From NCBI GenBank assembly GCA_001792115.1, contig MGFX01000002.1, positions 4,965 to 68,964 of the forward strand: a DNA stretch of 64,000 nt, read 5' to 3'. Positions 1-64,000 of this stretch are shown piece after piece; position 1 is the first letter of the stretch, and each line of letters starts with the position of its first letter. Source of the DNA: Candidatus Woesebacteria bacterium RBG_16_42_24. GTDB lineage: Bacteria > Patescibacteriota > Microgenomatia > UBA8517. The translations under genes and the position numbers were made by a program. The notes below the pieces were generated by a model. It made no database searches and was not told where the DNA came from. It was given only the letters and a program-made list of their open reading frames with translations.

Positions 1-483
1 GGTTGAATCGACAACATTTTTGAAATTAACAAAAACTCCTTGTGTAATTTCGCCCCGAAGATAGGCCTTTTCTTTAGGTTCAGTGGTACCCAAAAGAACC
101 TCCGTCATCAAGTTAAAAGTTTTAGCATCGGTCCATTGGGCTTTTCCATCGTGCTCACTCTCGTGCCTTTTAAGGTCTTCTTCGTTATCAGCTCGAAAAC
201 GCTTGTGGCAAGTTTTGCACTCAACCAAAGGGTCCGTCAGGGCTTTAAGGTGACCTGATTTATCCCACACAATTGGGTTCATAATGATTGCAGCATCAAG
301 CCCAACAACGTCGTCGCGGGAATAAACCATGTCCCTCCACCAAGCTTTTTTGATATTGTTTTTTAGCTCAACCCCGACCGGTCCATAATCCCAGAAACCC
401 CCAAAGCCACCATAAATTTCACTTCCGGGATAAATAAATCCCCGCCTTTTGGCTAGAGCGACTATTTTCTCCATTAAATCCAT
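1..483 (-). CDS. glyQS: Glycine--tRNA ligase (class II, dimeric GlyQS type), N-terminal part; the gene continues past the window start
   Basis: My own translation of the minus strand from the ATG at 483..481 gives MDLMEKIVALAKRRGFIYPGSEIYGGFGGFWDYGPVGVELKNNIKKAWWRDMVYSRDDVVGLDAAIIMNPIVWDKSGHLKAL..., a classic GlyQS N-terminus. It is missing from the ORF track because it runs off the window edge. Confidence 0.85.
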   Translation of the reverse strand, partial: MDLMEKIVALAKRRGFIYPGSEIYGGFGGFWDYGPVGVELKNNIKKAWWRDMVYSRDDVVGLDAAIIMNPIVWDKSGHLKALTDPLVECKTCHKRFRADNEEDLKRHESEHDGKAQWTDAKTFNLMTEVLLGTTEPKEKAYLRGEITQGVFVNFKNVVDST

Positions 484-506
484 TACGACTTAATTATAGA
501 GCCAGA

Positions 507-1652
507 CTACGATTTTTTAAACAACCTACGCTGCGCCCGCTTACCTTCCGGCGCCCATTTTGACCTAAACCTGCTTTTTCTCGCTAATTCCGTCTCCCTA
601 TCCAAGGCTTCTTTTTCGGCTTCCTTAAGATAACCAACCAAATATTCTGCTCTGCCGAGGTGCTCCTGGCCAAGAAAATCCGAATCAATCTTATGTTCCA
701 GATGCTGCCTCCAACTTCTGATAAAACTGCTGCCGACCCATATAGTGTGAATTTTGTCATTCAAGCTTCCCCTGAGATAGGCGAAAAGTATACACGAAGG
801 CAGGGAAAAATTGCCGTCCCTGTCCAGCATTATCGTGCCCAGTTTATTCTGATAAGCCGCGATATCATATTGAAATACGGACTCGAGTTTTCTGGGTCCT
901 GAAATGTACCTTGCCCTATTTGGTACTCTAATCTCAAGGGCCCACCAAGCTTCCCCGTCGCCGAGTCTCCCTGCCACATCAAATGTGGTTTCGGTGCTAT
1001 TCTTATCCACGACCACTCCGTCGAACTGCGCAAGCTGTTTTTTGTCCTTACCAAGAAGAATAACATTCGGGACTACCCTTCCGTTTAGACTGGGAGGGTC
1101 TGCAATTGTCCACTTCCCGATTACCAACGCATTCTCCACCAGATACCTAATATTTTGACCCACCCTTCCCGTCCCGTCGCCACTTAGCTGGGCAAAGCTT
1201 TGGCCAAAATTTGTAGAATAGAGTCTGTCGACTTCTGAAAACAAATCCGCGAGGGCAGGAAAACTAGGCCAGGTCCTTTCATTCCCCAGAAATGGTGTCT
1301 CCGGCGGCTCGGTTAGACCCTGATAATTCTCGGCCAGACCAGAATGGGTTGGAAATGTATGCTGCGAAACTACTCTTAGGCTATGCCTTACTTCTGAAAT
1401 TGCGTTTGCGAGTTTCGAATTACCGGGATCCGGTGGAAATTTATTCGACCAAAGACCCATGACAATCCTTTCACAGGTGCGACCCAAGCCAGAGGTCAAA
1501 TTTCTAATCTCAACAAGCCTCTTTTGTTCATCGCCAACTGCCCGGTAAGGGTTTTCCGGCCCGTTTCTGAAAGGAACCCCCGAAAGAGGATACTGGCCAC
1601 CTATTTTTCTCTCCCGAGACATTTTCGGCCTAAGGATAGTGGGCAGGAGCAA
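507..1652 (-). CDS. Hypothetical protein (381 aa) with a possible GIY-YIG-like nuclease motif near the C-terminus
   Basis: Long ORF whose composition is richer in G/P/R than the neighbouring genes. The C-terminal segment FAYLRGSLNDKIHTIWVGSSFIRSWRQHLEH loosely fits the GIY...YIG...R...H/E spacing. I recognise no other family. Confidence 0.35.
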   Translation of the reverse strand: MLLPTILRPKMSRERKIGGQYPLSGVPFRNGPENPYRAVGDEQKRLVEIRNLTSGLGRTCERIVMGLWSNKFPPDPGNSKLANAISEVRHSLRVVSQHTFPTHSGLAENYQGLTEPPETPFLGNERTWPSFPALADLFSEVDRLYSTNFGQSFAQLSGDGTGRVGQNIRYLVENALVIGKWTIADPPSLNGRVVPNVILLGKDKKQLAQFDGVVVDKNSTETTFDVAGRLGDGEAWWALEIRVPNRARYISGPRKLESVFQYDIAAYQNKLGTIMLDRDGNFSLPSCILFAYLRGSLNDKIHTIWVGSSFIRSWRQHLEHKIDSDFLGQEHLGRAEYLVGYLKEAEKEALDRETELARKSRFRSKWAPEGKRAQRRLFKKS

Positions 1653-1765
1653 TTCCTACAAGAGGAAAAAAGCGGCGGGAAAACCGGGCACACTGCCTCA
1701 TATTGCCGCTTGGTAATTGATCCGAAAATTGAGAAACTTAAGAAAGACTTTAAACCCTTACCTAA

Positions 1766-2851
1766 GTGAAGTTAAAAATCTTACTGCCCATATTCTTTGC
1801 GACTTTTGTCCTCGCATTTTTGACGGGATATTTTGCCTCCATGTTCTCCAAGATATTCATTAAGAAAGTATCAATACAGGAAGAATCTCCCCCAATTACC
1901 ATTGACGATAAAGCACTCGACGTTTTGCTCATTGGCTACGGCGGAGCGGGCCACGATGGAGGAACCCTTAGCGACACGCTAATAGTGGTGCATGCTGGCT
2001 TTGAAAACAAAAAAATAACATTTATTTCGGTCCCCCGCGACCTTTGGGTTCCAATTCCTTACGATTGGGACAATCTTCAGAATTACAAAATTAATATGGC
2101 CCATGCAATCGGGGTTGACGACCTAAGATACGCCAATAAAAAACCTGAGTTTAGAAAAGAAGCCGGCGGGGGAAATATGGCCAAGCATGTAGTGGGCCTT
2201 GTAACGGGATTGACTATCGAGAACTTTGTCTCGGTTAATTTTGAGGGGCTAGTCAAGGTTATTGACCTATTGGGAGGGGTGGAAGTAGATGTACCCGTTG
2301 CCTTCGACGATTATCTTTATCCAGTAAAGGGTAAAGAAAACGAAACCTGCGGATTTAGCGGCGAGGAAATCGCCGAGTTCCACGCAAGCTATACCGGATT
2401 TGACCTTGAAAAGCAGTTTACTTGCCGCTATGAGCACCTGCATTTTGATAAAGGGAAAACTGTTATGAATGGGGACAGCGCCCTAAAATTCGTTCGCTCA
2501 AGACACTCCAGCCAGCACGGGGGAGACTTTGCCCGCTCAGAAAGACAATACGCACTCCTCACCGGAATTAAAAATAAAGCGGTTTCACTCGAAGCTGCAA
2601 AAAAACTCGCAAGTATTCTTGATGAGATTTCAGATAGTGTCCGCACCGATTTAACCCTGGAACAAATTACAAGCTTCCGAGGGCTCCTCTTAAAAGAGGG
2701 GGAGTATAAAGTTTCTTCAGTTTATTTGACCGAACAAAACGTATTAAATGCGGGCAGAAGCTCCGACGGCCAATTCATTTTGGTGCCAAAAGAGGGAATA
2801 AATAAATGGGGTAAAATTCAGGAGTATATTGCAACCGAGCTTGCAAAATAG
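1766..2851 (+). CDS. LytR-CpsA-Psr (LCP) family cell-envelope polymer phosphotransferase
   Basis: N-terminal TM segment, then LLIGYGGAGHDGGTLSDTLIVVH...FISVPRDLWV...NFEGLVKVIDLLGGVEVDV, which are hallmark LCP motifs. Confidence 0.85.
   Translation: MKLKILLPIFFATFVLAFLTGYFASMFSKIFIKKVSIQEESPPITIDDKALDVLLIGYGGAGHDGGTLSDTLIVVHAGFENKKITFISVPRDLWVPIPYDWDNLQNYKINMAHAIGVDDLRYANKKPEFRKEAGGGNMAKHVVGLVTGLTIENFVSVNFEGLVKVIDLLGGVEVDVPVAFDDYLYPVKGKENETCGFSGEEIAEFHASYTGFDLEKQFTCRYEHLHFDKGKTVMNGDSALKFVRSRHSSQHGGDFARSERQYALLTGIKNKAVSLEAAKKLASILDEISDSVRTDLTLEQITSFRGLLLKEGEYKVSSVYLTEQNVLNAGRSSDGQFILVPKEGINKWGKIQEYIATELAK
2812..2851 (+). repeat. 40-bp direct repeat, copy A. It forms the functional 3' end of the LCP gene. 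Partner copy at 5183..5222.
   Basis: taaaattcaggagtatattgcaaccgagcttgcaaaatag versus taaaattcaagagtatattgcaaccgagcttgcaaagtaa is 37/40 identical. Both copies read KIQEYIATELAK*, and the differences are synonymous or stop-to-stop. Confidence 0.7.
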
Positions 2852-2960
2852 CGGGCCCGCCAGGATTCGGCAATTTTGTAATCAAAATTGGTTATTTTCC
2901 TGGAAGAGCGTAGGTATTTGCAGCCCCGGATGGAAAGTATTCGAACCTATTATGTGTGGG

Positions 2961-4079
2961 TTAGGCCTTTGATTTGCGAACTATGATTATGGACATTGGA
3001 AAGAAGAAATATGGGCGAACATCTAGGATATTGAATTGTGGAAGATATTGTTTGAGGGTTTGTAATAGTGAGGTAACTAGATTGCTCCAGTCGGCAGTTT
3101 TGGTTATGGGTTTTGGAGTTATACCCTTTTTGAAGTAGTAAGGTGAATTCTTGATGGCTTGAAGGAAATCGTCCGAAAGTTGGGTACCCGCGGAGTAGGG
3201 CTTAGATAAGCGTTCTATTAGGAAGTATGCCCATTCTGAGGGAACTAGAAATCTTCCCTCACCATTTGGATTGAGAACGCGAAGGGATTCTACCAGTGAA
3301 CATGTGAATTCAGTGAAAGCCTCGGGTTCAGTTTGTCCGAGGCCTTCACGGCCATAACTGGGGTCAGTTAGGATCCAATCGACTAGATTGTTGGGGAGGG
3401 GTATATGTGTAGCATTGAAGTGAGTAATTTCAGGTGTTTTTAGTTTAATTTGTAATATGTTTGGGAGGTTGTTAAGATGTTTTTGAAATTCGGAGAGATT
3501 TTTGTCGATCGCGTAACTAAAATTACCTGGAGCTGGTTTCTTATAAAGTAAATCGTTGGCGATAATCCGGGACGGCGCTCTTAGCAAGCAAATATTGGCA
3601 AGTAAATTGCCTGGTCCGGCGAAGGGGTCTAGGACGGTACAATTTTGAGTAAATTGGATATTGTGGAGCATAAACCATATAGCGCCCCCACTCATGGAGT
3701 AGCGTCTGGATTGCCGGTCTGGAATGAGTCGGAGATCTCCGTTTGTGTTTTGATAAAAGTAGCGTTTGTGATTATTAATGTGATTATAAAATACGATATT
3801 GCTGACGGCTGTTTGGAGAGTAGATAGATTGGATTGATCTGAAAGCTTAAGGTAGGCGTTTCGGGCATGGAAGTATTTATTTTTGTAATTCTCGAAAGCG
3901 TGGGGATACTGAAGCTGCTCCATAACAGTGTCGGCCACCTCAGACAAATTATCGGCGGTTTTCATTACAGAGTTATCTGTGATGCGCCGATTAACTTCTG
4001 ATTTTTCAGCTTCTGTTAAAGAGTCTAGGGGGAAAAGTTGTGTTTCTAGTTTATTAAAATCTATTTGAGGGAGGTTCAT
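2961..4079 (-). CDS. SAM-dependent methyltransferase, UPF0020/Trm11-like (N2-G RNA or N6-A/N4-C amino-methyltransferase type)
   Basis: Motif I is VLDPFAGPGNLLANI. About 85 aa later there is motif IV, LTDPSYGREG (compare the DPPYGR of Trm11/RlmL). The coding strand is C/A-rich, unlike its neighbours. Confidence 0.6.
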   Translation of the reverse strand: MNLPQIDFNKLETQLFPLDSLTEAEKSEVNRRITDNSVMKTADNLSEVADTVMEQLQYPHAFENYKNKYFHARNAYLKLSDQSNLSTLQTAVSNIVFYNHINNHKRYFYQNTNGDLRLIPDRQSRRYSMSGGAIWFMLHNIQFTQNCTVLDPFAGPGNLLANICLLRAPSRIIANDLLYKKPAPGNFSYAIDKNLSEFQKHLNNLPNILQIKLKTPEITHFNATHIPLPNNLVDWILTDPSYGREGLGQTEPEAFTEFTCSLVESLRVLNPNGEGRFLVPSEWAYFLIERLSKPYSAGTQLSDDFLQAIKNSPYYFKKGITPKPITKTADWSNLVTSLLQTLKQYLPQFNILDVRPYFFFPMSIIIVRKSKA

Positions 4080-4117
4080 TAATTATAGTGTGAGGATATG
4101 AGAATTATACTATTGTG

Positions 4118-4146
4118 GCAGGGACTGGTGAACTTTGTCAGGAACT
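4118..4146 (+). repeat. 29-bp direct repeat, copy 1, about 39 nt upstream of the methyltransferase start. Candidate promoter/operator.
   Basis: GCAGGGACTGGTGAACTTTGTCAGGAACT versus the copy at 4605-4633, GCAGGGGCTAGTGAACTTTGTCAGGAACT, is 27/29 identical. On the transcribed strand this is followed by TATAAT-like hexamers before the ATG at 4079. Confidence 0.5.
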
Positions 4147-4195
4147 TCTTCTCTAATTATCGAGGTGTTTAACAAAGGTGGGACTTGCGTGTAAA

Positions 4196-4516
4196 TCACT
4201 TTGTGCCTCTCGCGATTTCTCTGTAGTAAATTACTCGTATTCCTTTATATGTTTCTCCGTAAGCAAAAGAGGGAAGAGATGTCTCTATTCCAATAACTTC
4301 AACAAATTTTCCCACATCTTTTTTCCTTAGATTACCAACGACATCGGCACCACCAACATGATATTCCGTTCCGCACCCTTCAGGTATCATACAATTCGTT
4401 ACCCTGGATAGAACACCCTGCCTCACTATTATCAATCCTGAATTAAGGATAAAGATTACAAAAGTAATGAGAAGCAATCCGGGAATCAAAATAAACAGTA
4501 TGAATTTTTTGGACAT
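4196..4516 (-). CDS. Hypothetical small membrane-anchored protein (106 aa)
   Basis: ORF with an N-terminal hydrophobic helix (FILFILIPGLLLITFVIFIL) followed by a roughly 75-aa soluble region. No recognisable family. Confidence 0.4.
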   Translation of the reverse strand: MSKKFILFILIPGLLLITFVIFILNSGLIIVRQGVLSRVTNCMIPEGCGTEYHVGGADVVGNLRKKDVGKFVEVIGIETSLPSFAYGETYKGIRVIYYREIARGTK

Positions 4517-4604
4517 AAAACTATTTTATCACGTCGACAGTGTTTGATTCTCTGTGGGGGTCATACGCACTCTGAAGATAATTGAAGTTTCAGGCTAAAT
4601 ATCT

Positions 4605-4633
4605 GCAGGGGCTAGTGAACTTTGTCAGGAACT
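4605..4633 (+). repeat. 29-bp direct repeat, copy 2, upstream of the small ORF 4196..4516
   Basis: See the copy at 4118-4146. Both lie in the 5' regions of consecutive minus-strand genes. Confidence 0.5.
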
Positions 4634-4659
4634 GGTATAGATACGAGAGAGTTAAAATA

Positions 4660-5127
4660 TCACTCGGAGGCATCTTGTCTAGCTAAATCAACAGGCTTTA
4701 CATCTCTAACTACCTGCTCCAGAAAAGTTTGGTCTTTTTCTTTTAGTTCTATTCCTGAATGCATATCCCCAAGAAGTTTTCCTACACGCTCTACTGTTTC
4801 CTCCAAATACCTAGCAATTTCTCTTAAATCTTCTGGATGTTCTCTAGCCATCCACGCTTGCCAGGATTCATAAGCTTTTATTGCAGATTCTTCTCCTGAC
4901 ATTGCTGCTGAAGCCAGCTTTAAACCGACAATTGACTTCCTCCTTAATCCAAATGCACGCTCGAATAAATCACTGCTTTCCATTATATGCATTATACCAT
5001 CTGAGGCTATTTTGCAGGCCTTAATAGCCACACTTCGAACTCTCTGGCATAAAATAAGCTCTTTTGAGATTGATGACATCCTCCGCGGACTAAAAGTCCG
5101 CGGTTTCCTTTCAAAGGAGGATGACAT
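4660..5127 (-). CDS. Hypothetical alpha-helical protein. The N-terminus and start codon are supplied by the repeat element, so the true start is uncertain (alternative M at 5079).
   Basis: The first 16 codons, MSSSFERKPRTFSPRR, are encoded by repeat-element copy 1, and a stop lies immediately upstream. The segment CQRVRSVAIKACKIASDG weakly resembles helix 2 of four-helix-bundle proteins found in 23S rRNA intervening sequences. Confidence 0.35.
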   Translation of the reverse strand: MSSSFERKPRTFSPRRMSSISKELILCQRVRSVAIKACKIASDGIMHIMESSDLFERAFGLRRKSIVGLKLASAAMSGEESAIKAYESWQAWMAREHPEDLREIARYLEETVERVGKLLGDMHSGIELKEKDQTFLEQVVRDVKPVDLARQDASE

Positions 5128-5177
5128 ATCAGTTTCAATTCATCCGCGAATTAATAATTCGCGGTGTTCTTGAAATC
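5069..5177 (+). repeat. Structured interspersed repeat element, copy 1 (about 109 nt), containing two GC-stem hairpins
   Basis: tgatgacatcctcc-[ccgcggac taaaa gtccgcgg]-tttcctttcaaaggaggatgacatatcagtttcaattcatcc-[ccgcgaatta a taattcgcgg]-tgttcttgaaatc. This aligns with copies at 56901-57004 and 51770-51894 (the latter reverse-complemented). Confidence 0.7.
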
Positions 5178-5182
5178 TGTTA

Positions 5183-5222
5183 TAAAATTCAAGAGTATAT
5201 TGCAACCGAGCTTGCAAAGTAA
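5183..5222 (+). repeat. 40-bp direct repeat, copy B. Displaced relic of the lytR 3' end.
   Basis: See copy A. There is no upstream ORF: the sequence tga lies in frame 9 nt upstream. Confidence 0.7.
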
Positions 5223-5249
5223 TTTATTCCAGAATCCCGATGTTGTTTT

Positions 5250-6251
5250 TTAGGGCGTGGGGGTTGGCGTCTTGGTGGCCGAAGGAGTAGCTGTTGGGGT
5301 AGGCGTGCTTCCCGACTTTGCCGTTCCAACGATTATTTCTACGTCAAACTCGCTACTTTCGGCAAGGTCACTTTCCTGTCTTACAATTTTATAGCCGCTC
5401 ATAGCCTCTTTCACCGCCTCATATACCGCCTCGGGAATATCCTTCTTAAGACTCACTTCGGAATCAGTATAGTCGTATGATTCCGCATTCGCTGTTTCAA
5501 TTGTCTCAAACCCCTGAGACTTAAGCGCAGTTTCTACCTTTCCGGCCTCTCCCGGAATTCCGGAACCGTTAAGAATCGAAACTTTGTATTCTGATAAATC
5601 GACCTCATCTGAAGGAGTCGGAGTAAGCGTTTCTTGAGCCGATGGCGTCGGGGTCCCTTCTTTGGCACCTTCCTCTCCACCCGAAACCTTAGTTTTGTAG
5701 TAATAAAAGCCTCCTGCGACAAGTCCGAGAATTAGAACCAAAATAAAAACTATAATAAAAACTTTCTTTCCCTTTCCTCCCCCTCCATCTTCAGGCATTG
5801 TCAAGTCCAAGGTCGGGATTTCTTCGGGTTTTACTTCGCCCAATGTCTCTGTGGCCTTTCCTGTATCTTCTAGAGATTCAACTTCAGGAGCTTCCTCTTT
5901 AGGTTTTTCGGCTTTTGGCTCTTCCGTTGGTGTTTCTTCTCCCCCTTCCTCGACCACCTCTGCCCTCCAAGCAGGCACGTTAGAAACATCTACCGCCTTC
6001 TCTGGGGTTTCGGCTTCCGGAGTTTTCGTTTCTTCTTTTACACCGATTGACGAGCTCTCCTCAGGGGTTCCGACAGATGTCTCCTCGGCTACAATTTCTT
6101 CTTTGGCTTTTGAAGTCTTACTCTTAGGAGGCATAAATACATTTTTACGCAAGGGCTTGCCCTTGTCAACCCCATTTGACGAAGTTAACTTGAATATTTC
6201 TTTCTCGAGGTCCCGAAAGCTCAACCAAGACAACCCTCTGCCAAGTTCCAA
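5250..6251 (-). CDS. LytR_C-domain (cell envelope-related transcriptional attenuator C-terminal domain) membrane protein with an acidic low-complexity N-terminal region and a PT-rich tail
   Basis: Single TM (FIIVFILVLILGLVAGGFYYY), then YKVSILNGSGIPGEAGKVETALKSQGFETIETANAESYDYTDSEV, which is LytR_C-like. The C-terminus is TPTPTATPSATKTPTPTP. The annotated N-terminus overlaps yjbQ by 85 nt, and the real start may be the internal ATG near 6134. Confidence 0.55.
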   Translation of the reverse strand: MELGRGLSWLSFRDLEKEIFKLTSSNGVDKGKPLRKNVFMPPKSKTSKAKEEIVAEETSVGTPEESSSIGVKEETKTPEAETPEKAVDVSNVPAWRAEVVEEGGEETPTEEPKAEKPKEEAPEVESLEDTGKATETLGEVKPEEIPTLDLTMPEDGGGGKGKKVFIIVFILVLILGLVAGGFYYYKTKVSGGEEGAKEGTPTPSAQETLTPTPSDEVDLSEYKVSILNGSGIPGEAGKVETALKSQGFETIETANAESYDYTDSEVSLKKDIPEAVYEAVKEAMSGYKIVRQESDLAESSEFDVEIIVGTAKSGSTPTPTATPSATKTPTPTP

Positions 6252-6561
6252 GAATTAGTTTCCCTGTCGAAACCGGAACAGAAACTGACGGCCCAATTAT
6301 AGACGCCATTATGTGCTCTCCGACGTGGGACGGGTCGTGTGGATGGCGATATGATCCTTTTGGAAACATCTTCTCTATTGCCTCGAGAAAATCAATATCG
6401 GTTCCCGGGTCAAGGTCCATCGTTGTTAGGGCACAAGTTGTGTGCAAAATAAAAAGGTTGCAGAGTCCTTCTTTGAAATTTTCTTTAGAGACAAGAACAT
6501 TTAAATTCTCAGTGATATCAACAATTTCTTTCTTTCCTTTGGTCCTAACAGAAATTTCCAT
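6166..6561 (-). CDS. yjbQ: YjbQ/UPF0047 family protein (secondary thiamine-phosphate synthase-like)
   Basis: HTTCALTTMDLDPGTDIDFLEAIEKMFPKGSYRHPHDPSHVGEHIMASIIGPSVSVPVSTGKLILGTWQRVVLVE matches conserved YjbQ-family blocks. Confidence 0.8.
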   Translation of the reverse strand: MEISVRTKGKKEIVDITENLNVLVSKENFKEGLCNLFILHTTCALTTMDLDPGTDIDFLEAIEKMFPKGSYRHPHDPSHVGEHIMASIIGPSVSVPVSTGKLILGTWQRVVLVELSGPRERNIQVNFVKWG

Positions 6562-6607
6562 TCCTTAAAGAATATCAAACGGTTCTCTCTTTCCTAATTT
6601 AGAATTT

Positions 6608-6994
6608 TTACTTTCTCTTACCGGACGAAATAATTGCCGCAAATATTATTGCTAATAAAACTTCAATCATTAACAGATCTGATTCAAATTTTGCATTTTG
6701 AGATAAGTAATAGGCGAAAATACTCAACTGTGAAACCAGGATTAAAAGAAGTATGGGAAATTTGTATAAATTGTTATGCGATATTTCCCAAATAAACCCT
6801 TTTTTATCTACTTTCATACCATCCCTTTTATCTAATAGAGCCATAATCAAAATATTCATAAGCGAAACGGCAAAGACGCTCCCTATAAAAATGATGAAAG
6901 AAGAAAAAATGTAGAAAAAACCCTTATTAATTGAATATCCAGCTACGTAGGTAAATATAAGAGCAAAAAACCAAATTATAATTTTATTAATCAT
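6608..6994 (-). CDS. Hypothetical integral membrane protein (128 aa, about 4 TM)
   Basis: Hydrophobic ORF with no recognisable motif. Confidence 0.4.
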   Translation of the reverse strand: MINKIIIWFFALIFTYVAGYSINKGFFYIFSSFIIFIGSVFAVSLMNILIMALLDKRDGMKVDKKGFIWEISHNNLYKFPILLLILVSQLSIFAYYLSQNAKFESDLLMIEVLLAIIFAAIISSGKRK

Positions 6995-7040
6995 AATATA
7001 AATTTACTATTCTCAAGATTAATTTGCCATAAGATTGGGA

Positions 7041-7586
7041 CTATGTGATTAATTTCTTACCAACGCGTGCTGAAGAAATTTGGCGCTCGGTGACAGATTC
7101 CAGTACGGCCTGCGGATTCGGTAAAACTTTTCCCCTAGGCCAGAAACCGAGAGAAGTTAAAACTTCGACAATAAAATTATTTTTCAGGGTTCTCAATTTC
7201 CTTTCAGACTTTAATAATCTCAAATTCTCAAGAATGTGCGAATAGAGCTCTCTATGGGGTTCGCCTTCGTGGGTAGTCCGGCCGATGACTTCCATGAAGA
7301 AATAGGCCAGCGCGGTCCTTTTGAGGTCCATTCTAATTTCCCCGAAATTATTTACCGTCTCGACCTCCGTGAGTATATCAAGACTTTTTCCCCGACTGGC
7401 CTGAAATTTGATTTGGGAAAAAACCTCGAGGTGTCCCCGTTTTCTACTGGTTAGCTTTCGTACCCCCTTAGCCAAGACTACAATCCTTCCGTGACTTTTG
7501 GTCAGGATTGAAATGATTCTGTCTGCTTCGGAGTAGCTACGTCTGGCAAGAACTATTCCCTCATCCGAGTATCTTCTGGGTGTCAC
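7041..7586 (-). CDS. recO: DNA repair protein RecO (short form)
   Basis: N-terminal OB-fold signature EGIVLARRSYSEADRIISILTKSHGRIVVLAKGVRKLTSRKRGHLEVFS. The size is typical of reduced genomes. Confidence 0.7.
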   Translation of the reverse strand: MTPRRYSDEGIVLARRSYSEADRIISILTKSHGRIVVLAKGVRKLTSRKRGHLEVFSQIKFQASRGKSLDILTEVETVNNFGEIRMDLKRTALAYFFMEVIGRTTHEGEPHRELYSHILENLRLLKSERKLRTLKNNFIVEVLTSLGFWPRGKVLPNPQAVLESVTERQISSARVGKKLIT

Positions 7587-9568
7587 CTAAGTTTCAACAG
7601 TCTATCCGTAGTTAAATAGAACTCTTCTTCGGTTTTGTCTATGGAAACCGTATATAGCGGACTCCCCGTCCCCGGCTGTTTTTGAATTAATAGTAAGTAG
7701 CCCCCTTTAACCTTGAAAGGAAGTTTATATCTGAATGTAACTTTGGCAACCCCCTGGGGTCTTAACTGAAAATATCCCGCAAAGACGCTTTTGCCGAATT
7801 CTTCGTAAGGATCAAATTTTTCCTCCAGCCCTTCGGAGCTAGTTAGCTCGCTACCTTTGGGAACATAAACTCGAACATAGTTTGGAAGAACGGAATTTAG
7901 CCATCCGTCGTATGGGGCCGGGTTTTTGTAAGTTATTGTCAGGGTTTTTTCTACACTTCCATCCTTGGCAACCAATATTTCCTGACTAACTTCCTGGGTA
8001 ACATAAAGGTTGGATTTTCTGCCGCCTAAATTGGCGTCGTTTATATGAAGATAGTCCCCGTCATAATCAGAGATTCTTCCTGCGATTTCAAACGATTCAA
8101 CTACCGCTTGTTTTTCAGCATCGATTAAAAAGAATAATACGTGTTTTTCGCGAAGCGACTTAAAGGCTGCCTCAAAAAGCGCCGGAAGTTTGTCTTTGGG
8201 TTGGCCAAAGGCATTGGAAAGGATTGAATTCATTAAGGGACCTATGATTTTCTTGCGATTGTCATAATTAGGGGGCGCATAAACGATTTTTCCCGGCTCG
8301 TTCTCACTCCAGACAACCGGTCCCTCGATATCTGCAAAGCTCTCAAGCTCGTGAATTACTTGTGGACAATTACACTCGGCAATTATCTCATTACTAAAAT
8401 TTCCGTACCCAGAAACGCCAATTGGACCGAGTACATCGAGTAAATAAACCAGGAGTTGAGTATCTACTGCAATTATTCCATCGATATTTTTAATTCCGAC
8501 GCTTTCGGCCTCACCAGCAAATACTTTCATACTTTCGGCAAAATCGGGCGACCAATTCATGTCCCGAAGCCGCATTTTGTGGGAGGCAACATAAGGGCCT
8601 TTGAGGTATTTAATGAAAGCTTCGGGAGCATCAATCGTTGGTCTATACGTACTATCCAAATTATAAATATCGTTTGAGGAAACGGGCTCAAACTTGCCCT
8701 TGGTAACTTTCATTATTGAATAAGCAGTCATAAATCCTCCGGTGGGTCGAAGTTCCTTGTCATTCTGAAAAAGAACCAGGTAGTTGCGGGGAGAATCGAT
8801 ACCTAGTAAGTACGGCGAGGCTTCCAATAGGGGTTTGCCGTTAATTGCGAAATAAGCTACCTCGTCAAAAATTGCCAGACCTTCTTTTAGTTTTGCCCGT
8901 ATTTCTTTATCGCCAAGCTTCTCGGGATATTTGTCAGGGTCGATACCTTCGAGTTCTTTTTGAGCGGAGGATACCTTTTGCGAAATCTCATCAGCCCTGG
9001 GGATAAGTTCTGGTATGGATTTAACTAAAAAGTCCAGTCTCTCCTGAGTAGTTTTTGCCCCATCTCCTGCTTCCTCTGCTCCCTCTCCTGCAAATCCAAT
9101 AATATCTGCATAAGGTTCAATCGCCAGCAAAAATACTTCGGTTGCGTCAATTAGATGTGTACCAGCATTTGCCGCATGTTGGGTATCGGAAACAAATCCT
9201 CCAAAATAAGGAACTATCTTCATCCAGCCAATAAGCGTCAAACTACTTCTAAACTTTATGAGTGCGCCATCTACCTTTGTGAGTTGGGATTTTACCCCGG
9301 GAAGATTTTGATTTTTGGCCTCTGTTGAAAGATTTGTAACTTCCAATGACAAAGCTTTTGCTTTTTGATAAATATTCAGGAAGGAAAAAATAAGATAAAT
9401 TGCTAGAACAATTAGAATCCCTCCTGCAATTAGTAACCACTTGGGCGTCTTTCTTGGTAGTTTTTTAACAGATTGAGGCTGAGAACCGATTTTAGGAATC
9501 AAAACTGAATCGGAGACAGGCTCCTTAGGTTTTAGTTGAGGAATATCGGAATCTTCCATACCAACCAT
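7583..9568 (-). CDS. DUF4012-like membrane-anchored protein (N-terminal TM plus large extracytoplasmic domain), commonly found next to LCP/polysaccharide genes
   Basis: N-terminal TM helix, then YLVLFQNDKELRPTGGFMTAYS, which resembles the DUF4012 NNAELRPTGGF signature. Overlaps recO by 4 nt. Confidence 0.5.
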   Translation of the reverse strand: MVGMEDSDIPQLKPKEPVSDSVLIPKIGSQPQSVKKLPRKTPKWLLIAGGILIVLAIYLIFSFLNIYQKAKALSLEVTNLSTEAKNQNLPGVKSQLTKVDGALIKFRSSLTLIGWMKIVPYFGGFVSDTQHAANAGTHLIDATEVFLLAIEPYADIIGFAGEGAEEAGDGAKTTQERLDFLVKSIPELIPRADEISQKVSSAQKELEGIDPDKYPEKLGDKEIRAKLKEGLAIFDEVAYFAINGKPLLEASPYLLGIDSPRNYLVLFQNDKELRPTGGFMTAYSIMKVTKGKFEPVSSNDIYNLDSTYRPTIDAPEAFIKYLKGPYVASHKMRLRDMNWSPDFAESMKVFAGEAESVGIKNIDGIIAVDTQLLVYLLDVLGPIGVSGYGNFSNEIIAECNCPQVIHELESFADIEGPVVWSENEPGKIVYAPPNYDNRKKIIGPLMNSILSNAFGQPKDKLPALFEAAFKSLREKHVLFFLIDAEKQAVVESFEIAGRISDYDGDYLHINDANLGGRKSNLYVTQEVSQEILVAKDGSVEKTLTITYKNPAPYDGWLNSVLPNYVRVYVPKGSELTSSEGLEEKFDPYEEFGKSVFAGYFQLRPQGVAKVTFRYKLPFKVKGGYLLLIQKQPGTGSPLYTVSIDKTEEEFYLTTDRLLKLR

Positions 9569-9577
9569 CTTACTATA

Positions 9578-10216
9578 TTAAACGGCACCCTTGCCCGATA
9601 TCATCGCCCAGGGAGTCTTAAGAAGAATCAGGAGGTCAAAAAGGAGTGACTTTTTCCTGGCATAGAAAGCATCCATCTCGATTCTCTTATCGAAATTCAC
9701 TTCGCTCCTGCCCGTAACTTGCCAGTATCCGGTAATTCCTGGCCTAACAGAGAGAGCCTCTCTGAGAAGCTTTTTTGTTTGGGGATATTTAGCCGTCTGT
9801 TCCTCAAGTTCGTCGGGGTAATACGGACGAGGCCCGACAATACTCATTTCTCCCTTTAGAACATTAATAAATTGGGGGACCTCATCTATAGAGTGTTTCC
9901 TTATAAATTTACCTACGGTCGTTACTCTAGGATCTTCAAAGAGTTTATAACTTGATTTTTTATACTGGTGGTACAATTTTTTTAATTTGGGGTCGGTCTT
10001 TAAAAGGCTGTGGGCGTTAAGTATCATCGAACGGAATTTAAAAGGGTGAAAAAGTTTGCCATTTTTTCCAACTCTTTTGGGGGTATCGGCGAAAACCGGA
10101 CCCGGTGAGCTTATTTTTATTGCTATTGCAGTTGCCAAAATGACTGGGGAAAAAACAATAACAAGAACGACAGCTCCCACCAAATCTATTAATCTTTTCG
10201 CAAACTCGTAATTCAT
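9578..10216 (-). CDS. Polyprenyl-phosphate sugar-1-phosphate transferase (bacterial sugar transferase, PglC/WbaP C-terminal-domain type); priming enzyme
   Basis: KRLIDLVGAVVLVIVFSPVILATAIAIKISSPGPVFADTPKRVGKNGKLFHPFKFRSM...DEVPQFINVLKGEMSIVGPRP, canonical motifs. Confidence 0.85.
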   Translation of the reverse strand: MNYEFAKRLIDLVGAVVLVIVFSPVILATAIAIKISSPGPVFADTPKRVGKNGKLFHPFKFRSMILNAHSLLKTDPKLKKLYHQYKKSSYKLFEDPRVTTVGKFIRKHSIDEVPQFINVLKGEMSIVGPRPYYPDELEEQTAKYPQTKKLLREALSVRPGITGYWQVTGRSEVNFDKRIEMDAFYARKKSLLFDLLILLKTPWAMISGKGAV

Positions 10217-10237
10217 ACTGGGCAGGCAGAGATTATA

Positions 10238-11386
10238 CTACAAAAGCTCTTTTCTTTTCTCGGCCTTGAGCTGTTCGACTATCTTTTTAACCGATTGGGC
10301 ACTACTTCTCTTGCAGACAAGAAGGATGTCTTTTGAATCTACTATTGCTATATCGTCAACGTCGACAATTGCAATTAGCCTCCCATCCATATGAACCAAA
10401 GTTTGGGTAGTATCAATATTTATTACCCTACCCCCGGGTTCTTCACCGTCGATAATGACATTTTTATTCTCGTCTTTGGGCAAATTTTCCCAAACTTCGT
10501 TCCAATCCCCAATGTCAGTCCAATGGTAGTTAGCAACTACCAAGAGAATATTTTTTGCCTTTTCCGAGACGGCATAGTCAATTGACATTGCCTTGCCATC
10601 CTTTGTTTTATCAGGGATTCCCTCGTACTCTCGTAGTATTACTTTTTCTTCATCTGGAGAGCCAATGGCTTTATAAATATTATCAATCGCAGCTCCTACT
10701 TCTGGTTCAAACTGCCTTAACGCTTTTAGGTAAGTATCTGCTCTAAAAACGTATTCGTTGGCGTTCCAGAAATAAAGCCCCGTTTTGTTAAACTTCTCTG
10801 CCATCTCGAGTGATGGCTTTTCAATGAAACCTTCAAACTCATAGACTTCCTCTCCCTCAAACTCCCCAAATTTCTTTCCCTTTTTAATGTGCCCATAACC
10901 GGTACCGGGGTAAGTCGGCTTTATCCCGACTGTAACTATCCAGTCCCCGCCGTATGCTGCGGCTGCTCCCGCCATTAAGGTTTTAAAATAGGTACTCTCC
11001 GGTTTTACCAAGTGATCTGCCGATTCATTTAATATGACGGCGTCTTTATCAATCTTGTGGATGTAAGCCGCACCGATTCCGTGAGCTGGAGCCGTATTTT
11101 TCCTTAGAGGCTCGACTATTATATTTTCGGGAAGAATCTGGGGTACCTCCTTCAGAATCTCTTTTTTATAAGATTCCGAAACCGTGACAACAAAAAGCTT
11201 GTCCCATGGCAAAATTTCTTTAAATCTGTGCGCCGTTATTTGGGTAAGAGTTTTACCTCCGAATAGTTTGAGAAATTGCTTTGGGACGGCATTTCTTGAT
11301 TTTGGCCAGAGTCTTGTACCTCCACCCCCTGCGACAATTAATGCGAATAAATGTTCTTTGTAACTATCCATTGAAATTATTGACAA
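10238..11386 (-). CDS. Mannose-1-phosphate guanylyltransferase (GDP-mannose pyrophosphorylase), ManC/CpsB-like
   Basis: ALIVAGGGGTRLWPKSRNAVPKQF nucleotidyltransferase signature plus a C-terminal cupin-like extension. Confidence 0.75.
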   Translation of the reverse strand: MSIISMDSYKEHLFALIVAGGGGTRLWPKSRNAVPKQFLKLFGGKTLTQITAHRFKEILPWDKLFVVTVSESYKKEILKEVPQILPENIIVEPLRKNTAPAHGIGAAYIHKIDKDAVILNESADHLVKPESTYFKTLMAGAAAAYGGDWIVTVGIKPTYPGTGYGHIKKGKKFGEFEGEEVYEFEGFIEKPSLEMAEKFNKTGLYFWNANEYVFRADTYLKALRQFEPEVGAAIDNIYKAIGSPDEEKVILREYEGIPDKTKDGKAMSIDYAVSEKAKNILLVVANYHWTDIGDWNEVWENLPKDENKNVIIDGEEPGGRVINIDTTQTLVHMDGRLIAIVDVDDIAIVDSKDILLVCKRSSAQSVKKIVEQLKAEKRKELL

Positions 11387-12473
11387 CTTCTAAAAATTTA
11401 TTTTTAAAAACGTCCTTTGAAAATCGCTCGGCGGATTCGACTATTTTACCTCTATCAAACGACATTTTTTCAAAATCTTTAACCGCTTTAGTCAAACCCG
11501 CTACCGTCTGCTTTTCAAAAAAGACCCCATTTGCACCCTCAATAACCGTATCGAGCGCGCCCCCGGCTTTGTATGCAACAGTCGGCGTGCCAGCCGCGTG
11601 GGCCTCAACAACCACTTTGCCAAAATCTTCCTCCTGCGGGAAGATTAAAGCCCGCGCCTTACTATAGTAATTAGAAAGCTTACTATCTGTCAATTTACCC
11701 AAGAATTTAATATTGCCTTTTGCCATCTTTTTTAGTCTACTTTCCTCGCTCCCTTTCCCAACGATAATAAGCGGAAGCCCAAGCTTATTAAAAACTTCAA
11801 CAGCCAGGTCGGCCCTTTTATAAGGAACTAATCTGGAAACCAATAAGAAAAAGGGCGAATTTGCGTTCACTACATTACTATATAGTATTGTAGTATTTAG
11901 GCTCGGTTTTTTAAAAAATGAAACGTCGACGGGCGGATGTATAAGCAGGGAGTCCCTTTGGTAATACCTTTTTATTCTCGCTTGCACGGTACTTGATATC
12001 GCAACCAAAAGATCTGGCCTTTGAGCGGCAATTTTATCCCATTTCCTAAGATAAGAAACGGCCGTGGCTGCTATAGCTTTAAAGGTCGGACCTTTAAAGT
12101 AGTTGTTATAGCCGCTCCATAGGTAGCGGGTTGGGGTCAGACAAAAACAAATATGTCTGGTCCTGGGCTTTGTGATGATACCCTTGGCGGCCTCGCTCGT
12201 TACCGAAACCACCAAGTCGTACTCTGAAAAGTCAAAAGACTCAAAAGCCAAGGGCATAAAGGTTCCCAAATATTCGTGCCTTTTGGGCAGAAAGGGAATT
12301 TTTTGCAAGAAAGAGGGAACTACTTTGGGAAAAACTTTAGCCCAAGGAGCTCCTTGTAACGAATAGAGTGAAGTGTATAGAGGAGCATCCGGAAAAAGCT
12401 CGTGAAGAGTGAGAAGGTCGCGCTCGGCTCCTCCCCACTTATTGACCCTATCGTAAACGAGCGCAACTTTCAT
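11364..12473 (-). CDS. Glycosyltransferase family 4 (GT-B)
   Basis: LVSRLVPYKRADLAVEVF...IVGKG...EDFGKVVVEAHAAGTPTVAYKAGGALDTV, an EX7E-type GT4 C-terminal domain. Confidence 0.8.
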   Translation of the reverse strand: MKVALVYDRVNKWGGAERDLLTLHELFPDAPLYTSLYSLQGAPWAKVFPKVVPSFLQKIPFLPKRHEYLGTFMPLAFESFDFSEYDLVVSVTSEAAKGIITKPRTRHICFCLTPTRYLWSGYNNYFKGPTFKAIAATAVSYLRKWDKIAAQRPDLLVAISSTVQARIKRYYQRDSLLIHPPVDVSFFKKPSLNTTILYSNVVNANSPFFLLVSRLVPYKRADLAVEVFNKLGLPLIIVGKGSEESRLKKMAKGNIKFLGKLTDSKLSNYYSKARALIFPQEEDFGKVVVEAHAAGTPTVAYKAGGALDTVIEGANGVFFEKQTVAGLTKAVKDFEKMSFDRGKIVESAERFSKDVFKNKFLEVVNNFNG

Positions 12474-13578
12474 ATATTTGAAGTGTCTCTTTCGCCATTT
12501 TATTCCAAGAATATCTTTTTACAAAATCGCGGGCTTTTGAAATCCTGGCCTCCCTCTCATTTCCCTCCATTCCCAAAGCTAACTCCATTGCCTTGGCAAT
12601 TGAAGAAAAATCAAAGGGATTAAAATAAATCGCGTGACAATCGTAAACCTCCTTAAGAACCGGAATTTGAGATGCGAGGACCAAAGTTCCAACTTCCATG
12701 GCATCAAGTCCGGGTATTCCAAACCCTTCGGATAACGATGGGAGAGTTAAAGCTGCCGAGTGTTTGTAAAGGGTTCCCATTTCCTTATTTGGCAAAAATC
12801 CGAGAACTTTGACGAAAGCGCCTGCTCCCATTTCGGCAATTAACTTCTCAAGTTTTTTGACGAAGAAATTCCTGGCAGAAACTATTACCAGGTGGGCTTT
12901 CACCTTGCGCTCTGTATTAAGAGAAATAGTCGCCTCAATTAATCTTTTTAAATTTTTATGGGGATAGGCATTTCCTGTGTAAATAAAATAGGGTGTTTCA
13001 ATTGCGTACTTTTTTAGAAGGAGCGAAATTGGACCTCCGCCAGATAAATCACTCACCCCCTCGTAGGTAACCAGAACCTTATCAGGGTCAAGGCTGTAGT
13101 AGTCTACCAGTTCTTTTTTCACGGACTCGCTTGGAACAATAATTTTAACTGGTCTTTTAACCGCCCTATCAAAAACAGCCCTGTAACCTAGGCGTTTAAT
13201 AAGGTACACGATGGGAGAAAGTGTGGTTGCCTCAAGTCCCTTCTTCTTATGCATCAGTAAATCGTGGATTGTTACCACATAGCTTCCTTTATAGATGATG
13301 GGTACGTTGAAATGGGGAAAATGAACAAGATCCGGCTTCTCTTTGGTAAGCAGCCTGGGAAGTGTTATTTGTTCGGCAAAAGAATATTGACGAAAATCCC
13401 CTTTAACTTTCTTGAAATTTGGTGGTAGAAGTAAACGTTTAAAATAGTTATCCCTTAATATGACAGTGTAATCATTTTTATTGTCAATTTTTACCAGATT
13501 ATCCGTAAGGTTCATTACATAAACGCCTATTCCGGTATGTTCTATTCCATACATTCTGGCGTCGATTACAATTTTCAC
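12448..13578 (-). CDS. Glycosyltransferase family 4
   Basis: FIYTGNAYPHKNLKRLIEA...LPSLSEGFGIPGLDAMEVGTLVLASQIPVLKEV. Confidence 0.8.
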   Translation of the reverse strand: MKIVIDARMYGIEHTGIGVYVMNLTDNLVKIDNKNDYTVILRDNYFKRLLLPPNFKKVKGDFRQYSFAEQITLPRLLTKEKPDLVHFPHFNVPIIYKGSYVVTIHDLLMHKKKGLEATTLSPIVYLIKRLGYRAVFDRAVKRPVKIIVPSESVKKELVDYYSLDPDKVLVTYEGVSDLSGGGPISLLLKKYAIETPYFIYTGNAYPHKNLKRLIEATISLNTERKVKAHLVIVSARNFFVKKLEKLIAEMGAGAFVKVLGFLPNKEMGTLYKHSAALTLPSLSEGFGIPGLDAMEVGTLVLASQIPVLKEVYDCHAIYFNPFDFSSIAKAMELALGMEGNEREARISKARDFVKRYSWNKMAKETLQIYESCARLR

Positions 13579-14474
13579 TTGAAGTAAACTCCTATGGTTC
13601 TATAAAGTTTGACCAATCTAATTCCTAAAACAACCAGAAGATTTAGGGCGAGAGGATACTTCTCCCACATATGTTTCCTGTAAAAAATCTCCATTGAGGA
13701 AACCCCTGTAGCACGAAAGTGTAGCCTTTTATCTTTTTCGACACTCAAAGCATGCAAGCCTTTACCTTTAGAAACACCCTTTATATGAGTAATATTGACT
13801 TTCGGGAAGTACATTATTTTCCATCCCGCCGCTTTTATTCTCCAACATAGGTCAATATCTTCCCCGTCTAAAAAATAATCCTCATCGAACCACCCGACTT
13901 CATCGAGTACACGCTTTCTAACTAAAAAGAAGGCTCCCTGAAGTGCGTCAACCTCATGCGCCGTATCCTCATTGATATACCCGTACCAATATTTGGCCAA
14001 GATTCGAGAGTGTGGAACTATTCTGTCTAGCCGTAAGATTAGGTGGGTAAGTGCCACCCAGGGCGTAGGAAAGGAGCGTCTCGCGTCTTTATCCAATTTT
14101 CCATTTGGCAATACTATCTTGCAAGTCAACGCCCCGAGATTTGAATTGTCATCAAGGTACTTAACGGTTTCTTTTAGAGTACTTTTAGGAACAATCGTAT
14201 CAGGATTTAAAAAAAGAATATATTCTCCTTGCGTGTAAGGTTTTGCTTTATTATTTCCAGCGGCAAAACCTAAGTTTTTATCATTGTCTACTAATTTTAC
14301 CCAGTCAAATTTCTCCTTAATCGCCTCAATAGTACCGTCGGTTGAGCCGTTGTCTGACACAATCGCCTCGAAATCGACCTCGCCCCTCACCTGACTTAGA
14401 GAGTTAAGGCAATCTGACAAGACTTGTTTGGTATTGTGACTCAAAATGACTATTGAGAGCTTAGGAATTTTCAT
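13575..14474 (-). CDS. Glycosyltransferase family 2 (GT-A)
   Basis: LSIVILSHNTKQVLSDCLNSL...IVSDNGSTDGT...GFAAGNNKA...ILFLNPDT. Confidence 0.8.
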   Translation of the reverse strand: MKIPKLSIVILSHNTKQVLSDCLNSLSQVRGEVDFEAIVSDNGSTDGTIEAIKEKFDWVKLVDNDKNLGFAAGNNKAKPYTQGEYILFLNPDTIVPKSTLKETVKYLDDNSNLGALTCKIVLPNGKLDKDARRSFPTPWVALTHLILRLDRIVPHSRILAKYWYGYINEDTAHEVDALQGAFFLVRKRVLDEVGWFDEDYFLDGEDIDLCWRIKAAGWKIMYFPKVNITHIKGVSKGKGLHALSVEKDKRLHFRATGVSSMEIFYRKHMWEKYPLALNLLVVLGIRLVKLYRTIGVYFK

Positions 14475-15670
14475 TTAGAGGAAACTACACTTGCATAAAT
14501 TGGGTCGTGGAGTTTTACGATAACTCTCCAATCAAAATATTTATGTACGTGGTTTTGGCCTTTTTCTCCTATATAATTAGCCAGCTTGGGGTTTTTGATT
14601 AACCTCACCGCTTCCCGAGCAAGAGCTTCATCGCTATCTGCAATAAGCGCCTGTTCCCCGTGGGTAATATGTAAGCCCGCAACTCCAATCGAGGTTGATA
14701 CAACGGGAAGACCGGCAGCCATGGCTTCCAATATTTTTAAGCGTGTCCCTCCCGCCCCTTTAATTGGCGCAACCATGATAGTAGCGCTTGCATAAGCGTC
14801 TCTTGCGTCGGGAATATTTTCGGTGACCTCAACGCTCTCGTCACTCTCTGAAAGTCTTTTAATCCATTCTGGAATCTCCCTTCCTACTATCCACACTTTT
14901 GCGTTTGGAACTTCTTTTTTAACTTTCGGCCAAACTTTATTTAGCAAACTTTCTGACGCCTCCTGGTTCTGAAGCCATTCGAAATTGCTGACCCCATAAA
15001 GTATTCGGGGGGGAAGTTTCCTTTCCATTTTTTTTGCTGCATAAAACTCGGTGTCGACCCCGTTTGGAATTACATCGACTTTTACCCCTGGGATTAACTT
15101 AATCATCTCATTTCTATCCTCAGCCGAAACTGCTACTAATTTACTTGCTTTATTCCAGTAATGCTTCTCCCAATACTTAACTTTAACAACGTCATACATA
15201 TAAAAAGGCCTCAAGATACTAGGCACTTTAGTTTCCACATGGTGCTTATAAACATCGTGCCAAATTGTCTGCTCAACAAGAATGGTGGGTACATCAGTTC
15301 TTACAAGGTGTGGCATAACATAAAAAGTTTCTGCGTGGATTAAATCATACTTTTCATTGGCAAGTTCTTCTGAAATCGCACGTCTTTCCTGCAAGGAAAA
15401 ATTTCTAATAACTAAAAGTGGGAATGGTCCGAAGAATGAAAGTAGTACATTTCTTAGGGTCCAAGGCTTTTTTGGTCTATCAAAGACCATTACTTTTTTA
15501 CAATATTTTTTTAATTCGGGGATGAACTTTTCTTCTGAAGTATCTTTGGCGAGGGAAAAAAGAGTAATGTCATGTTTTTTTGACAAATATTTAATAATGT
15601 TATACCAACGAGTCTGCCCTCCACTGGTGTCAGGTTTTGGCAGATAAGGAACGAGCATCAATATTTTCAT
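14471..15670 (-). CDS. Glycosyltransferase family 4
   Basis: VWIVGREIPEWIKRL...IMVAPIKGAGGTRLKILEAMAAGLPVVSTSIGVAGL. Confidence 0.8.
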   Translation of the reverse strand: MKILMLVPYLPKPDTSGGQTRWYNIIKYLSKKHDITLFSLAKDTSEEKFIPELKKYCKKVMVFDRPKKPWTLRNVLLSFFGPFPLLVIRNFSLQERRAISEELANEKYDLIHAETFYVMPHLVRTDVPTILVEQTIWHDVYKHHVETKVPSILRPFYMYDVVKVKYWEKHYWNKASKLVAVSAEDRNEMIKLIPGVKVDVIPNGVDTEFYAAKKMERKLPPRILYGVSNFEWLQNQEASESLLNKVWPKVKKEVPNAKVWIVGREIPEWIKRLSESDESVEVTENIPDARDAYASATIMVAPIKGAGGTRLKILEAMAAGLPVVSTSIGVAGLHITHGEQALIADSDEALAREAVRLIKNPKLANYIGEKGQNHVHKYFDWRVIVKLHDPIYASVVSSK

Positions 15671-17136
15671 TTTTTAGGTCTATGAAGGTCAGCTATTAAA
15701 TAAGTATTAGTTCTTTCTATCACCTCAAATCTCCCAATAACCTCTAGGGTGTCCTTGTCATTCAAGCTCACTGTTGCGTAATAATCCGCTCCCTTTCGAA
15801 TTATTTCCTCGACAGATGAATCAATTACCGGCCAACCTTTCCTTTTTGTCTGATAAAGAAATGCAGTATCTCCGTTATAAGGAGCTATCACTATCGCGTC
15901 TTTTGGGGTTAGTCTATCAACGGCTGCACCAGCCTCGATTATTTCTGGGTGGTTGACTTTATAAAACTCCCTAATCTCAGAAGCTCCTGTTGCAAACATA
16001 ATGAATATCGAGAATATGACCAGAGTTCTGGCTGAAAAGCGTGGAAAATCTTGGGAATTCCACAAATACAAAAGTCCCTGTGCCAAGGCTAAGGAAATGG
16101 CCGGAATGGTAATTGTCTGATAGTAATCGTGTCTTACGTTAACTGTCGCAAATACAACAACATAAGTAAACATCCCAAGAAGAAAAGTGTGAATAAAAAG
16201 ATCTTTTTTGGGTTTAAGAAGTCCAAAAGTAAATATAATAATTCCCCAATAGCCCAAGATAAGTTTTGTTAGTCTCTCCCCAAAAATCCAGCGAAAAAAA
16301 GCGGGCTTTAAACGAATTCCATCGCCATTGAACATCCAAGCCCAACCGGGTATTCCAGCAGGAAATTTGCTAATCCAAGCTCGCCATAGGAAGAAAGGAA
16401 TGGCAATGATGTTTATAAAAATCAGGAGTTTAATTAATAGTTTAGGAGTTTTAAAAATTTTCTTAAGAGAATATTTCTTTAAAATTAAATAGACTAAGGG
16501 AATAGTATAAAAGATGATAAAAGGCTTAATAAGTAACCCCAATGCGAAACACAATCCAGATAGGTACAAAAATAGAGCTTTTTCGCTGTCGATAAAAAGC
16601 ACAAAAAACCAAATACCCAAAAGGCCAAAAAATATAGCCGTAGGCTCCGGTAGTATTACTCTGGTGAAATAAATGTTAAAAGGCAAAAACAAGAAAAAAA
16701 AGGAAGCGATCACTCCTCCCCATTTATTGATAAATCTCCTTCCCAGAAGATAAACTAAAAATCCAGAACCTAAAGTAAAAATAATTGAGACCAGCCTACC
16801 CCATACTTCAAATGATAAAATGCCCAAATTTTTGGCAAGAAGCGCGTGAATTGCATTATAGATAGGGAATTCTACAAAACGGTAGCCTTCGGGGTTTAAA
16901 ATTCGAGATTGAGTTGAAGACAAATCGTAATAGCGGGGGTAAAGTAAATTAACACCATTTTCTACATAAAGTCTAGCTACACTGGCAGTGTCTGCTTGCC
17001 TGAATGAGTGCCAATCAGCTAAGGGGTTATTAATTTTATATAATCTTATTAAAAAACCGCCTACGAGCATCATTGATAATAAATAGTACTCAATATTTTT
17101 TATTGAAAATAAGCGGGTAAATAAATTATTCAGCAT
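15667..17136 (-). CDS. Polytopic membrane protein, putative GT-C fold glycosyltransferase (ArnT/PMT-like)
   Basis: More than 10 predicted TM helices, with an N-proximal loop LYKINNPLADWHSFRQADTASVARLY. This architecture is typical of lipid-linked-sugar-dependent glycosyltransferases. Confidence 0.45.
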   Translation of the reverse strand: MLNNLFTRLFSIKNIEYYLLSMMLVGGFLIRLYKINNPLADWHSFRQADTASVARLYVENGVNLLYPRYYDLSSTQSRILNPEGYRFVEFPIYNAIHALLAKNLGILSFEVWGRLVSIIFTLGSGFLVYLLGRRFINKWGGVIASFFFLFLPFNIYFTRVILPEPTAIFFGLLGIWFFVLFIDSEKALFLYLSGLCFALGLLIKPFIIFYTIPLVYLILKKYSLKKIFKTPKLLIKLLIFINIIAIPFFLWRAWISKFPAGIPGWAWMFNGDGIRLKPAFFRWIFGERLTKLILGYWGIIIFTFGLLKPKKDLFIHTFLLGMFTYVVVFATVNVRHDYYQTITIPAISLALAQGLLYLWNSQDFPRFSARTLVIFSIFIMFATGASEIREFYKVNHPEIIEAGAAVDRLTPKDAIVIAPYNGDTAFLYQTKRKGWPVIDSSVEEIIRKGADYYATVSLNDKDTLEVIGRFEVIERTNTYLIADLHRPKK

Positions 17137-18481
17137 AATTTTTCTTTCTTATAAATCCCACTAATATTCCAATTAAAATCCAAAAGATTATGGCGAACTT
17201 CGATGCTTCGAATACATCTACAAATAGAGCGTTTACAAGAATACCTAAGCTTCCACCCATCATCCCTGCTACAAATGATTTGTCAATGTCCGAAAATTCT
17301 TTCTTAATTAAAGAATATTTCGTTAGTAATATTTCGGAGATCCTTATAAAAATCAAGCTAAAGGCGACAAGTCCCAGAATACCGGTTTCTCCTAGGGCTC
17401 TTAAGTAATCGTTGTCTGTTGCGAGAGTAATTGACGAATATCCCGTACCCAATAGAGGATTTTTTGAAAAGGCCCGTATGGCTCTTGGCCACTCTACATT
17501 TAACCTTATAGAAGAAGACCTATCCTCCAAAACCGGCATTGGCGTTGGCATTGGAGTAACCACGTTAGTCCTTCTTTCTGGCAAGTCTTCTTGGGCATGA
17601 ATATAGAATGTAACCTCTCCCAATCTTTTTCTAGCCTCATCAAAAATCCGAACATATCTTGTTCTTAAATCTGACGAAAAAGAAAAAAATATCAGACTGA
17701 CACCAATGACAACCAAAATAGCTTTATATTTCCGAAGCCAAAGCAGTGCAACTGAACTAGCCAACAGGTATGAGGCTATCGAAATTCTTGAGACGGAAAC
17801 CAGAAGTAACCAAAGTCCGCAAGAAATCGCTATCCCTAAGATAATTCTAGTCTTGATTTTTTTAATAACATAAAATAAAGAAATAAAAATGGGAAGGACA
17901 AGAACCAGAAAGGTAGCGAGGTCATAATGCCCTGCAAAAGTTGAATTTATGTGGCTGCCGGGAATCCAGCGAAGTGCAATTCCTTTGGCATACTCTACAT
18001 TTTGAGTAACAATTACTGGCCAATAGAAATAGCGCTGTCCTGCTGCATAAAGGAATACTATAAATAAGGTAAGTAAAAGAATCTTGATATAAAAACCCAG
18101 ATTCTCCCTCTTTCTTGATGCGAGAACCCCCAAGAAAAATCCTGCAAAATATTCTATCCTTCTTAGCCAATGCAAAAATCCCACTTCGATTCCTGCGGTT
18201 TTCGTTATGAATATTGCAGACAGTAAAGACAGAAGCCCTACCACCAAATAGATTAAAATTGTTTTCTCGATATTCAAGGAGAAAACTCGCAACAGCCTCG
18301 GAAGTAAATAAATCCCACAAATCCCAACAACTGCCGCCATTAAAAAATCCTCCAGCCTTATTGAAACCTGCAACCCAGGAATCCTAAGAAAAGGGAATTT
18401 TGGATACAAAATTATCGTCATAATCACAGCAGCAGTTAAATATTTGAAGATGGTGTCAGGCGACTTGAAAAGCTTTCGCAT
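17126..18481 (-). CDS. O-antigen ligase/polymerase family membrane protein (Wzy/WaaL-like)
   Basis: Multi-TM protein with a large loop and a C-terminal FGTGYSSITLATDNDYLRALGETGILGL block, as in Wzy_C/O-antigen ligase. Confidence 0.7.
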   Translation of the reverse strand: MRKLFKSPDTIFKYLTAAVIMTIILYPKFPFLRIPGLQVSIRLEDFLMAAVVGICGIYLLPRLLRVFSLNIEKTILIYLVVGLLSLLSAIFITKTAGIEVGFLHWLRRIEYFAGFFLGVLASRKRENLGFYIKILLLTLFIVFLYAAGQRYFYWPVIVTQNVEYAKGIALRWIPGSHINSTFAGHYDLATFLVLVLPIFISLFYVIKKIKTRIILGIAISCGLWLLLVSVSRISIASYLLASSVALLWLRKYKAILVVIGVSLIFFSFSSDLRTRYVRIFDEARKRLGEVTFYIHAQEDLPERRTNVVTPMPTPMPVLEDRSSSIRLNVEWPRAIRAFSKNPLLGTGYSSITLATDNDYLRALGETGILGLVAFSLIFIRISEILLTKYSLIKKEFSDIDKSFVAGMMGGSLGILVNALFVDVFEASKFAIIFWILIGILVGFIRKKNYAE

Positions 18482-19370
18482 AAATTTTTACGTAGCTTCC
18501 TCCTTTCAATATTCCAAAAAGAATAATCCTTAATACCGCCCCTACTTTTAGAAGTAACCTTAAAACCAAAGTCTGCCATGAAGGCATGTGTTTTTTGTAA
18601 AATGTCTTTACTCCTTTGTACTCTGAGATAATGGGAAACTCGGAGGCGCTGCTTGCTCCTCCGAAGTGTACTATCGCCCATTTTGGCAGGTACCACACTT
18701 CCCAACCTTTTTGCTTTGCTCGAAAACACAAATCAACTTCTTCCGTATACATAAAGTAATCTTCGTCCAAAAGCCCCACCTCATCTAAAACGGGTCTTCT
18801 TAACAGATAAAATGCTCCCGTAACCCAATCTCTGAGACCAGCATTTCTAAAAAAACTTTCTCCGCGGTAAAAAAATGACTTCTCGTGCATCGGATGGAAT
18901 GGTTTTATCAATCTATCCAGAAGTGGTATATCGTCGAGAAAAAACATCCAGGAAAATACCCTCGCTAGGTTAGGAAAATATCCCCCCGTTGCTTGAATTT
19001 TCCCATTGTTCCCCTTAAGAGCACAGCTTACAATTCCAACTTTGGGATTATTATCCATATAATTTATCATTTCTCCCAAAACATTGTCCTCTATTGCCGT
19101 ATCCGGGTTAAGAAGAAGTATGTAACGCCCCGCGGCGATCTTTATGCCCTGATTGTTAGCCTTGGCAAAACCCTGATTTTGCCTATTTATAGTTATTTTA
19201 AAAAGCCTCCCCTTAAGTCTTTTTAATATATCCGCGGACCCGTCTGTCGATGCGTTATCAATTACGATAATTTCATAAACTATGCCCTTGGTATTTTTTT
19301 TGACACTCTTTATGCAGCTTAAAAGAAAATTCTTTGTGTTGTAATTCACGACTATAATCGATAAGTCCAT
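18456..19370 (-). CDS. Glycosyltransferase family 2
   Basis: LSIIVVNYNTKNFLLSCIKSV...IIVIDNASTDGS...GFAKANNQGIKIAAGRYILLLNPDT. Confidence 0.8.
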   Translation of the reverse strand: MDLSIIVVNYNTKNFLLSCIKSVKKNTKGIVYEIIVIDNASTDGSADILKRLKGRLFKITINRQNQGFAKANNQGIKIAAGRYILLLNPDTAIEDNVLGEMINYMDNNPKVGIVSCALKGNNGKIQATGGYFPNLARVFSWMFFLDDIPLLDRLIKPFHPMHEKSFFYRGESFFRNAGLRDWVTGAFYLLRRPVLDEVGLLDEDYFMYTEEVDLCFRAKQKGWEVWYLPKWAIVHFGGASSASEFPIISEYKGVKTFYKKHMPSWQTLVLRLLLKVGAVLRIILFGILKGGSYVKIYAKAFQVA

Positions 19371-19915
19371 TATTTAAACTCCTTTTTGATATCGCCCGCC
19401 GCCTGGTAAAGATTTTTCGACAAAAAGTACATAAAATACAAGGTAGATAGTCCAAGTAGAAGTCTTACAGCAAGACTACTTGGTACATATCTCACTATTA
19501 TTTTCTGTCTCCAATCTTTTCCCTCGATTCTTATCGCATCTTGAGGAAGTTTAGGTTCAAAACCGTTAACAAAGATTGACTCTCTAAAAGGATGCACAAT
19601 CTCCTCCAAAAAAGTACTCCTTGCCTGATCACGAATAATAGTCTGTGCTTCCTCGGGTGGATAATTAAGTCGATAGGTTGGAAGCGGCAATCCCAAAAAA
19701 GTTGATTTTCTAAATTGGTCCTGATAGTGAACCAAAACCTCGTTACGGCCGTAATCCGTATAATATCCTCTTCTTAATGGTGTCTCAATGTCAGCCGGTT
19801 CACGGGATTGGTAAGCTTCGTTTAAAGGCTTGGGGAATTCCGGCGAGGGTAAACTTAAGTAAAGAAGGAAAACGAGGCTAATTAGAAAGAACGTTGCCTG
19901 TAATACAATCTTCAT
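19370..19915 (-). CDS. Hypothetical membrane-anchored protein
   Basis: An N-terminal TM segment and a C-terminal TM segment. No family recognised. Confidence 0.4.
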   Translation of the reverse strand: MKIVLQATFFLISLVFLLYLSLPSPEFPKPLNEAYQSREPADIETPLRRGYYTDYGRNEVLVHYQDQFRKSTFLGLPLPTYRLNYPPEEAQTIIRDQARSTFLEEIVHPFRESIFVNGFEPKLPQDAIRIEGKDWRQKIIVRYVPSSLAVRLLLGLSTLYFMYFLSKNLYQAAGDIKKEFK

Positions 19916-19924
19916 TTCAAAGAA

Positions 19925-20527
19925 TTATTGGAAAAGTCGTGCGCGCCCTAATCTGTAGTGCAGATCCTTATTCTTCCTTTCTCCAATATTCCTTGCAGGC
20001 ACACCACCGACTATTTCATAGTCTTGAACACTTTTTGTAACCACAGCTCCGGCAGCTACAATTGCTCCTTTTCCGATTTTCACGCCGGGTAAAATAATTG
20101 CTCGAGGGCCAATAAATACATAGTCGCCTATTTCGACTGGTGCCTCTAAAGAACCAAAGTCATCCTTCTCTAAATCGTGTTCGGAATTATATATCATGAC
20201 CTCTGAGGCTATATCTACGTGTCTACCAATCGTGAGTTGGGCTCGTCCATCCAGAAAGATATGGTCTCCTACAATTGTACCTTCCCCAATCTTTATATTT
20301 CGAGGCTGGAAAAACCTTGCCCCCATATGAATTACTGTTTTTGGTCCTATCTGTATGCCTGCAAGCATGTAAAAGAGATTCCTAACAGTATGAAAAGGAA
20401 TGTGGCCTACCCAACGAAGTAACATAAGCTCAAAATCGAGCCAATAGTTATAGAAACGGTTCTTAATTTTAGGAAGAGCCTCAGAAGGTGATAGCTCTCT
20501 TCCCATTCTGTCCGTGAATATGGCCAT
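19925..20527 (-). CDS. Hexapeptide-repeat (left-handed beta-helix) acyl/acetyltransferase
   Basis: IKIGEGTIVGDHIFLDG...VEIGDYVFIGPRAIILPGVKIGKGAIVAAGAVVTKSV, hexapeptide repeats. Confidence 0.75.
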   Translation of the reverse strand: MAIFTDRMGRELSPSEALPKIKNRFYNYWLDFELMLLRWVGHIPFHTVRNLFYMLAGIQIGPKTVIHMGARFFQPRNIKIGEGTIVGDHIFLDGRAQLTIGRHVDIASEVMIYNSEHDLEKDDFGSLEAPVEIGDYVFIGPRAIILPGVKIGKGAIVAAGAVVTKSVQDYEIVGGVPARNIGERKNKDLHYRLGRARLFQ

Positions 20528-20529
20528 TT

Positions 20530-21660
20530 TTATTCAGCAGCTTCTTCTAGCACTTTCAGGGTTTCTCTAGCGGTTTTCTCCCAGGAAAAGCCTTTCACAC
20601 GCGCCAAGCCCTGCTTCACAAGCTTATTATACTGCTTCTCGGGCATCGATAGCACTTTTACTATACCCGTGGCTATACTTTCAGTATTTTTTGGGTCAAC
20701 ATAGATTCCAGCTGCACCGGCCACCTCAGGAAGACTAGCAACATTCGAGACAACTACCGGCACTCCGCACGCCAAGGCATGTAGCACATCCATACCGAAT
20801 CCCTCCCAGAAGGATGGCAGGATGAACAATTTTGCCCCTTTTATTAGGACTGGTTTTTCTTCTTCGGAAACATAATCTGTAAAGATTACGTCTTTAGTAA
20901 GACCCAACTCCTGTACCCTCTCAAAGATAGATCCATAAAGCCATCCCTTCTTGCCCGCGACAACTAGACTATAATTAGGAAAAGTTCTTTTTACCTCTTT
21001 CCAGGCGGCCAACAATCCCTCAACATTCTTACTCGGCTTAAGTGTACCAAGGTATAACACATAGTCCTTCACTATAGAATATTTTTCCTTGATGCGTCGC
21101 ACATCTTTGTCAGCAATCAATTGATTAAAGCGGGAACTATCGTTCCCATGGTGCACAACACGGATTTTTTTTGAAGCGAAAGGATAATGTCGTACAATAT
21201 CTTTCATTGTACTATTTGATACTGAAATGATACGTTTTGATATAAATATGGACCAAGCACTCCAATACTTTAACTGCCAAAAGTCATATTTTTTAAATTG
21301 TTCCGAAAATTCGAGGTAACCCAAGTCGTGTATAGCGCAAACCAAGGGAACAGGTGAAAAAGGAGGAACATAATGGCTCGGAGAGAAAAATACCCTTGGT
21401 TTGGGACTACTAAAAAAGAGGTCTGGGATTAATCTCCTAATTATCCACGCACCACTACCCGAAATTACCTTGTAATAAAAGTTATTTGAGGATTCCGGCA
21501 TAAAATTTTTGGGTTTTTCTCTCAAGTAGACGACTATCTTGTGTTTACTTTTCCACTCATCCTCTAGTTTACGTATAACCGTAAGCAGTTCATGGCAATA
21601 TTGATTAACTCCGACCCTGACTTCTAAGTTTGCCTCATTTCCATCTATCCCTATTATCAT
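20530..21660 (-). CDS. Glycosyltransferase family 4
   Basis: YLGTLKPSKNVEGLLAAW...LPSFWEGFGMDVLHALACGVPVVVSNVASLPEV. Confidence 0.8.
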   Translation of the reverse strand: MIIGIDGNEANLEVRVGVNQYCHELLTVIRKLEDEWKSKHKIVVYLREKPKNFMPESSNNFYYKVISGSGAWIIRRLIPDLFFSSPKPRVFFSPSHYVPPFSPVPLVCAIHDLGYLEFSEQFKKYDFWQLKYWSAWSIFISKRIISVSNSTMKDIVRHYPFASKKIRVVHHGNDSSRFNQLIADKDVRRIKEKYSIVKDYVLYLGTLKPSKNVEGLLAAWKEVKRTFPNYSLVVAGKKGWLYGSIFERVQELGLTKDVIFTDYVSEEEKPVLIKGAKLFILPSFWEGFGMDVLHALACGVPVVVSNVASLPEVAGAAGIYVDPKNTESIATGIVKVLSMPEKQYNKLVKQGLARVKGFSWEKTARETLKVLEEAAE

Positions 21661-21665
21661 TATTT

Positions 21666-22742
21666 TTATTGGTTTGCTTTTTGGTAAACTTTAATGGTAT
21701 TTTCTGCAACCTTAGTCCAAGAAAATTCTTCAACTCTCTCTCTTCCTTTTTTAATAAGTGATTCTCGGTCCTTTATAGCCTTTTTAACACCCTCCGCAAT
21801 AGAATTTACATCGGTCGGATCCACTAAAATAGCAGCCCCTTGACCCAACTCTTGCATAGTACCGACATTAGACGTCACAACAGGGGTTTCACACTTATAA
21901 GCTTCTAAAATTGGGAGTCCAAATCCTTCATATAAAGACGGATAGACAAGAGCTTCGGAACCTGAATATAAACCGGATAAATCAGACAATGGTACGTGTC
22001 CAAGTATTTTCACGCCCCTTACCGGTTCAATTTTCATGTAAGGATGACCTATAATTATGAGTTTTAAATCCAACCCGGGTCGAACTTTCTCAAACGCGCT
22101 TATTATTCTCTCTGTATTCTTTCTGGGATTAACCCCGATTGATAAGAGATATAAACCGCTTATCTGGTACTTTCTTTTAACCCTTTCAATTTCTAATTTA
22201 CTAGGAAGCCGTAATGCAGGATTGGGAGCTTCTGAAATTACAACTACCCTTTCCCCTATTCCAAACTCGGCAAGATCCTCTTTTGTCGTCCTTGAAGGAA
22301 CAATTACCATATCCGCTTCTCGGATTACCCACTTAAAGCGATTAAGGAGGGCTGAAACAATTTTTGGGTGGGTCAGTTTGGGAAATTTTATGGGAAATAA
22401 GTCATGAATTGTTGTTACCTTAAAAGCCTTAGTCGGAGGCTGAGTCCAATCAGATGAATGAAAAACATCAACTTCTCCAATTAGCTTCTCTATGGGTAAG
22501 GTATGTAGCCTATTCCAGATAATATTTGCGAGTGTCGGGGGAATTGGGAAAATCTTGCTTGTGAATCTGCCCCTTAGGGTCTCAAAAAAATCTTTCAGGG
22601 TGTTCATTCGCCGCAATGAACCCCCAAAGAGGATATATTCGTTTTTATCATCGAGTTTGAGTAGGCTTTCCACCAAAAGCTTCGTATACACCGAAACTCC
22701 GGTACCATAGACAACCTGGGAAACGTCAATAGCAATTTTCAT
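21666..22742 (-). CDS. Glycosyltransferase family 4
   Basis: LLSIGVNPRKNTERIISAFEKV...YPSLYEGFGLPILEAYKCETPVVTSNVGTMQEL. Confidence 0.8.
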   Translation of the reverse strand: MKIAIDVSQVVYGTGVSVYTKLLVESLLKLDDKNEYILFGGSLRRMNTLKDFFETLRGRFTSKIFPIPPTLANIIWNRLHTLPIEKLIGEVDVFHSSDWTQPPTKAFKVTTIHDLFPIKFPKLTHPKIVSALLNRFKWVIREADMVIVPSRTTKEDLAEFGIGERVVVISEAPNPALRLPSKLEIERVKRKYQISGLYLLSIGVNPRKNTERIISAFEKVRPGLDLKLIIIGHPYMKIEPVRGVKILGHVPLSDLSGLYSGSEALVYPSLYEGFGLPILEAYKCETPVVTSNVGTMQELGQGAAILVDPTDVNSIAEGVKKAIKDRESLIKKGRERVEEFSWTKVAENTIKVYQKANQ

Positions 22743-24148
22743 GGCTTTTGAAGGTATCTTACAATTCCGACTCCGGGAAAATCAAAAGCAGCTGCTTCAA
22801 TAAATCCTTCGCTTCCCAAACTTGTCACCACAATCCGCTCGGGATCGTGAAGCTCCCACAAATACTCAAAATAATAAACCCCTTTTGAGTCAAATGTTTC
22901 AAAAACTGACTTTTCCCTTGTGGGAATAGGATTTGCTGCTATTGAATCGGTTAAACCTATGGCTTTCACAGTTTTGTTACTATACCATTGGTAGGGTGCA
23001 AATGGTTCTGTAAAACTAAAAACCACCATTTCATCCCTCCCAACCCTTGATTCAACGAATTTAACTGCTTCTCTCCACTGCTCCCGCCGTTGATAAGGAT
23101 CTCTAATGTAGATAAACCAAGCAAATATATTTCCGAGAAGTATAATTCCAACAAGCACGAACCTAGTTTTACCTTTAAATTTTTCAATTCCCCAAGCCGT
23201 CAATAGATAAAATGCCGGCAAGACATATAGAAACCTAAAATAGATGAAAGCCGGAAATATTAGTGAAGTAATAAATCCAAGAACAAATGGAACTAGAAGA
23301 TATAACCATAAACTAACTACTTCTTTTCTCTCCCTAAAGGCTTTGTAGAACGCGAAAGAAAAGGGAATGGAGAAGAATCCAACCAGTGAATAATATAAAA
23401 CCTTGTCGGAAAATGATATTCTGCCAAAAACAAACTTTGCCCAAATTAGTCCCAATTGTTTGGGAGTTGCACCCCCAGCCACCTTTACCCATCCCGGAAG
23501 TGTTTCCAAAAGCCATTTACCACCTTGGGATTGAACTAAAAATGTGGGTATCCATAGCACTCCCAAAATAGTTAGAGGTAGAAATGAAACTGCTAAATTC
23601 CTCCACCACTTTTTAGACTTCCTCGAAGCAAGTCCAATAAGCCAAAAAACAGGGAGAAGAAAAACCGGCATATAGTCGGTAAAAACCAAAGCGGTGATTG
23701 TAATTGAATAAAATATCCATTTTTCCTTTATGAATAAATAAAACGCAAGTAAAGCAAGAAATGCCGCCATCATATACATTCTGGCCTCTTGAGAATAATA
23801 AATGTGGAACTGAGAAGTGGCGATAAGAACCGCCGCTAGTACTCCCAAATGCTTTCTAAGTATGTTTCCTATCTTATACACCATATAGATGGTCCCTATA
23901 CCAAAAATGACCGATAAGCTTCGTAAAGCCACTTCTGAATACCCAAACAAATCACTCCAGAGTTTAAGTGTCAAATAATATAATGGTGGATGGTTGTCGT
24001 GTTTTGAAAATTCGGTGAGAATCTGAAAAAACGTTTGATTTTTAACAACTAGTGCTCCTATAGCCTCATCCAGCCAAAAAGACTGATTAATTGCCACAAG
24101 TCTTAGGGCTAGCGCTAGGATGATTATTAAAAGAATGTATTTATTCAT
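22739..24148 (-). CDS. GT-C fold membrane glycosyltransferase, PMT_2/ArnT-like
   Basis: Polytopic protein with LRLVAINQSFWLDEAIGALV, the N-proximal acidic DE motif typical of GT39/GT83-like enzymes. Confidence 0.55.
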   Translation of the reverse strand: MNKYILLIIILALALRLVAINQSFWLDEAIGALVVKNQTFFQILTEFSKHDNHPPLYYLTLKLWSDLFGYSEVALRSLSVIFGIGTIYMVYKIGNILRKHLGVLAAVLIATSQFHIYYSQEARMYMMAAFLALLAFYLFIKEKWIFYSITITALVFTDYMPVFLLPVFWLIGLASRKSKKWWRNLAVSFLPLTILGVLWIPTFLVQSQGGKWLLETLPGWVKVAGGATPKQLGLIWAKFVFGRISFSDKVLYYSLVGFFSIPFSFAFYKAFRERKEVVSLWLYLLVPFVLGFITSLIFPAFIYFRFLYVLPAFYLLTAWGIEKFKGKTRFVLVGIILLGNIFAWFIYIRDPYQRREQWREAVKFVESRVGRDEMVVFSFTEPFAPYQWYSNKTVKAIGLTDSIAANPIPTREKSVFETFDSKGVYYFEYLWELHDPERIVVTSLGSEGFIEAAAFDFPGVGIVRYLQKP

Positions 24149-25974
24149 AAAGCGTAGGTAGTAACCCTCGGGTCATAAGCTAACACCCAGCTTAAGTGTA
24201 AAGCAAAAAGTAAGGCCAAGAAACTTAATATGATCAATTTAGTCTTAAAAGAAGATTTCTTGATTAGTTTATATATGACGAGCCCCACAGCCAAGTGAAT
24301 CGCCGGATAAATAAATAAACTCATATACGGATTTTCCCAAACCTTATCAAAATTAAGTTTAAGGAGAGAAGAGGCAACCTCATTTGGGAAATCTTGGTTA
24401 ACAAATGCTATCCTGAAAGGTTCTTGGAATTTTAGTCCAACGAACCTTAATGCATCCCAGGCAAGGCCAAAATATCGACTTGAGGAAATCTCGGTGTATC
24501 TCAGGCGGACGAGTAGTGCGTCCAGCCCAAACGTCAAAGGAAGGATTGAGGCTAAAAGACGCGGTCTAAGAAAATAGAAGCCCGCGAAAACTACCAAAAC
24601 TATAAGAGCCTGGGCCAGCGCGAGGTTTTGAAGTACAGGTCCGAAGTACACAATCCATCCGAATTGCTCGCTGGACCTTAATATCAAACCAAAGCCGGCT
24701 ACTAAAAATAGCGTTGCCAAAATAGAGTTTAATACTTTCTTTTTAAGAATGAATAAAATTGACAATGCCCCCCAAGCCAACAAGTAATATGGAAAATATC
24801 TCCCGCCGGGGCTTCTTGGATTCGACTCGAGTCTTCTATCCAAAAAGTTAGATGTGTCAGCGACAAAATAATCGGAAAAAGAGATTTGCGGGTTATAGAA
24901 AATTTCATCTCCTAATTTTTGATTCATCCTTTTTTGAGGAGTTAAAAGCCACTCAGAATCTCCATCGCTAAGACTTACTTCTTCGGGATTTTGAGAATAA
25001 TAGTTCATATAACTTTGGGCAAAATCGCTCATCGTTACAAACATAAGGTCCTGAATCTTACTAAGGGCAATTAGCTGGTTTTCATATTCAGTCAAGTAAG
25101 AAGCTCCCTCAATTCCTGTTTCAAGGCCAACCGTAACCTGTCCTATCTCATTTCCACAATCAAGATAATTCTTTATAAGCCCATTAAAATAATCGGTATT
25201 TTTCCCTAAGCTTATGTAGTCATTTGCTTGAAGTGAATAATTGGAATAAGCCGGCCCTTCCCCGTAGGCTTTACTTAGGTCTCTTTGTGCCCATTGAATA
25301 ACAACTAAATCCATTTGACTCTCTTTAGAACTCGCCGGAGTTAAAACATTTGCCTTGCTCGGATAATACGGAATCCCCCACCACTGACCCCAAACTCCAT
25401 AGTTATCGGTAGTTTTTTGGTCTGCAACAATCATGGCGGAGTTCACTCCATACTTTTGACTCAAATAGTTCAAGGAGTACGAATCAATCCACCAGGCACC
25501 GATGGATTTTGGATAATAACCGAAGGTATCTTTAAACTGGCCAAAGAGGGTATTTAGAAGCTTTCTTCGCTCGCTTTCTCGATATCCAGATAAAAACACG
25601 GCCTTGGGACTCGCCCAGGCACTAAATCCAGGATAAATCACCCTTGCGTCTTTCGCTAAATCTGGGCTTACTTCCAAGAATAAGCCAATTTCTTGGTTTG
25701 GGTCGAAACCTTTTGTCGTTGATGCAATCTCTGGGTCGATTAGTGCGTCATACTGCAAAAGCCAAGTCGCGGCAAATCCTACTTCTTTCACAAGACTATA
25801 TTGATTAATAAGTGGGCTTATGGTTTTGTCGCTCCACTTATCCCTACCCCGTACCGGATTTACCAAAGTTAGGAAGCGATTGTTACAGTCAATACTTCCT
25901 TCTTGCGCTTTTAACCCGGAGGCTATCAAAAGGAAAATTGGGGCAAGGACCAAAAAACTCCAAATAATCCTCAT
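24145..25974 (-). CDS. Hypothetical protein with a signal/anchor, a large (about 400 aa) extracytoplasmic domain and a C-terminal multi-TM domain
   Basis: Domain architecture read from the hydropathy of the translation. No motif recognised. Confidence 0.4.
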   Translation of the reverse strand: MRIIWSFLVLAPIFLLIASGLKAQEGSIDCNNRFLTLVNPVRGRDKWSDKTISPLINQYSLVKEVGFAATWLLQYDALIDPEIASTTKGFDPNQEIGLFLEVSPDLAKDARVIYPGFSAWASPKAVFLSGYRESERRKLLNTLFGQFKDTFGYYPKSIGAWWIDSYSLNYLSQKYGVNSAMIVADQKTTDNYGVWGQWWGIPYYPSKANVLTPASSKESQMDLVVIQWAQRDLSKAYGEGPAYSNYSLQANDYISLGKNTDYFNGLIKNYLDCGNEIGQVTVGLETGIEGASYLTEYENQLIALSKIQDLMFVTMSDFAQSYMNYYSQNPEEVSLSDGDSEWLLTPQKRMNQKLGDEIFYNPQISFSDYFVADTSNFLDRRLESNPRSPGGRYFPYYLLAWGALSILFILKKKVLNSILATLFLVAGFGLILRSSEQFGWIVYFGPVLQNLALAQALIVLVVFAGFYFLRPRLLASILPLTFGLDALLVRLRYTEISSSRYFGLAWDALRFVGLKFQEPFRIAFVNQDFPNEVASSLLKLNFDKVWENPYMSLFIYPAIHLAVGLVIYKLIKKSSFKTKLIILSFLALLFALHLSWVLAYDPRVTTYAL

Positions 25975-26810
25975 TTAACTTGCTTTCTTAGAAGTACAAG
26001 TTCCAAGATTCCCAAAAATATTCCAAAATCATAAATCAGCTTAAAAACTACGAAGGCTGGTTGCCAATGAACTACCGATTTGAAAATCCCCACGAGTAGA
26101 GAGACGGGAAATGAGGCTCTTAAAAGTCCCACGCAGTAACCAAGAAATCCAAGTTTATACTTTCTTTTTCCAACCCAACGAGCGTGGCCAAAAACTTCTG
26201 TCAGGCCCGAGGGGTTTTTATGATAAAAAATTGCGCCTTTAGCAGAATCGGCCATATATCCCAGCTTTTCATACAGGCTATAATCGTCTGTATAGCCTCC
26301 TGGGGTAAACCCTCCTACCTTATCAAATTCGGATTTAAGAATCGCTCTAAAAACCTTTTGCTTATCGGGATAGTATTTGGGATGCCTTCTTCTTTCTTCC
26401 CAATTTTGGTTTATGTTCCAACACCTTGCCCAAACGTTTTCCCAGTTACTCACGTATTCGTATTTTGAAAAAGTTCCCTTAGTCTTTCCAGAAAGAATTG
26501 GCTTAACTAGATTTTTCAGAAAATTTTTGTCGAAAGTCATGTCAGCGTCGACAAAAACTAAAATCTCGCCATTTGCATGTTCTGCACCCAAATTCCTCGC
26601 CGCACCCGGCCCCTTATGTTGCTCTCGCAACAATTTAGGGTTTAGGGTTTTGGGGTTAGAATTTCCGACAACACCGGGAGTGTTGTCGGTAGATCCATCG
26701 TCGACAACTATTATTTCGAAATCGTGATATGTTTGTTTGGACAGAGATTCTAAACACTCTCCTATCACGTCTTCTTCGTTGTATGTGGGAATAATTACTG
26801 TAACTTTCAT
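25971..26810 (-). CDS. Glycosyltransferase family 2 with C-terminal TM helices
   Basis: VTVIIPTYNEEDVIGECLESLSKQTYHDFEIIVVDDGSTDNT...ILVFVDADMTF. Confidence 0.8.
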   Translation of the reverse strand: MKVTVIIPTYNEEDVIGECLESLSKQTYHDFEIIVVDDGSTDNTPGVVGNSNPKTLNPKLLREQHKGPGAARNLGAEHANGEILVFVDADMTFDKNFLKNLVKPILSGKTKGTFSKYEYVSNWENVWARCWNINQNWEERRRHPKYYPDKQKVFRAILKSEFDKVGGFTPGGYTDDYSLYEKLGYMADSAKGAIFYHKNPSGLTEVFGHARWVGKRKYKLGFLGYCVGLLRASFPVSLLVGIFKSVVHWQPAFVVFKLIYDFGIFLGILELVLLRKQVK

Positions 26811-26834
26811 TACAGTATGTTATATTTTTTCATA

Positions 26835-28295
26835 TTAATTTCTGGTCCTGTCCAAACGGTAGAGATAAATACCGTCCTGCAAATCCCACTCTGCCCCAAT
26901 ACTAAAGGGTAAGAATGAGGCAATTTCCCAGATTTTGGCTCCATATAATTTTTCTTTATCTTTATCTGACACCACATACAAAAAATTGTTCATCGGGTAG
27001 TTTTCTACGGCCTCAGGACCTGCTCCATATAAGTAAGTTGAGTATCTTAATGGGTATGCGCGCGTCCCTCCATCTATTAACGATGCTACGTTAAAATTGG
27101 GATGACCGTAAGAATCCTGGCTTATGATTTTCCCGGCTAAGTTTATTTTCTTCATTGTCCAACCCTCTGGCATATTATAACCGTGATTTATGTTCAACCG
27201 CTTTGCCGAGGCAAAAAGATTAAAAACAATTAATAGCGCTACAAGAGCCATTCCTACTTTGTTAGGAAAAATCCGGATAAGAGATATAGGAAGCAAAACA
27301 ACAAATAGCATCAAAACAGGAAGAATATACTCGGGACCATAAGCCGAAAATTTTAAGCTTAAAAGAAGCAGTATCGCTACGCTAATAAAAGTTAACCTGC
27401 TTAGTTTATTTTCCGGCCGCGAAAGACGTCTTTTTGCCAGAACAAATAACAGCATGAAGGCTAAGATTATTGAACCTGCCAAAGTAAAGTTTCCTCCGAG
27501 AAACCTGGCTGCGCCCTTTGTCCATTGGCTTAATATTCCTTCTAAAAAGTTGACCGAGGGCCGTGCTCCTTCATAGCTTAAAAACAAACGTGTATTTAAA
27601 AAGTTATGCCTAAACTCAAACGCTATTGTTGGAGTCAATCCTACCAGCACACCTGCAACATAGGCCAGAATTACATCTAACTTATGTCTTTCAAATATTA
27701 AAAGATAAATAAAAAGAGCCAATCCCAGACTGATATTCAGAAAGTGTAGTTCCATCCCGAGCCCTATCGAAAGACCCATAAGAAATCCCACGAAGATGTT
27801 TTTCTTTTCGGTTAAAAACAGGTAGACAGCCAGAACGATGAAAAAAGGTAAAAAATTCTGATATAAGGGGGTGCTCCCGTAAATAATCAGTTCGGGAGAC
27901 ACTGCAAACAACATAGAACTCAACAGGGCAAATTTCAAAGAAAAATATTTCCTAACGGTTATGTAAAGAAGAATAATTGTTGCAGTTGACACAAATACCG
28001 CAGCAATTGGCCCCGCAATAGGATTCAACCCTAGTATCAGAAAAAAGGGGTAAAGCATATAAAGATATAGCGGTCCCTGGAAAAAGGGAGCAATAGAAGT
28101 TTTTAAGCCTATCAATGTCCACTTGTGATATAAAACCATCTCTCTCACTTTCAGAAAATCCATTCCTTGATCTCCCCCAAACGTGGTTAATTCATTCAGT
28201 CTATAAACCCTCAAAAATATTGCGAGAAATAAAACTATTAGAAACTGATAGTAGTTTTTAAGTAGAGCCCTGAAGGTACCCAAGAGCTTTGTCAT
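26835..28295 (-). CDS. Polytopic membrane protein, possible GT-C family
   Basis: 12 or more hydrophobic segments. No diagnostic motif. Confidence 0.4.
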   Translation of the reverse strand: MTKLLGTFRALLKNYYQFLIVLFLAIFLRVYRLNELTTFGGDQGMDFLKVREMVLYHKWTLIGLKTSIAPFFQGPLYLYMLYPFFLILGLNPIAGPIAAVFVSTATIILLYITVRKYFSLKFALLSSMLFAVSPELIIYGSTPLYQNFLPFFIVLAVYLFLTEKKNIFVGFLMGLSIGLGMELHFLNISLGLALFIYLLIFERHKLDVILAYVAGVLVGLTPTIAFEFRHNFLNTRLFLSYEGARPSVNFLEGILSQWTKGAARFLGGNFTLAGSIILAFMLLFVLAKRRLSRPENKLSRLTFISVAILLLLSLKFSAYGPEYILPVLMLFVVLLPISLIRIFPNKVGMALVALLIVFNLFASAKRLNINHGYNMPEGWTMKKINLAGKIISQDSYGHPNFNVASLIDGGTRAYPLRYSTYLYGAGPEAVENYPMNNFLYVVSDKDKEKLYGAKIWEIASFLPFSIGAEWDLQDGIYLYRLDRTRN

Positions 28296-29311
28296 CTTCC
28301 GAGATTAATAAAAAGTTGTTCATACTTTTGAACTATTTCTTTCCAATCGAATTTCTCAGCCTGGCGCCTAGGACTATCCCCCCAATCTTTATCCAAGACA
28401 CTTCTTAAGGCTGAGGCGTACTCTTTAGTATTTGTCGGGTCAACAAAAATTCCCGCTTCGCCTACAATTTCCTTTCTTATTTCGTCGTCATTCACAACAA
28501 CGGGGAGATTTGTAGCCATTGCCTCAACTATCACCATTTCGAAAGACCTAAACCAGGGGGAAGCCAGAGTGAAAAGATCTACCCTCCTATACAACTTGGG
28601 CATTTCCTCAAAATCTAAAGATACAATCTGAAATCTTTTTCCGAGTAGCCTCTCTCCCAGTTCCTCTAATTCGAACTTTTTCGGTCCTTTACCAGCAATT
28701 AGAAGGCTTCCTCTCCCAAGCTTTGCTACTGCTTTTATCACTAAGTCCATCCGCTTATCTTTATCCAACGCCCCAACTGATAAAATAATTGGCGCCTCTA
28801 GCCTAATGTCGATCTTTTCTCCTTCGGGTCTGAACTTATGAATATCTACGCCGTTCGGAATACGCACTACCCTGACTAAAGGGTTTGCTCCCCTTGCCCA
28901 ATCCATCAACTTGGAAGATAGGGCGACAAATGCATCCGGAAAACACCAAAGATTGTTCCTGTCGTCCCATCCCTTACCCGACTGGCCTGAAATGACAACT
29001 TTACCACCATATAACCAAGTGACAATTCTCACAAATGCAGGCTGCCAACCCCCATCTATTGGAATAACAACGTCGTATTTTTCTTTCCAAAGCTTTCCTA
29101 AATTCTTTAGGGTGAAAATTGCTACCTGAATACCAAATGGATCAAGATATGAACGCCAAATAATCGGCCAACGGGCCATGTAAGGCTCATTTGCCGTTAT
29201 TATATCCGTACCAATACCTTTTTCTTTAAGTTTTTTTGATAGTTCTTCAACAAATCTCTCCGCTCCTCTTTCAACGGCTCCGTAGGATATATTTAAGAAT
29301 GCTATTTTCAT
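28292..29311 (-). CDS. Glycosyltransferase family 4-like
   Basis: ILSVGALDKDKRMDLVIKAV...SFEMVIVEAMATNLPVVVNDDEIRKEIVGEAGIFVDP. Confidence 0.65.
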   Translation of the reverse strand: MKIAFLNISYGAVERGAERFVEELSKKLKEKGIGTDIITANEPYMARWPIIWRSYLDPFGIQVAIFTLKNLGKLWKEKYDVVIPIDGGWQPAFVRIVTWLYGGKVVISGQSGKGWDDRNNLWCFPDAFVALSSKLMDWARGANPLVRVVRIPNGVDIHKFRPEGEKIDIRLEAPIILSVGALDKDKRMDLVIKAVAKLGRGSLLIAGKGPKKFELEELGERLLGKRFQIVSLDFEEMPKLYRRVDLFTLASPWFRSFEMVIVEAMATNLPVVVNDDEIRKEIVGEAGIFVDPTNTKEYASALRSVLDKDWGDSPRRQAEKFDWKEIVQKYEQLFINLGR

Positions 29312-30690
29312 TTTGGCCTCCAGATTTCATAACCGTCGATCTTATCGGTTAATTTGTAATTTTCCATGATAAATTTATTTAGATGAGGAGGTTTATAGGA
29401 CCCGAGCCCAGACTCCCGATACTCTCCTTGGACTATTAGCTTGGGTTGCGAGATTTCCAAACTCACTGCCATCGCATCTTGAATGAATGGAATCTCCAAA
29501 TACCAAGGAATATAAGGCACGTGTGGTCTAGTTCCCGGAATTGTATCGGTTAGTACATAAAGACTATCCCAAGCATTAGCCACATATATTTCATCGTCTT
29601 TTTCAGTATTTTCTCTTACGTAATCTGCTACTTTTAGGACTTCTGGTTCAAAAAATCTAGTTCCGCCCCCAAAGTCTCTTACCAATTGTCGTGAAACAAC
29701 CACTGCAAATAGTAAAAGGCTAATTGCTAACGCTATTCTTTCTACCGACTTCAATTTTGAAAGATTTGATGCAACAACTCCCAAACCAATCGCTAAAAAT
29801 GGCAAGGCTGGTTGGAAATGAAACAACTCCCAGCGGGGAAATACCCCGAACGCGGCGAAAATGGCCCAAGGAAGAAGGTTCCGAACCTTCTTCAATCTCA
29901 AATTGGCTAAAACCAACGCAAGATACGGGAGTGTCGCGATAATAAATTGTCTTAGCGTCGGGAAGTGAATTTGTCCGGAAGAGGCTGGCAGTCGGGTTAT
30001 CCCAAATTTGATTGCCCATAGCCAAAAGTCCCCCCAAATCCCAAAAATTGATAATAAAATGAAGGATACAACTCCTATTAATCCCGCTCCAATGACAAAT
30101 TTTTTAACCCCCTTTAAGGGTTGAACCTTTAAAGCTGCTCGCAAGAATGTAAAGGCAATCGGAGGGAGAAACCAAAATGCGGTTTGTTTTGTGAAAAAAG
30201 CTGCCCCCCACCAAATCCCAGCCCACAAATAATTTTTTCTTTCCAGGTTGTAATAAATTGCAAGTGCTAATGGGGCCAAGGCCAAATCAAACCAGAGACC
30301 ATTTCCTCCATAAAAAATCTGTAAGGGTATATAGAAAAGTACTGCCAGAAGTGCGATCTTTTTAGCGCGAAGCGCCAAGCTTTGCTTATCCCAAAGTCGC
30401 CTTGCCACCCAAAAAAGCAAAAAATCCGTAGCTAAAATTAGTATCCAGGTGTAGGCTTTGAGCTGAACGAGTCCCAAACCGAAAATTTTATAAAAAATGG
30501 TTAAATCAACTAAAAGAAGTGGGGTATGGGCTATTGCAATGTCACGATAAGGAAACCAACCTTTGAGTATTAAATAAGGCCAAAATGTCATTTCGGGCCA
30601 AGCGGTAAATTTGAGAGTCAGAAGCAAAATTAAATGAAATAGTAGGATAAAAAAAATAAGTCTTTTGGCGCCTATTAAAGCCTTTAGCAT
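29308..30690 (-). CDS. Polytopic membrane protein, possible GT-C family
   Basis: Hydrophobic multi-TM ORF that overlaps the preceding GT4 by 4 nt. Confidence 0.4.
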   Translation of the reverse strand: MLKALIGAKRLIFFILLFHLILLLTLKFTAWPEMTFWPYLILKGWFPYRDIAIAHTPLLLVDLTIFYKIFGLGLVQLKAYTWILILATDFLLFWVARRLWDKQSLALRAKKIALLAVLFYIPLQIFYGGNGLWFDLALAPLALAIYYNLERKNYLWAGIWWGAAFFTKQTAFWFLPPIAFTFLRAALKVQPLKGVKKFVIGAGLIGVVSFILLSIFGIWGDFWLWAIKFGITRLPASSGQIHFPTLRQFIIATLPYLALVLANLRLKKVRNLLPWAIFAAFGVFPRWELFHFQPALPFLAIGLGVVASNLSKLKSVERIALAISLLLFAVVVSRQLVRDFGGGTRFFEPEVLKVADYVRENTEKDDEIYVANAWDSLYVLTDTIPGTRPHVPYIPWYLEIPFIQDAMAVSLEISQPKLIVQGEYRESGLGSYKPPHLNKFIMENYKLTDKIDGYEIWRPK

Positions 30691-30718
30691 TATTCTATTT
30701 TAACCTTTTTACCTCAAT

Positions 30719-30747
30719 TTGACTAAATAGCAAGCTTCACGCATTAT
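30719..30747 (+). promoter_or_regulatory. Candidate sigma70-like promoter for asnB (TTGACT-17-CATTAT)
   Basis: TTGACT at 30719-30724, a 17-nt spacer, then CATTAT at 30742-30747, with the ATG at 30759. Identified by eye only. Confidence 0.25.
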
Positions 30748-30758
30748 TATCTTAATTT

Positions 30759-32645
30759 ATGTGCGGAATAGCAGGAAAAGTGTATTTTGACTCAAGGGTT
30801 GTTACACCTGTGCAATTAAGGCAATTGTCTGAAAAAATCATCCATCGAGGACCCGACGATGACGGGGTTTATGTAAGCGGCGACAAGAAAGTTGGGTTAG
30901 TAAACCGTCGCCTGGCAATCATCGACTTATCAAAAGCCGGACACCAGCCGATGATTTACAAAAACCGCTACGCAATTACCTATAACGGAGAGGTTTATAA
31001 CTTCCAGGAAGAAAGACGCAAGTTAGAAAAAGAAGGTTACGTCTTCAAATCAAATACTGATACCGAGGTGATCCTTGCCCTCTATGACAAATACGGAGTG
31101 TCCTTTTTAAAAAGACTTCGGGGGATGTTTGCTTTTGCAATCTATGACGATAAAGAAAAAACTTTGTTTCTTGCCAGAGACAGAATTGGTAAAAAGCCTT
31201 TAAAGTATTTCATTAAGGGTGGTACTTTTATCTTCGCATCAGAGCTAAAAGCGATTCTTACCCAACACGAAGTCAAAAGAGCTATTGACTACAATGCAAT
31301 ACAATTTTACTTAGTCTACGGCTACACTCCGGCACCCCTTACCGGTTTTGAGGGTATCAAGAAGCTTCAACCCGGTCACTACATACTAATGAACTTAAGG
31401 CGAAAAACATTTGAAGTCAAAAGATATTGGGAACCGGTTTTCAGAAATAAGCTTCGCTTAACGGAGAGTGAGTGGTGCGACAGGATTCTTGAAACCTTAG
31501 AAGAATCTACCAGACTTCGAATGATTTCGGACGTACCTATCGGAGCTTTTATCTCCGGAGGAGCTGACTCGAGCGGAGTGGTTTATGCCATGAGCAAATT
31601 CTCGGATAAGCCCATAAATACTTTTACAATTGTTTTCGAAGACAAAAGGTGGAGCGAGGCTAAATACGCAAGGGGCGTTGCCAAAAAATTCGAGACCAAC
31701 CACCACGAACTTTTGGCAAAACCTGAGAATGTCGAAATCCTTCCTGAACTTGCCCATCAGTACGAAGAACCTTTTGCGGATGCCAGCAACGTTATTACTT
31801 ATATGGTTAGCCGTCTTGCCAGAAAGTATGTCACTGTCGTTTTAAACGGAGATGGAGGGGATGAGCTTTTTGCCGGATACCCTAATAGGTATTTTAGGCT
31901 GAAAAGGGACGTAGATTTTTACGAATGGATAAACAGAGTCAGACCAATGGCGGTTACTGGTTTAAAAGGATTACAGAAAATCTCTAAAAGCGCACTGCTT
32001 ACAAGGTCAACCAATTTCTTTGAAAAATCGAGGCTTCCGCTTTATCAGCGCTTTGCCTCCTATAACCAAATATTTTCTTTTGAAGAAATCGTCAACATGT
32101 CTAAGGACGCGTTGGTCAAGGTCAATAGCACCCAGAATCCGTACGCAATTGTAGAAAATAGTTTCAGAATGTTTAAAGGCAAGGACCTTAAAGATGCAGG
32201 GTTGAAATTCGACCTTTTATACTGGCTGCCGGATGACCTTTTGGCCAAAGTTGACATCGCTTCCATGGCGAGCTCTCTTGAAGCCCGCTCTCCCCTACTG
32301 GACCATCATATGATAGAGCTTGCAGGCAAAATTCCTTTCAGATTAAAGGTAAAAAATGGAGAGAGTAAATACATCTTCAAAAAGGCTCTTGAGAGAGTCG
32401 TTCCTCGGGAAAATTTATACAGGCCCAAGATGGGCTTTGGGGTTCCCCTCCATATTTGGTTCTCCGGGAAATTAAATAGTTATACAAAGGGAGTTCTACT
32501 TTCCAAAAAGGCAAAGATTAAAGGGTTAATTAGACAAGATGTTATCAAAAATATGCTTGAGGGTCATTCGGAAACCAGTGATTTCGGCCCACGCCTCTGG
32601 GCTCTACTTTCATTGGAGCTCTGGTTACGAAGGTTCTTCGACTAA
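30759..32645 (+). CDS. asnB: Asparagine synthase (glutamine-hydrolysing) family amidotransferase (AsnB/WbpS-like)
   Basis: MCGIAG N-terminal nucleophile start, a PP-loop SGGADSS, and a full-length 628 aa. Confidence 0.85.
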   Translation: MCGIAGKVYFDSRVVTPVQLRQLSEKIIHRGPDDDGVYVSGDKKVGLVNRRLAIIDLSKAGHQPMIYKNRYAITYNGEVYNFQEERRKLEKEGYVFKSNTDTEVILALYDKYGVSFLKRLRGMFAFAIYDDKEKTLFLARDRIGKKPLKYFIKGGTFIFASELKAILTQHEVKRAIDYNAIQFYLVYGYTPAPLTGFEGIKKLQPGHYILMNLRRKTFEVKRYWEPVFRNKLRLTESEWCDRILETLEESTRLRMISDVPIGAFISGGADSSGVVYAMSKFSDKPINTFTIVFEDKRWSEAKYARGVAKKFETNHHELLAKPENVEILPELAHQYEEPFADASNVITYMVSRLARKYVTVVLNGDGGDELFAGYPNRYFRLKRDVDFYEWINRVRPMAVTGLKGLQKISKSALLTRSTNFFEKSRLPLYQRFASYNQIFSFEEIVNMSKDALVKVNSTQNPYAIVENSFRMFKGKDLKDAGLKFDLLYWLPDDLLAKVDIASMASSLEARSPLLDHHMIELAGKIPFRLKVKNGESKYIFKKALERVVPRENLYRPKMGFGVPLHIWFSGKLNSYTKGVLLSKKAKIKGLIRQDVIKNMLEGHSETSDFGPRLWALLSLELWLRRFFD

Positions 32646-34097
32646 TAGCACTCCTTTTTCTTCTATAAACTTATACTTGAAACCTTTTAATCTCTCGCTT
32701 CTTAGAAAAAGTTGAAGAGTTTCCGATTCATAAACAAACTTCATATCCTCACCCATTTCGGCTTCTTCTAGCCCAATTTCAGATCCTCTTGTAATTTCTC
32801 TATTTTGGGAAACTTCTTCTATTTTTTTTGTGACACCAATTACTTTTCCTTTGAGCTCGTTTTTCCATGTGTATTGAATCAAAAAACAGTTATCCATAAA
32901 TAACTTATTAAGCTTAAAGACCCCGATAGCCAAAATTAAAATGAAATAAATATTGAAAATTTTAAGCCAGACTTTTGGCCTCTTCATCAGCCGGCTTTTA
33001 ACTGCTGAGTGTACTTCGAAAAGTAAGAAAGTTAGGCCCATAAAAAGAAAAAATGCCGCGATATAAACGTAATAATTAGAAACTCTTTTCTCAAAGAGTA
33101 GGGAGGGTCCTAAAAAAGCAAAAAATGATATAAGAAAGGGGGTCATTATAGCCTTTCTCTTTATCAAATCGAAGAAAATAAACGATAAGAATAATACTAT
33201 TAAGGCTATTAGGGAAGACTCAACAATCGGAAACAAATAACCTCCATAGAAAAGGAAATTTTCAGCTATGGCGGGGGTATTGACGCCAATTTTATATGAA
33301 TCTTGACTCGGAAGGCTTCGATAGTTAAGAAAGCCGGTTGCGTAAGTAAATAGATAAATAATAAAAATGACCGCAAACGGTAAGAGTGCTCGTATAACCC
33401 TAGCAAAATTAAGGCGAGAGACATTGTTGTGGTAAAAGACAGTAATCGCGCCCAGAGAAATTGGGAGAACGAAAGTAATCTCCTTGGTTAGTATGGCGAG
33501 AATATAGAAAAAGATTGTCCAAATGTAAGTTTTTTCTTCCTTTTTGAGCCACTTAACCCACAAGAAAGTTGAAAGAAGGACAAATGTCGCCCCCATAATC
33601 TCGTGCATATTTGAAATCCAGGTCAGGTAATATGAACCCACAATAAAGGCAGAAAACACTGCAAACGAGGTTTTCTTTAACTTTTGGACTATTAGGTAAA
33701 AGAGCAAAACATTGGCCGAGTGCAAAATAAAATTAGCCGCAAGGAAAGCTTCGGTTTTTATACTAAAGAGTTGAAATATAGCCTTAAAAAGCCAGAATGC
33801 TCCGATAATCCTGTGTCCCACCCAAATTCCCCCAGCCGTAAAAGCCATTCTTGCTATATCAAAATAAGAGTTTTCATTTACAAGGCGTAAGTGTGCAAAA
33901 TCATCGGACAGAAAAAATGGGTCGTTTCTCAAAAGCCGAATAAAAATGACGGTAGGGGGTAGAAGAATTAACAAAAAACTAAAATATTTATTTTTAAATA
34001 GGCGGGAAATGAAGTTATAAAAAACTATTACAGGAAGTGAATATTGAAGGAGAAGTGGTATTTTTACCCCAAAAACTAAGTAACAAATTCTATCCAT
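32625..34097 (-). CDS. Polytopic membrane protein, hypothetical
   Basis: Multi-TM ORF whose end overlaps asnB convergently by 21 nt. Confidence 0.4.
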   Translation of the reverse strand: MDRICYLVFGVKIPLLLQYSLPVIVFYNFISRLFKNKYFSFLLILLPPTVIFIRLLRNDPFFLSDDFAHLRLVNENSYFDIARMAFTAGGIWVGHRIIGAFWLFKAIFQLFSIKTEAFLAANFILHSANVLLFYLIVQKLKKTSFAVFSAFIVGSYYLTWISNMHEIMGATFVLLSTFLWVKWLKKEEKTYIWTIFFYILAILTKEITFVLPISLGAITVFYHNNVSRLNFARVIRALLPFAVIFIIYLFTYATGFLNYRSLPSQDSYKIGVNTPAIAENFLFYGGYLFPIVESSLIALIVLFLSFIFFDLIKRKAIMTPFLISFFAFLGPSLLFEKRVSNYYVYIAAFFLFMGLTFLLFEVHSAVKSRLMKRPKVWLKIFNIYFILILAIGVFKLNKLFMDNCFLIQYTWKNELKGKVIGVTKKIEEVSQNREITRGSEIGLEEAEMGEDMKFVYESETLQLFLRSERLKGFKYKFIEEKGVLLVEEPS

Positions 34098-34889
34098 TTA
34101 CCCCTCTTTCCTAACCTCGACCAATAAATGTGGTCCCCATAAGTAAAATGGGTAAATAAACCTACTTCCCAAAAATCGAAAAAACTTCTGAATAAAGCTT
34201 GCACTGAGTAATTCCTCCCTCCAGCAAGAAGAAAAATATTCTATTAAAAGTCCTCTATCCTGAAGAAACTTTATAAGGGAACCCAGATAAGGTTCGATGG
34301 TGGTATCCCAATCGATTTCATATTTCTCACTTGTTGCAATAGGTTCTACTTTATTCCAATTTAAGCCTGATTTTGGGAAAAAATCGAGGACAAATCCTCT
34401 TATAAGCTTTATTATTCTATTCCCCTTAAAGGGCGGGGAGGCTCTATTGGGCGCACCGAAGTTGGGAGCAACTATTAAAAGACTCCCACCTTTCCTAAGT
34501 ACTCTTATACCTTCTTTCAATGCAGTCTCAGGACTTTCTAGATGTTCAAAAACAAAAGCGCAGTAGACAAGCTCAAAACTCTCATTTCTAAAGGGTAATT
34601 CCTCTAAATCTCCTTGCCTAAAATCTAACTTCGGATATTTCTTTTTCGCAAGCTCAATCGCCTTCCGGCTAATATCAATACCGACCGCTTTTTGAGCTCT
34701 TTTGGCTAACAAGTTTAAGCGCGTTCCCTCTCCACAACCCATGTCGAGTATTGAGCTTACCTGACCTGCAAGCCTAGAAAGTCTTTTCATGGCAGGATGA
34801 GAAGTCTCTGAGCTGCCGCATCTTGCTGCGAGGTAATAATCTTTTTTACTCCAAACCTCTTTCCTTAGTACCCTGCTTTTGAACCCCAT
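34098..34889 (-). CDS. Class I SAM-dependent methyltransferase
   Basis: ILDMGCGEGTRLNLL...FELVYCAFVFEHLESPETALKEGIRVLRKGGSLLIVAPN. Confidence 0.75.
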   Translation of the reverse strand: MGFKSRVLRKEVWSKKDYYLAARCGSSETSHPAMKRLSRLAGQVSSILDMGCGEGTRLNLLAKRAQKAVGIDISRKAIELAKKKYPKLDFRQGDLEELPFRNESFELVYCAFVFEHLESPETALKEGIRVLRKGGSLLIVAPNFGAPNRASPPFKGNRIIKLIRGFVLDFFPKSGLNWNKVEPIATSEKYEIDWDTTIEPYLGSLIKFLQDRGLLIEYFSSCWREELLSASFIQKFFRFLGSRFIYPFYLWGPHLLVEVRKEG

Positions 34890-35704
34890 ACCTTTCTTTT
34901 TATCTTTCTTAAAGGAGTCTCAAGAATCGCTCTTGCTTGAAATGCTGGGCTCATTTCCCCCCATGGGGAGGGAACAATATTTGGCCGGTCTCTAAAAAAA
35001 ACTTCGGGATAGTAATAATCCAATGGAAAAGATAAACCCAACTCGTATTTGAGCTTTTTAGATCTTTTGGCAACTGCCAGGTCCTCACCCTTACTACCTG
35101 CTCTTTGCAAAAATGAAAAATGAAGGTATGGGGCTTCCATATACTTTATTTTTGCCGGGTCTCTATCTTGAACCATTTTCCCTTCCTCATCCGCCCAACC
35201 CCAAGTCCCATGAGGATTTACAGAATGCAAACCAGGAATTCCTCTTTTAAAAGCCCTTTGATTGTAATGGCCAACTCTTCCAGAAAATTTATACATTCCT
35301 GCCGCCTTTTCTTGGTAATGGAAAATATCTCCAACAACAAGAAAGTTCGGAACAACTATCGACTCTATACTGTTACCATGCTGTCTTATTGTTTCTGTAA
35401 CTTTCTTGATTGAGTCCTCCCACCAAACCTCGTCGCCGTCGAGAATAATAAACCAGTCCGAATCTGTTTGGTTTAGCATCTCTTGTCGAACTAAAGTGAA
35501 ATCATCCGCACTTTCTTGCTTAACCTGCCGAAAGCCTATTTTTTCAGGAAATCGATTTATCAGCTTTTTGCAGATTTCAAGAGTTCCATCAGTACTTCCT
35601 GTATCCCAAAGAAGAACCTTGTCAACGAAGGGGGCGACACTCGCGACCGAGTACCAAAGGTACCTTTCTTCATTTTTGACTAAAGTGTGAGCCCAAATAG
35701 ACAT
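34865..35704 (-). CDS. Putative GT-A fold glycosyltransferase
   Basis: IWAHTLVKNEERYLWYSVASVAPFVDKVLLWDTGSTDGT and a DxD-like ILDGDEVWW. Confidence 0.5.
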   Translation of the reverse strand: MSIWAHTLVKNEERYLWYSVASVAPFVDKVLLWDTGSTDGTLEICKKLINRFPEKIGFRQVKQESADDFTLVRQEMLNQTDSDWFIILDGDEVWWEDSIKKVTETIRQHGNSIESIVVPNFLVVGDIFHYQEKAAGMYKFSGRVGHYNQRAFKRGIPGLHSVNPHGTWGWADEEGKMVQDRDPAKIKYMEAPYLHFSFLQRAGSKGEDLAVAKRSKKLKYELGLSFPLDYYYPEVFFRDRPNIVPSPWGEMSPAFQARAILETPLRKIKRKVWGSKAGY

Positions 35705-35788
35705 AGATAATAATATCCAAACTCAAAATTCTAAACTTTAATTAAGTCTAAAATTCAAATTTGAAATTTCCAAATTAAATATTTGAAA

Positions 35789-37090
35789 CTATTTTGAAAT
35801 TAGAGTTTTGGGTTTTGGATTTACCCAATAGTGCCTAAAAACTATTATCCAGGAATAAACCGCAAGGATTGTGTTTACCACAAAAAAGGCTACCAGAGGT
35901 CCAAAAGCCCCAAGTTTAGGAATAAGGAGGATATTTATTAAAAAAATCGCGGCTAACTGGAAAAAGGAAAAGTAGCCGATATAAACCGGTCTTTTAATCG
36001 AGTAGATTATGGCAGTTACGGGAGGCGTCGCCAAAACAAAAGGGATAAGCGAGCCAACAAACGCCCTAAAAATTGGAACCGCTTCTTCATACTTTTGCCC
36101 AAAAAGAAATGTTACAAAAGGTCTGGCAATAATCATCCAAACTACCATCCCAAAAACAATTACTAACGTCGCGAGTGTTGCTTTTATAATGTAGACTTTT
36201 TCCTTGTGCCTATCTTCAAAGGAGGAAAGTCTTGGAGCCATCACATTTGAAAGGCTTGAGGTAAGAACCGCTATAAAAAGGGCCAGACGTTGAGCAATTG
36301 AATATTGGCCCGTTATTGTAGCCCCCGACATAACAGCCAACATTTGTACGTCAAGCCTGCCCGAGATCGCAGAAACCACCCTATTTACTCCAACCCATCC
36401 GGAAAAACGAAGAAGTTTTGAGTAAACTTCTTTTGGAGTATCCACCTTCAGAAAGGACGGCCCGAGCAGTAATACACCCAAAACTGCTGCGGCTAGACCT
36501 CCCACTGTAAAAGAAAGAAACGAGGTGTTAAGGGTAAGAACGCCTGCAACAAAAAAAACGTAAACCGACAAAGCTCTAACAATGCCTATTGTAAGATCAA
36601 CCGAAACTGAGGCGATAAAGCGCTTGTAAGCCTGAAGTGCCGTAGGAAAATAAGCCCAAAAAAGAAGCCCGAAAGAAAGAGCCACACTCCAATAAATCAC
36701 TGACATATCTTCGCTTGCAAGAAGCTTCTTTACCGAAGGTGCAAATGCCAAAACAAGAAGAGATAGAAGCGATGTGGCTGCAACTCTTACAACAAGTGAC
36801 GCCTTCAAAAATCTATGAGAGTTTTTTGTGTCCCCCTTGGCCTGGAAATTCGCAACAAAAGTAACAAGCCCCGCGGAGATCCCGACATCGGCGAGGGAAG
36901 AGATGATAGCTATCAGGTTATTGACGGCAGAAAAAACTCCGAAATCACCGACTGATAATCCTCTCGCAATAATTAAGGTAAACAAAAAACCCAGAAAGGC
37001 AGAGGCCACGTTTCCGGCAAATAGAACGTACGTATCTTTTGCTGACTGGGATTTCGCAAGTCCGACAGCCCTATCAATATAAGCCCTCAT
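35789..37090 (-). CDS. Polysaccharide/oligosaccharide flippase (Wzx-like, MOP superfamily)
   Basis: A 12-14 TM protein with GNVASAFLGFLFTLIIARGLSVGDFGVFSAVNNLIAIISSLADVGISAGL, typical of PST-family flippases. Confidence 0.7.
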   Translation of the reverse strand: MRAYIDRAVGLAKSQSAKDTYVLFAGNVASAFLGFLFTLIIARGLSVGDFGVFSAVNNLIAIISSLADVGISAGLVTFVANFQAKGDTKNSHRFLKASLVVRVAATSLLSLLVLAFAPSVKKLLASEDMSVIYWSVALSFGLLFWAYFPTALQAYKRFIASVSVDLTIGIVRALSVYVFFVAGVLTLNTSFLSFTVGGLAAAVLGVLLLGPSFLKVDTPKEVYSKLLRFSGWVGVNRVVSAISGRLDVQMLAVMSGATITGQYSIAQRLALFIAVLTSSLSNVMAPRLSSFEDRHKEKVYIIKATLATLVIVFGMVVWMIIARPFVTFLFGQKYEEAVPIFRAFVGSLIPFVLATPPVTAIIYSIKRPVYIGYFSFFQLAAIFLINILLIPKLGAFGPLVAFFVVNTILAVYSWIIVFRHYWVNPKPKTLISK

Positions 37091-37170
37091 TAGACAAATT
37101 GTAGCTTAGCCGAAGATTATTTTCTAATTTATGTCGACGACTTAGCTGATTAGGTATTAGAAATTAGTAA

Positions 37171-37914
37171 TTAGGAATTGTTACGATACTTGAAGCCTGT
37201 GCCCTTTTTAAGGAGTAACTTAACCCCCTCCTTCAAATAGTAAAAAGGGCTATCCAGATAAAAAAGAACAGATCCTCTTTTTAACTTGCTTTTATTTCTT
37301 TTAACAAAACCTTTGTATTCATGAATTAATTCATGAAAGTGAAGGGTCCGAACTTCCTTATGGTCAATTTTGTCTTCCCAATAATACACAAACTCCTCCT
37401 CTCCGCTCCAATGGGTAAAATGGAAGTTGCTTGAGTAAAGAAGTGGGTAGTTTTTTGGGACAACGTAGATCACCTCACCCTTTTCATAGAATAACCATTT
37501 ATGATGAGCCTGTCCCGGCACTCTTCTTGAACCTGTAAGCCAGTCAGTGAAGTTTATGTGGGAAAAAACCATATCGGCGCCCATTGAAGGTGTAACAATA
37601 AGTCCTCTTTTTGCAACCCTAGACATCTCTTCGATTGCCAAAAATGGATAGCTCAAATCCTCGAGCGTGTGTGAACATATACAAAAATCGAATTCTTTAT
37701 CAGCAAAGGGCAGTTTATCCCTAGTTACATCTACTTTGACGAAATTTTTAGCTCTAAGTTTAGTTGGACCATATGGCGCTTCTTCTGGACTGATAATATC
37801 TACGAGCGTGTCCACCCGGATTTCGTCTCTTTGTCTCATGCTTCCTCCAATATCCAAAATTCTATCTTTGGGTTTTATTTTGAAGCGGGAAATTACCTCT
37901 CTATCGCTAATCAT
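37171..37914 (-). CDS. Class I SAM-dependent methyltransferase
   Basis: ILDIGGSMRQ...FDFCICSHTLEDLSYPFLAIEEMSRVAKRGLIVTPS. Overlaps the upstream membrane gene by 4 nt. Confidence 0.6.
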   Translation of the reverse strand: MISDREVISRFKIKPKDRILDIGGSMRQRDEIRVDTLVDIISPEEAPYGPTKLRAKNFVKVDVTRDKLPFADKEFDFCICSHTLEDLSYPFLAIEEMSRVAKRGLIVTPSMGADMVFSHINFTDWLTGSRRVPGQAHHKWLFYEKGEVIYVVPKNYPLLYSSNFHFTHWSGEEEFVYYWEDKIDHKEVRTLHFHELIHEYKGFVKRNKSKLKRGSVLFYLDSPFYYLKEGVKLLLKKGTGFKYRNNS

Positions 37915-39389
37915 CTATTTTTCCTGACTAGAAGAACTGCCCGAGCGGGTTCTCTCTCGTATGTCTCATCAGACAAAATCATAAATTCCTTCTTAAATTC
38001 AAAGTTACTGACAATAAATTTATCCTCGATATCTTTTGGGTTCTCAAAAGCTTGCCTCCACTCGGGTCCCATAAAATAGTTTTCATCGTCTATTAAATAA
38101 CTCGTGAGAAATATTGCATCAAACGGGTTTTTTTCTGCCTCAATATCTAGCTGGTCCGGTTTTAAAGGAAACCAGACTGTCTTTCTTTCCCCATACCAAC
38201 TTCCCCATGTGTCAAGATTGGTAACAATGACGTCTTCTGGGCTGGTATTTTCTCTTAGCGTCCTGGAAAGGGTGACGTAAACGGGGGGTTTTCCTTTGTT
38301 GACAATCTTTGCTTTGTGCCTTGAATCAAGAAAAATGACTCCGAGGGTTTGGCCAACTACAAAAACAAAGACCAGCAAACTCGAAACCAGAATTCTGGCT
38401 TTGTTTTTGTTAATACCTAAACCCAAAATCCTAAATCCTAATCCCTCCACTATCCAAACCAGCGTCGCTACTGCGAAAAGATAAACCAACGGAACCACTG
38501 GGTGAAGATATCTAAAAAGGGGAATAGTTAAGGCTGCAACTAAAAAAGTAGCTACAACCATAAAAATTGTTGAAATCTTTAGATAGTTTTCTATTTTGTT
38601 TTTTGACCACATAAATAACCCAATTATAAAAAGCGCCCACATATAGGGCGAGGTAATCTGGGGTAGAAGTTTGTAGAAATTATAGAGATTATAAAAAACC
38701 TTTTTAAATATAGCAATTATGTTTGTTTCCTGCACCGCTCCTCTTAGGGCATCCGATGTGGCCTGACCAGGCAGGTGTTGGGTAACTGCAAATATTCCTT
38801 GCTTGGAAATGAAGAAGTATAGTGCCGATCCTGCGACGAAAGTCGCTATGAAATAACTCAGTGCCTTTTTTATAGGAAAGTTAAGAAGAAAAAATAAAAA
38901 TAAAAGTCCAAAAATATAAATAATCGCCTGAGCGCGTGTGAAATAAACTAAAACTAAAACTAAAAATCCTAAGATATTGGCCCATTTCCTCCTCATGATA
39001 AAAAGATAGGCCCCAAGAATTATCTCGCATGCAAATAATGTCTCGGAAGCGCCGCTTGTGGCATATTCCAGGAAATTTACATTGAAAGCAACTGAGATTG
39101 CTCCCAATAATCCTACGAGCTGTCCCCACAACTTCTTGCCAAGAAGATAAGTTGTCAAAACGAGGAGTAGATAAAAGAAGGATGAGGTTGCTATAACGCT
39201 TAAATCCGAAATTCCGAATATCTTAAAGAATCCCGCAATTGCCAAGGGCATACCTGGTTGTATCACTTGTGCGTTATTTGCACCCCAAAAATTGAAGGAC
39301 GAGGAAAACTCATTCCCTTGAACAATACTTCTGGCTATATCGGCATATTTAGCACCATCTGAAAACGTCAAATAAAGATGGAACATCAT
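37911..39389 (-). CDS. Polytopic membrane protein, possible GT-C glycosyltransferase
   Basis: N-proximal SDGAKYADIARSIVQG followed by 11 or more TM helices. Confidence 0.4.
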   Translation of the reverse strand: MMFHLYLTFSDGAKYADIARSIVQGNEFSSSFNFWGANNAQVIQPGMPLAIAGFFKIFGISDLSVIATSSFFYLLLVLTTYLLGKKLWGQLVGLLGAISVAFNVNFLEYATSGASETLFACEIILGAYLFIMRRKWANILGFLVLVLVYFTRAQAIIYIFGLLFLFFLLNFPIKKALSYFIATFVAGSALYFFISKQGIFAVTQHLPGQATSDALRGAVQETNIIAIFKKVFYNLYNFYKLLPQITSPYMWALFIIGLFMWSKNKIENYLKISTIFMVVATFLVAALTIPLFRYLHPVVPLVYLFAVATLVWIVEGLGFRILGLGINKNKARILVSSLLVFVFVVGQTLGVIFLDSRHKAKIVNKGKPPVYVTLSRTLRENTSPEDVIVTNLDTWGSWYGERKTVWFPLKPDQLDIEAEKNPFDAIFLTSYLIDDENYFMGPEWRQAFENPKDIEDKFIVSNFEFKKEFMILSDETYEREPARAVLLVRKNR

Positions 39390-40169
39390 CTACTCCTTTA
39401 TTGCTACCACAACTAAAGAATTGCCAAAATATCCAAAAATGAAATTGAATAAGTAAAAGAAAAAAGTAAAAAACGAAAAAGAAATTTTATTATTAAAATA
39501 AGGATAGATGTGCTGAGTCAAAAAATCAAAATGATAAACCCAAGAAGTCGATATTTTGTAATTTGGAATTTTTATATCTCTCATAAATTTTCTTATTTCA
39601 TCGCGTGTAAATCTATAAACAAAATTCCCAGATTCTTCATATTCTAGCGCTAGATTTAGTTTAATTAATATTTTAGTAATAAAATTTCTTTGAGCTTCGA
39701 TAAACACGAACCCCCTTTTACTAATTCTATTCATTTCGAGCAAGCCTTTGTATGGATAAGGAATATGATGCAGGCCGTGGCGAACTATAACTAAATCAAA
39801 ACTTTTATCTCTAAACGGCAAATTCTCCGCATCGGCAACCACACCTCTTAAATATTTGCACCTTCTTTTCGCTGCTTTTACGGCTTCGAGGGAAAAATCG
39901 CTGACAGTAACCTTTGCCCCCAATTTATACAAATACTCCCCTTCGGCGCCATCCCCACAACAAATACTCAAGACAGTCTTATTTTTAACCTTAAAAGGCA
40001 ACAAAGAAACGGCTTCCTTTAAAGTATAGTACTCCATAAAATTTCCAATTAAGCTTTCCTTATAGAAAGTTTTCGATCCGTCCCTAAAACGGGATTTAAA
40101 AACATTGTCCATATATATTTTCTGGTAAAACTTTTGTTTGACGGGATCTTTCTGTTTTCTAATTTTCAT
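39390..40169 (-). CDS. Class I SAM-dependent methyltransferase
   Basis: VLSICCGDGAEGEYLYKLGAKVTVSDFS...FDLVIVRHGLHHIPYPYKGLLEMNRISKRGFVFIE. Confidence 0.7.
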   Translation of the reverse strand: MKIRKQKDPVKQKFYQKIYMDNVFKSRFRDGSKTFYKESLIGNFMEYYTLKEAVSLLPFKVKNKTVLSICCGDGAEGEYLYKLGAKVTVSDFSLEAVKAAKRRCKYLRGVVADAENLPFRDKSFDLVIVRHGLHHIPYPYKGLLEMNRISKRGFVFIEAQRNFITKILIKLNLALEYEESGNFVYRFTRDEIRKFMRDIKIPNYKISTSWVYHFDFLTQHIYPYFNNKISFSFFTFFFYLFNFIFGYFGNSLVVVAIKE

Positions 40170-40222
40170 ATTCGAAATAGTAACATATATTGCCTTTGAA
40201 ACTATACTGCTGATTAATTAAA

Positions 40223-41188
40223 ATGTATACTGCGCATCAAATAAAGATGATTAACTTTATCAAAATATCCGACTTTCCTAAATATTTCACTTGTCCGTAT
40301 TGTCCTAGGAATGGTAAAACCTCCTTACAGGTAATAAAAAACGGGGTCCATTGTCAAAAATGCCAAAGAAAATTTCTAATCAGGAACCATATTCTTGAGT
40401 TTGTTATTAATAAAGAATTGGATAGCGAAACTAAACGAGAACTCAAAGGGAACAGTTACCCTCTTACCAAAAAGAATATCGAGCATTACGCAAACAAAGA
40501 CAAATGGAGTGCTTATTATAATCATTTTGTTAACCAAAAATTCGAATATCTATTAAAATTTCTAGACTCAATACATATGGGAGGGATTATTTCTTTGGGA
40601 TCCGGTCATGGTTTTGAACTCAAAGAAATATTGAAACGAAAAAAATTTAACCTTGTGTTTTCATCAGATCTTGCATATGCCGCCACAAGTATCGTGCCAG
40701 TTACACTCAAGGATTACAACGTCGACCTTGGCCTTTTTACCTCAGATCTTAATCACACCCCGGTGATACCAAACAACGATATGCCCATTTTAATATACGA
40801 GGCTTTACACCATACGGGAGACATACATTTTACTGTAGAAGAACTGCTTAAAAGAAAATTCAAAAATATTTTATTTGTCGAACCCACGACAAATTTTTTA
40901 ATTAAAATACTCGCCAAATTTAATCTGGCACAAAGAGTTGAATATTCCGGTCTTAAGCCTGACTTTTTAGATATTGATATACTTAAAAAGTTATCTAAAA
41001 AATACAATTACAATCTAAAAATTCGTACGCTTTGGGATATCCCTGAAGATTATTTTAGAGTTATCTGCAAAAGGGATTCCTTGCTCCAAACTATTCTTTT
41101 AAAATTCATTGATATTTTCTCCCAAGTTGGAAACGTTTTTCAGTTTGGCAGTTTCGCGGTTGTCTCCTTGGAACAAAGTAAGTATTGA
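40223..41188 (+). CDS. Putative methyltransferase-like protein with an N-terminal zinc ribbon
   Basis: CPYCPRNGKTSLQ...HCQKCQRKF (a CxxC...CxxC ribbon) followed by IISLGSGHGFELKEIL, a Rossmann-like motif I. Confidence 0.4.
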   Translation: MYTAHQIKMINFIKISDFPKYFTCPYCPRNGKTSLQVIKNGVHCQKCQRKFLIRNHILEFVINKELDSETKRELKGNSYPLTKKNIEHYANKDKWSAYYNHFVNQKFEYLLKFLDSIHMGGIISLGSGHGFELKEILKRKKFNLVFSSDLAYAATSIVPVTLKDYNVDLGLFTSDLNHTPVIPNNDMPILIYEALHHTGDIHFTVEELLKRKFKNILFVEPTTNFLIKILAKFNLAQRVEYSGLKPDFLDIDILKKLSKKYNYNLKIRTLWDIPEDYFRVICKRDSLLQTILLKFIDIFSQVGNVFQFGSFAVVSLEQSKY

Positions 41189-41976
41189 GTATGAAAACTG
41201 TAGCAATTGTAACCCCCTCCTACTATAAACCTCGATTTAGCGAAGAAGACCTGATTTCGCTAGAACACTTAAAAAAACATTTGGGTAAGTACGATAGATA
41301 TTTTCTTGTTCCTGACGGGATAAACTCCAATAAACTTAAAAAGGGGGGTTTTGGCTTTATCAAATTTCCTAGCGAATTTTTTGCTAGTACAAAAACGTAC
41401 AATCAACTACTCCTATCGGAAGATTTCTATAAGGCGTTTAAAAATTACAAATACTTATTAATTTATCAGCTGGATGCATTGGTCTTTTCAGACCAGCTTC
41501 TAAAATGGTGTAACCGCGGGTATGATTATATTTCTGCACCGTGGTTTAAAACGGTAATCGGATCGTTGGCTCACAAAAAAGGGTTTCCCGCCAGCGGGGG
41601 AAACGGCGGATTTTGTTTAAGAAATGTTCAAAGTTCCCTAAAAGTCCTAGAAAGGGTGAATATGTTAGCCAAAAGATCTTCTGCTAAGAGTTGGGTCAGA
41701 AAAATGTGGTTTTTTCTCGCGGTAATAACGGGAAAATCCCACAAAAAATGGCTAAATGCACCGGCTACCAATTATCCTTTTAATGAAGACGGCTTTTGGT
41801 CATTAGAGGCTCCTAAGTATCTTCCTGGCTATAGAGTCGCACCATTTAAAACAGCGCTAAAGTTTGGTTTTGAAAGATTCCCCAGAAAATGTTATGAATT
41901 GAATAAGAAAAAACTTCCCTTTGGCTGCCATTCGTGGGAAAAATACGATAAAGATTTTTGGCTTCCCTACCTATGA
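41185..41976 (+). CDS. Hypothetical protein, possibly a glycosyltransferase-like (GT-A) domain
   Basis: YLLIYQLDALVFSDQLLKWCNRGYDYISAPW. Family not recognised. Confidence 0.3.
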   Translation: MSMKTVAIVTPSYYKPRFSEEDLISLEHLKKHLGKYDRYFLVPDGINSNKLKKGGFGFIKFPSEFFASTKTYNQLLLSEDFYKAFKNYKYLLIYQLDALVFSDQLLKWCNRGYDYISAPWFKTVIGSLAHKKGFPASGGNGGFCLRNVQSSLKVLERVNMLAKRSSAKSWVRKMWFFLAVITGKSHKKWLNAPATNYPFNEDGFWSLEAPKYLPGYRVAPFKTALKFGFERFPRKCYELNKKKLPFGCHSWEKYDKDFWLPYL

Positions 41977-42000
41977 TACAATCCAAAGATTGCGCATAAA

Positions 42001-42708
42001 ATGGATAGAATGATCAATTGGTTTAAAATTATTCAGGGGCTTATCTACCATAGATTTTATATTAATCCCAAGACGGAAAAAAATGTCGTAAGGTCCTTCC
42101 ATGAATTGTATTACAACTCTACTCTATGGAATAAAGGTCTTGGCAACACCCACTGGTTCGGTATAAAAACATTAAAATGTCCTTTAGATTGCTGGATTTA
42201 TCAGGAACTAATTTACAAATTAAAGCCGGATATCATAATCGAATGCGGCACCTTCAATGGGGGCAGTGCTCTATATCTTGCAGGACTGTGTGATCTATTA
42301 AATAAGGGGAAAGTTATCACAATTGACACCGATTCCTATAAGGGCAAACCGCAACATAAGAGAATCAAATATCTATTGGGAATGTCTACTTCGGATAAAA
42401 TTGTGGATCAGGTAAAAAAGTTGGTAAGGCCAAAAGATAGGGTTTTGGTAATTTTAGATTCCGACCACAGCCGGGATAATGTGATTAAAGAGTTGAGAAT
42501 CTACAATAAGTTCGTACCTAAGGGGGGGTATATTATCATTGAGGACACAAACATCAACGGCCACCCTGTTCGACCCGAATTTGGACCCGGACCCATGGAG
42601 GCCGTAGAAATATTTTTAAAAGAGAATAAGGACTTTGCCATAGATAAAAGTCAGGAGAAATTTTATCTGACTTTTAATCCCAACGGGTATCTTCGAAGAA
42701 TTAAGTAA
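42001..42708 (+). CDS. CmcI-family (cephalosporin hydroxylase/rhamnosyl O-methyltransferase-like) SAM-dependent O-methyltransferase
   Basis: WIYQELIYKLKPDIIIECGTFNGGSALYLAGL...VILDSDHSRDNVIKELRIYNKFVPKGGYIIIEDTNINGHPVRPEFGPGPMEAV. Confidence 0.65.
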   Translation: MDRMINWFKIIQGLIYHRFYINPKTEKNVVRSFHELYYNSTLWNKGLGNTHWFGIKTLKCPLDCWIYQELIYKLKPDIIIECGTFNGGSALYLAGLCDLLNKGKVITIDTDSYKGKPQHKRIKYLLGMSTSDKIVDQVKKLVRPKDRVLVILDSDHSRDNVIKELRIYNKFVPKGGYIIIEDTNINGHPVRPEFGPGPMEAVEIFLKENKDFAIDKSQEKFYLTFNPNGYLRRIK

Positions 42709-42733
42709 GTTCTCACCTTGCCCAAAAGAATAT

Positions 42734-44065
42734 TTATTTATCTTTAGGCGACACTTTCCCTAAGACCAAACTAATGTAGTAAATCATGAGTGGAGGAAAA
42801 AACATGGACATCCTTATCGCAGAATCCGGAATATCTTTCCATTCTTGAAATCTAATACTAAACAAATAAGTACCAGTATATATAGTCATAAAATTCGCTA
42901 ATATTATTAGTAGCATTATCAGATTCTTCCTGGTAATCCAGTTTTTTATGTCAAAAAATACTGCAATCAAAAAAATCGCAAGTATTGGTCCCCAAGATTG
43001 AACTACGTTTCGATATACATAGAGAGAAACGTCCCAAATTCTTTTGAAATCGACGCCGGTTGATAATATCGCAGGTATTAGAGAGATTTGACCGGCGGTT
43101 GAAAGCGTAGGTCCATACAAACGGGCCTGAAATATATTCCATGGCTGTTGGATTATAAAAAAAGGAACAAGGAATATTAACGCGGAGTATATGCTTTTTT
43201 TGCGTACAGCGTAAATTAAAACTATTAAAATCTCTGCCAACCATAAGGGCTCTGCGGATCTTGCCCAAGTACTCAATCCAACTAATAAAGAGGACATAAG
43301 CAAATAATCGGGCCTATTTCGAGTAACGGCAATATAAAGATATATAATCCCAATTACATAAAAGGCTGTATACGGCAAATTTGTATATGCAAATGTTGAG
43401 TGCGCAAATAATGCCGGGGTCGTGACCAAAAGTAGAGTTGCAAACAAGGCGGCGGGCCTACTAGCTCCTTTCCTGATGACGCTGTAGAAGATGGCAGCAA
43501 AAGAAAAAAAGTATAAAGAATATATAAATTGAGGGTTGCTACCTCCAAACAAATAAACGATTGTATGTCCGAGAGGCACTAAAAGCGGATACTGAGCAAA
43601 ATAAAAATATTGATTGGCAATTTGTACGAAATAGCCAGTCTGGGCCACAATCTTCGCGGTAAAATCATATAGGGCCAATGCATCCCAGACGTAAACCGGA
43701 TAATAAAGAGCGATTAGAAGACTCAATGAGAAAATTACCCCTATTACCAAGCAAATTATTTTTTCGAACCAACTAAGTTCTATAAAAATTCGTTGCACAT
43801 TTGGCAACCTAATTTCGATTTTCCTCTTCAATAAAACGAGTACGAAAAAGAGTAATGAAATCAATCCTGACACAATTGCTATAATACTGGTTGCGGTAAT
43901 TTTGATACCGGCCCAGGAAAAGAAAAATATTAGGAGTGTGATAAGGCCCATACCCAACAAATAGGACAGTCCCCCCCTCTCAGCTAGCGGCAGGTCCTTA
44001 ATAATAAGAGAGGAAAACAAATAACCAAAAACCACAATTAGTATAAAAATTAACAATACTTGCAT
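42734..44065 (-). CDS. Polytopic membrane protein, possible GT-C family
   Basis: Multi-TM ORF convergent with the CmcI-like gene. Confidence 0.4.
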   Translation of the reverse strand: MQVLLIFILIVVFGYLFSSLIIKDLPLAERGGLSYLLGMGLITLLIFFFSWAGIKITATSIIAIVSGLISLLFFVLVLLKRKIEIRLPNVQRIFIELSWFEKIICLVIGVIFSLSLLIALYYPVYVWDALALYDFTAKIVAQTGYFVQIANQYFYFAQYPLLVPLGHTIVYLFGGSNPQFIYSLYFFSFAAIFYSVIRKGASRPAALFATLLLVTTPALFAHSTFAYTNLPYTAFYVIGIIYLYIAVTRNRPDYLLMSSLLVGLSTWARSAEPLWLAEILIVLIYAVRKKSIYSALIFLVPFFIIQQPWNIFQARLYGPTLSTAGQISLIPAILSTGVDFKRIWDVSLYVYRNVVQSWGPILAIFLIAVFFDIKNWITRKNLIMLLIILANFMTIYTGTYLFSIRFQEWKDIPDSAIRMSMFFPPLMIYYISLVLGKVSPKDK

Positions 44066-45039
44066 TATTTTTTAACTTTAATTAATCCCCACATTTGCTT
44101 ATTCTCTACCTTTTTATAGATATAGTCTTCTTCTCTTTCCACCGTTTTTCCCTCGTTTAGCATATAAACTATTTTCTCTGCCTTTACGTCAAATTTAGGC
44201 CACCCGTTGGTCTGAACTCCAGCAGGGGCATCCAACTCTCCCCATGTAAGTAACACATAATCGATATCTTCTTTATTCAAATCATATTTCGGAGAGTATT
44301 CTTCGCCGTTTAACAAAACCCTCGGATATAAGAAGTACGTCATATAGGGGATGTTTCCTGATTGGGCCCAGGGCCAAGTTGGAAATGGAGGAATTAAAAT
44401 CTTTGAATCCTCGGGAGTACTTTTCTTGACAAACAAAACGTAATCATAAAATTTTTTACCCAATTTTTCTTCCATTTTTTGATCGTAGGAGGCGGTCGGA
44501 TTTTTAATGATAAACGAAACATCGCGCGCGACGCTCGTTCCTAAATCGATAAAGCTCTTTACCAATATCCACGAAGTAATAACCACGACAGGAAACCATT
44601 TGTATAAAATTTCGGGATTTTTTCGAATCACCAATAAAACATCTTTCGAAGATATAATGAATGCGTATATTGACAGTGCCAACGGCGTTCCCAATTCCAG
44701 AGGGTGGATATGAAAAGTCGAAAATACGTAATTAGGATAGTGGATTTTTTCCAGTAAATAAAAAGTATAATATCCTAGTCCGAAGACATATATTGAATAA
44801 AAACTAACCGTGCGAAATGAGCGAATAGGCTGCTTCTTCCACCCAGAACCATAAAACCCAAACGATCCTGCAATTCCAAACGTCAGATAGATGAGAAGTG
44901 GTTCTATAGAAGTGTGTTTCAATAAAACACCCGGGTAAAAATATGCTTCTGCGAAACTGACCGCCAATGCCACCAGCCACACAACTGGCAGAAGAAACAA
45001 AATATATTTAATATAGCGTGCCAAAAACCTATTGAACAT
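44065..45039 (-). CDS. Hypothetical membrane protein (N-terminal TMs plus C-terminal soluble domain)
   Basis: Similar architecture to ORF 45765..46796, a possible paralogue. Confidence 0.4.
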   Translation of the reverse strand: MFNRFLARYIKYILFLLPVVWLVALAVSFAEAYFYPGVLLKHTSIEPLLIYLTFGIAGSFGFYGSGWKKQPIRSFRTVSFYSIYVFGLGYYTFYLLEKIHYPNYVFSTFHIHPLELGTPLALSIYAFIISSKDVLLVIRKNPEILYKWFPVVVITSWILVKSFIDLGTSVARDVSFIIKNPTASYDQKMEEKLGKKFYDYVLFVKKSTPEDSKILIPPFPTWPWAQSGNIPYMTYFLYPRVLLNGEEYSPKYDLNKEDIDYVLLTWGELDAPAGVQTNGWPKFDVKAEKIVYMLNEGKTVEREEDYIYKKVENKQMWGLIKVKK

Positions 45040-45051
45040 TTCTTATTGGAA

Positions 45052-45768
45052 CTAGGGCCTTTTTCTAATAATTAAAGCTACGTTGGGACTCATTGTTTTA
45101 AAGTATGTTCCCCCATTTATCACCATCAAAGCCAGAAGAAAAAGATGTAAGAGTTTTTGTAAAATGATTCTGGCCACGTTTACTACGCTGTATGGGGGAA
45201 TCGAATAGCCTTTAATATCGAAGTCAAAATTGTTAATGCCGGAGCCGATGGCTAAATCCTTTAAAGATTGCTCCGTAAATGCCATTTGGTGTTGCAAATC
45301 GCCGTAACGCTCAACCAAACCGAGAGGATTACTTGCGTTTGGAACAACGATGAGAATAGACCCATTATTTTTGACTCTAGAAAACAATGTTTTGATAGTC
45401 GAAAAATAAATTTTTGGAGACATATGCTCCAGAACCTGAATTAATATGACCAAATCATACCGTCTTAATTTATTCTTTATAGAAGTAACATTGTCGAAAT
45501 TATAGGCATTGGTAATATTAAAATTCTTTTGCAGACTTTTCAGAACGTTTTTGTCTTTGTCGATAATATCAATATCTTTAATTCCGCATGTGTGAAGATA
45601 CTTGATGAACTCCCCCTTCCCGGGCCCTACTTCCAACACCGAAATATTTTTCCTTGTTTTGAGGTTTCGAATAATCGGTCCAAAATTGTACCTAATATAA
45701 TCAACTTTCCTTTGAAAAGACTTTTTATTATAGATGCCTTCGAGACGAGATAAATATGAACCTTTCAT
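45052..45768 (-). CDS. Class I SAM-dependent methyltransferase
   Basis: VLEVGPGKGEFIKYL...YDLVILIQVLEHMSPKIYFSTIKTLFSRVKNNGSILIVVPN. Confidence 0.7.
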   Translation of the reverse strand: MKGSYLSRLEGIYNKKSFQRKVDYIRYNFGPIIRNLKTRKNISVLEVGPGKGEFIKYLHTCGIKDIDIIDKDKNVLKSLQKNFNITNAYNFDNVTSIKNKLRRYDLVILIQVLEHMSPKIYFSTIKTLFSRVKNNGSILIVVPNASNPLGLVERYGDLQHQMAFTEQSLKDLAIGSGINNFDFDIKGYSIPPYSVVNVARIILQKLLHLFLLALMVINGGTYFKTMSPNVALIIRKRP

Positions 45769-46796
45769 TTTTTTCCTCCCTTACCCTTATATAGATATAG
45801 GCCCGGTATAACCTCGCTTGATTGGCATATATATTGATTGTTGACTACCTTAAGATATTCCATAATATTACCATTTGGATCACCCTTCTTTTCTTCTAAT
45901 TTGCGGTCGCAAGGAGTAATCGAAACAAGGAGCATGTTGTCTTTTCCAATATAACTATACGATTTATTCCATGAATAAATGTTTGCAAAATAACAATTGG
46001 TTAAAAAAACCCTTGATAGGCCTTCGTAATTCATCCAAATCATTTCAGGATCAAATGTAACAAGCTCCACTGGTTTACTTTGTTGGTCACACCAATTCAC
46101 TATATCTTTCGTCTTGGGAAAAAATTCTGCTATCCATTGATAGATATCCATTTTTTTTAAAGCATATTTTAATTCGTTTTTCTGCAAGAAAGCATTCTCT
46201 TCCGTATAAAACTTGTAAACAAATCTCAGTGAGCCCGTTAAGATAAATACAAACAAAACAGCAGAGTAAATTATTAGTATCGAATCCTTGATTGTCGATG
46301 CTGAAACTTTTGTTCCTCTTAGGAGCCTTATTTTGAAAAACCGTCCATAGCCACCCGCTCGAACAACGAGCCAGAAATTTACACATAGAGAAAAGATTTG
46401 TAATATGACAGTTTTAATAAGTAACTTCGGCTGTAGATGAATTTTGCTATAGATAAAATTATTGTAATTAATACGCTCTAGTACATTAATCGTCAATGCG
46501 GTCAATAAAAATGCGGTAAGAACATAAACATTCACTAAAAGAAATTTCTTAATTAGCTTCACCCACTTTTGGCTTATATTAATGTCGAAGGGAATAAGAA
46601 AAATTAATAATCCAAATCCAAAAAGGGCATAAATAAAAAATTCTAGCGATACTCCAAAGTGCTTAAGAAAGAAGCCTGAATACGAAAAACTCTCCAGAAG
46701 GCTAATGAGTAGAGACGACAACAGGAAAAGTGTATAACCAAGTAACAAAAAGAAGTAAAAATATTTGAGGGCTTTTCTTGTAATCTTAGATTTCAT
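45765..46796 (-). CDS. Hypothetical membrane protein (N-terminal TMs plus C-terminal soluble domain)
   Basis: Overlaps the downstream MTase by 4 nt. Architecture like 44065..45039. Confidence 0.4.
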   Translation of the reverse strand: MKSKITRKALKYFYFFLLLGYTLFLLSSLLISLLESFSYSGFFLKHFGVSLEFFIYALFGFGLLIFLIPFDINISQKWVKLIKKFLLVNVYVLTAFLLTALTINVLERINYNNFIYSKIHLQPKLLIKTVILQIFSLCVNFWLVVRAGGYGRFFKIRLLRGTKVSASTIKDSILIIYSAVLFVFILTGSLRFVYKFYTEENAFLQKNELKYALKKMDIYQWIAEFFPKTKDIVNWCDQQSKPVELVTFDPEMIWMNYEGLSRVFLTNCYFANIYSWNKSYSYIGKDNMLLVSITPCDRKLEEKKGDPNGNIMEYLKVVNNQYICQSSEVIPGLYLYKGKGGKK

Positions 46797-48213
46797 GGTA
46801 CGCCTTTTTTTTGATTTTGTTCCAGAGTAATTGAAATATTTTTACTTCTTTCAGGGCGGCGAGTGGCGCTACAAGGATTAATATTGAAAAAGTTGCCCAA
46901 TGATAAAAATACCTACCATCATATCCAGTGATATTTCTGATAAGAATTATCTCAATCGCCACAAATAACAAAATAAACAAAACCATATTTTTAACTTTTT
47001 TCAGTCCAAGAGTCAAAGAGAGAACAATACTTACAATTAACATCGTTTGAAGAAATTTATCATCTAAGAATATTCTTGAGTAGATAGCTTGAATGTTTGA
47101 AATAATAAAGGGTGTTGTATATCCAAAAGATATTGTTTCACAATTTTCTAATCTACATCCAAATAGAATCGGATAAATTGGGTTTCCTGTAACAATAAGG
47201 TTTTTAACATACCAGTACCCTCCTAAAACGAGAGACAAGGCTACACCGGCCAGAAGTTTCTTGCTTTTTAAAATTAAGGCTTCTTTTCTTAATAATACTA
47301 AGAATGCAGCGATTAGTAAGAATGATACAAACTGGGTTAAAGCAGAATACTTTGATCCTATCGCCATCCCGAAAAACGCAAAACTAAACTTTAAACTATC
47401 AGAGTTTCTATCAAGAAAATAGTCCAGAAAGGAGATAAATCCTATCATCACAAAAGACGTTGTACCAATATCAACGTATCCAAAAGTAGACCACAAAAGA
47501 AAATTCTCGCGATAAAAGAAGGTCATTACAAAAAATGCTATTGCCATGGCAATACCAAATCTTTGTTTTAAAAATGAGTATGCTGTGAGAAGAAATGTAA
47601 CAAAAATTGAAAATTGTAATAGCCTCGCAACTGAATAGGTTTTAGTTAAAGAAAATAATGAGATAAACGCTGTATCTAAAAGTCTGGGCAAATTTAGGTA
47701 TAAACTGACCCCCGTATCCCATACCTTTTCAAAATAGAGGGTATAAGGCGAAATATAATGATAAGACATTTCATCCCACACATATGGCGGTTGTGATGAT
47801 TTAACAAATACTTGAGGCAAGACAAGTAAGACTATAAAAAGCGGTAATTTATTATCTCTAAGAAAATCGGATAAACTCTTTAGGCCTTTTTCGCCGATAT
47901 AATATTTCACTGTGGGAACTAACAAAACGATTAAAACAAATAATATTGTTGGAAAAGAATACGGTACAAAATAATGAGACAGAAAGTAGGCAAAAACAAC
48001 TATCCCCATCCCCAGCAACCAAATAGCTCCTCTTAAAAAATAAGGTATTTTTCCAATAAACAACTTTGCAGGTCTATAGCCAATAATTTCACAACAGGCA
48101 ACAAACGAAAAAAAGATTAGCAGATTAGATATGTTAAGGGGGCCAAAAAAATCACTTAGGTTCAACATTGTTATCCTTTCGCGTAACAATATAATCTCCG
48201 ATTGCCAACTCAT
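46786..48213 (-). CDS. Polytopic membrane protein, possible GT-C family
   Basis: YVWDEMSYHYISPYTLY in the first loop, a WDE acidic motif, plus more than 10 TMs. The start probably lies at an internal M, because the annotated start overlaps the carbamoyltransferase by 62 nt. Confidence 0.4.
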   Translation of the reverse strand: MSWQSEIILLRERITMLNLSDFFGPLNISNLLIFFSFVACCEIIGYRPAKLFIGKIPYFLRGAIWLLGMGIVVFAYFLSHYFVPYSFPTILFVLIVLLVPTVKYYIGEKGLKSLSDFLRDNKLPLFIVLLVLPQVFVKSSQPPYVWDEMSYHYISPYTLYFEKVWDTGVSLYLNLPRLLDTAFISLFSLTKTYSVARLLQFSIFVTFLLTAYSFLKQRFGIAMAIAFFVMTFFYRENFLLWSTFGYVDIGTTSFVMIGFISFLDYFLDRNSDSLKFSFAFFGMAIGSKYSALTQFVSFLLIAAFLVLLRKEALILKSKKLLAGVALSLVLGGYWYVKNLIVTGNPIYPILFGCRLENCETISFGYTTPFIISNIQAIYSRIFLDDKFLQTMLIVSIVLSLTLGLKKVKNMVLFILLFVAIEIILIRNITGYDGRYFYHWATFSILILVAPLAALKEVKIFQLLWNKIKKKAYHEI

Positions 48214-49948
48214 CTATGCAATCCCAGAGAAGGTGGTTAATGGCGTCTTCTGGAGAATTGACTATGGGCAAACCGTGCTTATTGAAACTCGTATTTAGGA
48301 TTACCGGAATTCCCGTTAAGCCGTAAAACTCTTTTATTATTTTATAGTAAAATGGGTTAGCCGTATTCGAAACAGTATTGGGTCTGGCAGTATTATCTAC
48401 ATGAATCGCCGCTTGGATTTCTTTAACTTTCTTTTTTTTAACATCAAATGCTGTTGTCATAAATGGAGATTTTTTATAATTCAAAAAATAATCATTTCCG
48501 TATTCCTCCAAGATACTAGGTGCGAATGGCATAAACCATTCTCTATTTTTCAGAGTGTTATTTAGTTTCTCTTTTATATCCATCCGGCGAGGATCTATCA
48601 AAACACTCCTATATCCCAGTGCTCTCGGACCCCACTCGCTCCTTCCTTGAAACCAACCCACTACTTTTCCAGCAACAAGTTCTCTTGCAACTATCTTGGG
48701 AATTTCTTTGTACTTACGGAAAAATATTTTCTTTTTATACTTCCTAAGAACTTTTAGAACTTTGCTTTCTGTAAACCCACTTCCCCAAGAAACGTCTTTT
48801 ACTGCTGAAGGAGTCCTCGTAAATCCATATTTTTCCGAATAAACTTGTAGTGCGGCGCCAAGGGCAGCTCCTCCATCTCCTGCATTAGGTTGGACATATA
48901 TACCTTTTACTCCTCTTATTTCAGATATACTTTTGTTCATCTTCACATTGAGAAACAATCCGCCAGCCAACACCAAATCAGTTTCCTTATATCTTTCAAC
49001 AAGGTACCTGAAATATTTAACAACCTCCTCTTCTAAAATCCTTTGGGCACTTGCTGCCACATTCTCTCTCCCAGATCTAGAAATTAATTCCTCAAGAACC
49101 ATTCCAATTGGCAGAGAATTAAAAATTGGACGGAACTCTTTACGTATTGAAAAAAACATCTCTGCCCAATACGGAGAACTTAACCACTTGCCAAATTTAA
49201 AATGGGGGGCAATCTTACTTAAAGGAACATATACTTTGGAAGAATTACCATATGCAGCAAGACCCATTGTTTTTCCTTCACCATCCCCAGGGGTAAAACC
49301 TAGTGCTTGCGTCACCGCTGTATAAAATAAACCTATTGAAGAGTTAACGGCAATCTCCTCCAAGGGCTCTCCAATCTTACTATCTTTACAAAGATAAACC
49401 GCCCCTGATACAAGTTGGCCTGAAAGCTTGGGTCCAAAAGCGTCCATGCAAACTGCAAGACACCCCGAATAACCGCTTGTAAAATATGCACTTGCCGCGT
49501 GTGATTGGTGGTGAGAGACATAAACCAATTCTTTTTTCTTAAGAAAACTTCTCGCCTTAACAGCCTTTGAGTTTTGTACGATTTCTCCATATAAAATTTT
49601 CAGAACATCTAATACAAAAAGAAGTTTACGACCTTTAATCCAGTTTAGTACGATAACAAACAGGTCAAACAAATTTGGGCCCAAAAAGGGGAGTAAAAAT
49701 AATCTATTTGGATAGCCAACTGCAATAATGTTTATATCTTTTTTGGAAATTTTGGAAAAACTAAGAGCTTCTTTAATTGATAAAATTGGAAAGTTCTTGT
49801 CATGCTTTATTCGAGAGTATCTTTCTTCGGACGCAGCGAAAATCACTTTTCCGTCTTTTGTTAACGCTGCACTATTATCATGAAAAGCAGTTGATAACCC
49901 AGTAATCCCCAAAATATAAACCTTGTTTTCCTTTCCAAATTTTTTCAT
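48152..49948 (-). CDS. Carbamoyltransferase, NodU/CmcH family
   Basis: YILGITGLSTAFHDNSAALTKDGKVIFAASEERYSRIKHDKNFP N-terminal signature. Length 598 aa. Confidence 0.85.
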   Translation of the reverse strand: MKKFGKENKVYILGITGLSTAFHDNSAALTKDGKVIFAASEERYSRIKHDKNFPILSIKEALSFSKISKKDINIIAVGYPNRLFLLPFLGPNLFDLFVIVLNWIKGRKLLFVLDVLKILYGEIVQNSKAVKARSFLKKKELVYVSHHQSHAASAYFTSGYSGCLAVCMDAFGPKLSGQLVSGAVYLCKDSKIGEPLEEIAVNSSIGLFYTAVTQALGFTPGDGEGKTMGLAAYGNSSKVYVPLSKIAPHFKFGKWLSSPYWAEMFFSIRKEFRPIFNSLPIGMVLEELISRSGRENVAASAQRILEEEVVKYFRYLVERYKETDLVLAGGLFLNVKMNKSISEIRGVKGIYVQPNAGDGGAALGAALQVYSEKYGFTRTPSAVKDVSWGSGFTESKVLKVLRKYKKKIFFRKYKEIPKIVARELVAGKVVGWFQGRSEWGPRALGYRSVLIDPRRMDIKEKLNNTLKNREWFMPFAPSILEEYGNDYFLNYKKSPFMTTAFDVKKKKVKEIQAAIHVDNTARPNTVSNTANPFYYKIIKEFYGLTGIPVILNTSFNKHGLPIVNSPEDAINHLLWDCIDELAIGDYIVTRKDNNVEPK

Positions 49949-50631
49949 AGTTTAACTATCATAAGATGAGTTGGGAATATTCCTATACTCCTAAATTTTA
50001 TGATTTTTATTCCTTTTTTATACGGCAAGACCTCTTTTATTTCTTCGACGCCTAAAGGGTTAAAGTTATTAATATCGGCCCAGAAGGTTTTACCTAATAG
50101 TTTAGCTATTTTACTAAAATATTTATGAGGGAACCAATGAATAAAGAATAATCCAGAATGAGGATCATAGAAAAAATATTTGTTGGGTGTTGTAATAAAA
50201 ACTTTTTTACCGACTCTAAAAATTTCTTTCAAAAATATTCTTTGTTCAACTGACGAACCGACATGCTCCAGTGTCGCCCAGGAAACAACCACATCAAAAG
50301 CATTATTCCGAAAAGGAAGTTTTTTGTTTGCATAGACTTTAATAAATTTAATCTTTGAATATTTCCTTCTGAGCCCCGTTATATCTTCTATGGATAAAGC
50401 CGTAAGCTTATCTGAAAAAGGATATCTTTTTTCAAAATAGTTGGAATCTACTAAAGTCTCGTCTTTCCTCACACCAACATCTAGGACTTTTTCTGTACGT
50501 TTAGGTTTAAGGAGTTTCCAGAATATTCTAAACTGACGCTCTCTAACAATAAGAGATGTATGGCTCAACAGTTTTTGTGGTAAAGTGATCTTATTCTCCG
50601 GGTTGGTAGACCAATCAACGCCTGCTATCAT
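49945..50631 (-). CDS. Class I SAM-dependent methyltransferase
   Basis: VLDVGVRKDE...FDVVVSWATLEHVGSSVEQRIFLKEIFRVGKKVFITTPN. Confidence 0.65.
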   Translation of the reverse strand: MIAGVDWSTNPENKITLPQKLLSHTSLIVRERQFRIFWKLLKPKRTEKVLDVGVRKDETLVDSNYFEKRYPFSDKLTALSIEDITGLRRKYSKIKFIKVYANKKLPFRNNAFDVVVSWATLEHVGSSVEQRIFLKEIFRVGKKVFITTPNKYFFYDPHSGLFFIHWFPHKYFSKIAKLLGKTFWADINNFNPLGVEEIKEVLPYKKGIKIIKFRSIGIFPTHLMIVKL

Positions 50632-51692
50632 GCTTTTTCCGGAAGTGTGTTAACTAGATGTGTCTTAATTGTTTCAATTAAAAAAACCCAAATATCAAAA
50701 ATTGCAGCCTCTCCAACGATAAAAAGCTCTATTTCCGGCTGAAAAATCCCAAGTACTATAATAAACGCTGCTAAAAATGTTATTGCCCCCCCCAATAATA
50801 CTAATGGCAATCTCATTACAAATACTACCATCGTGCTTTTTCTATTATCTATTGCGAAATTTAGCAATTTTGCTGCAAGAGTTGATAGGAAGAGGGCAAA
50901 ACTCAACTGCACAAATAATAAAGAGATAGAAAGGGAACTATTAAAAACTAATAATGCAAGAAGTAATAAAATTATTGTCGGTAAAAATAAAAAGTTAGGT
51001 TTGATAAGTAATATTGCCTTAAGATGTCTCCAACCGTCGGTCCACCTAGCCAGGTGAGGGACAGACCCTCTTCTATCTCTGTAAAAATTAATCGGAACCT
51101 CGGCATACTCACCTCCTATTAAAGCTGTTTTGAGTATTAGTTCACTCGCCCATTCCATGCCGGAATTCCTCATGTGTAGTTTCATGTAGAAATCTTTTTT
51201 GATAAGCCGCATCCCCGAATTACAGTCTGTCGTTTTAATACCATACATTATTCTAATAAGCCAAGTAAGGAAAGGGGTACCGAAATATCTATTTAAATAG
51301 GGCATTGCCCCCTCGAATATTCTACCTTTATATCTCGATCCCAAAATTAGATCGTAGTGTCCCTCTGCAAATTTTAGAAATTTCCTAATCTCCATAAAAT
51401 CATAGCTTAAATCTGCATCTGCAAAAAATACGTAGTCTCCCTTTGCTGCAATTATTCCCCAATGAAGTGCTGCTCCATAACCCCTGACAGGAACCCTCAC
51501 AAGTCGAGCTTTTTGGTAAGATTTGATAAGCTCTATAGATTTATCTGTACTCCCATTATCGGCAACTAATATTTCAAAATTTGTTATTCCATATTTTTTA
51601 GCAGCCTTATTGGCTTTATCTATAACCCTAAGAATTGTTCCAGCTTCATTTAAACAGGGTATAAGAAAGGAGATTGATTTATTATTTTTCAT
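50628..51692 (-). CDS. GT2 polyprenyl-phosphate sugar synthase-like (DPM1/GtrB/ArnC type) with C-terminal TM helices
   Basis: ISFLIPCLNEAGTILRVIDKANKAAKKYGITNFEILVADNGSTDKS...YVFFADADLSYDF followed by about 4 TM helices. Confidence 0.7.
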   Translation of the reverse strand: MKNNKSISFLIPCLNEAGTILRVIDKANKAAKKYGITNFEILVADNGSTDKSIELIKSYQKARLVRVPVRGYGAALHWGIIAAKGDYVFFADADLSYDFMEIRKFLKFAEGHYDLILGSRYKGRIFEGAMPYLNRYFGTPFLTWLIRIMYGIKTTDCNSGMRLIKKDFYMKLHMRNSGMEWASELILKTALIGGEYAEVPINFYRDRRGSVPHLARWTDGWRHLKAILLIKPNFLFLPTIILLLLALLVFNSSLSISLLFVQLSFALFLSTLAAKLLNFAIDNRKSTMVVFVMRLPLVLLGGAITFLAAFIIVLGIFQPEIELFIVGEAAIFDIWVFLIETIKTHLVNTLPEKA

Positions 51693-51769
51693 AAAATTCT
51701 TGTTTCATTTTCATTGAATTTTTCAAGAGGGGTCTCCTCTTTTTCTTTAGACATAATGGAATTATAGCA

Positions 51770-51894
51770 GCATTCGAGAAGACTGCCGATCTTCGGTCGG
51801 GAGATGAACCTGCCTGCCGGCAAGGCTGGTTGAACGCTGATATGTCATCCTCCTTTAGAGGGAACCCCATTCAAAGCGGGGAGGATGTCATAAA
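51770..51894 (-). repeat. Structured interspersed repeat element, copy 3 (about 125 nt, minus orientation), in the intergenic region
   Basis: The reverse complement reads tttatgacatcctccccgctttgaatggggttccctctaaaggaggatgacatatcagcgttcaacc...ttctcgaatgc, which aligns end to end with copy 2. Confidence 0.7.
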
Positions 51895-51933
51895 CTTACC
51901 AGATATGAGTTAAAAGTGTGGTGTTTAGCTATA

Positions 51934-53430
51934 TTAATATCCCAGAAATTGTCGCGATTCAATCGGCCAGGTATTTCTTCCGAAATCACCCTTAAAACGT
52001 TTGTATTCCGCTGACAATTTGTTATTCCAGAAAACCTTAAAATAGTTTTGGTCAGATAAGGTTACCTTTAAAATCTCCGTCGGGCTCCAGGGTAAATCAT
52101 TGTCTTCGTCGGTATCGTAAAAGGCTATGGTTTTATATTTCTCAAGAGTCTCGGCGTTTTCGAGAAAATAATTGTGAACCCTTTTGGCAGTTTGGGCACC
52201 CTTAGTAATCCAATTGGTTTCGGCCGTTAAGTTCAGTGTCAAAACTGAAAGGATCAGCCAGATAGCTAAAAAACTGAATATGGCTAGTGGTTTGTGATTA
52301 GTGACTAGTGAATAAGAAATGAAGACTACTACCCCCATGAGGGGAAGGGTGAGATAGAAGGTGAATTTGTGAAGAGGAAGAAAAAGGACGGGAAGAAGGG
52401 TAATTAGGAACCAAGAGGTTCCAAAAATTACTAATTTTAAATTTCTAATTTCTAATTTTCTTATGCTAGAAGAAAAAAACTTGTAAACAGCAGCTGACAA
52501 CAGAAACAACTCCAATAAAAACAAGGTTAAAATAGGAATAATTTGGCTGGACCAATACTTAAAAAGGTTGGGGTTGAAGTGAAAGCCGGGGCCAACAAAA
52601 TCAACAAGCATTTCAGGCAAATTAAATGACCAAAGTCCATACCAGCCGAGGGTATTTACCGCCCTTTTAACTGAGAAATCCCAAACATAGCTATCCCCCG
52701 TGGCAAAGCCATAATAAGCAAACCTAAAGTAAAAATAAAAAATCAAAATTAAAAAATAGGGAGCGGTACTAGCAATTAATCGATTGATCGGTAGGGGAGC
52801 AGATTTCTTAGTTAACTTGAAAAAAATATATATTAGAAACAGACAGAGTGGCAAAACGACGGCGGTTTCTTTGGATAATAAACTTAAGACAAAAAACAAA
52901 AGACTTAATAGTAAATAATTTGTTGACGACTTATGCAGAAATTTGATGAAAGATAAAACCGAAAGAAGGAAAAATAAAGCTAGCCCAAGTTCTTGAAATG
53001 CGCCCAAGAAATAAAGATGGCCGAAATGAGTAGCGGAGGTAGCATATAGGAAAGCTGCGAGGAGAGAAATGTGATTGGTGAATGGTGATTTGTGATCGTT
53101 AAGTAATAACAAACAGAACTTGTAAACGAGAAAGATAACCGCGAAGAAAATGAAAAACGAAATTACATGAAGACCTAATGGATTTAAGTTAAAAATTTTC
53201 CGAGCCAGAAAATAGAAAACCTGGGTAGTAAGTGGTCTATACATTCCCAATCCGTCGGGGCCTCTAGTCAGATTAAAAAAGTTTAGAAATTCCTTTACAG
53301 AGTTTGCTTGGGAAATTTTTAGAAGAAAAAAGTCGTCGTTGGTGTAAAAAGTAGACAACGAGGGAAGAAAAAGAAAAAAAGAAATTAAGAAAATAAGAAA
53401 TAAATACTTGGTAGACAAAGAAAATTTCAT
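51934..53430 (-). CDS. GT-C fold membrane glycosyltransferase-like (PMT/ArnT-like)
   Basis: N-proximal FYTNDDFFLLKISQ DD motif, about 12 TMs. Contains (AATTTCT)n heptamer repeats at about 52439-52458 and GTGATT-type repeats at 52291-52316 and 53071-53098. Confidence 0.5.
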   Translation of the reverse strand: MKFSLSTKYLFLIFLISFFLFLPSLSTFYTNDDFFLLKISQANSVKEFLNFFNLTRGPDGLGMYRPLTTQVFYFLARKIFNLNPLGLHVISFFIFFAVIFLVYKFCLLLLNDHKSPFTNHISLLAAFLYATSATHFGHLYFLGAFQELGLALFFLLSVLSFIKFLHKSSTNYLLLSLLFFVLSLLSKETAVVLPLCLFLIYIFFKLTKKSAPLPINRLIASTAPYFLILIFYFYFRFAYYGFATGDSYVWDFSVKRAVNTLGWYGLWSFNLPEMLVDFVGPGFHFNPNLFKYWSSQIIPILTLFLLELFLLSAAVYKFFSSSIRKLEIRNLKLVIFGTSWFLITLLPVLFLPLHKFTFYLTLPLMGVVVFISYSLVTNHKPLAIFSFLAIWLILSVLTLNLTAETNWITKGAQTAKRVHNYFLENAETLEKYKTIAFYDTDEDNDLPWSPTEILKVTLSDQNYFKVFWNNKLSAEYKRFKGDFGRNTWPIESRQFLGY

Positions 53431-54212
53431 CGAATCCCCAAAAGATTAAGCGTTATTACGCGTCCTAAATTGTGCAAATAATGAAGCATCAGAATAACCA
53501 CATTGTCTGTATATTTCTCAACAATTTTCTCATCCGCAAGTAGTACTTTCTTAAACTCTGTTGTTGATATTGAGCCTCTTACCAGCCGAAAGCTGGAAAG
53601 AGTACAGTCTAATATTTTGGGCATTTCAACTTTACCGAGCTTTAACCAAAGGTCGTACTCCATAACTGACGTGTCGGTACCTGTAAAAGGCCCGTATTTC
53701 TGGTATGCACTTCTGCTCAAAAAAACTGAGGGCTGTACTAAGTAATTATTGATAAGTAGTAGGCTATAAGAATTTTGCGAAAGTAAGATATTCTTGTAAG
53801 AGGAGATGACTTCTGCAATTTCTTTTTCATGTTCATTAATAATGTTCCCCTTTCCGGCGAGCCACAGGGTCTTGGGGTGATTTGAAAAATATTTACCAGC
53901 GCTTAAAAGGGCGCCCTTTAGATAAACGTCGTCGGCATTGAGATAGGTTAAAATATCCCCCGTCGCTATCTTTAATCCCTGATTTATTGCTCCCGACTGC
54001 CCTTCTCCTTTTTTTATCATCCAACTCACCATCTTAGGGTACTTTTGAGTGTATTTTTTTATAATTGCCAGAGTGCCATCTGTCGAACCACCATCACGAA
54101 TTATAACCTCAAGATTTGGATAGTTCTGGTCGATTATTGATTGAAGAGTGTGGCCAATATAGTCTTTCTTATTAAAAGACGGAATTATAATGGAGATTTT
54201 GGGTAATTTCAT
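53427..54212 (-). CDS. Glycosyltransferase family 2
   Basis: ISIIIPSFNKKDYIGHTLQSIIDQNYPNLEVIIRDGGSTDGT...ILTYLNADDVY. Confidence 0.8.
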   Translation of the reverse strand: MKLPKISIIIPSFNKKDYIGHTLQSIIDQNYPNLEVIIRDGGSTDGTLAIIKKYTQKYPKMVSWMIKKGEGQSGAINQGLKIATGDILTYLNADDVYLKGALLSAGKYFSNHPKTLWLAGKGNIINEHEKEIAEVISSYKNILLSQNSYSLLLINNYLVQPSVFLSRSAYQKYGPFTGTDTSVMEYDLWLKLGKVEMPKILDCTLSSFRLVRGSISTTEFKKVLLADEKIVEKYTDNVVILMLHYLHNLGRVITLNLLGIR

Positions 54213-54277
54213 AAATCATAAACTCTAATTTCTAAACCCAAAATAGTTTCAAAATCTAAAATCCGAATTCACAATTA

Positions 54278-54658
54278 TTACTTATTGAATTTTTGAATTT
54301 GTTTGGAGTTTAGAGTTTTGGATTTAGAATTTATTAATCCTTTTAGGGCTTCTTGTCTAATAAAACGCTCTAGTTTTTTTTCAATTCTTTTGGTTCTTAC
54401 ATAAGCTATCGCGACCATTGTAATCACCAAGACGAAGCCTCCCAGAACCAGAAGATCCAGAAGTCTTGAAATGAAAAAGGTCTGTGCAAAGGCTCGAAGC
54501 GTATCCGGGAAAAGAACCATGAATGAAGCCGCGCCCCATGCAGAAACCCATATTGATAGTTCAACCCTGTTAATTTCCTTTCGTTTGAAATTAACATAGG
54601 CAAAGTAAATCATTACAAGAGCAAAAACTACGGCCAATATTTGAAGACCGAATATCAT
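54278..54658 (-). CDS. Small membrane protein, DUF2304-like (often paired with a GT2 polyprenyl-phosphate glycosyltransferase)
   Basis: 126 aa with 3-4 TMs, and a 4-nt overlap with the downstream GT2. I recall the family pairing but cannot verify it here. Confidence 0.4.
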   Translation of the reverse strand: MIFGLQILAVVFALVMIYFAYVNFKRKEINRVELSIWVSAWGAASFMVLFPDTLRAFAQTFFISRLLDLLVLGGFVLVITMVAIAYVRTKRIEKKLERFIRQEALKGLINSKSKTLNSKQIQKFNK

Positions 54659-55302
54659 CTTAGTCTAAAAAGTATTAAATCGAACAAAATTTCAAGACCC
54701 GTTTCTGGCGTTAGGCCTTTAAACTTATCATAGTATACGGTGGCCACGGGTACCTCGCAATATTTAAGGTGGTTTTTTCCGGCAAGTGCTACAATCTCTG
54801 TCTCTACACTATAACCCAGCGAGCTCCAGCGAATTTTATTAAAAGCACCTCGGCTGAAGGCCTTAAACCCGCACAAAATATCGCCAACTTTTATGCCGAA
54901 TAAAAGGCTTGTAAGAATGGTTATCAGCCTATTTCCCAAAAGTCTGACCGCAGGCGTTCCTTTGAAATCCCTTGCGCCAAATACTACATCGTAAGTTTTC
55001 AGTGCATGAACGAACTTTGGAAGGTCGCTAGCTTTGTGCTGCCCGTCAGAGTCCATGAGAATGGCGGCTTCTGCCCCAAGTTTAAATGCAGCTAGACAAC
55101 CAGTTTTTAATGCGGCCCCTTTGCCAAGATTAATTGAATGTCTTAACACGTAGGGGGTATATTTTTTAGCAACTTGGGAAGTTTTATCCTTCGATCCATC
55201 ATCCACCACAACAAAATCAAACCCCCGAGTACGGAGTTCCGAAAGGACCTTCCCAATTCTTGTTTCTTCATTGAACGCCGGAATTACGATAAAAATTTTC
55301 AT
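54655..55302 (-). CDS. Glycosyltransferase family 2, DPM1-like soluble form
   Basis: IFIVIPAFNEETRIGKVLSELRTRGFDFVVVDDGSKDKT...ILMDSDGQH. Confidence 0.8.
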   Translation of the reverse strand: MKIFIVIPAFNEETRIGKVLSELRTRGFDFVVVDDGSKDKTSQVAKKYTPYVLRHSINLGKGAALKTGCLAAFKLGAEAAILMDSDGQHKASDLPKFVHALKTYDVVFGARDFKGTPAVRLLGNRLITILTSLLFGIKVGDILCGFKAFSRGAFNKIRWSSLGYSVETEIVALAGKNHLKYCEVPVATVYYDKFKGLTPETGLEILFDLILFRLR

Positions 55303-56057
55303 CTACTTAATCTAAAAAATAACCCAACAGTATCGTAAAACATCCTCAAAGACGCAAGCAAAAGCTTAGACCATGAGTCTATGGTTGAGGATTTTTCGGA
55401 GTTGACCATACTCACATTAATAGGGGCTTCGTAAATTTCATTAAAACCTGAATTTTTAGCCTGGGTTAGCATTTCGATGTCAAAAGCAAAGCCGTCTATA
55501 TGAAGACCGGGAAGAATTTTTTTTATGACTCCCCTTTTGAAGATTTTTATTCCCGCTTGAGTATCACTCAATTTAGGATTAAAAAGTAATTTTACAAGAT
55601 AGTAATAAACGTCAGAGATTATCTGTCTTAACACGGGGTATTGCACTATCGAGTCCGGATGTCTCTTTGAACCTACGACTATATCGGCATTTTCTTTTTT
55701 TTGAATTTCAATTAGGTTTTTCAGGCTTTTGGGGTCTATTTCCAAACCCGCGTCAATAAAACCCAGAATCTCACCTTTCGCCAATTTCATTCCATACCTC
55801 ACCGCATAACCCTTTCCTCTGTTTTGAGAGTAACCTGCTACTTTAATGGTTCTAGACTTTTTAGCCAGATTGGCTGCCAAAGCGTATGTTTTGTCAACCC
55901 CTCCGTCGACTACGCAAATTAGCTCATAACTTTCTGCCAACCCCCTCATAACATTCTCGATTTTAACCAAAGACGGAACAATAAATTCTTCTGCCCTATA
56001 GGCGGGAACAATTATTGATAAAGAGTGGAGGCGCCCTGAATCATTGTTCATGCCCAA
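55299..56057 (-). CDS. Glycosyltransferase family 2
   Basis: LSIIVPAYRAEEFIVPSLVKI...LICVVDGGVDKT...ILGFIDAGLEIDP. Confidence 0.8.
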   Translation of the reverse strand: MGMNNDSGRLHSLSIIVPAYRAEEFIVPSLVKIENVMRGLAESYELICVVDGGVDKTYALAANLAKKSRTIKVAGYSQNRGKGYAVRYGMKLAKGEILGFIDAGLEIDPKSLKNLIEIQKKENADIVVGSKRHPDSIVQYPVLRQIISDVYYYLVKLLFNPKLSDTQAGIKIFKRGVIKKILPGLHIDGFAFDIEMLTQAKNSGFNEIYEAPINVSMVNSEKSSTIDSWSKLLLASLRMFYDTVGLFFRLSR

Positions 56058-56072
56058 AGTATAGCATCTGGA

Positions 56073-57386
56073 CTAGGACACCCAATAGCCTCGCGAAAAG
56101 AGGGCGAGGGAAATTGCGGCTAAGAATAGTAATGTCAAATAAACCAACCCTTTAACCAACTTTGATTTTTTGTTAAGCCAAAGGGCCATAAGAATATAGG
56201 CGGGGAAAAGAATAAGAACATAGCGTGGGAAAGAGGAGAAACTTCCGGAAAGGGGCGGGATTAGGTATCCCGCCGCTAGAAACAAGGAATAGCCAAGTCT
56301 CAATTTAAAAAACGACCATACACCAAGGATTCCAAATATAATAGCCGAAGCTATTTCAAGATAGGTAGTAAATACTATCGGGAAATAATTGTAATTAAGG
56401 CTGGGAAGAACCTTGAAAAAATATCTATAAAAAACTTGCGGGAGAAGAATTAGAGTACTTGAGCGCTGCTGCCCAAAAATCGAAACATTATGAACGAATT
56501 CAAGCGGGTCCCCGGTTATCCTATATAAATAGTACATATAGGCCGCCAGGCCTAGAGGGATAAGAAGCAGAGAAACAATTTTTTTAAGGTTGACGGCAGT
56601 GATTAGTGAATACCCGCCAGCAACGCTTGAAGCGTAGCTTCTACGGGCTGGGTGATTGGTGAATGGTGACTTCTTGTAAAAATACTCGACTGCAATTGCC
56701 GGAACAAGTGCCAATGCGGTAATTCGGGTTGCGGTTGCAAAAGCTCCAAGAACTCCTGCAAAAATCCAGCTCCTTTTTCTTGCAAAGTAAAACGACCAAA
56801 CGATTAAGGCCAGTGTTAAGCTCTCCGTATAAAAAGCCCCGAAATAAAAAGACGTTGGAAAAAGGATTAATAAAAGAAGAGTCATCTTTGCAATATTTTC
56901 TTTATGACGTCCTCCCCGCCTTAAAAGGCGGGGTTTCCCTAAGGAGGACGACATATCAGCGTTCAATTCATCCCCACCCTCCGGGGCGAGGTTTTCTTGA
57001 ATGCTGTTATAATCAAGCCGTATAAGTTTCCACAAACCAATTAAACCTACAAGGAATGATAAGTTAGAAATAAGAAGTCCGGTAAAAGCTATCGTAATAT
57101 ATTCGGGATTTATCAAAGACGCGGCGATACGGGTGACAAGCGGGAAAAGGGGAAAAAAGAAATAGGTCAAAGGCTGATACCCTTGGTGGGCAATCGCCGC
57201 ATAGTGCTCCCCGTCAAAATTCAGCCAAGACCAAAAATAAGGATTTTTAAGATAGTTTGACAAACCTCCTCCAAGAAAATCCTTTTGAAAAGGAAAAAGG
57301 CCAGCCGCTAAAAAAACTACTCCAAAAAGAAAGAGTCTCCAGGTGACAAAACTTCCCAAAATAAATCTCCAATTATCGCCTTTCAC
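56073..57386 (-). CDS. Polytopic membrane protein (GT-C/DUF2029-like) carrying two in-frame repeat insertions
   Basis: A hydrophobic protein interrupted by the hydrophilic stretch NSIQENLAPEGGDELNADMSSSLGKPRLLRRGGRHKENIAKM, encoded by repeat-element copy 2. A second segment, SPFTNHPARRSYASSVAGGYSLITAVN, is encoded between GTGATT-type direct repeats. Confidence 0.45.
   Translation of the reverse strand: MKGDNWRFILGSFVTWRLFLFGVVFLAAGLFPFQKDFLGGGLSNYLKNPYFWSWLNFDGEHYAAIAHQGYQPLTYFFFPLFPLVTRIAASLINPEYITIAFTGLLISNLSFLVGLIGLWKLIRLDYNSIQENLAPEGGDELNADMSSSLGKPRLLRRGGRHKENIAKMTLLLLILFPTSFYFGAFYTESLTLALIVWSFYFARKRSWIFAGVLGAFATATRITALALVPAIAVEYFYKKSPFTNHPARRSYASSVAGGYSLITAVNLKKIVSLLLIPLGLAAYMYYLYRITGDPLEFVHNVSIFGQQRSSTLILLPQVFYRYFFKVLPSLNYNYFPIVFTTYLEIASAIIFGILGVWSFFKLRLGYSLFLAAGYLIPPLSGSFSSFPRYVLILFPAYILMALWLNKKSKLVKGLVYLTLLFLAAISLALFSRGYWVS
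56599..56669 (+). repeat. Pair of GTGATTRGTGAAT(GGTGA) direct repeats flanking a ~40-nt insert, inside ORF 56073..57386
   Basis: gtgattagtgaata at 56599-56612 and gtgattggtgaatggtga at 56652-56669. The 18-mer also occurs identically at 53071-53088, in a different gene. Confidence 0.55.
56901..57004 (+). repeat. Structured interspersed repeat element, copy 2 (about 104 nt), inserted in frame within ORF 56073..57386
   Basis: tttatgacgtcctcc-[ccccgcc ttaaaa ggcgggg]-tttccctaaggaggacgacatatcagcgttcaattcatcc...gttttcttgaatgc. Confidence 0.7.
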
Positions 57387-57428
57387 ATTACGTATGATAT
57401 ATCATCTTATCATCCATGAATTATATAG

Positions 57429-58511
57429 CTAGCCTAGAACTTTTTTGTAAATTTCTAACGTTTCCCTGGCGGTTTTCTCCCACGAATAATTTTTAACCAA
57501 TACCTTACCTTTTTCCACCAGCTGATCCCTTAGTTCCCCGTCATTAAAAACCTGGGATATTTTATCTGCTATATCCTTGGGGTTTTTAGGGTCGGCAAAA
57601 AGACATGCTGGCTCACCAATTTCAACCAAGGCCTGAGTCTTGCTTGCAACCACAGGACATTCGCTTGCAAAAGCCTCAAGTACAGGAAGCCCAAATCCTT
57701 CATAAAAAGAAGGCTGGCAATAAAGAGTCGCTAAATTATAAAGACCAACTAAATCTTCATCCGGAACAAATCCTAATCTAATGACTTCTTTATCGTCTCC
57801 GTACTTTTCAAGAAGTTTAATAAGTGGTTTATTTTCCGTGTGAGTCTCGTCAAAATCAGCCGAAGCCGCCTGCTTACCGGCTATCACAAGTGGAATTCTT
57901 ACAATTTTGCAAGCTTGGATAAGTCCCAACAAATTTTTATTGTAATTAACGTCACCAACATATAATACAAAACGCTCCGGAAGACCGTAACGTTTTTGAA
58001 TTTCCAATTTCCAATGGTTCGACGGGCTCACCATCCTGAGCGAAGTCGAAGGATTTCCAATCTCCAATTTCCTGAAAATTTCGCGTGGAGCCTCGTGTAT
58101 TACTGATATTTTTTCTTCAGGTATTCCTAAAAATCTTATAATGTCTTTTTTCGACGTCTCCGATACCGCGATAATTGCATCTATCTTAGAGATCAGAAAT
58201 TTTTGAATAATAAATCTCAATTTGCCCTTAATTCCCGGCGGATAGTGCTCAGGGTATATCAGATAAATTAGGTCGTGGATGGTAATAACAGATGGAATGG
58301 ATTTGGTTAAGGGAACACTAAAAAAATAAGGGTGAAATTTTTGATAATGGACGATATCGTACTTCGTTAAATCGTTCTTGGAAGCATCGACCAAATCCAA
58401 CTCAACACCGTCTAATTTTTTGAGATGTTTAACTAGCTCTTTAGTATAAAAACCTATCCCCCTCCCCACATCACCTTCCGACATGGGTCCTGTATCAATT
58501 GCTATCCTCAT
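57429..58511 (-). CDS. Glycosyltransferase family 4, with a short insertion flanked by direct repeats
   Basis: FVLYVGDVNYNKNLLGLIQA...QPSFYEGFGLPVLEAFASECPVVASKTQALVEI. The segment IGNPSTSLRMVSPSNHWKLE is encoded between TTTCCAATTTCCAAT at 58001-58015 and TTTCCAATCTCCAATTTCC at 58054-58072. Confidence 0.8.
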   Translation of the reverse strand: MRIAIDTGPMSEGDVGRGIGFYTKELVKHLKKLDGVELDLVDASKNDLTKYDIVHYQKFHPYFFSVPLTKSIPSVITIHDLIYLIYPEHYPPGIKGKLRFIIQKFLISKIDAIIAVSETSKKDIIRFLGIPEEKISVIHEAPREIFRKLEIGNPSTSLRMVSPSNHWKLEIQKRYGLPERFVLYVGDVNYNKNLLGLIQACKIVRIPLVIAGKQAASADFDETHTENKPLIKLLEKYGDDKEVIRLGFVPDEDLVGLYNLATLYCQPSFYEGFGLPVLEAFASECPVVASKTQALVEIGEPACLFADPKNPKDIADKISQVFNDGELRDQLVEKGKVLVKNYSWEKTARETLEIYKKVLG

Positions 58512-59365
58512 TTTCTTAAATATCTAATATATGCCCGCGGAAATCTTAATGCTGAAAAAAATGAAAATATTATCCCCTGAAACCCATCCAAAATTCCTTT
58601 GTGTCGAAGAAGAGTAAGAAAAAACCACCAAATTGGTTTAACTAAAACATAATTTAAAAATTGCCAAATGCTTTTTTCTAAATTCTCTTTTTTCATATCC
58701 GTAACTATCAAGTCGATGTAATAACTATTCCTCTTAAGATATCTGGAGAACGTTGGGTCGGCCATATGTATAAGATCGTTTTGAAGCCATCCCACCTTCC
58801 CGTCAACTGCCATCACCTCGTGCACACTTTTTGCTGGAAAGTGGGCTTTTCCTTTTTTAACTAATCTGATTACTCCGTCCGGGTAGACTCCCCCATAGCG
58901 CAGGTATTTGCCCAGAAAATAATTTAGCCTGGGAATAAAAAAACCGGCATATACCCCTTCTTTTCCAACTGCCCCATCTCTTTCCTCAATAAGCTTTTGG
59001 TGACGCAAAAAAAGCCTACGATTTGTTAAAGTCTCCTGGTATTTATGTATTTCCTCATCCGACATCCCAATTACCCTTCGGATTTCTTCGGCAAGACTAG
59101 GAGTTACCCTTTCGTCAGCATCCAGCTGTAGTATCCATTCACCTTGAGCCTCCTCAAGCGCCTTTTGTTTAGTTATATGAAAAATTGGCGAATGTTTGAC
59201 TTTAATAACTCTCGCGCCGAAAGATTCCACAATTTCCAGAGTCTTATCCCTCGACTCCTCATCCACCACAACAATTTCGTCGGCTATCCCTTTAATCGAG
59301 GAGAGGCATTCCCCAATATTTTTCTCCTCGTTTCTCACTGCTAAAACTACAGATAATTTCGTCAT
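58508..59365 (-). CDS. Glycosyltransferase family 2
   Basis: LSVVLAVRNEEKNIGECLSSIKGIADEIVVVDEESRDKT...ILQLDADERV. Confidence 0.7.
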   Translation of the reverse strand: MTKLSVVLAVRNEEKNIGECLSSIKGIADEIVVVDEESRDKTLEIVESFGARVIKVKHSPIFHITKQKALEEAQGEWILQLDADERVTPSLAEEIRRVIGMSDEEIHKYQETLTNRRLFLRHQKLIEERDGAVGKEGVYAGFFIPRLNYFLGKYLRYGGVYPDGVIRLVKKGKAHFPAKSVHEVMAVDGKVGWLQNDLIHMADPTFSRYLKRNSYYIDLIVTDMKKENLEKSIWQFLNYVLVKPIWWFFLTLLRHKGILDGFQGIIFSFFSALRFPRAYIRYLRK

Positions 59366-59366
59366 G

Positions 59367-60644
59367 TTATCTCGATTGTATCACCATATTTGCGGCTTTT
59401 TCTCCAAGCTCAACCGCATAATTGGTCCCTCTATCCCAAGGGTAAACCTGCTGGATGTTTGTAAGAAACAAGCCTTCTATGGGAGTTTTTATTTGCGGCA
59501 TTATTTTAGAGTAATTTAAAGGAACAATTGGCTGGGCAAAAGGAGCTGTAAATTTATTGGCTTCCATTACCCAATTTTGTCTAAACTCCGGGTTTATCTT
59601 TTGCAAATATGGTAAAAATAATTCAAAAAGTTCTCTCGGCTCTTTGGAATAGAAAGGATGATCCTGGGGGAGGTAGTTTCCAACATAGATAATGTGATTT
59701 CCACCGTAATATCTCTTGTCCATGAAATTGGTGTGTTCCACAACCGCCAAAAAAGGAAAATTTTCTTCACTTACATTCAACCAATATATGTCGTTTTTAA
59801 GAAACTCTCTTTTTAGAACAAGCATTAAGTTAACGGCCCCTATACCTTTAAAGGAAAGGAGTCTTTGGGAGTAAGGTTCGGGGAGATCCTGGACGATATT
59901 TGCAAAAGAGGCGTATGGAAGCGTACAGATAACTTTGTCAAATTCGAATCTTCCTTTATCCGTCAATACTTCCAGTTTAGAATCTACCTTCGTTATTTTT
60001 TCAACCCTGGTTTTGTATAAAATCCTTCCTTTATTTTGCCTAATTAATGCATCAAGCCTAGTTGCAAATTTTAAAAATCCTCCCTCGGGGTATCCCAGAG
60101 ATGAGCTTCTTTTTTTAATTCTCGCCCAAAACCACGAGGCCGGAATTTGGTCTGCAAAATGGCTGAATTTTTTTTCAAAAAGTGGTCTCCATAGCATATC
60201 CCAAGTTTTCTCGCCGTTATATTTTGCCAGAAACCTCCTCGCTGTAACTTTCTCAAGAGGTTTCCAAAATGGAGTAAGTTTTAAAAAGGCTAAAACTAGA
60301 CCGGTGCGAATTCTATCTAATAATGACAATTTATCAAATAGCATAAGGCTTTGGGGGGAATCCAGCTGGTAAATTGTCCCCTTAATAAAGGTCGAAGTTT
60401 TTGTCGGCAAATAAATATATTTGTGCCCAGTCTCTTTAGCCAATTTCCTAATTGCAAAGTCGGAATAAAACCAATGATGGTAATGCTTCTCCAAACTCCA
60501 CTTCCACCCTTTTTTAGTAAACCCTACCGCAAGGCCCCCGGGATAGTCCTCTCCCTCAAAGACAGTAACTTCGAATCCTTGCTTGGTTAGTCTATGAGCT
60601 GCCGCCAACCCAGTGAATCCCGCACCGATTATTCCAATATTCAT
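59367..60644 (-). CDS. FAD/NAD(P)-binding oxidoreductase (amine oxidase/HemY-like fold)
   Basis: MNIGIIGAGFTGLAAAHRLTKQGFEVTVFEGEDYPGG, a dinucleotide-binding GxGxxG with a downstream GG. Length 425 aa. Confidence 0.55.
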   Translation of the reverse strand: MNIGIIGAGFTGLAAAHRLTKQGFEVTVFEGEDYPGGLAVGFTKKGWKWSLEKHYHHWFYSDFAIRKLAKETGHKYIYLPTKTSTFIKGTIYQLDSPQSLMLFDKLSLLDRIRTGLVLAFLKLTPFWKPLEKVTARRFLAKYNGEKTWDMLWRPLFEKKFSHFADQIPASWFWARIKKRSSSLGYPEGGFLKFATRLDALIRQNKGRILYKTRVEKITKVDSKLEVLTDKGRFEFDKVICTLPYASFANIVQDLPEPYSQRLLSFKGIGAVNLMLVLKREFLKNDIYWLNVSEENFPFLAVVEHTNFMDKRYYGGNHIIYVGNYLPQDHPFYSKEPRELFELFLPYLQKINPEFRQNWVMEANKFTAPFAQPIVPLNYSKIMPQIKTPIEGLFLTNIQQVYPWDRGTNYAVELGEKAANMVIQSR

Positions 60645-60648
60645 TTTT

Positions 60649-62310
60649 CTAATTAGCTACAGCCTCGAAATAAAGATATCCGTTTGTCCCGTATATCCTT
60701 TTAACAATATTTGCCTCATTCGGTATTTCCTCGTCGGTTCCTACAATTAAACTCCCGGGGTTTTGGGGTTTAATAGTGTCAAAATCTATCGGCACAAATT
60801 CGTATTTGCCAAAACTTCTGACTGTTGAAAAGCCATATTTATCTTTTGCCGTAAGCGTATGTTCCAACTGAAACTTTTGGGGTGGGTATTTTAAATAAAA
60901 AAGGAAAAGAATATAAGGCTGGTCGTAGCGATCAGTAACTATTATCTTCTGGTTCGCTTTCTCCTTAGTATAGCTTACCAACTCCTTTACCCCATACTGC
61001 GATGAGAAGGGAAACTCCTTAGCCATATGGACCCAATACATATGCTGATACCTGGCAAAACCCCAGATTATCAAGACCCCAAGCGCCAAATAACCCCATA
61101 ATCGAATTTTCCTTAGATTGTTAAGCCATGAAAGGGTTGTCATAAGACCATATGCACTGATTACAGTTAATGGAATCGCCATATTTTGGGCCCTTAGGGC
61201 GTGGGGAGACTGAAAAGTCAACGCCGAAGCGGTTGGAGCCAACAAAAGCCACACTAAAATCACTCCCCAACCCTGCCTGCCGGCAGGCAGGCTTTTAGAA
61301 CTCTTGGCAATTGCCAAAAGACCGACAATCAAGAAAAGTATGTCAAATAAATACATCTGCCCCGTTTCGGGAACCTTATCCCTCTCAATGGCGTCTCCCG
61401 TAAGGAAAAGGAATTCTCCCCAGAAATGCTGCGAATAGTTTTGGGCAAAGGCCAATGAGTAATTAACCACCTTGTTGTGAATGGCTTTAGGGACAAAAGC
61501 CAAATAGTCTTGGTGCTCTCCGCGCTGCTCGTTAATCCTCGAAAGAGGCCCGGGATCCGCAAAAAGGCCGACCCCTGCAACCCTTGAACCCACCTCCCCT
61601 TTCGCAATATCAAAACCCAAGGGGGCAAGTAAAATTAATGCTGCAATTCCTGAAATAATAAAGGATTTAATGTCTGGACGGATTTCTTTACGGTAAATAA
61701 GACCCAAACCAATGACTAGTAAGGGCACAACTACCCTTGCGGCGTGGTAAGTATATAGGGACAGTACAAAGCTGATAGTACATAGGGCATAGTAGTTTGG
61801 ATTTTTAAGCCCTTTCAAATACAGTAAAAGACCAAGGCTAATAAAAAAAGTGGCTACATTTACTTCCCAACCGCCTCTCGAGAAGTGTATGTGCCAGGGC
61901 GAGATTGCAAGGAAAAGCGCTGCAAACTCGCCAATTTCCAATTTCCAATTTCCAATTTCCAATTTTTTATCCGGAAACAGTTCTCTACACAGAAAATAAA
62001 CGACCAGAACGGTGGCAACGCCAAAGAGGGCTCCCGGAATTCGGACTGCGAGCTCACTTAGTCCTAATACTTTTACAAATGGCAAAACTAAATAGAAATA
62101 GAGACCAGGTTTGTAATCGTTGAACGACTGAAAATGGATTGGCCAGGCATTTCCATGCTCGTCTTTGCCAGTTTCGATTAGAGAGTAGGCATTATAGCCA
62201 ATTGCCGCCTCATCGGCATTAAGTGCTGGATAGGAACCAAGTCTCCAAAACCGTAAAAAAGAGGCTAACAGCAATATTAAAAACAGTAGTAACTTTCTTT
62301 TTCTTAACAT
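60649..62310 (-). CDS. GT-C fold glycosyltransferase, PMT_2 family (bacterial dolichyl/polyprenyl-phosphate-mannose protein-mannosyltransferase-like)
   Basis: FLRFWRLGSYPALNADEAAIGYNAYSLIETGKDEHGNAWP, an N-proximal DE motif. Contains (CCAATTT)4 at 61931-61958 encoding KLEIGNWKLEIG, and the 20-bp palindrome at 61274-61293. Confidence 0.65.
   Translation of the reverse strand: MLRKRKLLLFLILLLASFLRFWRLGSYPALNADEAAIGYNAYSLIETGKDEHGNAWPIHFQSFNDYKPGLYFYLVLPFVKVLGLSELAVRIPGALFGVATVLVVYFLCRELFPDKKLEIGNWKLEIGEFAALFLAISPWHIHFSRGGWEVNVATFFISLGLLLYLKGLKNPNYYALCTISFVLSLYTYHAARVVVPLLVIGLGLIYRKEIRPDIKSFIISGIAALILLAPLGFDIAKGEVGSRVAGVGLFADPGPLSRINEQRGEHQDYLAFVPKAIHNKVVNYSLAFAQNYSQHFWGEFLFLTGDAIERDKVPETGQMYLFDILFLIVGLLAIAKSSKSLPAGRQGWGVILVWLLLAPTASALTFQSPHALRAQNMAIPLTVISAYGLMTTLSWLNNLRKIRLWGYLALGVLIIWGFARYQHMYWVHMAKEFPFSSQYGVKELVSYTKEKANQKIIVTDRYDQPYILFLFYLKYPPQKFQLEHTLTAKDKYGFSTVRSFGKYEFVPIDFDTIKPQNPGSLIVGTDEEIPNEANIVKRIYGTNGYLYFEAVAN
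61274..61293 (+). repeat. 20-bp perfect palindrome CCTGCCTGCCGGCAGGCAGG inside the PMT_2 ORF. A near-copy lies at 51811-51826 in the intergenic region.
   Basis: It is its own reverse complement. 51809-51826 reads acctgcctgccggcaagg, a 16/17 match, immediately adjacent to repeat-element copy 3. Confidence 0.6.
61931..61958 (+). repeat. Heptanucleotide tandem repeat (CCAATTT)x4 within a coding sequence
   Basis: ccaatttccaatttccaatttccaattt. A unit length of 7 is not a multiple of 3, so a change of one unit would frameshift the PMT_2 gene. Confidence 0.8.
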
Positions 62311-63165
62311 CTATTTGACCAACAATAAACCCAAAAGACCCAGAAGGGATCCTACAATCTTCCAAATAATTCTCTTTCTTTCATTAAGAAAAAGAATCGC
62401 AAAAATCACAGTTACGACAACACCTATGGAATTTAAAGAAATTACTTGTGATGAATTTTCCGTAATCTGCAATGCATAGAAAAACAAAATTATAGACGCT
62501 GCATAGAATAAACTTAAGGTCGCCATTCTAACAAATCTTTCCTTCACTAGAAAAACTTTCATGTTTTTAATCCTGCCAGAGTAAAATGCTAGAATCGACA
62601 ATGCTGGAAGGACAAATCCAAGGAATGAGTACGGGAAAACGTCAAAGTGTCTAAGGAGAAATCTGTCGTTGACAACGGCAAATCCGTAAAACATTGCAGC
62701 CAAAAGAGCATAAATTTCTTTAAAGGAGAATTTAATTTTCTTTGTTTCCAAAGATACAATAACTGCAGCAGAAAGAATAAGCAACGTACCTATCCATTGT
62801 GAAACCGTAAGAGTTTCCTTCATTAGAAGCGAAAAAGCCAATACTGCAATAATTGCCCTGGAACTAAAGATGACAGAAAATTTTGATGCCTCGGTTTTTT
62901 TTAATGCTTTAAACACAAAAATGTTACCAAGTGCGTAAAGAACTATCATTAATAAAAAGTTCAATATTAAGGGCTTGAAATCAGGGTACTTCATTGAGGT
63001 AAATAAATAGCCGAAAATCCCTATCATTAGTCCCGTTAACAGTTGAGAGAAAGAAGCATAAGCCACCGGGTCACTGCCCTTTTCCGTGACCAGTATTCTT
63101 TGCAGCAATACCGAGACAGAATAACAAATAACGCTCAAAATAATTAGTATTTGCCAAGTCACCAT
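62311..63165 (-). CDS. EamA/DMT-superfamily transporter-like membrane protein
   Basis: A 10-TM protein with two internal repeats of EamA-like helices. Confidence 0.5.
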   Translation of the reverse strand: MVTWQILIILSVICYSVSVLLQRILVTEKGSDPVAYASFSQLLTGLMIGIFGYLFTSMKYPDFKPLILNFLLMIVLYALGNIFVFKALKKTEASKFSVIFSSRAIIAVLAFSLLMKETLTVSQWIGTLLILSAAVIVSLETKKIKFSFKEIYALLAAMFYGFAVVNDRFLLRHFDVFPYSFLGFVLPALSILAFYSGRIKNMKVFLVKERFVRMATLSLFYAASIILFFYALQITENSSQVISLNSIGVVVTVIFAILFLNERKRIIWKIVGSLLGLLGLLLVK

Positions 63166-64000
63166 TATTTAGCCTCCATTATCAAAAACGCCAGCGAACC
63201 GTCGGGCCTAAGGACCTCTTCAAGAATTCTATAATCTACTAAAACACGATCTTTTGGGGCAACCACCTCATCGGCGACTACTACTGTGCCACTAGGAAAT
63301 TTAAACGGCCAACTCAAGAACTGAAAGCTTAAGTTTTTATACTCGCTTACCAACCCGACGTCGCCGACGCTGCTGGGCTCATAAACCGCACTTTCCCAAA
63401 ACTCTCGCGAGTCCTCCTTCCAATAGAAAAGGAAATAAATAAAAGGCTGGGCGTAAGACTGCTGAAAAACTATTTCTCGCGAGTCCAAACCTGACTCCTT
63501 TAAATATTCAACTGCCTCTCTATACCCATATTCCCAGTATTTGGCTGAGTGCGTTGGGAGGTGCACAAAGTAAGAATCCAGATAGTACAAATAGTTCAGA
63601 AAATATAATGCCACAAATGCCAAAACGGCTATTTTTATTAAAGTGCCCTTGAACAATTTCTCAAAAAAGCCATAAAGCGCCAAAGAAGAAACAACAATTA
63701 GCGGGATAACCATTTGAATACTCCTTACCCCATGAACAGGATCCCTTGACAATATTGAAGGTATGGGTGCAAGTACCAGCCAAAGAAGAATAAATAAGAA
63801 ATATTTATTCTTGATGTTTCGGACAAACTTAACAAGCCCCGCCAAAATTAAAATGGAATCGGCCAATAAAAACATCCCCATATTTGGCGGGCTATGTCGG
63901 GGGTTATTCCAATCGCCCTCAAAGAATAGAAACCTTCCCGAAAAATGATTAAACCACTTTCCCGCAATCACCCTTGCCCAGTTCAGAGTCTCCGTATGAA
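63165..64000 (-). CDS. GT-C/PMT_2-like membrane glycosyltransferase, C-terminal portion. The gene continues beyond the window end.
   Basis: The frame stays open upstream of the GTG at 63971 through position 64000. FFEGDWNNPRHSPPNMGMFLLADSILILAGL resembles the ...FLTGDAIERDKVPETG...DILFLIVGL region of ORF 60649..62310, a likely paralogue. Confidence 0.5.
   Translation of the reverse strand, partial: HTETLNWARVIAGKWFNHFSGRFLFFEGDWNNPRHSPPNMGMFLLADSILILAGLVKFVRNIKNKYFLFILLWLVLAPIPSILSRDPVHGVRSIQMVIPLIVVSSLALYGFFEKLFKGTLIKIAVLAFVALYFLNYLYYLDSYFVHLPTHSAKYWEYGYREAVEYLKESGLDSREIVFQQSYAQPFIYFLFYWKEDSREFWESAVYEPSSVGDVGLVSEYKNLSFQFLSWPFKFPSGTVVVADEVVAPKDRVLVDYRILEEVLRPDGSLAFLIMEAK

What the first reader, a model, noticed from the sequence alone, without database searches (positions are those of the whole stretch)
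61931..61958. Heptamer tandem repeats (AATTTCC/CCAATTT)n inside surface-glycan glycosyltransferase genes: candidate slipped-strand phase-variation switches
(CCAATTT)x4 lies within the PMT_2-like gene 60649..62310, encoding KLEIGNWKLEIG. Related 7-mers occur at 58001-58015 and 58054-58072 in GT4 57429..58511, and (AATTTCT)x2-3 occurs at about 52439-52458 in GT-C gene 51934..53430, encoding KLEIRN. A 7-nt unit is out of frame, so gain or loss of one unit by replication slippage would switch the enzyme OFF or ON. This is the classic contingency-locus design for surface glycan variation (established in Neisseria, Haemophilus and Campylobacter), and it has not to my knowledge been described in CPR-like bacteria.
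Basis: partly seen in the sequence, partly recalled or inferred. Interest (0 to 1): 0.6.

Follow-up and report, generated by a model that had tools for sequence, protein, structure and literature searches.

The report
Slippage-prone 7-base repeat in glycosyltransferase gene
A perfect five-copy 7-base repeat sits in a loop of a membrane sugar-transferase gene of a groundwater Woesebacteria; it is switched on in every assembly, but a related gene with the same repeat at the same loop loses one or two copies, breaking the gene.

Summary
The tract is (CCAATTT)x5, perfect, at 61931-61965, not x4. It lies in the GT-C/PMT_2 gene 60649..62310 (minus strand) and encodes KLEIGNWKLEIG. AlphaFold2 confidently predicts this peptide as a beta-hairpin between TM3 and TM4.

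For it:
- Only 2, 5 or 8 units keep the reading frame.
- A homologous Woesebacteria GT-C gene carries (GAAAATT)(GGAAATT)3 at the same loop. It has 4 units (intact) on about 30 contigs. It has 3 and 2 units (frameshifted) on one contig each.
- The 2-unit and 3-unit contigs match each other, and the 2-unit and 4-unit contigs match each other, apart from the repeat.

Against it:
- All 19 distinct contigs of the window's own gene carry 5 units, although they span several SNP haplotypes.
- No truncated product of this gene is on record.
- The syntenic orthologue has no repeat.
- The same G[GA]AAATT arrays sit in frame inside essential genes (LeuRS, IleRS, FolD, MurC, MurG, TIM and others) of CPR (Candidate Phyla Radiation) bacteria.
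- Period-7 repeats are in general excess in these genomes, and heptanucleotide excess in prokaryotes is already known.

Best reading: this is a slippage-born repeat that can act as an on/off frameshift switch in a dispensable paralogue. Adaptive phase variation is unproven.

The parts
61931..61965 (-). Perfect heptanucleotide tract. It reads (AAATTGG)x5 on the coding (minus) strand and (CCAATTT)x5 on the plus strand, and encodes KLEIGNWKLEIG (aa 116-127). ON registers are 2, 5 and 8 units.
60649..62310 (-). Host gene: a GT-C fold, PMT_2/ArnT-like lipid-carrier-dependent glycosyltransferase of 553 aa. D33-E34 are invariant in the first loop. The tract forms a predicted beta-hairpin (116-119 / 122-125) between TM3 (86-111) and TM4 (126-135).
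57999..58015 (-). AATTTCC x2.4 (perfect, 17 nt) in the inter-domain linker of the GT4 gene 57429..58511, encoding HWKLEIQ. It falls within the 13 extra linker residues relative to the syntenic orthologue L270.
58054..58072 (-). Imperfect copy of the same heptamer (GGATTTCCAATCTCCAATTTCC) encoding RKLEIGN in the GT4 linker. It is separated from the previous half-array by a hairpin-forming segment of about 39 nt.
52425..52461 (-). Imperfect (80-86%) AATTTCT / 14-mer array encoding RKLEIRNLKL at aa 325-336 of the second GT-C-like ORF 51934..53430. A perfect array of this unit would contain TAG, so it cannot be extended in frame.
53071..53096 (-). Period-7 array (GTGATTG-like, 84%) encoding HKSPFTNH at aa 112-120 of ORF 51934..53430. 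By position this is the loop equivalent to the TM3-TM4 loop of the main gene. The same unit recurs at 56651-56669 in the ALG10-like GT-C gene.
56651..56669 (-). GGTGAAT x2.7 array encoding KSPFTNH in the DIE2/ALG10-like membrane protein 56073..57386. It lies in a loop that is replaced by shorter, different sequence in strain contigs L003/L023.

Best explanation
The tract is a slippage-born heptanucleotide simple-sequence repeat embedded in the codons of a tolerant loop of a dispensable, multi-paralogue GT-C glycosyltransferase.

Origin (inferred). A short seed (AAATTGGAAATTGG, which would encode KLEIG) grew by three units, that is 21 nt or 7 aa.

Present state. The tract is in the ON register of 5 units. 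Read in three frames, the 7-nt unit gives the 7-aa period KLEIGNW, which is predicted to fold as a beta-hairpin extension between TM3 and TM4.

How it works.
- Replication slippage by one or two units shifts the frame and truncates the enzyme at 140-166 aa.
- Slippage by three units keeps the frame and only changes the hairpin length.
- The tract therefore behaves as a mutational ON/OFF frameshift switch.

What is shown and what is inferred.
- Shown in a homologue with the same heptamer at the same loop: 4 units ON, 3 and 2 units OFF, on contigs with no other difference.
- Inferred, not shown, for this gene. It is ON in every assembly seen.

Context. The tract is one instance of a heptamer-repeat excess found in these CPR contigs. 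The same arrays occur in essential genes, where only in-frame states are seen. The repeat is therefore primarily a product of mutation bias. Any contingency function in the glycosyltransferase family is secondary and unproven.
For: - Perfect 35-nt tract and frame logic.
- Homologue polymorphism. L275-L280 carry 4 units with an intact 542-aa gene; P0243 is on 27 contigs, plus three single-contig 542-aa cluster members. L274 carries 3 units and L273 carries 2 units, and both are split into 121/122-aa and 424-aa ORFs. L274 against L273 shows 0 mismatches and one 7-nt gap. L275-L280 against L273 show 0 mismatches over 4.0-4.6 kb and one 14-nt gap.
- The syntenic orthologue L270 (78-82% aa identity, same gene order) lacks the tract, so it is a lineage-specific gain. 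That assumes the minimal loop shared by the closest homologues is ancestral.
- Loop lengths in 120 homologues are quantised: 16 aa (no insert), 23 (+7), 25-26 (18/19 + 7), 30 and 32. Arrays range from perfect to decayed, from at least 3 heptamer families (KLEIGNW, FSIFNFQ, SPITNHQ).
- Beta-hairpin predicted with pLDDT 91-94.
- Period-7 excess. There are 91 perfect arrays of at least 3 copies against 6-8 for periods 5, 6 and 8 in 1.57 Mb of fetched loci, with the searched motif excluded. The window has 13 period-7/14 arrays against about 2.1 in shuffles.
- In-frame arrays occur in LeuRS, IleRS, FolD, Fmt, TsaD, TsaB, RsmA, MurC, MurG, a further Mur-family ligase, TIM, UvrC, MnmA and a TrxB-like oxidoreductase.
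- In-frame genic arrays peak at 30-33 nt, 41 of 81 against 57 of 209 for other arrays.
- Dispensability: at least 6 GT-C paralogues lie in tandem, and another paralogue carries a nonsense codon in the same loop.
- Literature: heptanucleotide long SSRs are over-represented in prokaryotes, and a polymerase-slippage explanation has been proposed.
Against: - No length variant of this particular tract was seen in 19 distinct contigs spanning several haplotypes. None was seen in its protein cluster or among N-terminal fragments. With the homologue's rate of 2 OFF in 32 contigs, zero in 19 has a probability of about 0.3, so this is weak evidence either way.
- Five units is far fewer than in validated heptamer switches. 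NeuO has 3-53 units, most often 20, and 66% of genomes are OFF.
- A seed-plus-21-nt origin needs either a triple slip or transient OFF intermediates. The window's loop differs from L270 by 9 aa, not 7, so more than one event occurred.
- Identical units at the same site but in opposite orientation, in MurC and possibly in GT-C, are awkward for a purely in-situ slippage origin.
- Consensus assemblies cannot show minority alleles.
Confidence: 0.5

Rival explanations
1. Evolved contingency locus. The tract is maintained by selection because reversible ON/OFF switching of this and sister GT-C enzymes diversifies the cell-surface glycan of an episymbiotic CPR bacterium, for example against phage or for host attachment.
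For: - ON/OFF unit polymorphism on contigs with no other difference in a homologue at the same loop.
- Arrays from at least 3 heptamer families recur at this one loop across the family.
- The gene sits in a glycan cluster with at least 6 tandem GT-C paralogues plus GT2 and GT4 genes.
- Different samples of one series carry different dominant alleles.
- A validated precedent exists for a heptanucleotide intragenic switch in a surface-glycan modifier, NeuO.
Against: - The same arrays occur in frame in essential single-copy genes, where switching would be lethal. Their presence therefore does not imply selection for mutability.
- Recurrence at one loop is equally explained by tolerance of that loop.
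- Both observed variants are contractions to OFF. No reversal was seen.
- This gene is fixed ON in 19 contigs.
- Many homologues have point-mutated, frozen arrays.
- Another paralogue is inactivated by a plain nonsense codon. This fits relaxed selection rather than programmed switching.
Confidence: 0.22
2. Stable in-frame loop insertion. The repeat is a fossil of one past expansion and is now simply a structural beta-hairpin of the enzyme. Its slippage rate at 5 units is too low to matter.
For: - It is invariant in 19 contigs across haplotypes with up to 0.8% divergence.
- The same 33-35-nt array is in the ON register in homologues of 65% identity (L029, L178).
- The hairpin is predicted with high confidence.
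- In-frame arrays of 30-33 nt are held stably in essential genes.
Against: - The tract is still perfect, with no interruptions. A homologous tract of only 4 units, one of them a variant, does vary by single units on contigs with no other difference.
- The syntenic orthologue lacks the tract, so it is young.
Confidence: 0.2
3. Templated or mobile mini-insertion, or a DNA-level motif. G[GA]AAATT arrays of about 30 nt are delivered to many sites in either orientation by a dedicated process, or are retained because a factor binds them. They did not grow in place from local seeds.
For: - The same unit is found in many genes and phyla.
- The same site carries opposite orientations in MurC orthologues. 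GT-C L029 and L030 may be a second case.
- Two genes 4 kb apart in this strain (GT4 and PMT_2) both gained the same unit relative to L270.
- Non-CPR genomes carry the arrays as inverted pairs in intergenic DNA.
Against: - Ascertainment: the scans could only return perfect G[GA]AAATT arrays.
- Many other heptamer units are also expanded.
- P0019 equals the array-less loop length plus exactly 21 nt, next to a pre-existing AAATTGGAAATT-like seed.
- L030's array can equally be read in the same register with 3 substitutions per unit.
- No candidate enzyme or flanking signature was found.
Confidence: 0.08

Closest known systems
NeuO O-acetyltransferase of E. coli K1 (heptanucleotide AAGACTC repeat in the 5' coding region)
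   Same: - A 7-nt unit lies inside the ORF of a surface-glycan-modifying enzyme.
- Full-length translation needs one register in three.
- The repeat is translated as a 7-aa periodic peptide.
- Strand slippage is the mechanism.
   Different: - NeuO has 3-53 units (most often 20). 66% of complete genomes are OFF and mixed lengths occur within a culture.
- Here there are 5 units, mid-gene in a transmembrane loop, with all 19 assemblies ON.
- Variation is seen only in a homologue (4, 3 and 2 units).
- The enzyme family differs (GT-C, not an acetyltransferase), and the host is an uncultured CPR bacterium.
Simple-sequence contingency loci in LOS/LPS/capsule glycosyltransferases of Haemophilus, Neisseria and Campylobacter
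   Same: - A non-triplet repeat within the ORF.
- Frameshift ON/OFF.
- Glycan-cluster context with several paralogous transferases (my knowledge; reviews listed).
   Different: - Those use mono- to pentanucleotide units and usually long tracts near the 5' end, with measured switching rates.
- Here the unit is a heptamer, the tract is short, and the same repeat class also sits in essential genes.
Over-represented heptanucleotide long SSRs of prokaryotes (Mrazek et al. 2007 as cited; Xanthomonas GGGAATC, Nostoc GGGGAYT, Beggiatoaceae TAACTGA, Calothrix repeats)
   Same: - Unit of 7 nt, with arrays mostly of about 4 units.
- Many loci per genome share related units.
- Both orientations and inverted pairs occur.
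- Strong excess of period 7 over neighbouring periods.
- A polymerase-slippage explanation has been proposed (compare).
   Different: - The described cases are mainly intergenic.
- In these CPR contigs the arrays are mostly in-frame coding insertions: 19 of 32 CPR arrays against 16 of 88 in other phyla.
- The unit is AT-rich G[GA]AAATT rather than G-rich.
- A frameshift polymorphism is documented here.

Membership tests
SSR-mediated (slipped-strand) phase-variable contingency locus | Tandem repeat of a non-triplet unit inside the ORF, so that unit number sets the reading frame | tested here: met
   (AAATTGG)x5 sits at codons 116-127. Registers of 2, 5 and 8 units are ON; all others truncate at 140-166 aa.
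SSR-mediated (slipped-strand) phase-variable contingency locus | Repeat number differs between closely related cells or strains, with both ON and OFF alleles present | tested here: not met
   At consensus level, 19 distinct contigs spanning several SNP haplotypes all carry 5 units. All three cluster members are 553 aa. No truncated fragment is on record. The feature is met for homologue P0243: 4 units ON, 3 and 2 units OFF.
SSR-mediated (slipped-strand) phase-variable contingency locus | High-frequency, reversible switching within a population | not testable with these tools
   This needs read pile-ups, long reads or culture. Only consensus assemblies were available.
SSR-mediated (slipped-strand) phase-variable contingency locus | Repeats are enriched in surface or host-interaction genes rather than in housekeeping genes | tested here: not met
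   Identical arrays lie in frame in LeuRS, IleRS, FolD, Fmt, TsaD, RsmA, MurC, MurG, TIM, UvrC, MnmA and others.
Prokaryotic heptanucleotide long-SSR class | Unit of 7 nt, with period 7 in excess over neighbouring periods in the same genome | tested here: met
   The window has 13 period-7/14 arrays against about 2.1 in dinucleotide shuffles. Fetched loci hold 91 perfect period-7 arrays against 6-8 for periods 5, 6 and 8.
Prokaryotic heptanucleotide long-SSR class | Many dispersed loci share related units, typically about 4 copies, in both orientations | tested here: met
Array length peaks at 30-32 nt, and both strands are represented.
GT-C fold lipid-carrier-dependent glycosyltransferase (PMT_2 / ArnT-like) | Multi-pass membrane protein with the GT-C fold and an acidic motif in the first extracytoplasmic loop | tested here: met
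   Pfam PMT_2 and PMT score just above their cut-offs. The AlphaFold2 model has pTM 0.82. Foldseek matches AglB, PglB, STT3, ArnT, Pmt4 and ALG9 at E-values from 2e-6 to 1e-3. D33-E34 are invariant in 59 homologues. Donor, acceptor and product are unknown.

The most novel reading that the evidence does not exclude
CPR bacteria (and some other phyla) have a heptamer-specific process that seeds near-identical G[GA]AAATT arrays of about 30 nt into tolerant loops of many proteins. These include essential proteins. The arrays go in either orientation and recur at the same site in orthologues.

In the expanded GT-C glycosyltransferase family, these arrays are co-opted as low-copy ON/OFF switches. 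To my knowledge, and on the literature searches run here, that would be the first slipped-strand phase variation of the cell surface described in CPR.
Probability: 0.15. Interest if true: 0.75.

Novelty: new member of a known kind. Interest (0 to 1): 0.5.

Why it matters
CPR/Patescibacteria are mostly uncultured episymbionts, and their surface is how they meet hosts and phages. A documented on/off length polymorphism of a coding heptamer repeat in a Woesebacteria glycosyltransferase suggests these organisms can vary surface glycans by strand slippage. The same kind of repeat is present here in the ON state. I found no paper describing this for CPR in the held library.

It is directly testable with existing metagenomic reads.

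Independently, these contigs show heptamer repeats as a common source of in-frame 7-aa insertions, even in essential proteins. That bears on the long-noted but unexplained excess of heptanucleotide repeats in prokaryotes. It is also a practical warning for gene calling and pseudogene calls in CPR metagenome-assembled genomes.

Tried and rejected
- tblastn of the window's GT-C protein against the 120 metagenome pattern loci found almost no homologues near the arrays. This ruled out a GT-C-specific element.
- A frame-based scan for OFF alleles among all fetched arrays flagged 41 cases. Most are forward-strand GAAAATT arrays, which contain TGA in all frames, lying between co-directional genes. 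The test could not separate intergenic arrays from frameshifted ones.
- All-against-all flank comparison of pattern loci found no near-identical pairs with different copy number.
- The apparent 27-nt difference between L001 and L002 is a run of N, not an indel.
- P0173/L281, a short product ending in the loop, is an in-frame TAG. It is not slippage.
- P0293 and P0294, cluster mates of the OFF fragments, are unrelated in their tails.
- The apparent nucleotide-perfect conservation of arrays between orthologues found by the pattern scans (LeuRS, GT-C) was set aside as largely an ascertainment effect. The unbiased protein-based sample shows a continuum from perfect to decayed arrays.
- Mrazek et al. 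2007 could not be read directly. It is cited only through.
- A Biopython neighbour-joining tree timed out and was replaced by average-linkage clustering.
Full report
**1. The observation**

The plus strand at 61931-61965 reads (CCAATTT)x5, 35 nt and perfect. It is the only perfect repeat of at least 3 copies with a unit of 7 nt or longer in the window; the only others with units above 3 nt are two tetramers and one hexamer. The 14-mer with up to 2 mismatches occurs 13 times against 2.7 expected, and none of 100 shuffles reaches 13.

The tract lies in ORF 60649..62310 on the minus strand (553 aa). This ORF passes the Pfam PMT_2 and PMT cut-offs narrowly. An AlphaFold2 model built on 59 homologues has pTM 0.82. 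It matches solved GT-C enzymes: AglB, PglB, STT3, ArnT, Pmt4 and ALG9. D33-E34 in the first loop are invariant.

On the coding strand the tract is (AAATTGG)x5 and encodes KLEIGNWKLEIG at aa 116-127. The model places it as a beta-hairpin (strands 116-119 and 122-125, G120-N121 turn, pLDDT 91-94). The hairpin lies between helices 86-111 and 126-135.

Simulated alleles show that 2, 5 and 8 units are in frame. All other numbers stop after 140-166 aa.

The organism is Candidatus Woesebacteria from the Rifle aquifer data sets.

**2. Is this tract variable?**

I looked up the exact protein and, to avoid bias towards intact alleles, its two flanking genes (EamA 62311-63165 and amine oxidase 59367-60644).

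- Together they returned 19 distinct contigs from 19 assemblies that cover the tract. Every one has 5 units and an intact 553-aa ORF.
- These contigs are not one clone. They differ from the window by 0 to 34 substitutions, up to 0.8%.
- The 90% identity cluster has three members, all 553 aa.
- A search with the N-terminal 134 residues would rank a truncated OFF product first. Its best hit was an ON fragment, and it found no OFF product of this gene.

At consensus level the tract is fixed ON.

**3. The same loop in homologues**

An alignment of 120 homologues shows that about half have a minimal loop of 16 residues. The rest carry insertions at exactly this site.

- Many insertions have 7-aa periods: LEIGNWKLEI, FSIFNFQFSI and SP(I/V/T)TNHQ.
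- DNA of six homologues confirms heptamer arrays. (AAATTGG)x4.7 is in L029, (GGAAATT)x5 in L178, x3.7 in L271, and a decayed copy in L272.
- L030 carries (AATTTTC)x4.6 in the same register.
- Loop lengths are quantised at 16, 23, 25-26, 30 and 32 residues, that is in steps of 7 aa or 21 nt.
- The loop of P0019 equals the array-less length plus exactly 21 nt, next to an AAATTGGAAATT seed.

The syntenic orthologue L270 has the same gene order and 78-82% identity. It has no array (AAA AAT GAA AAA CTT GCA...). All but three of the other members of the window gene's cluster share that minimal loop, and those three carry a 7-aa insert. If that loop is ancestral, the window's tract is a lineage-specific gain. 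Relative to L270 the window also gained 13 residues in the GT4 linker, and these carry the LEIGN and HWKLEI remnants.

**4. Direct evidence for slippage ON/OFF at this loop**

Among the short products returned, P0201 (121 aa) and P0186 (122 aa) share an N-terminus and then diverge just after KQLKIGN.

- Their contigs show one homologous GT-C gene split at the loop.
- L273 (a 221-kb contig) has CAATT-GAAAATT-GGAAATT-ATGGCG, which is 2 units. L274 has 3 units.
- L274 is otherwise identical to L273, with 0 mismatches and one 7-nt gap.
- The intact allele is P0243 (542 aa, Woesebacteria RIFCSPHIGHO2_02_FULL_42_20) with 4 units. It is on 27 contigs, and three further 542-aa cluster members are on one contig each.
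- Six fetched copies all have 4 units. They differ from L273 by nothing except a 14-nt gap over 4.0-4.6 kb.

Thus, with no other difference between the compared contigs, the only differences are one and two heptamer units. Both variants are frameshifted, and different samples of one series carry different dominant alleles.

This is the signature of slipped-strand instability. It occurs at a tract shorter and less perfect than the window's. With 2 OFF in 32 contigs there, finding 0 in 19 here has a probability of about 0.3. The window's constancy therefore does not show that it is stable.

**5. The repeat is not specific to glycan genes**

Almost none of the hits lie in homologues of this gene.

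- In contigs labelled CPR, the arrays sit mostly in frame inside long ORFs: 19 of 32 against 16 of 88 in other phyla, Fisher p = 3e-5.
- Pfam identifies the hosts as LeuRS, IleRS, FolD, Fmt, TsaD, TsaB, RsmA, MurC, MurG, a further Mur-family ligase, TIM, UvrC, MnmA, a TrxB-like oxidoreductase, a P-type ATPase and others.
- In-frame arrays peak at 30-33 nt, 41 of 81 against 57 of 209 for the rest. This is what a 9-12-nt seed plus 21 nt would give.
- With the searched motif excluded, the fetched loci hold 91 perfect period-7 arrays against 6-8 for periods 5, 6 and 8.
- The window has 13 period-7/14 arrays against about 2.1 in shuffles. Most of them lie in frame in genes.

Heptanucleotide repeats are already known as the most abundant long SSR class in prokaryotes, with a polymerase-slippage explanation proposed. 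Xanthomonas GGGAATC arrays are likewise mostly four units and often occur in inverted pairs. The inverted intergenic pairs I saw in Thermoanaerobaculia fit that picture.

**6. Interpretation**

The tract is best explained as a slippage-born heptanucleotide repeat that expanded in frame in a tolerant loop. Because the gene is one of many GT-C paralogues, single-unit frameshifts are survivable. At least six paralogues lie in tandem, and another is inactivated by a nonsense codon in the same loop. The tract therefore acts as an ON/OFF mutational switch, as shown for P0243.

Whether this is an evolved contingency mechanism or tolerated mutational noise is open.

- Arrays in essential genes show that presence alone does not imply selection for mutability.
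- Only contractions to OFF were seen.
- This gene is ON everywhere.

Against the benchmark of NeuO (3-53 units, 66% of genomes OFF), the behaviour is much more muted.

One observation is not well explained by in-situ slippage. MurC orthologues carry the same unit at the same site in opposite orientation, and GT-C L029 and L030 may be a second case. L030's array can also be read in the same register with three substitutions per unit. This leaves room for a delivered or templated insertion process, at low probability.

**7. Novelty**

Intragenic SSR phase variation of glycan enzymes, including heptamer units, is a known kind, and so is the heptamer excess.

New here:
- The CPR context.
- The GT-C transmembrane-loop location.
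- The very low copy numbers that still vary.
- The extent of in-frame heptamer insertions in essential CPR proteins.

Searches of the held library found no CPR paper mentioning phase variation among the top-ranked results. I rate it a new member of a known kind, of moderate interest.

Noticed in passing
window 61272-61291: A perfect 20-nt GC-rich palindrome, CCTGCCTGCCGGCAGGCAGG, lies inside the same GT-C gene and encodes LPAGRQ. It falls within a 7-aa insertion relative to the syntenic orthologue L270. Similar P-G-R / A-G-R peptides interrupt the loop arrays of homologues P0024 and P0060. This may be a second class of in-frame mini-insertion, formed by short hairpins.
   Followed up: partly
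window 58016-58054: In the GT4 linker, the two half-arrays (RKLEIGN ... HWKLEIQ) are separated by about 39 nt with nested inverted repeats (TTCGAC..GTCGAA, GCTCA..TGAGC). The 78-nt region containing it folds at -19.2 kcal/mol. It looks like a small palindromic insertion inside an older heptamer array.
   Followed up: partly
window 56561-56690 (ALG10-like GT-C gene 56073..57386): Strain contigs L003/L023 replace this loop (EYFYKKSPFTNHPARRSYASSVAGGYSLITAVNLKK...) with a shorter, unrelated sequence (AEIWLYNVRRPLKVEPLK...). The flanks are more than 98% identical. This is a strain-variable loop that carries a heptamer-coded peptide.
   Followed up: partly
window 26634-26659, 38416-38441, 54302-54332, 53071-53096: Further imperfect period-7 arrays (TTTAGGG, CCTAAAT, GTTTAGA and GTGATTG units) lie in frame in other genes. 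One follows the DDGSTDNT motif of a likely GT2 enzyme. G[GA]AAATT arrays occupy that same loop in likely GT2 genes of other genomes (L043, L109).
   Followed up: partly
L001 1-9146 (upstream of window end; window 63165-63971 is the start of it): Five more PMT/PMT_2 GT-C paralogues (555-580 aa) lie in tandem next to the window's gene. None carries the AAATTGG array.
   Followed up: partly
L156 7137-7270; L229 2355-2624; L233 499-575 and 1932-2004; L256 3415-3505; L060 5563-5658: In Thermoanaerobaculia and other non-CPR genomes, (GAAAATT)n arrays occur as closely spaced inverted pairs near gene starts. This resembles the inverted GGGAATC pairs described in Xanthomonas. Their function is unknown.
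   Followed up: no
L281 2501-3002: Another Woesebacteria GT-C paralogue has an in-frame TAG in the same TM3-TM4 loop (ELFPKNKWLP*VSVLFLAVSPWN), with the frame otherwise open. It is either a pseudogene or a read-through or recoding candidate.
   Followed up: no
L230 1848-3287: One Saccharibacteria LeuRS gene carries three separate G[GA]AAATT arrays in frame, two antisense and one sense.
   Followed up: no
L083 2794-5637; L262 3366-7073: CPR aminoacyl-tRNA synthetases carry whole extra domains. A LeuRS has a NUDIX domain at aa 410-519, and an IleRS has a histidine-phosphatase domain at aa 518-681 (Pfam).
   Followed up: no
L273 4341-4343: In the polymorphic homologue, an ATG follows the array directly (AAATT ATG GCG). 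OFF alleles therefore leave a 424-aa C-terminal ORF with its own start. A two-piece enzyme cannot be excluded.
   Followed up: no
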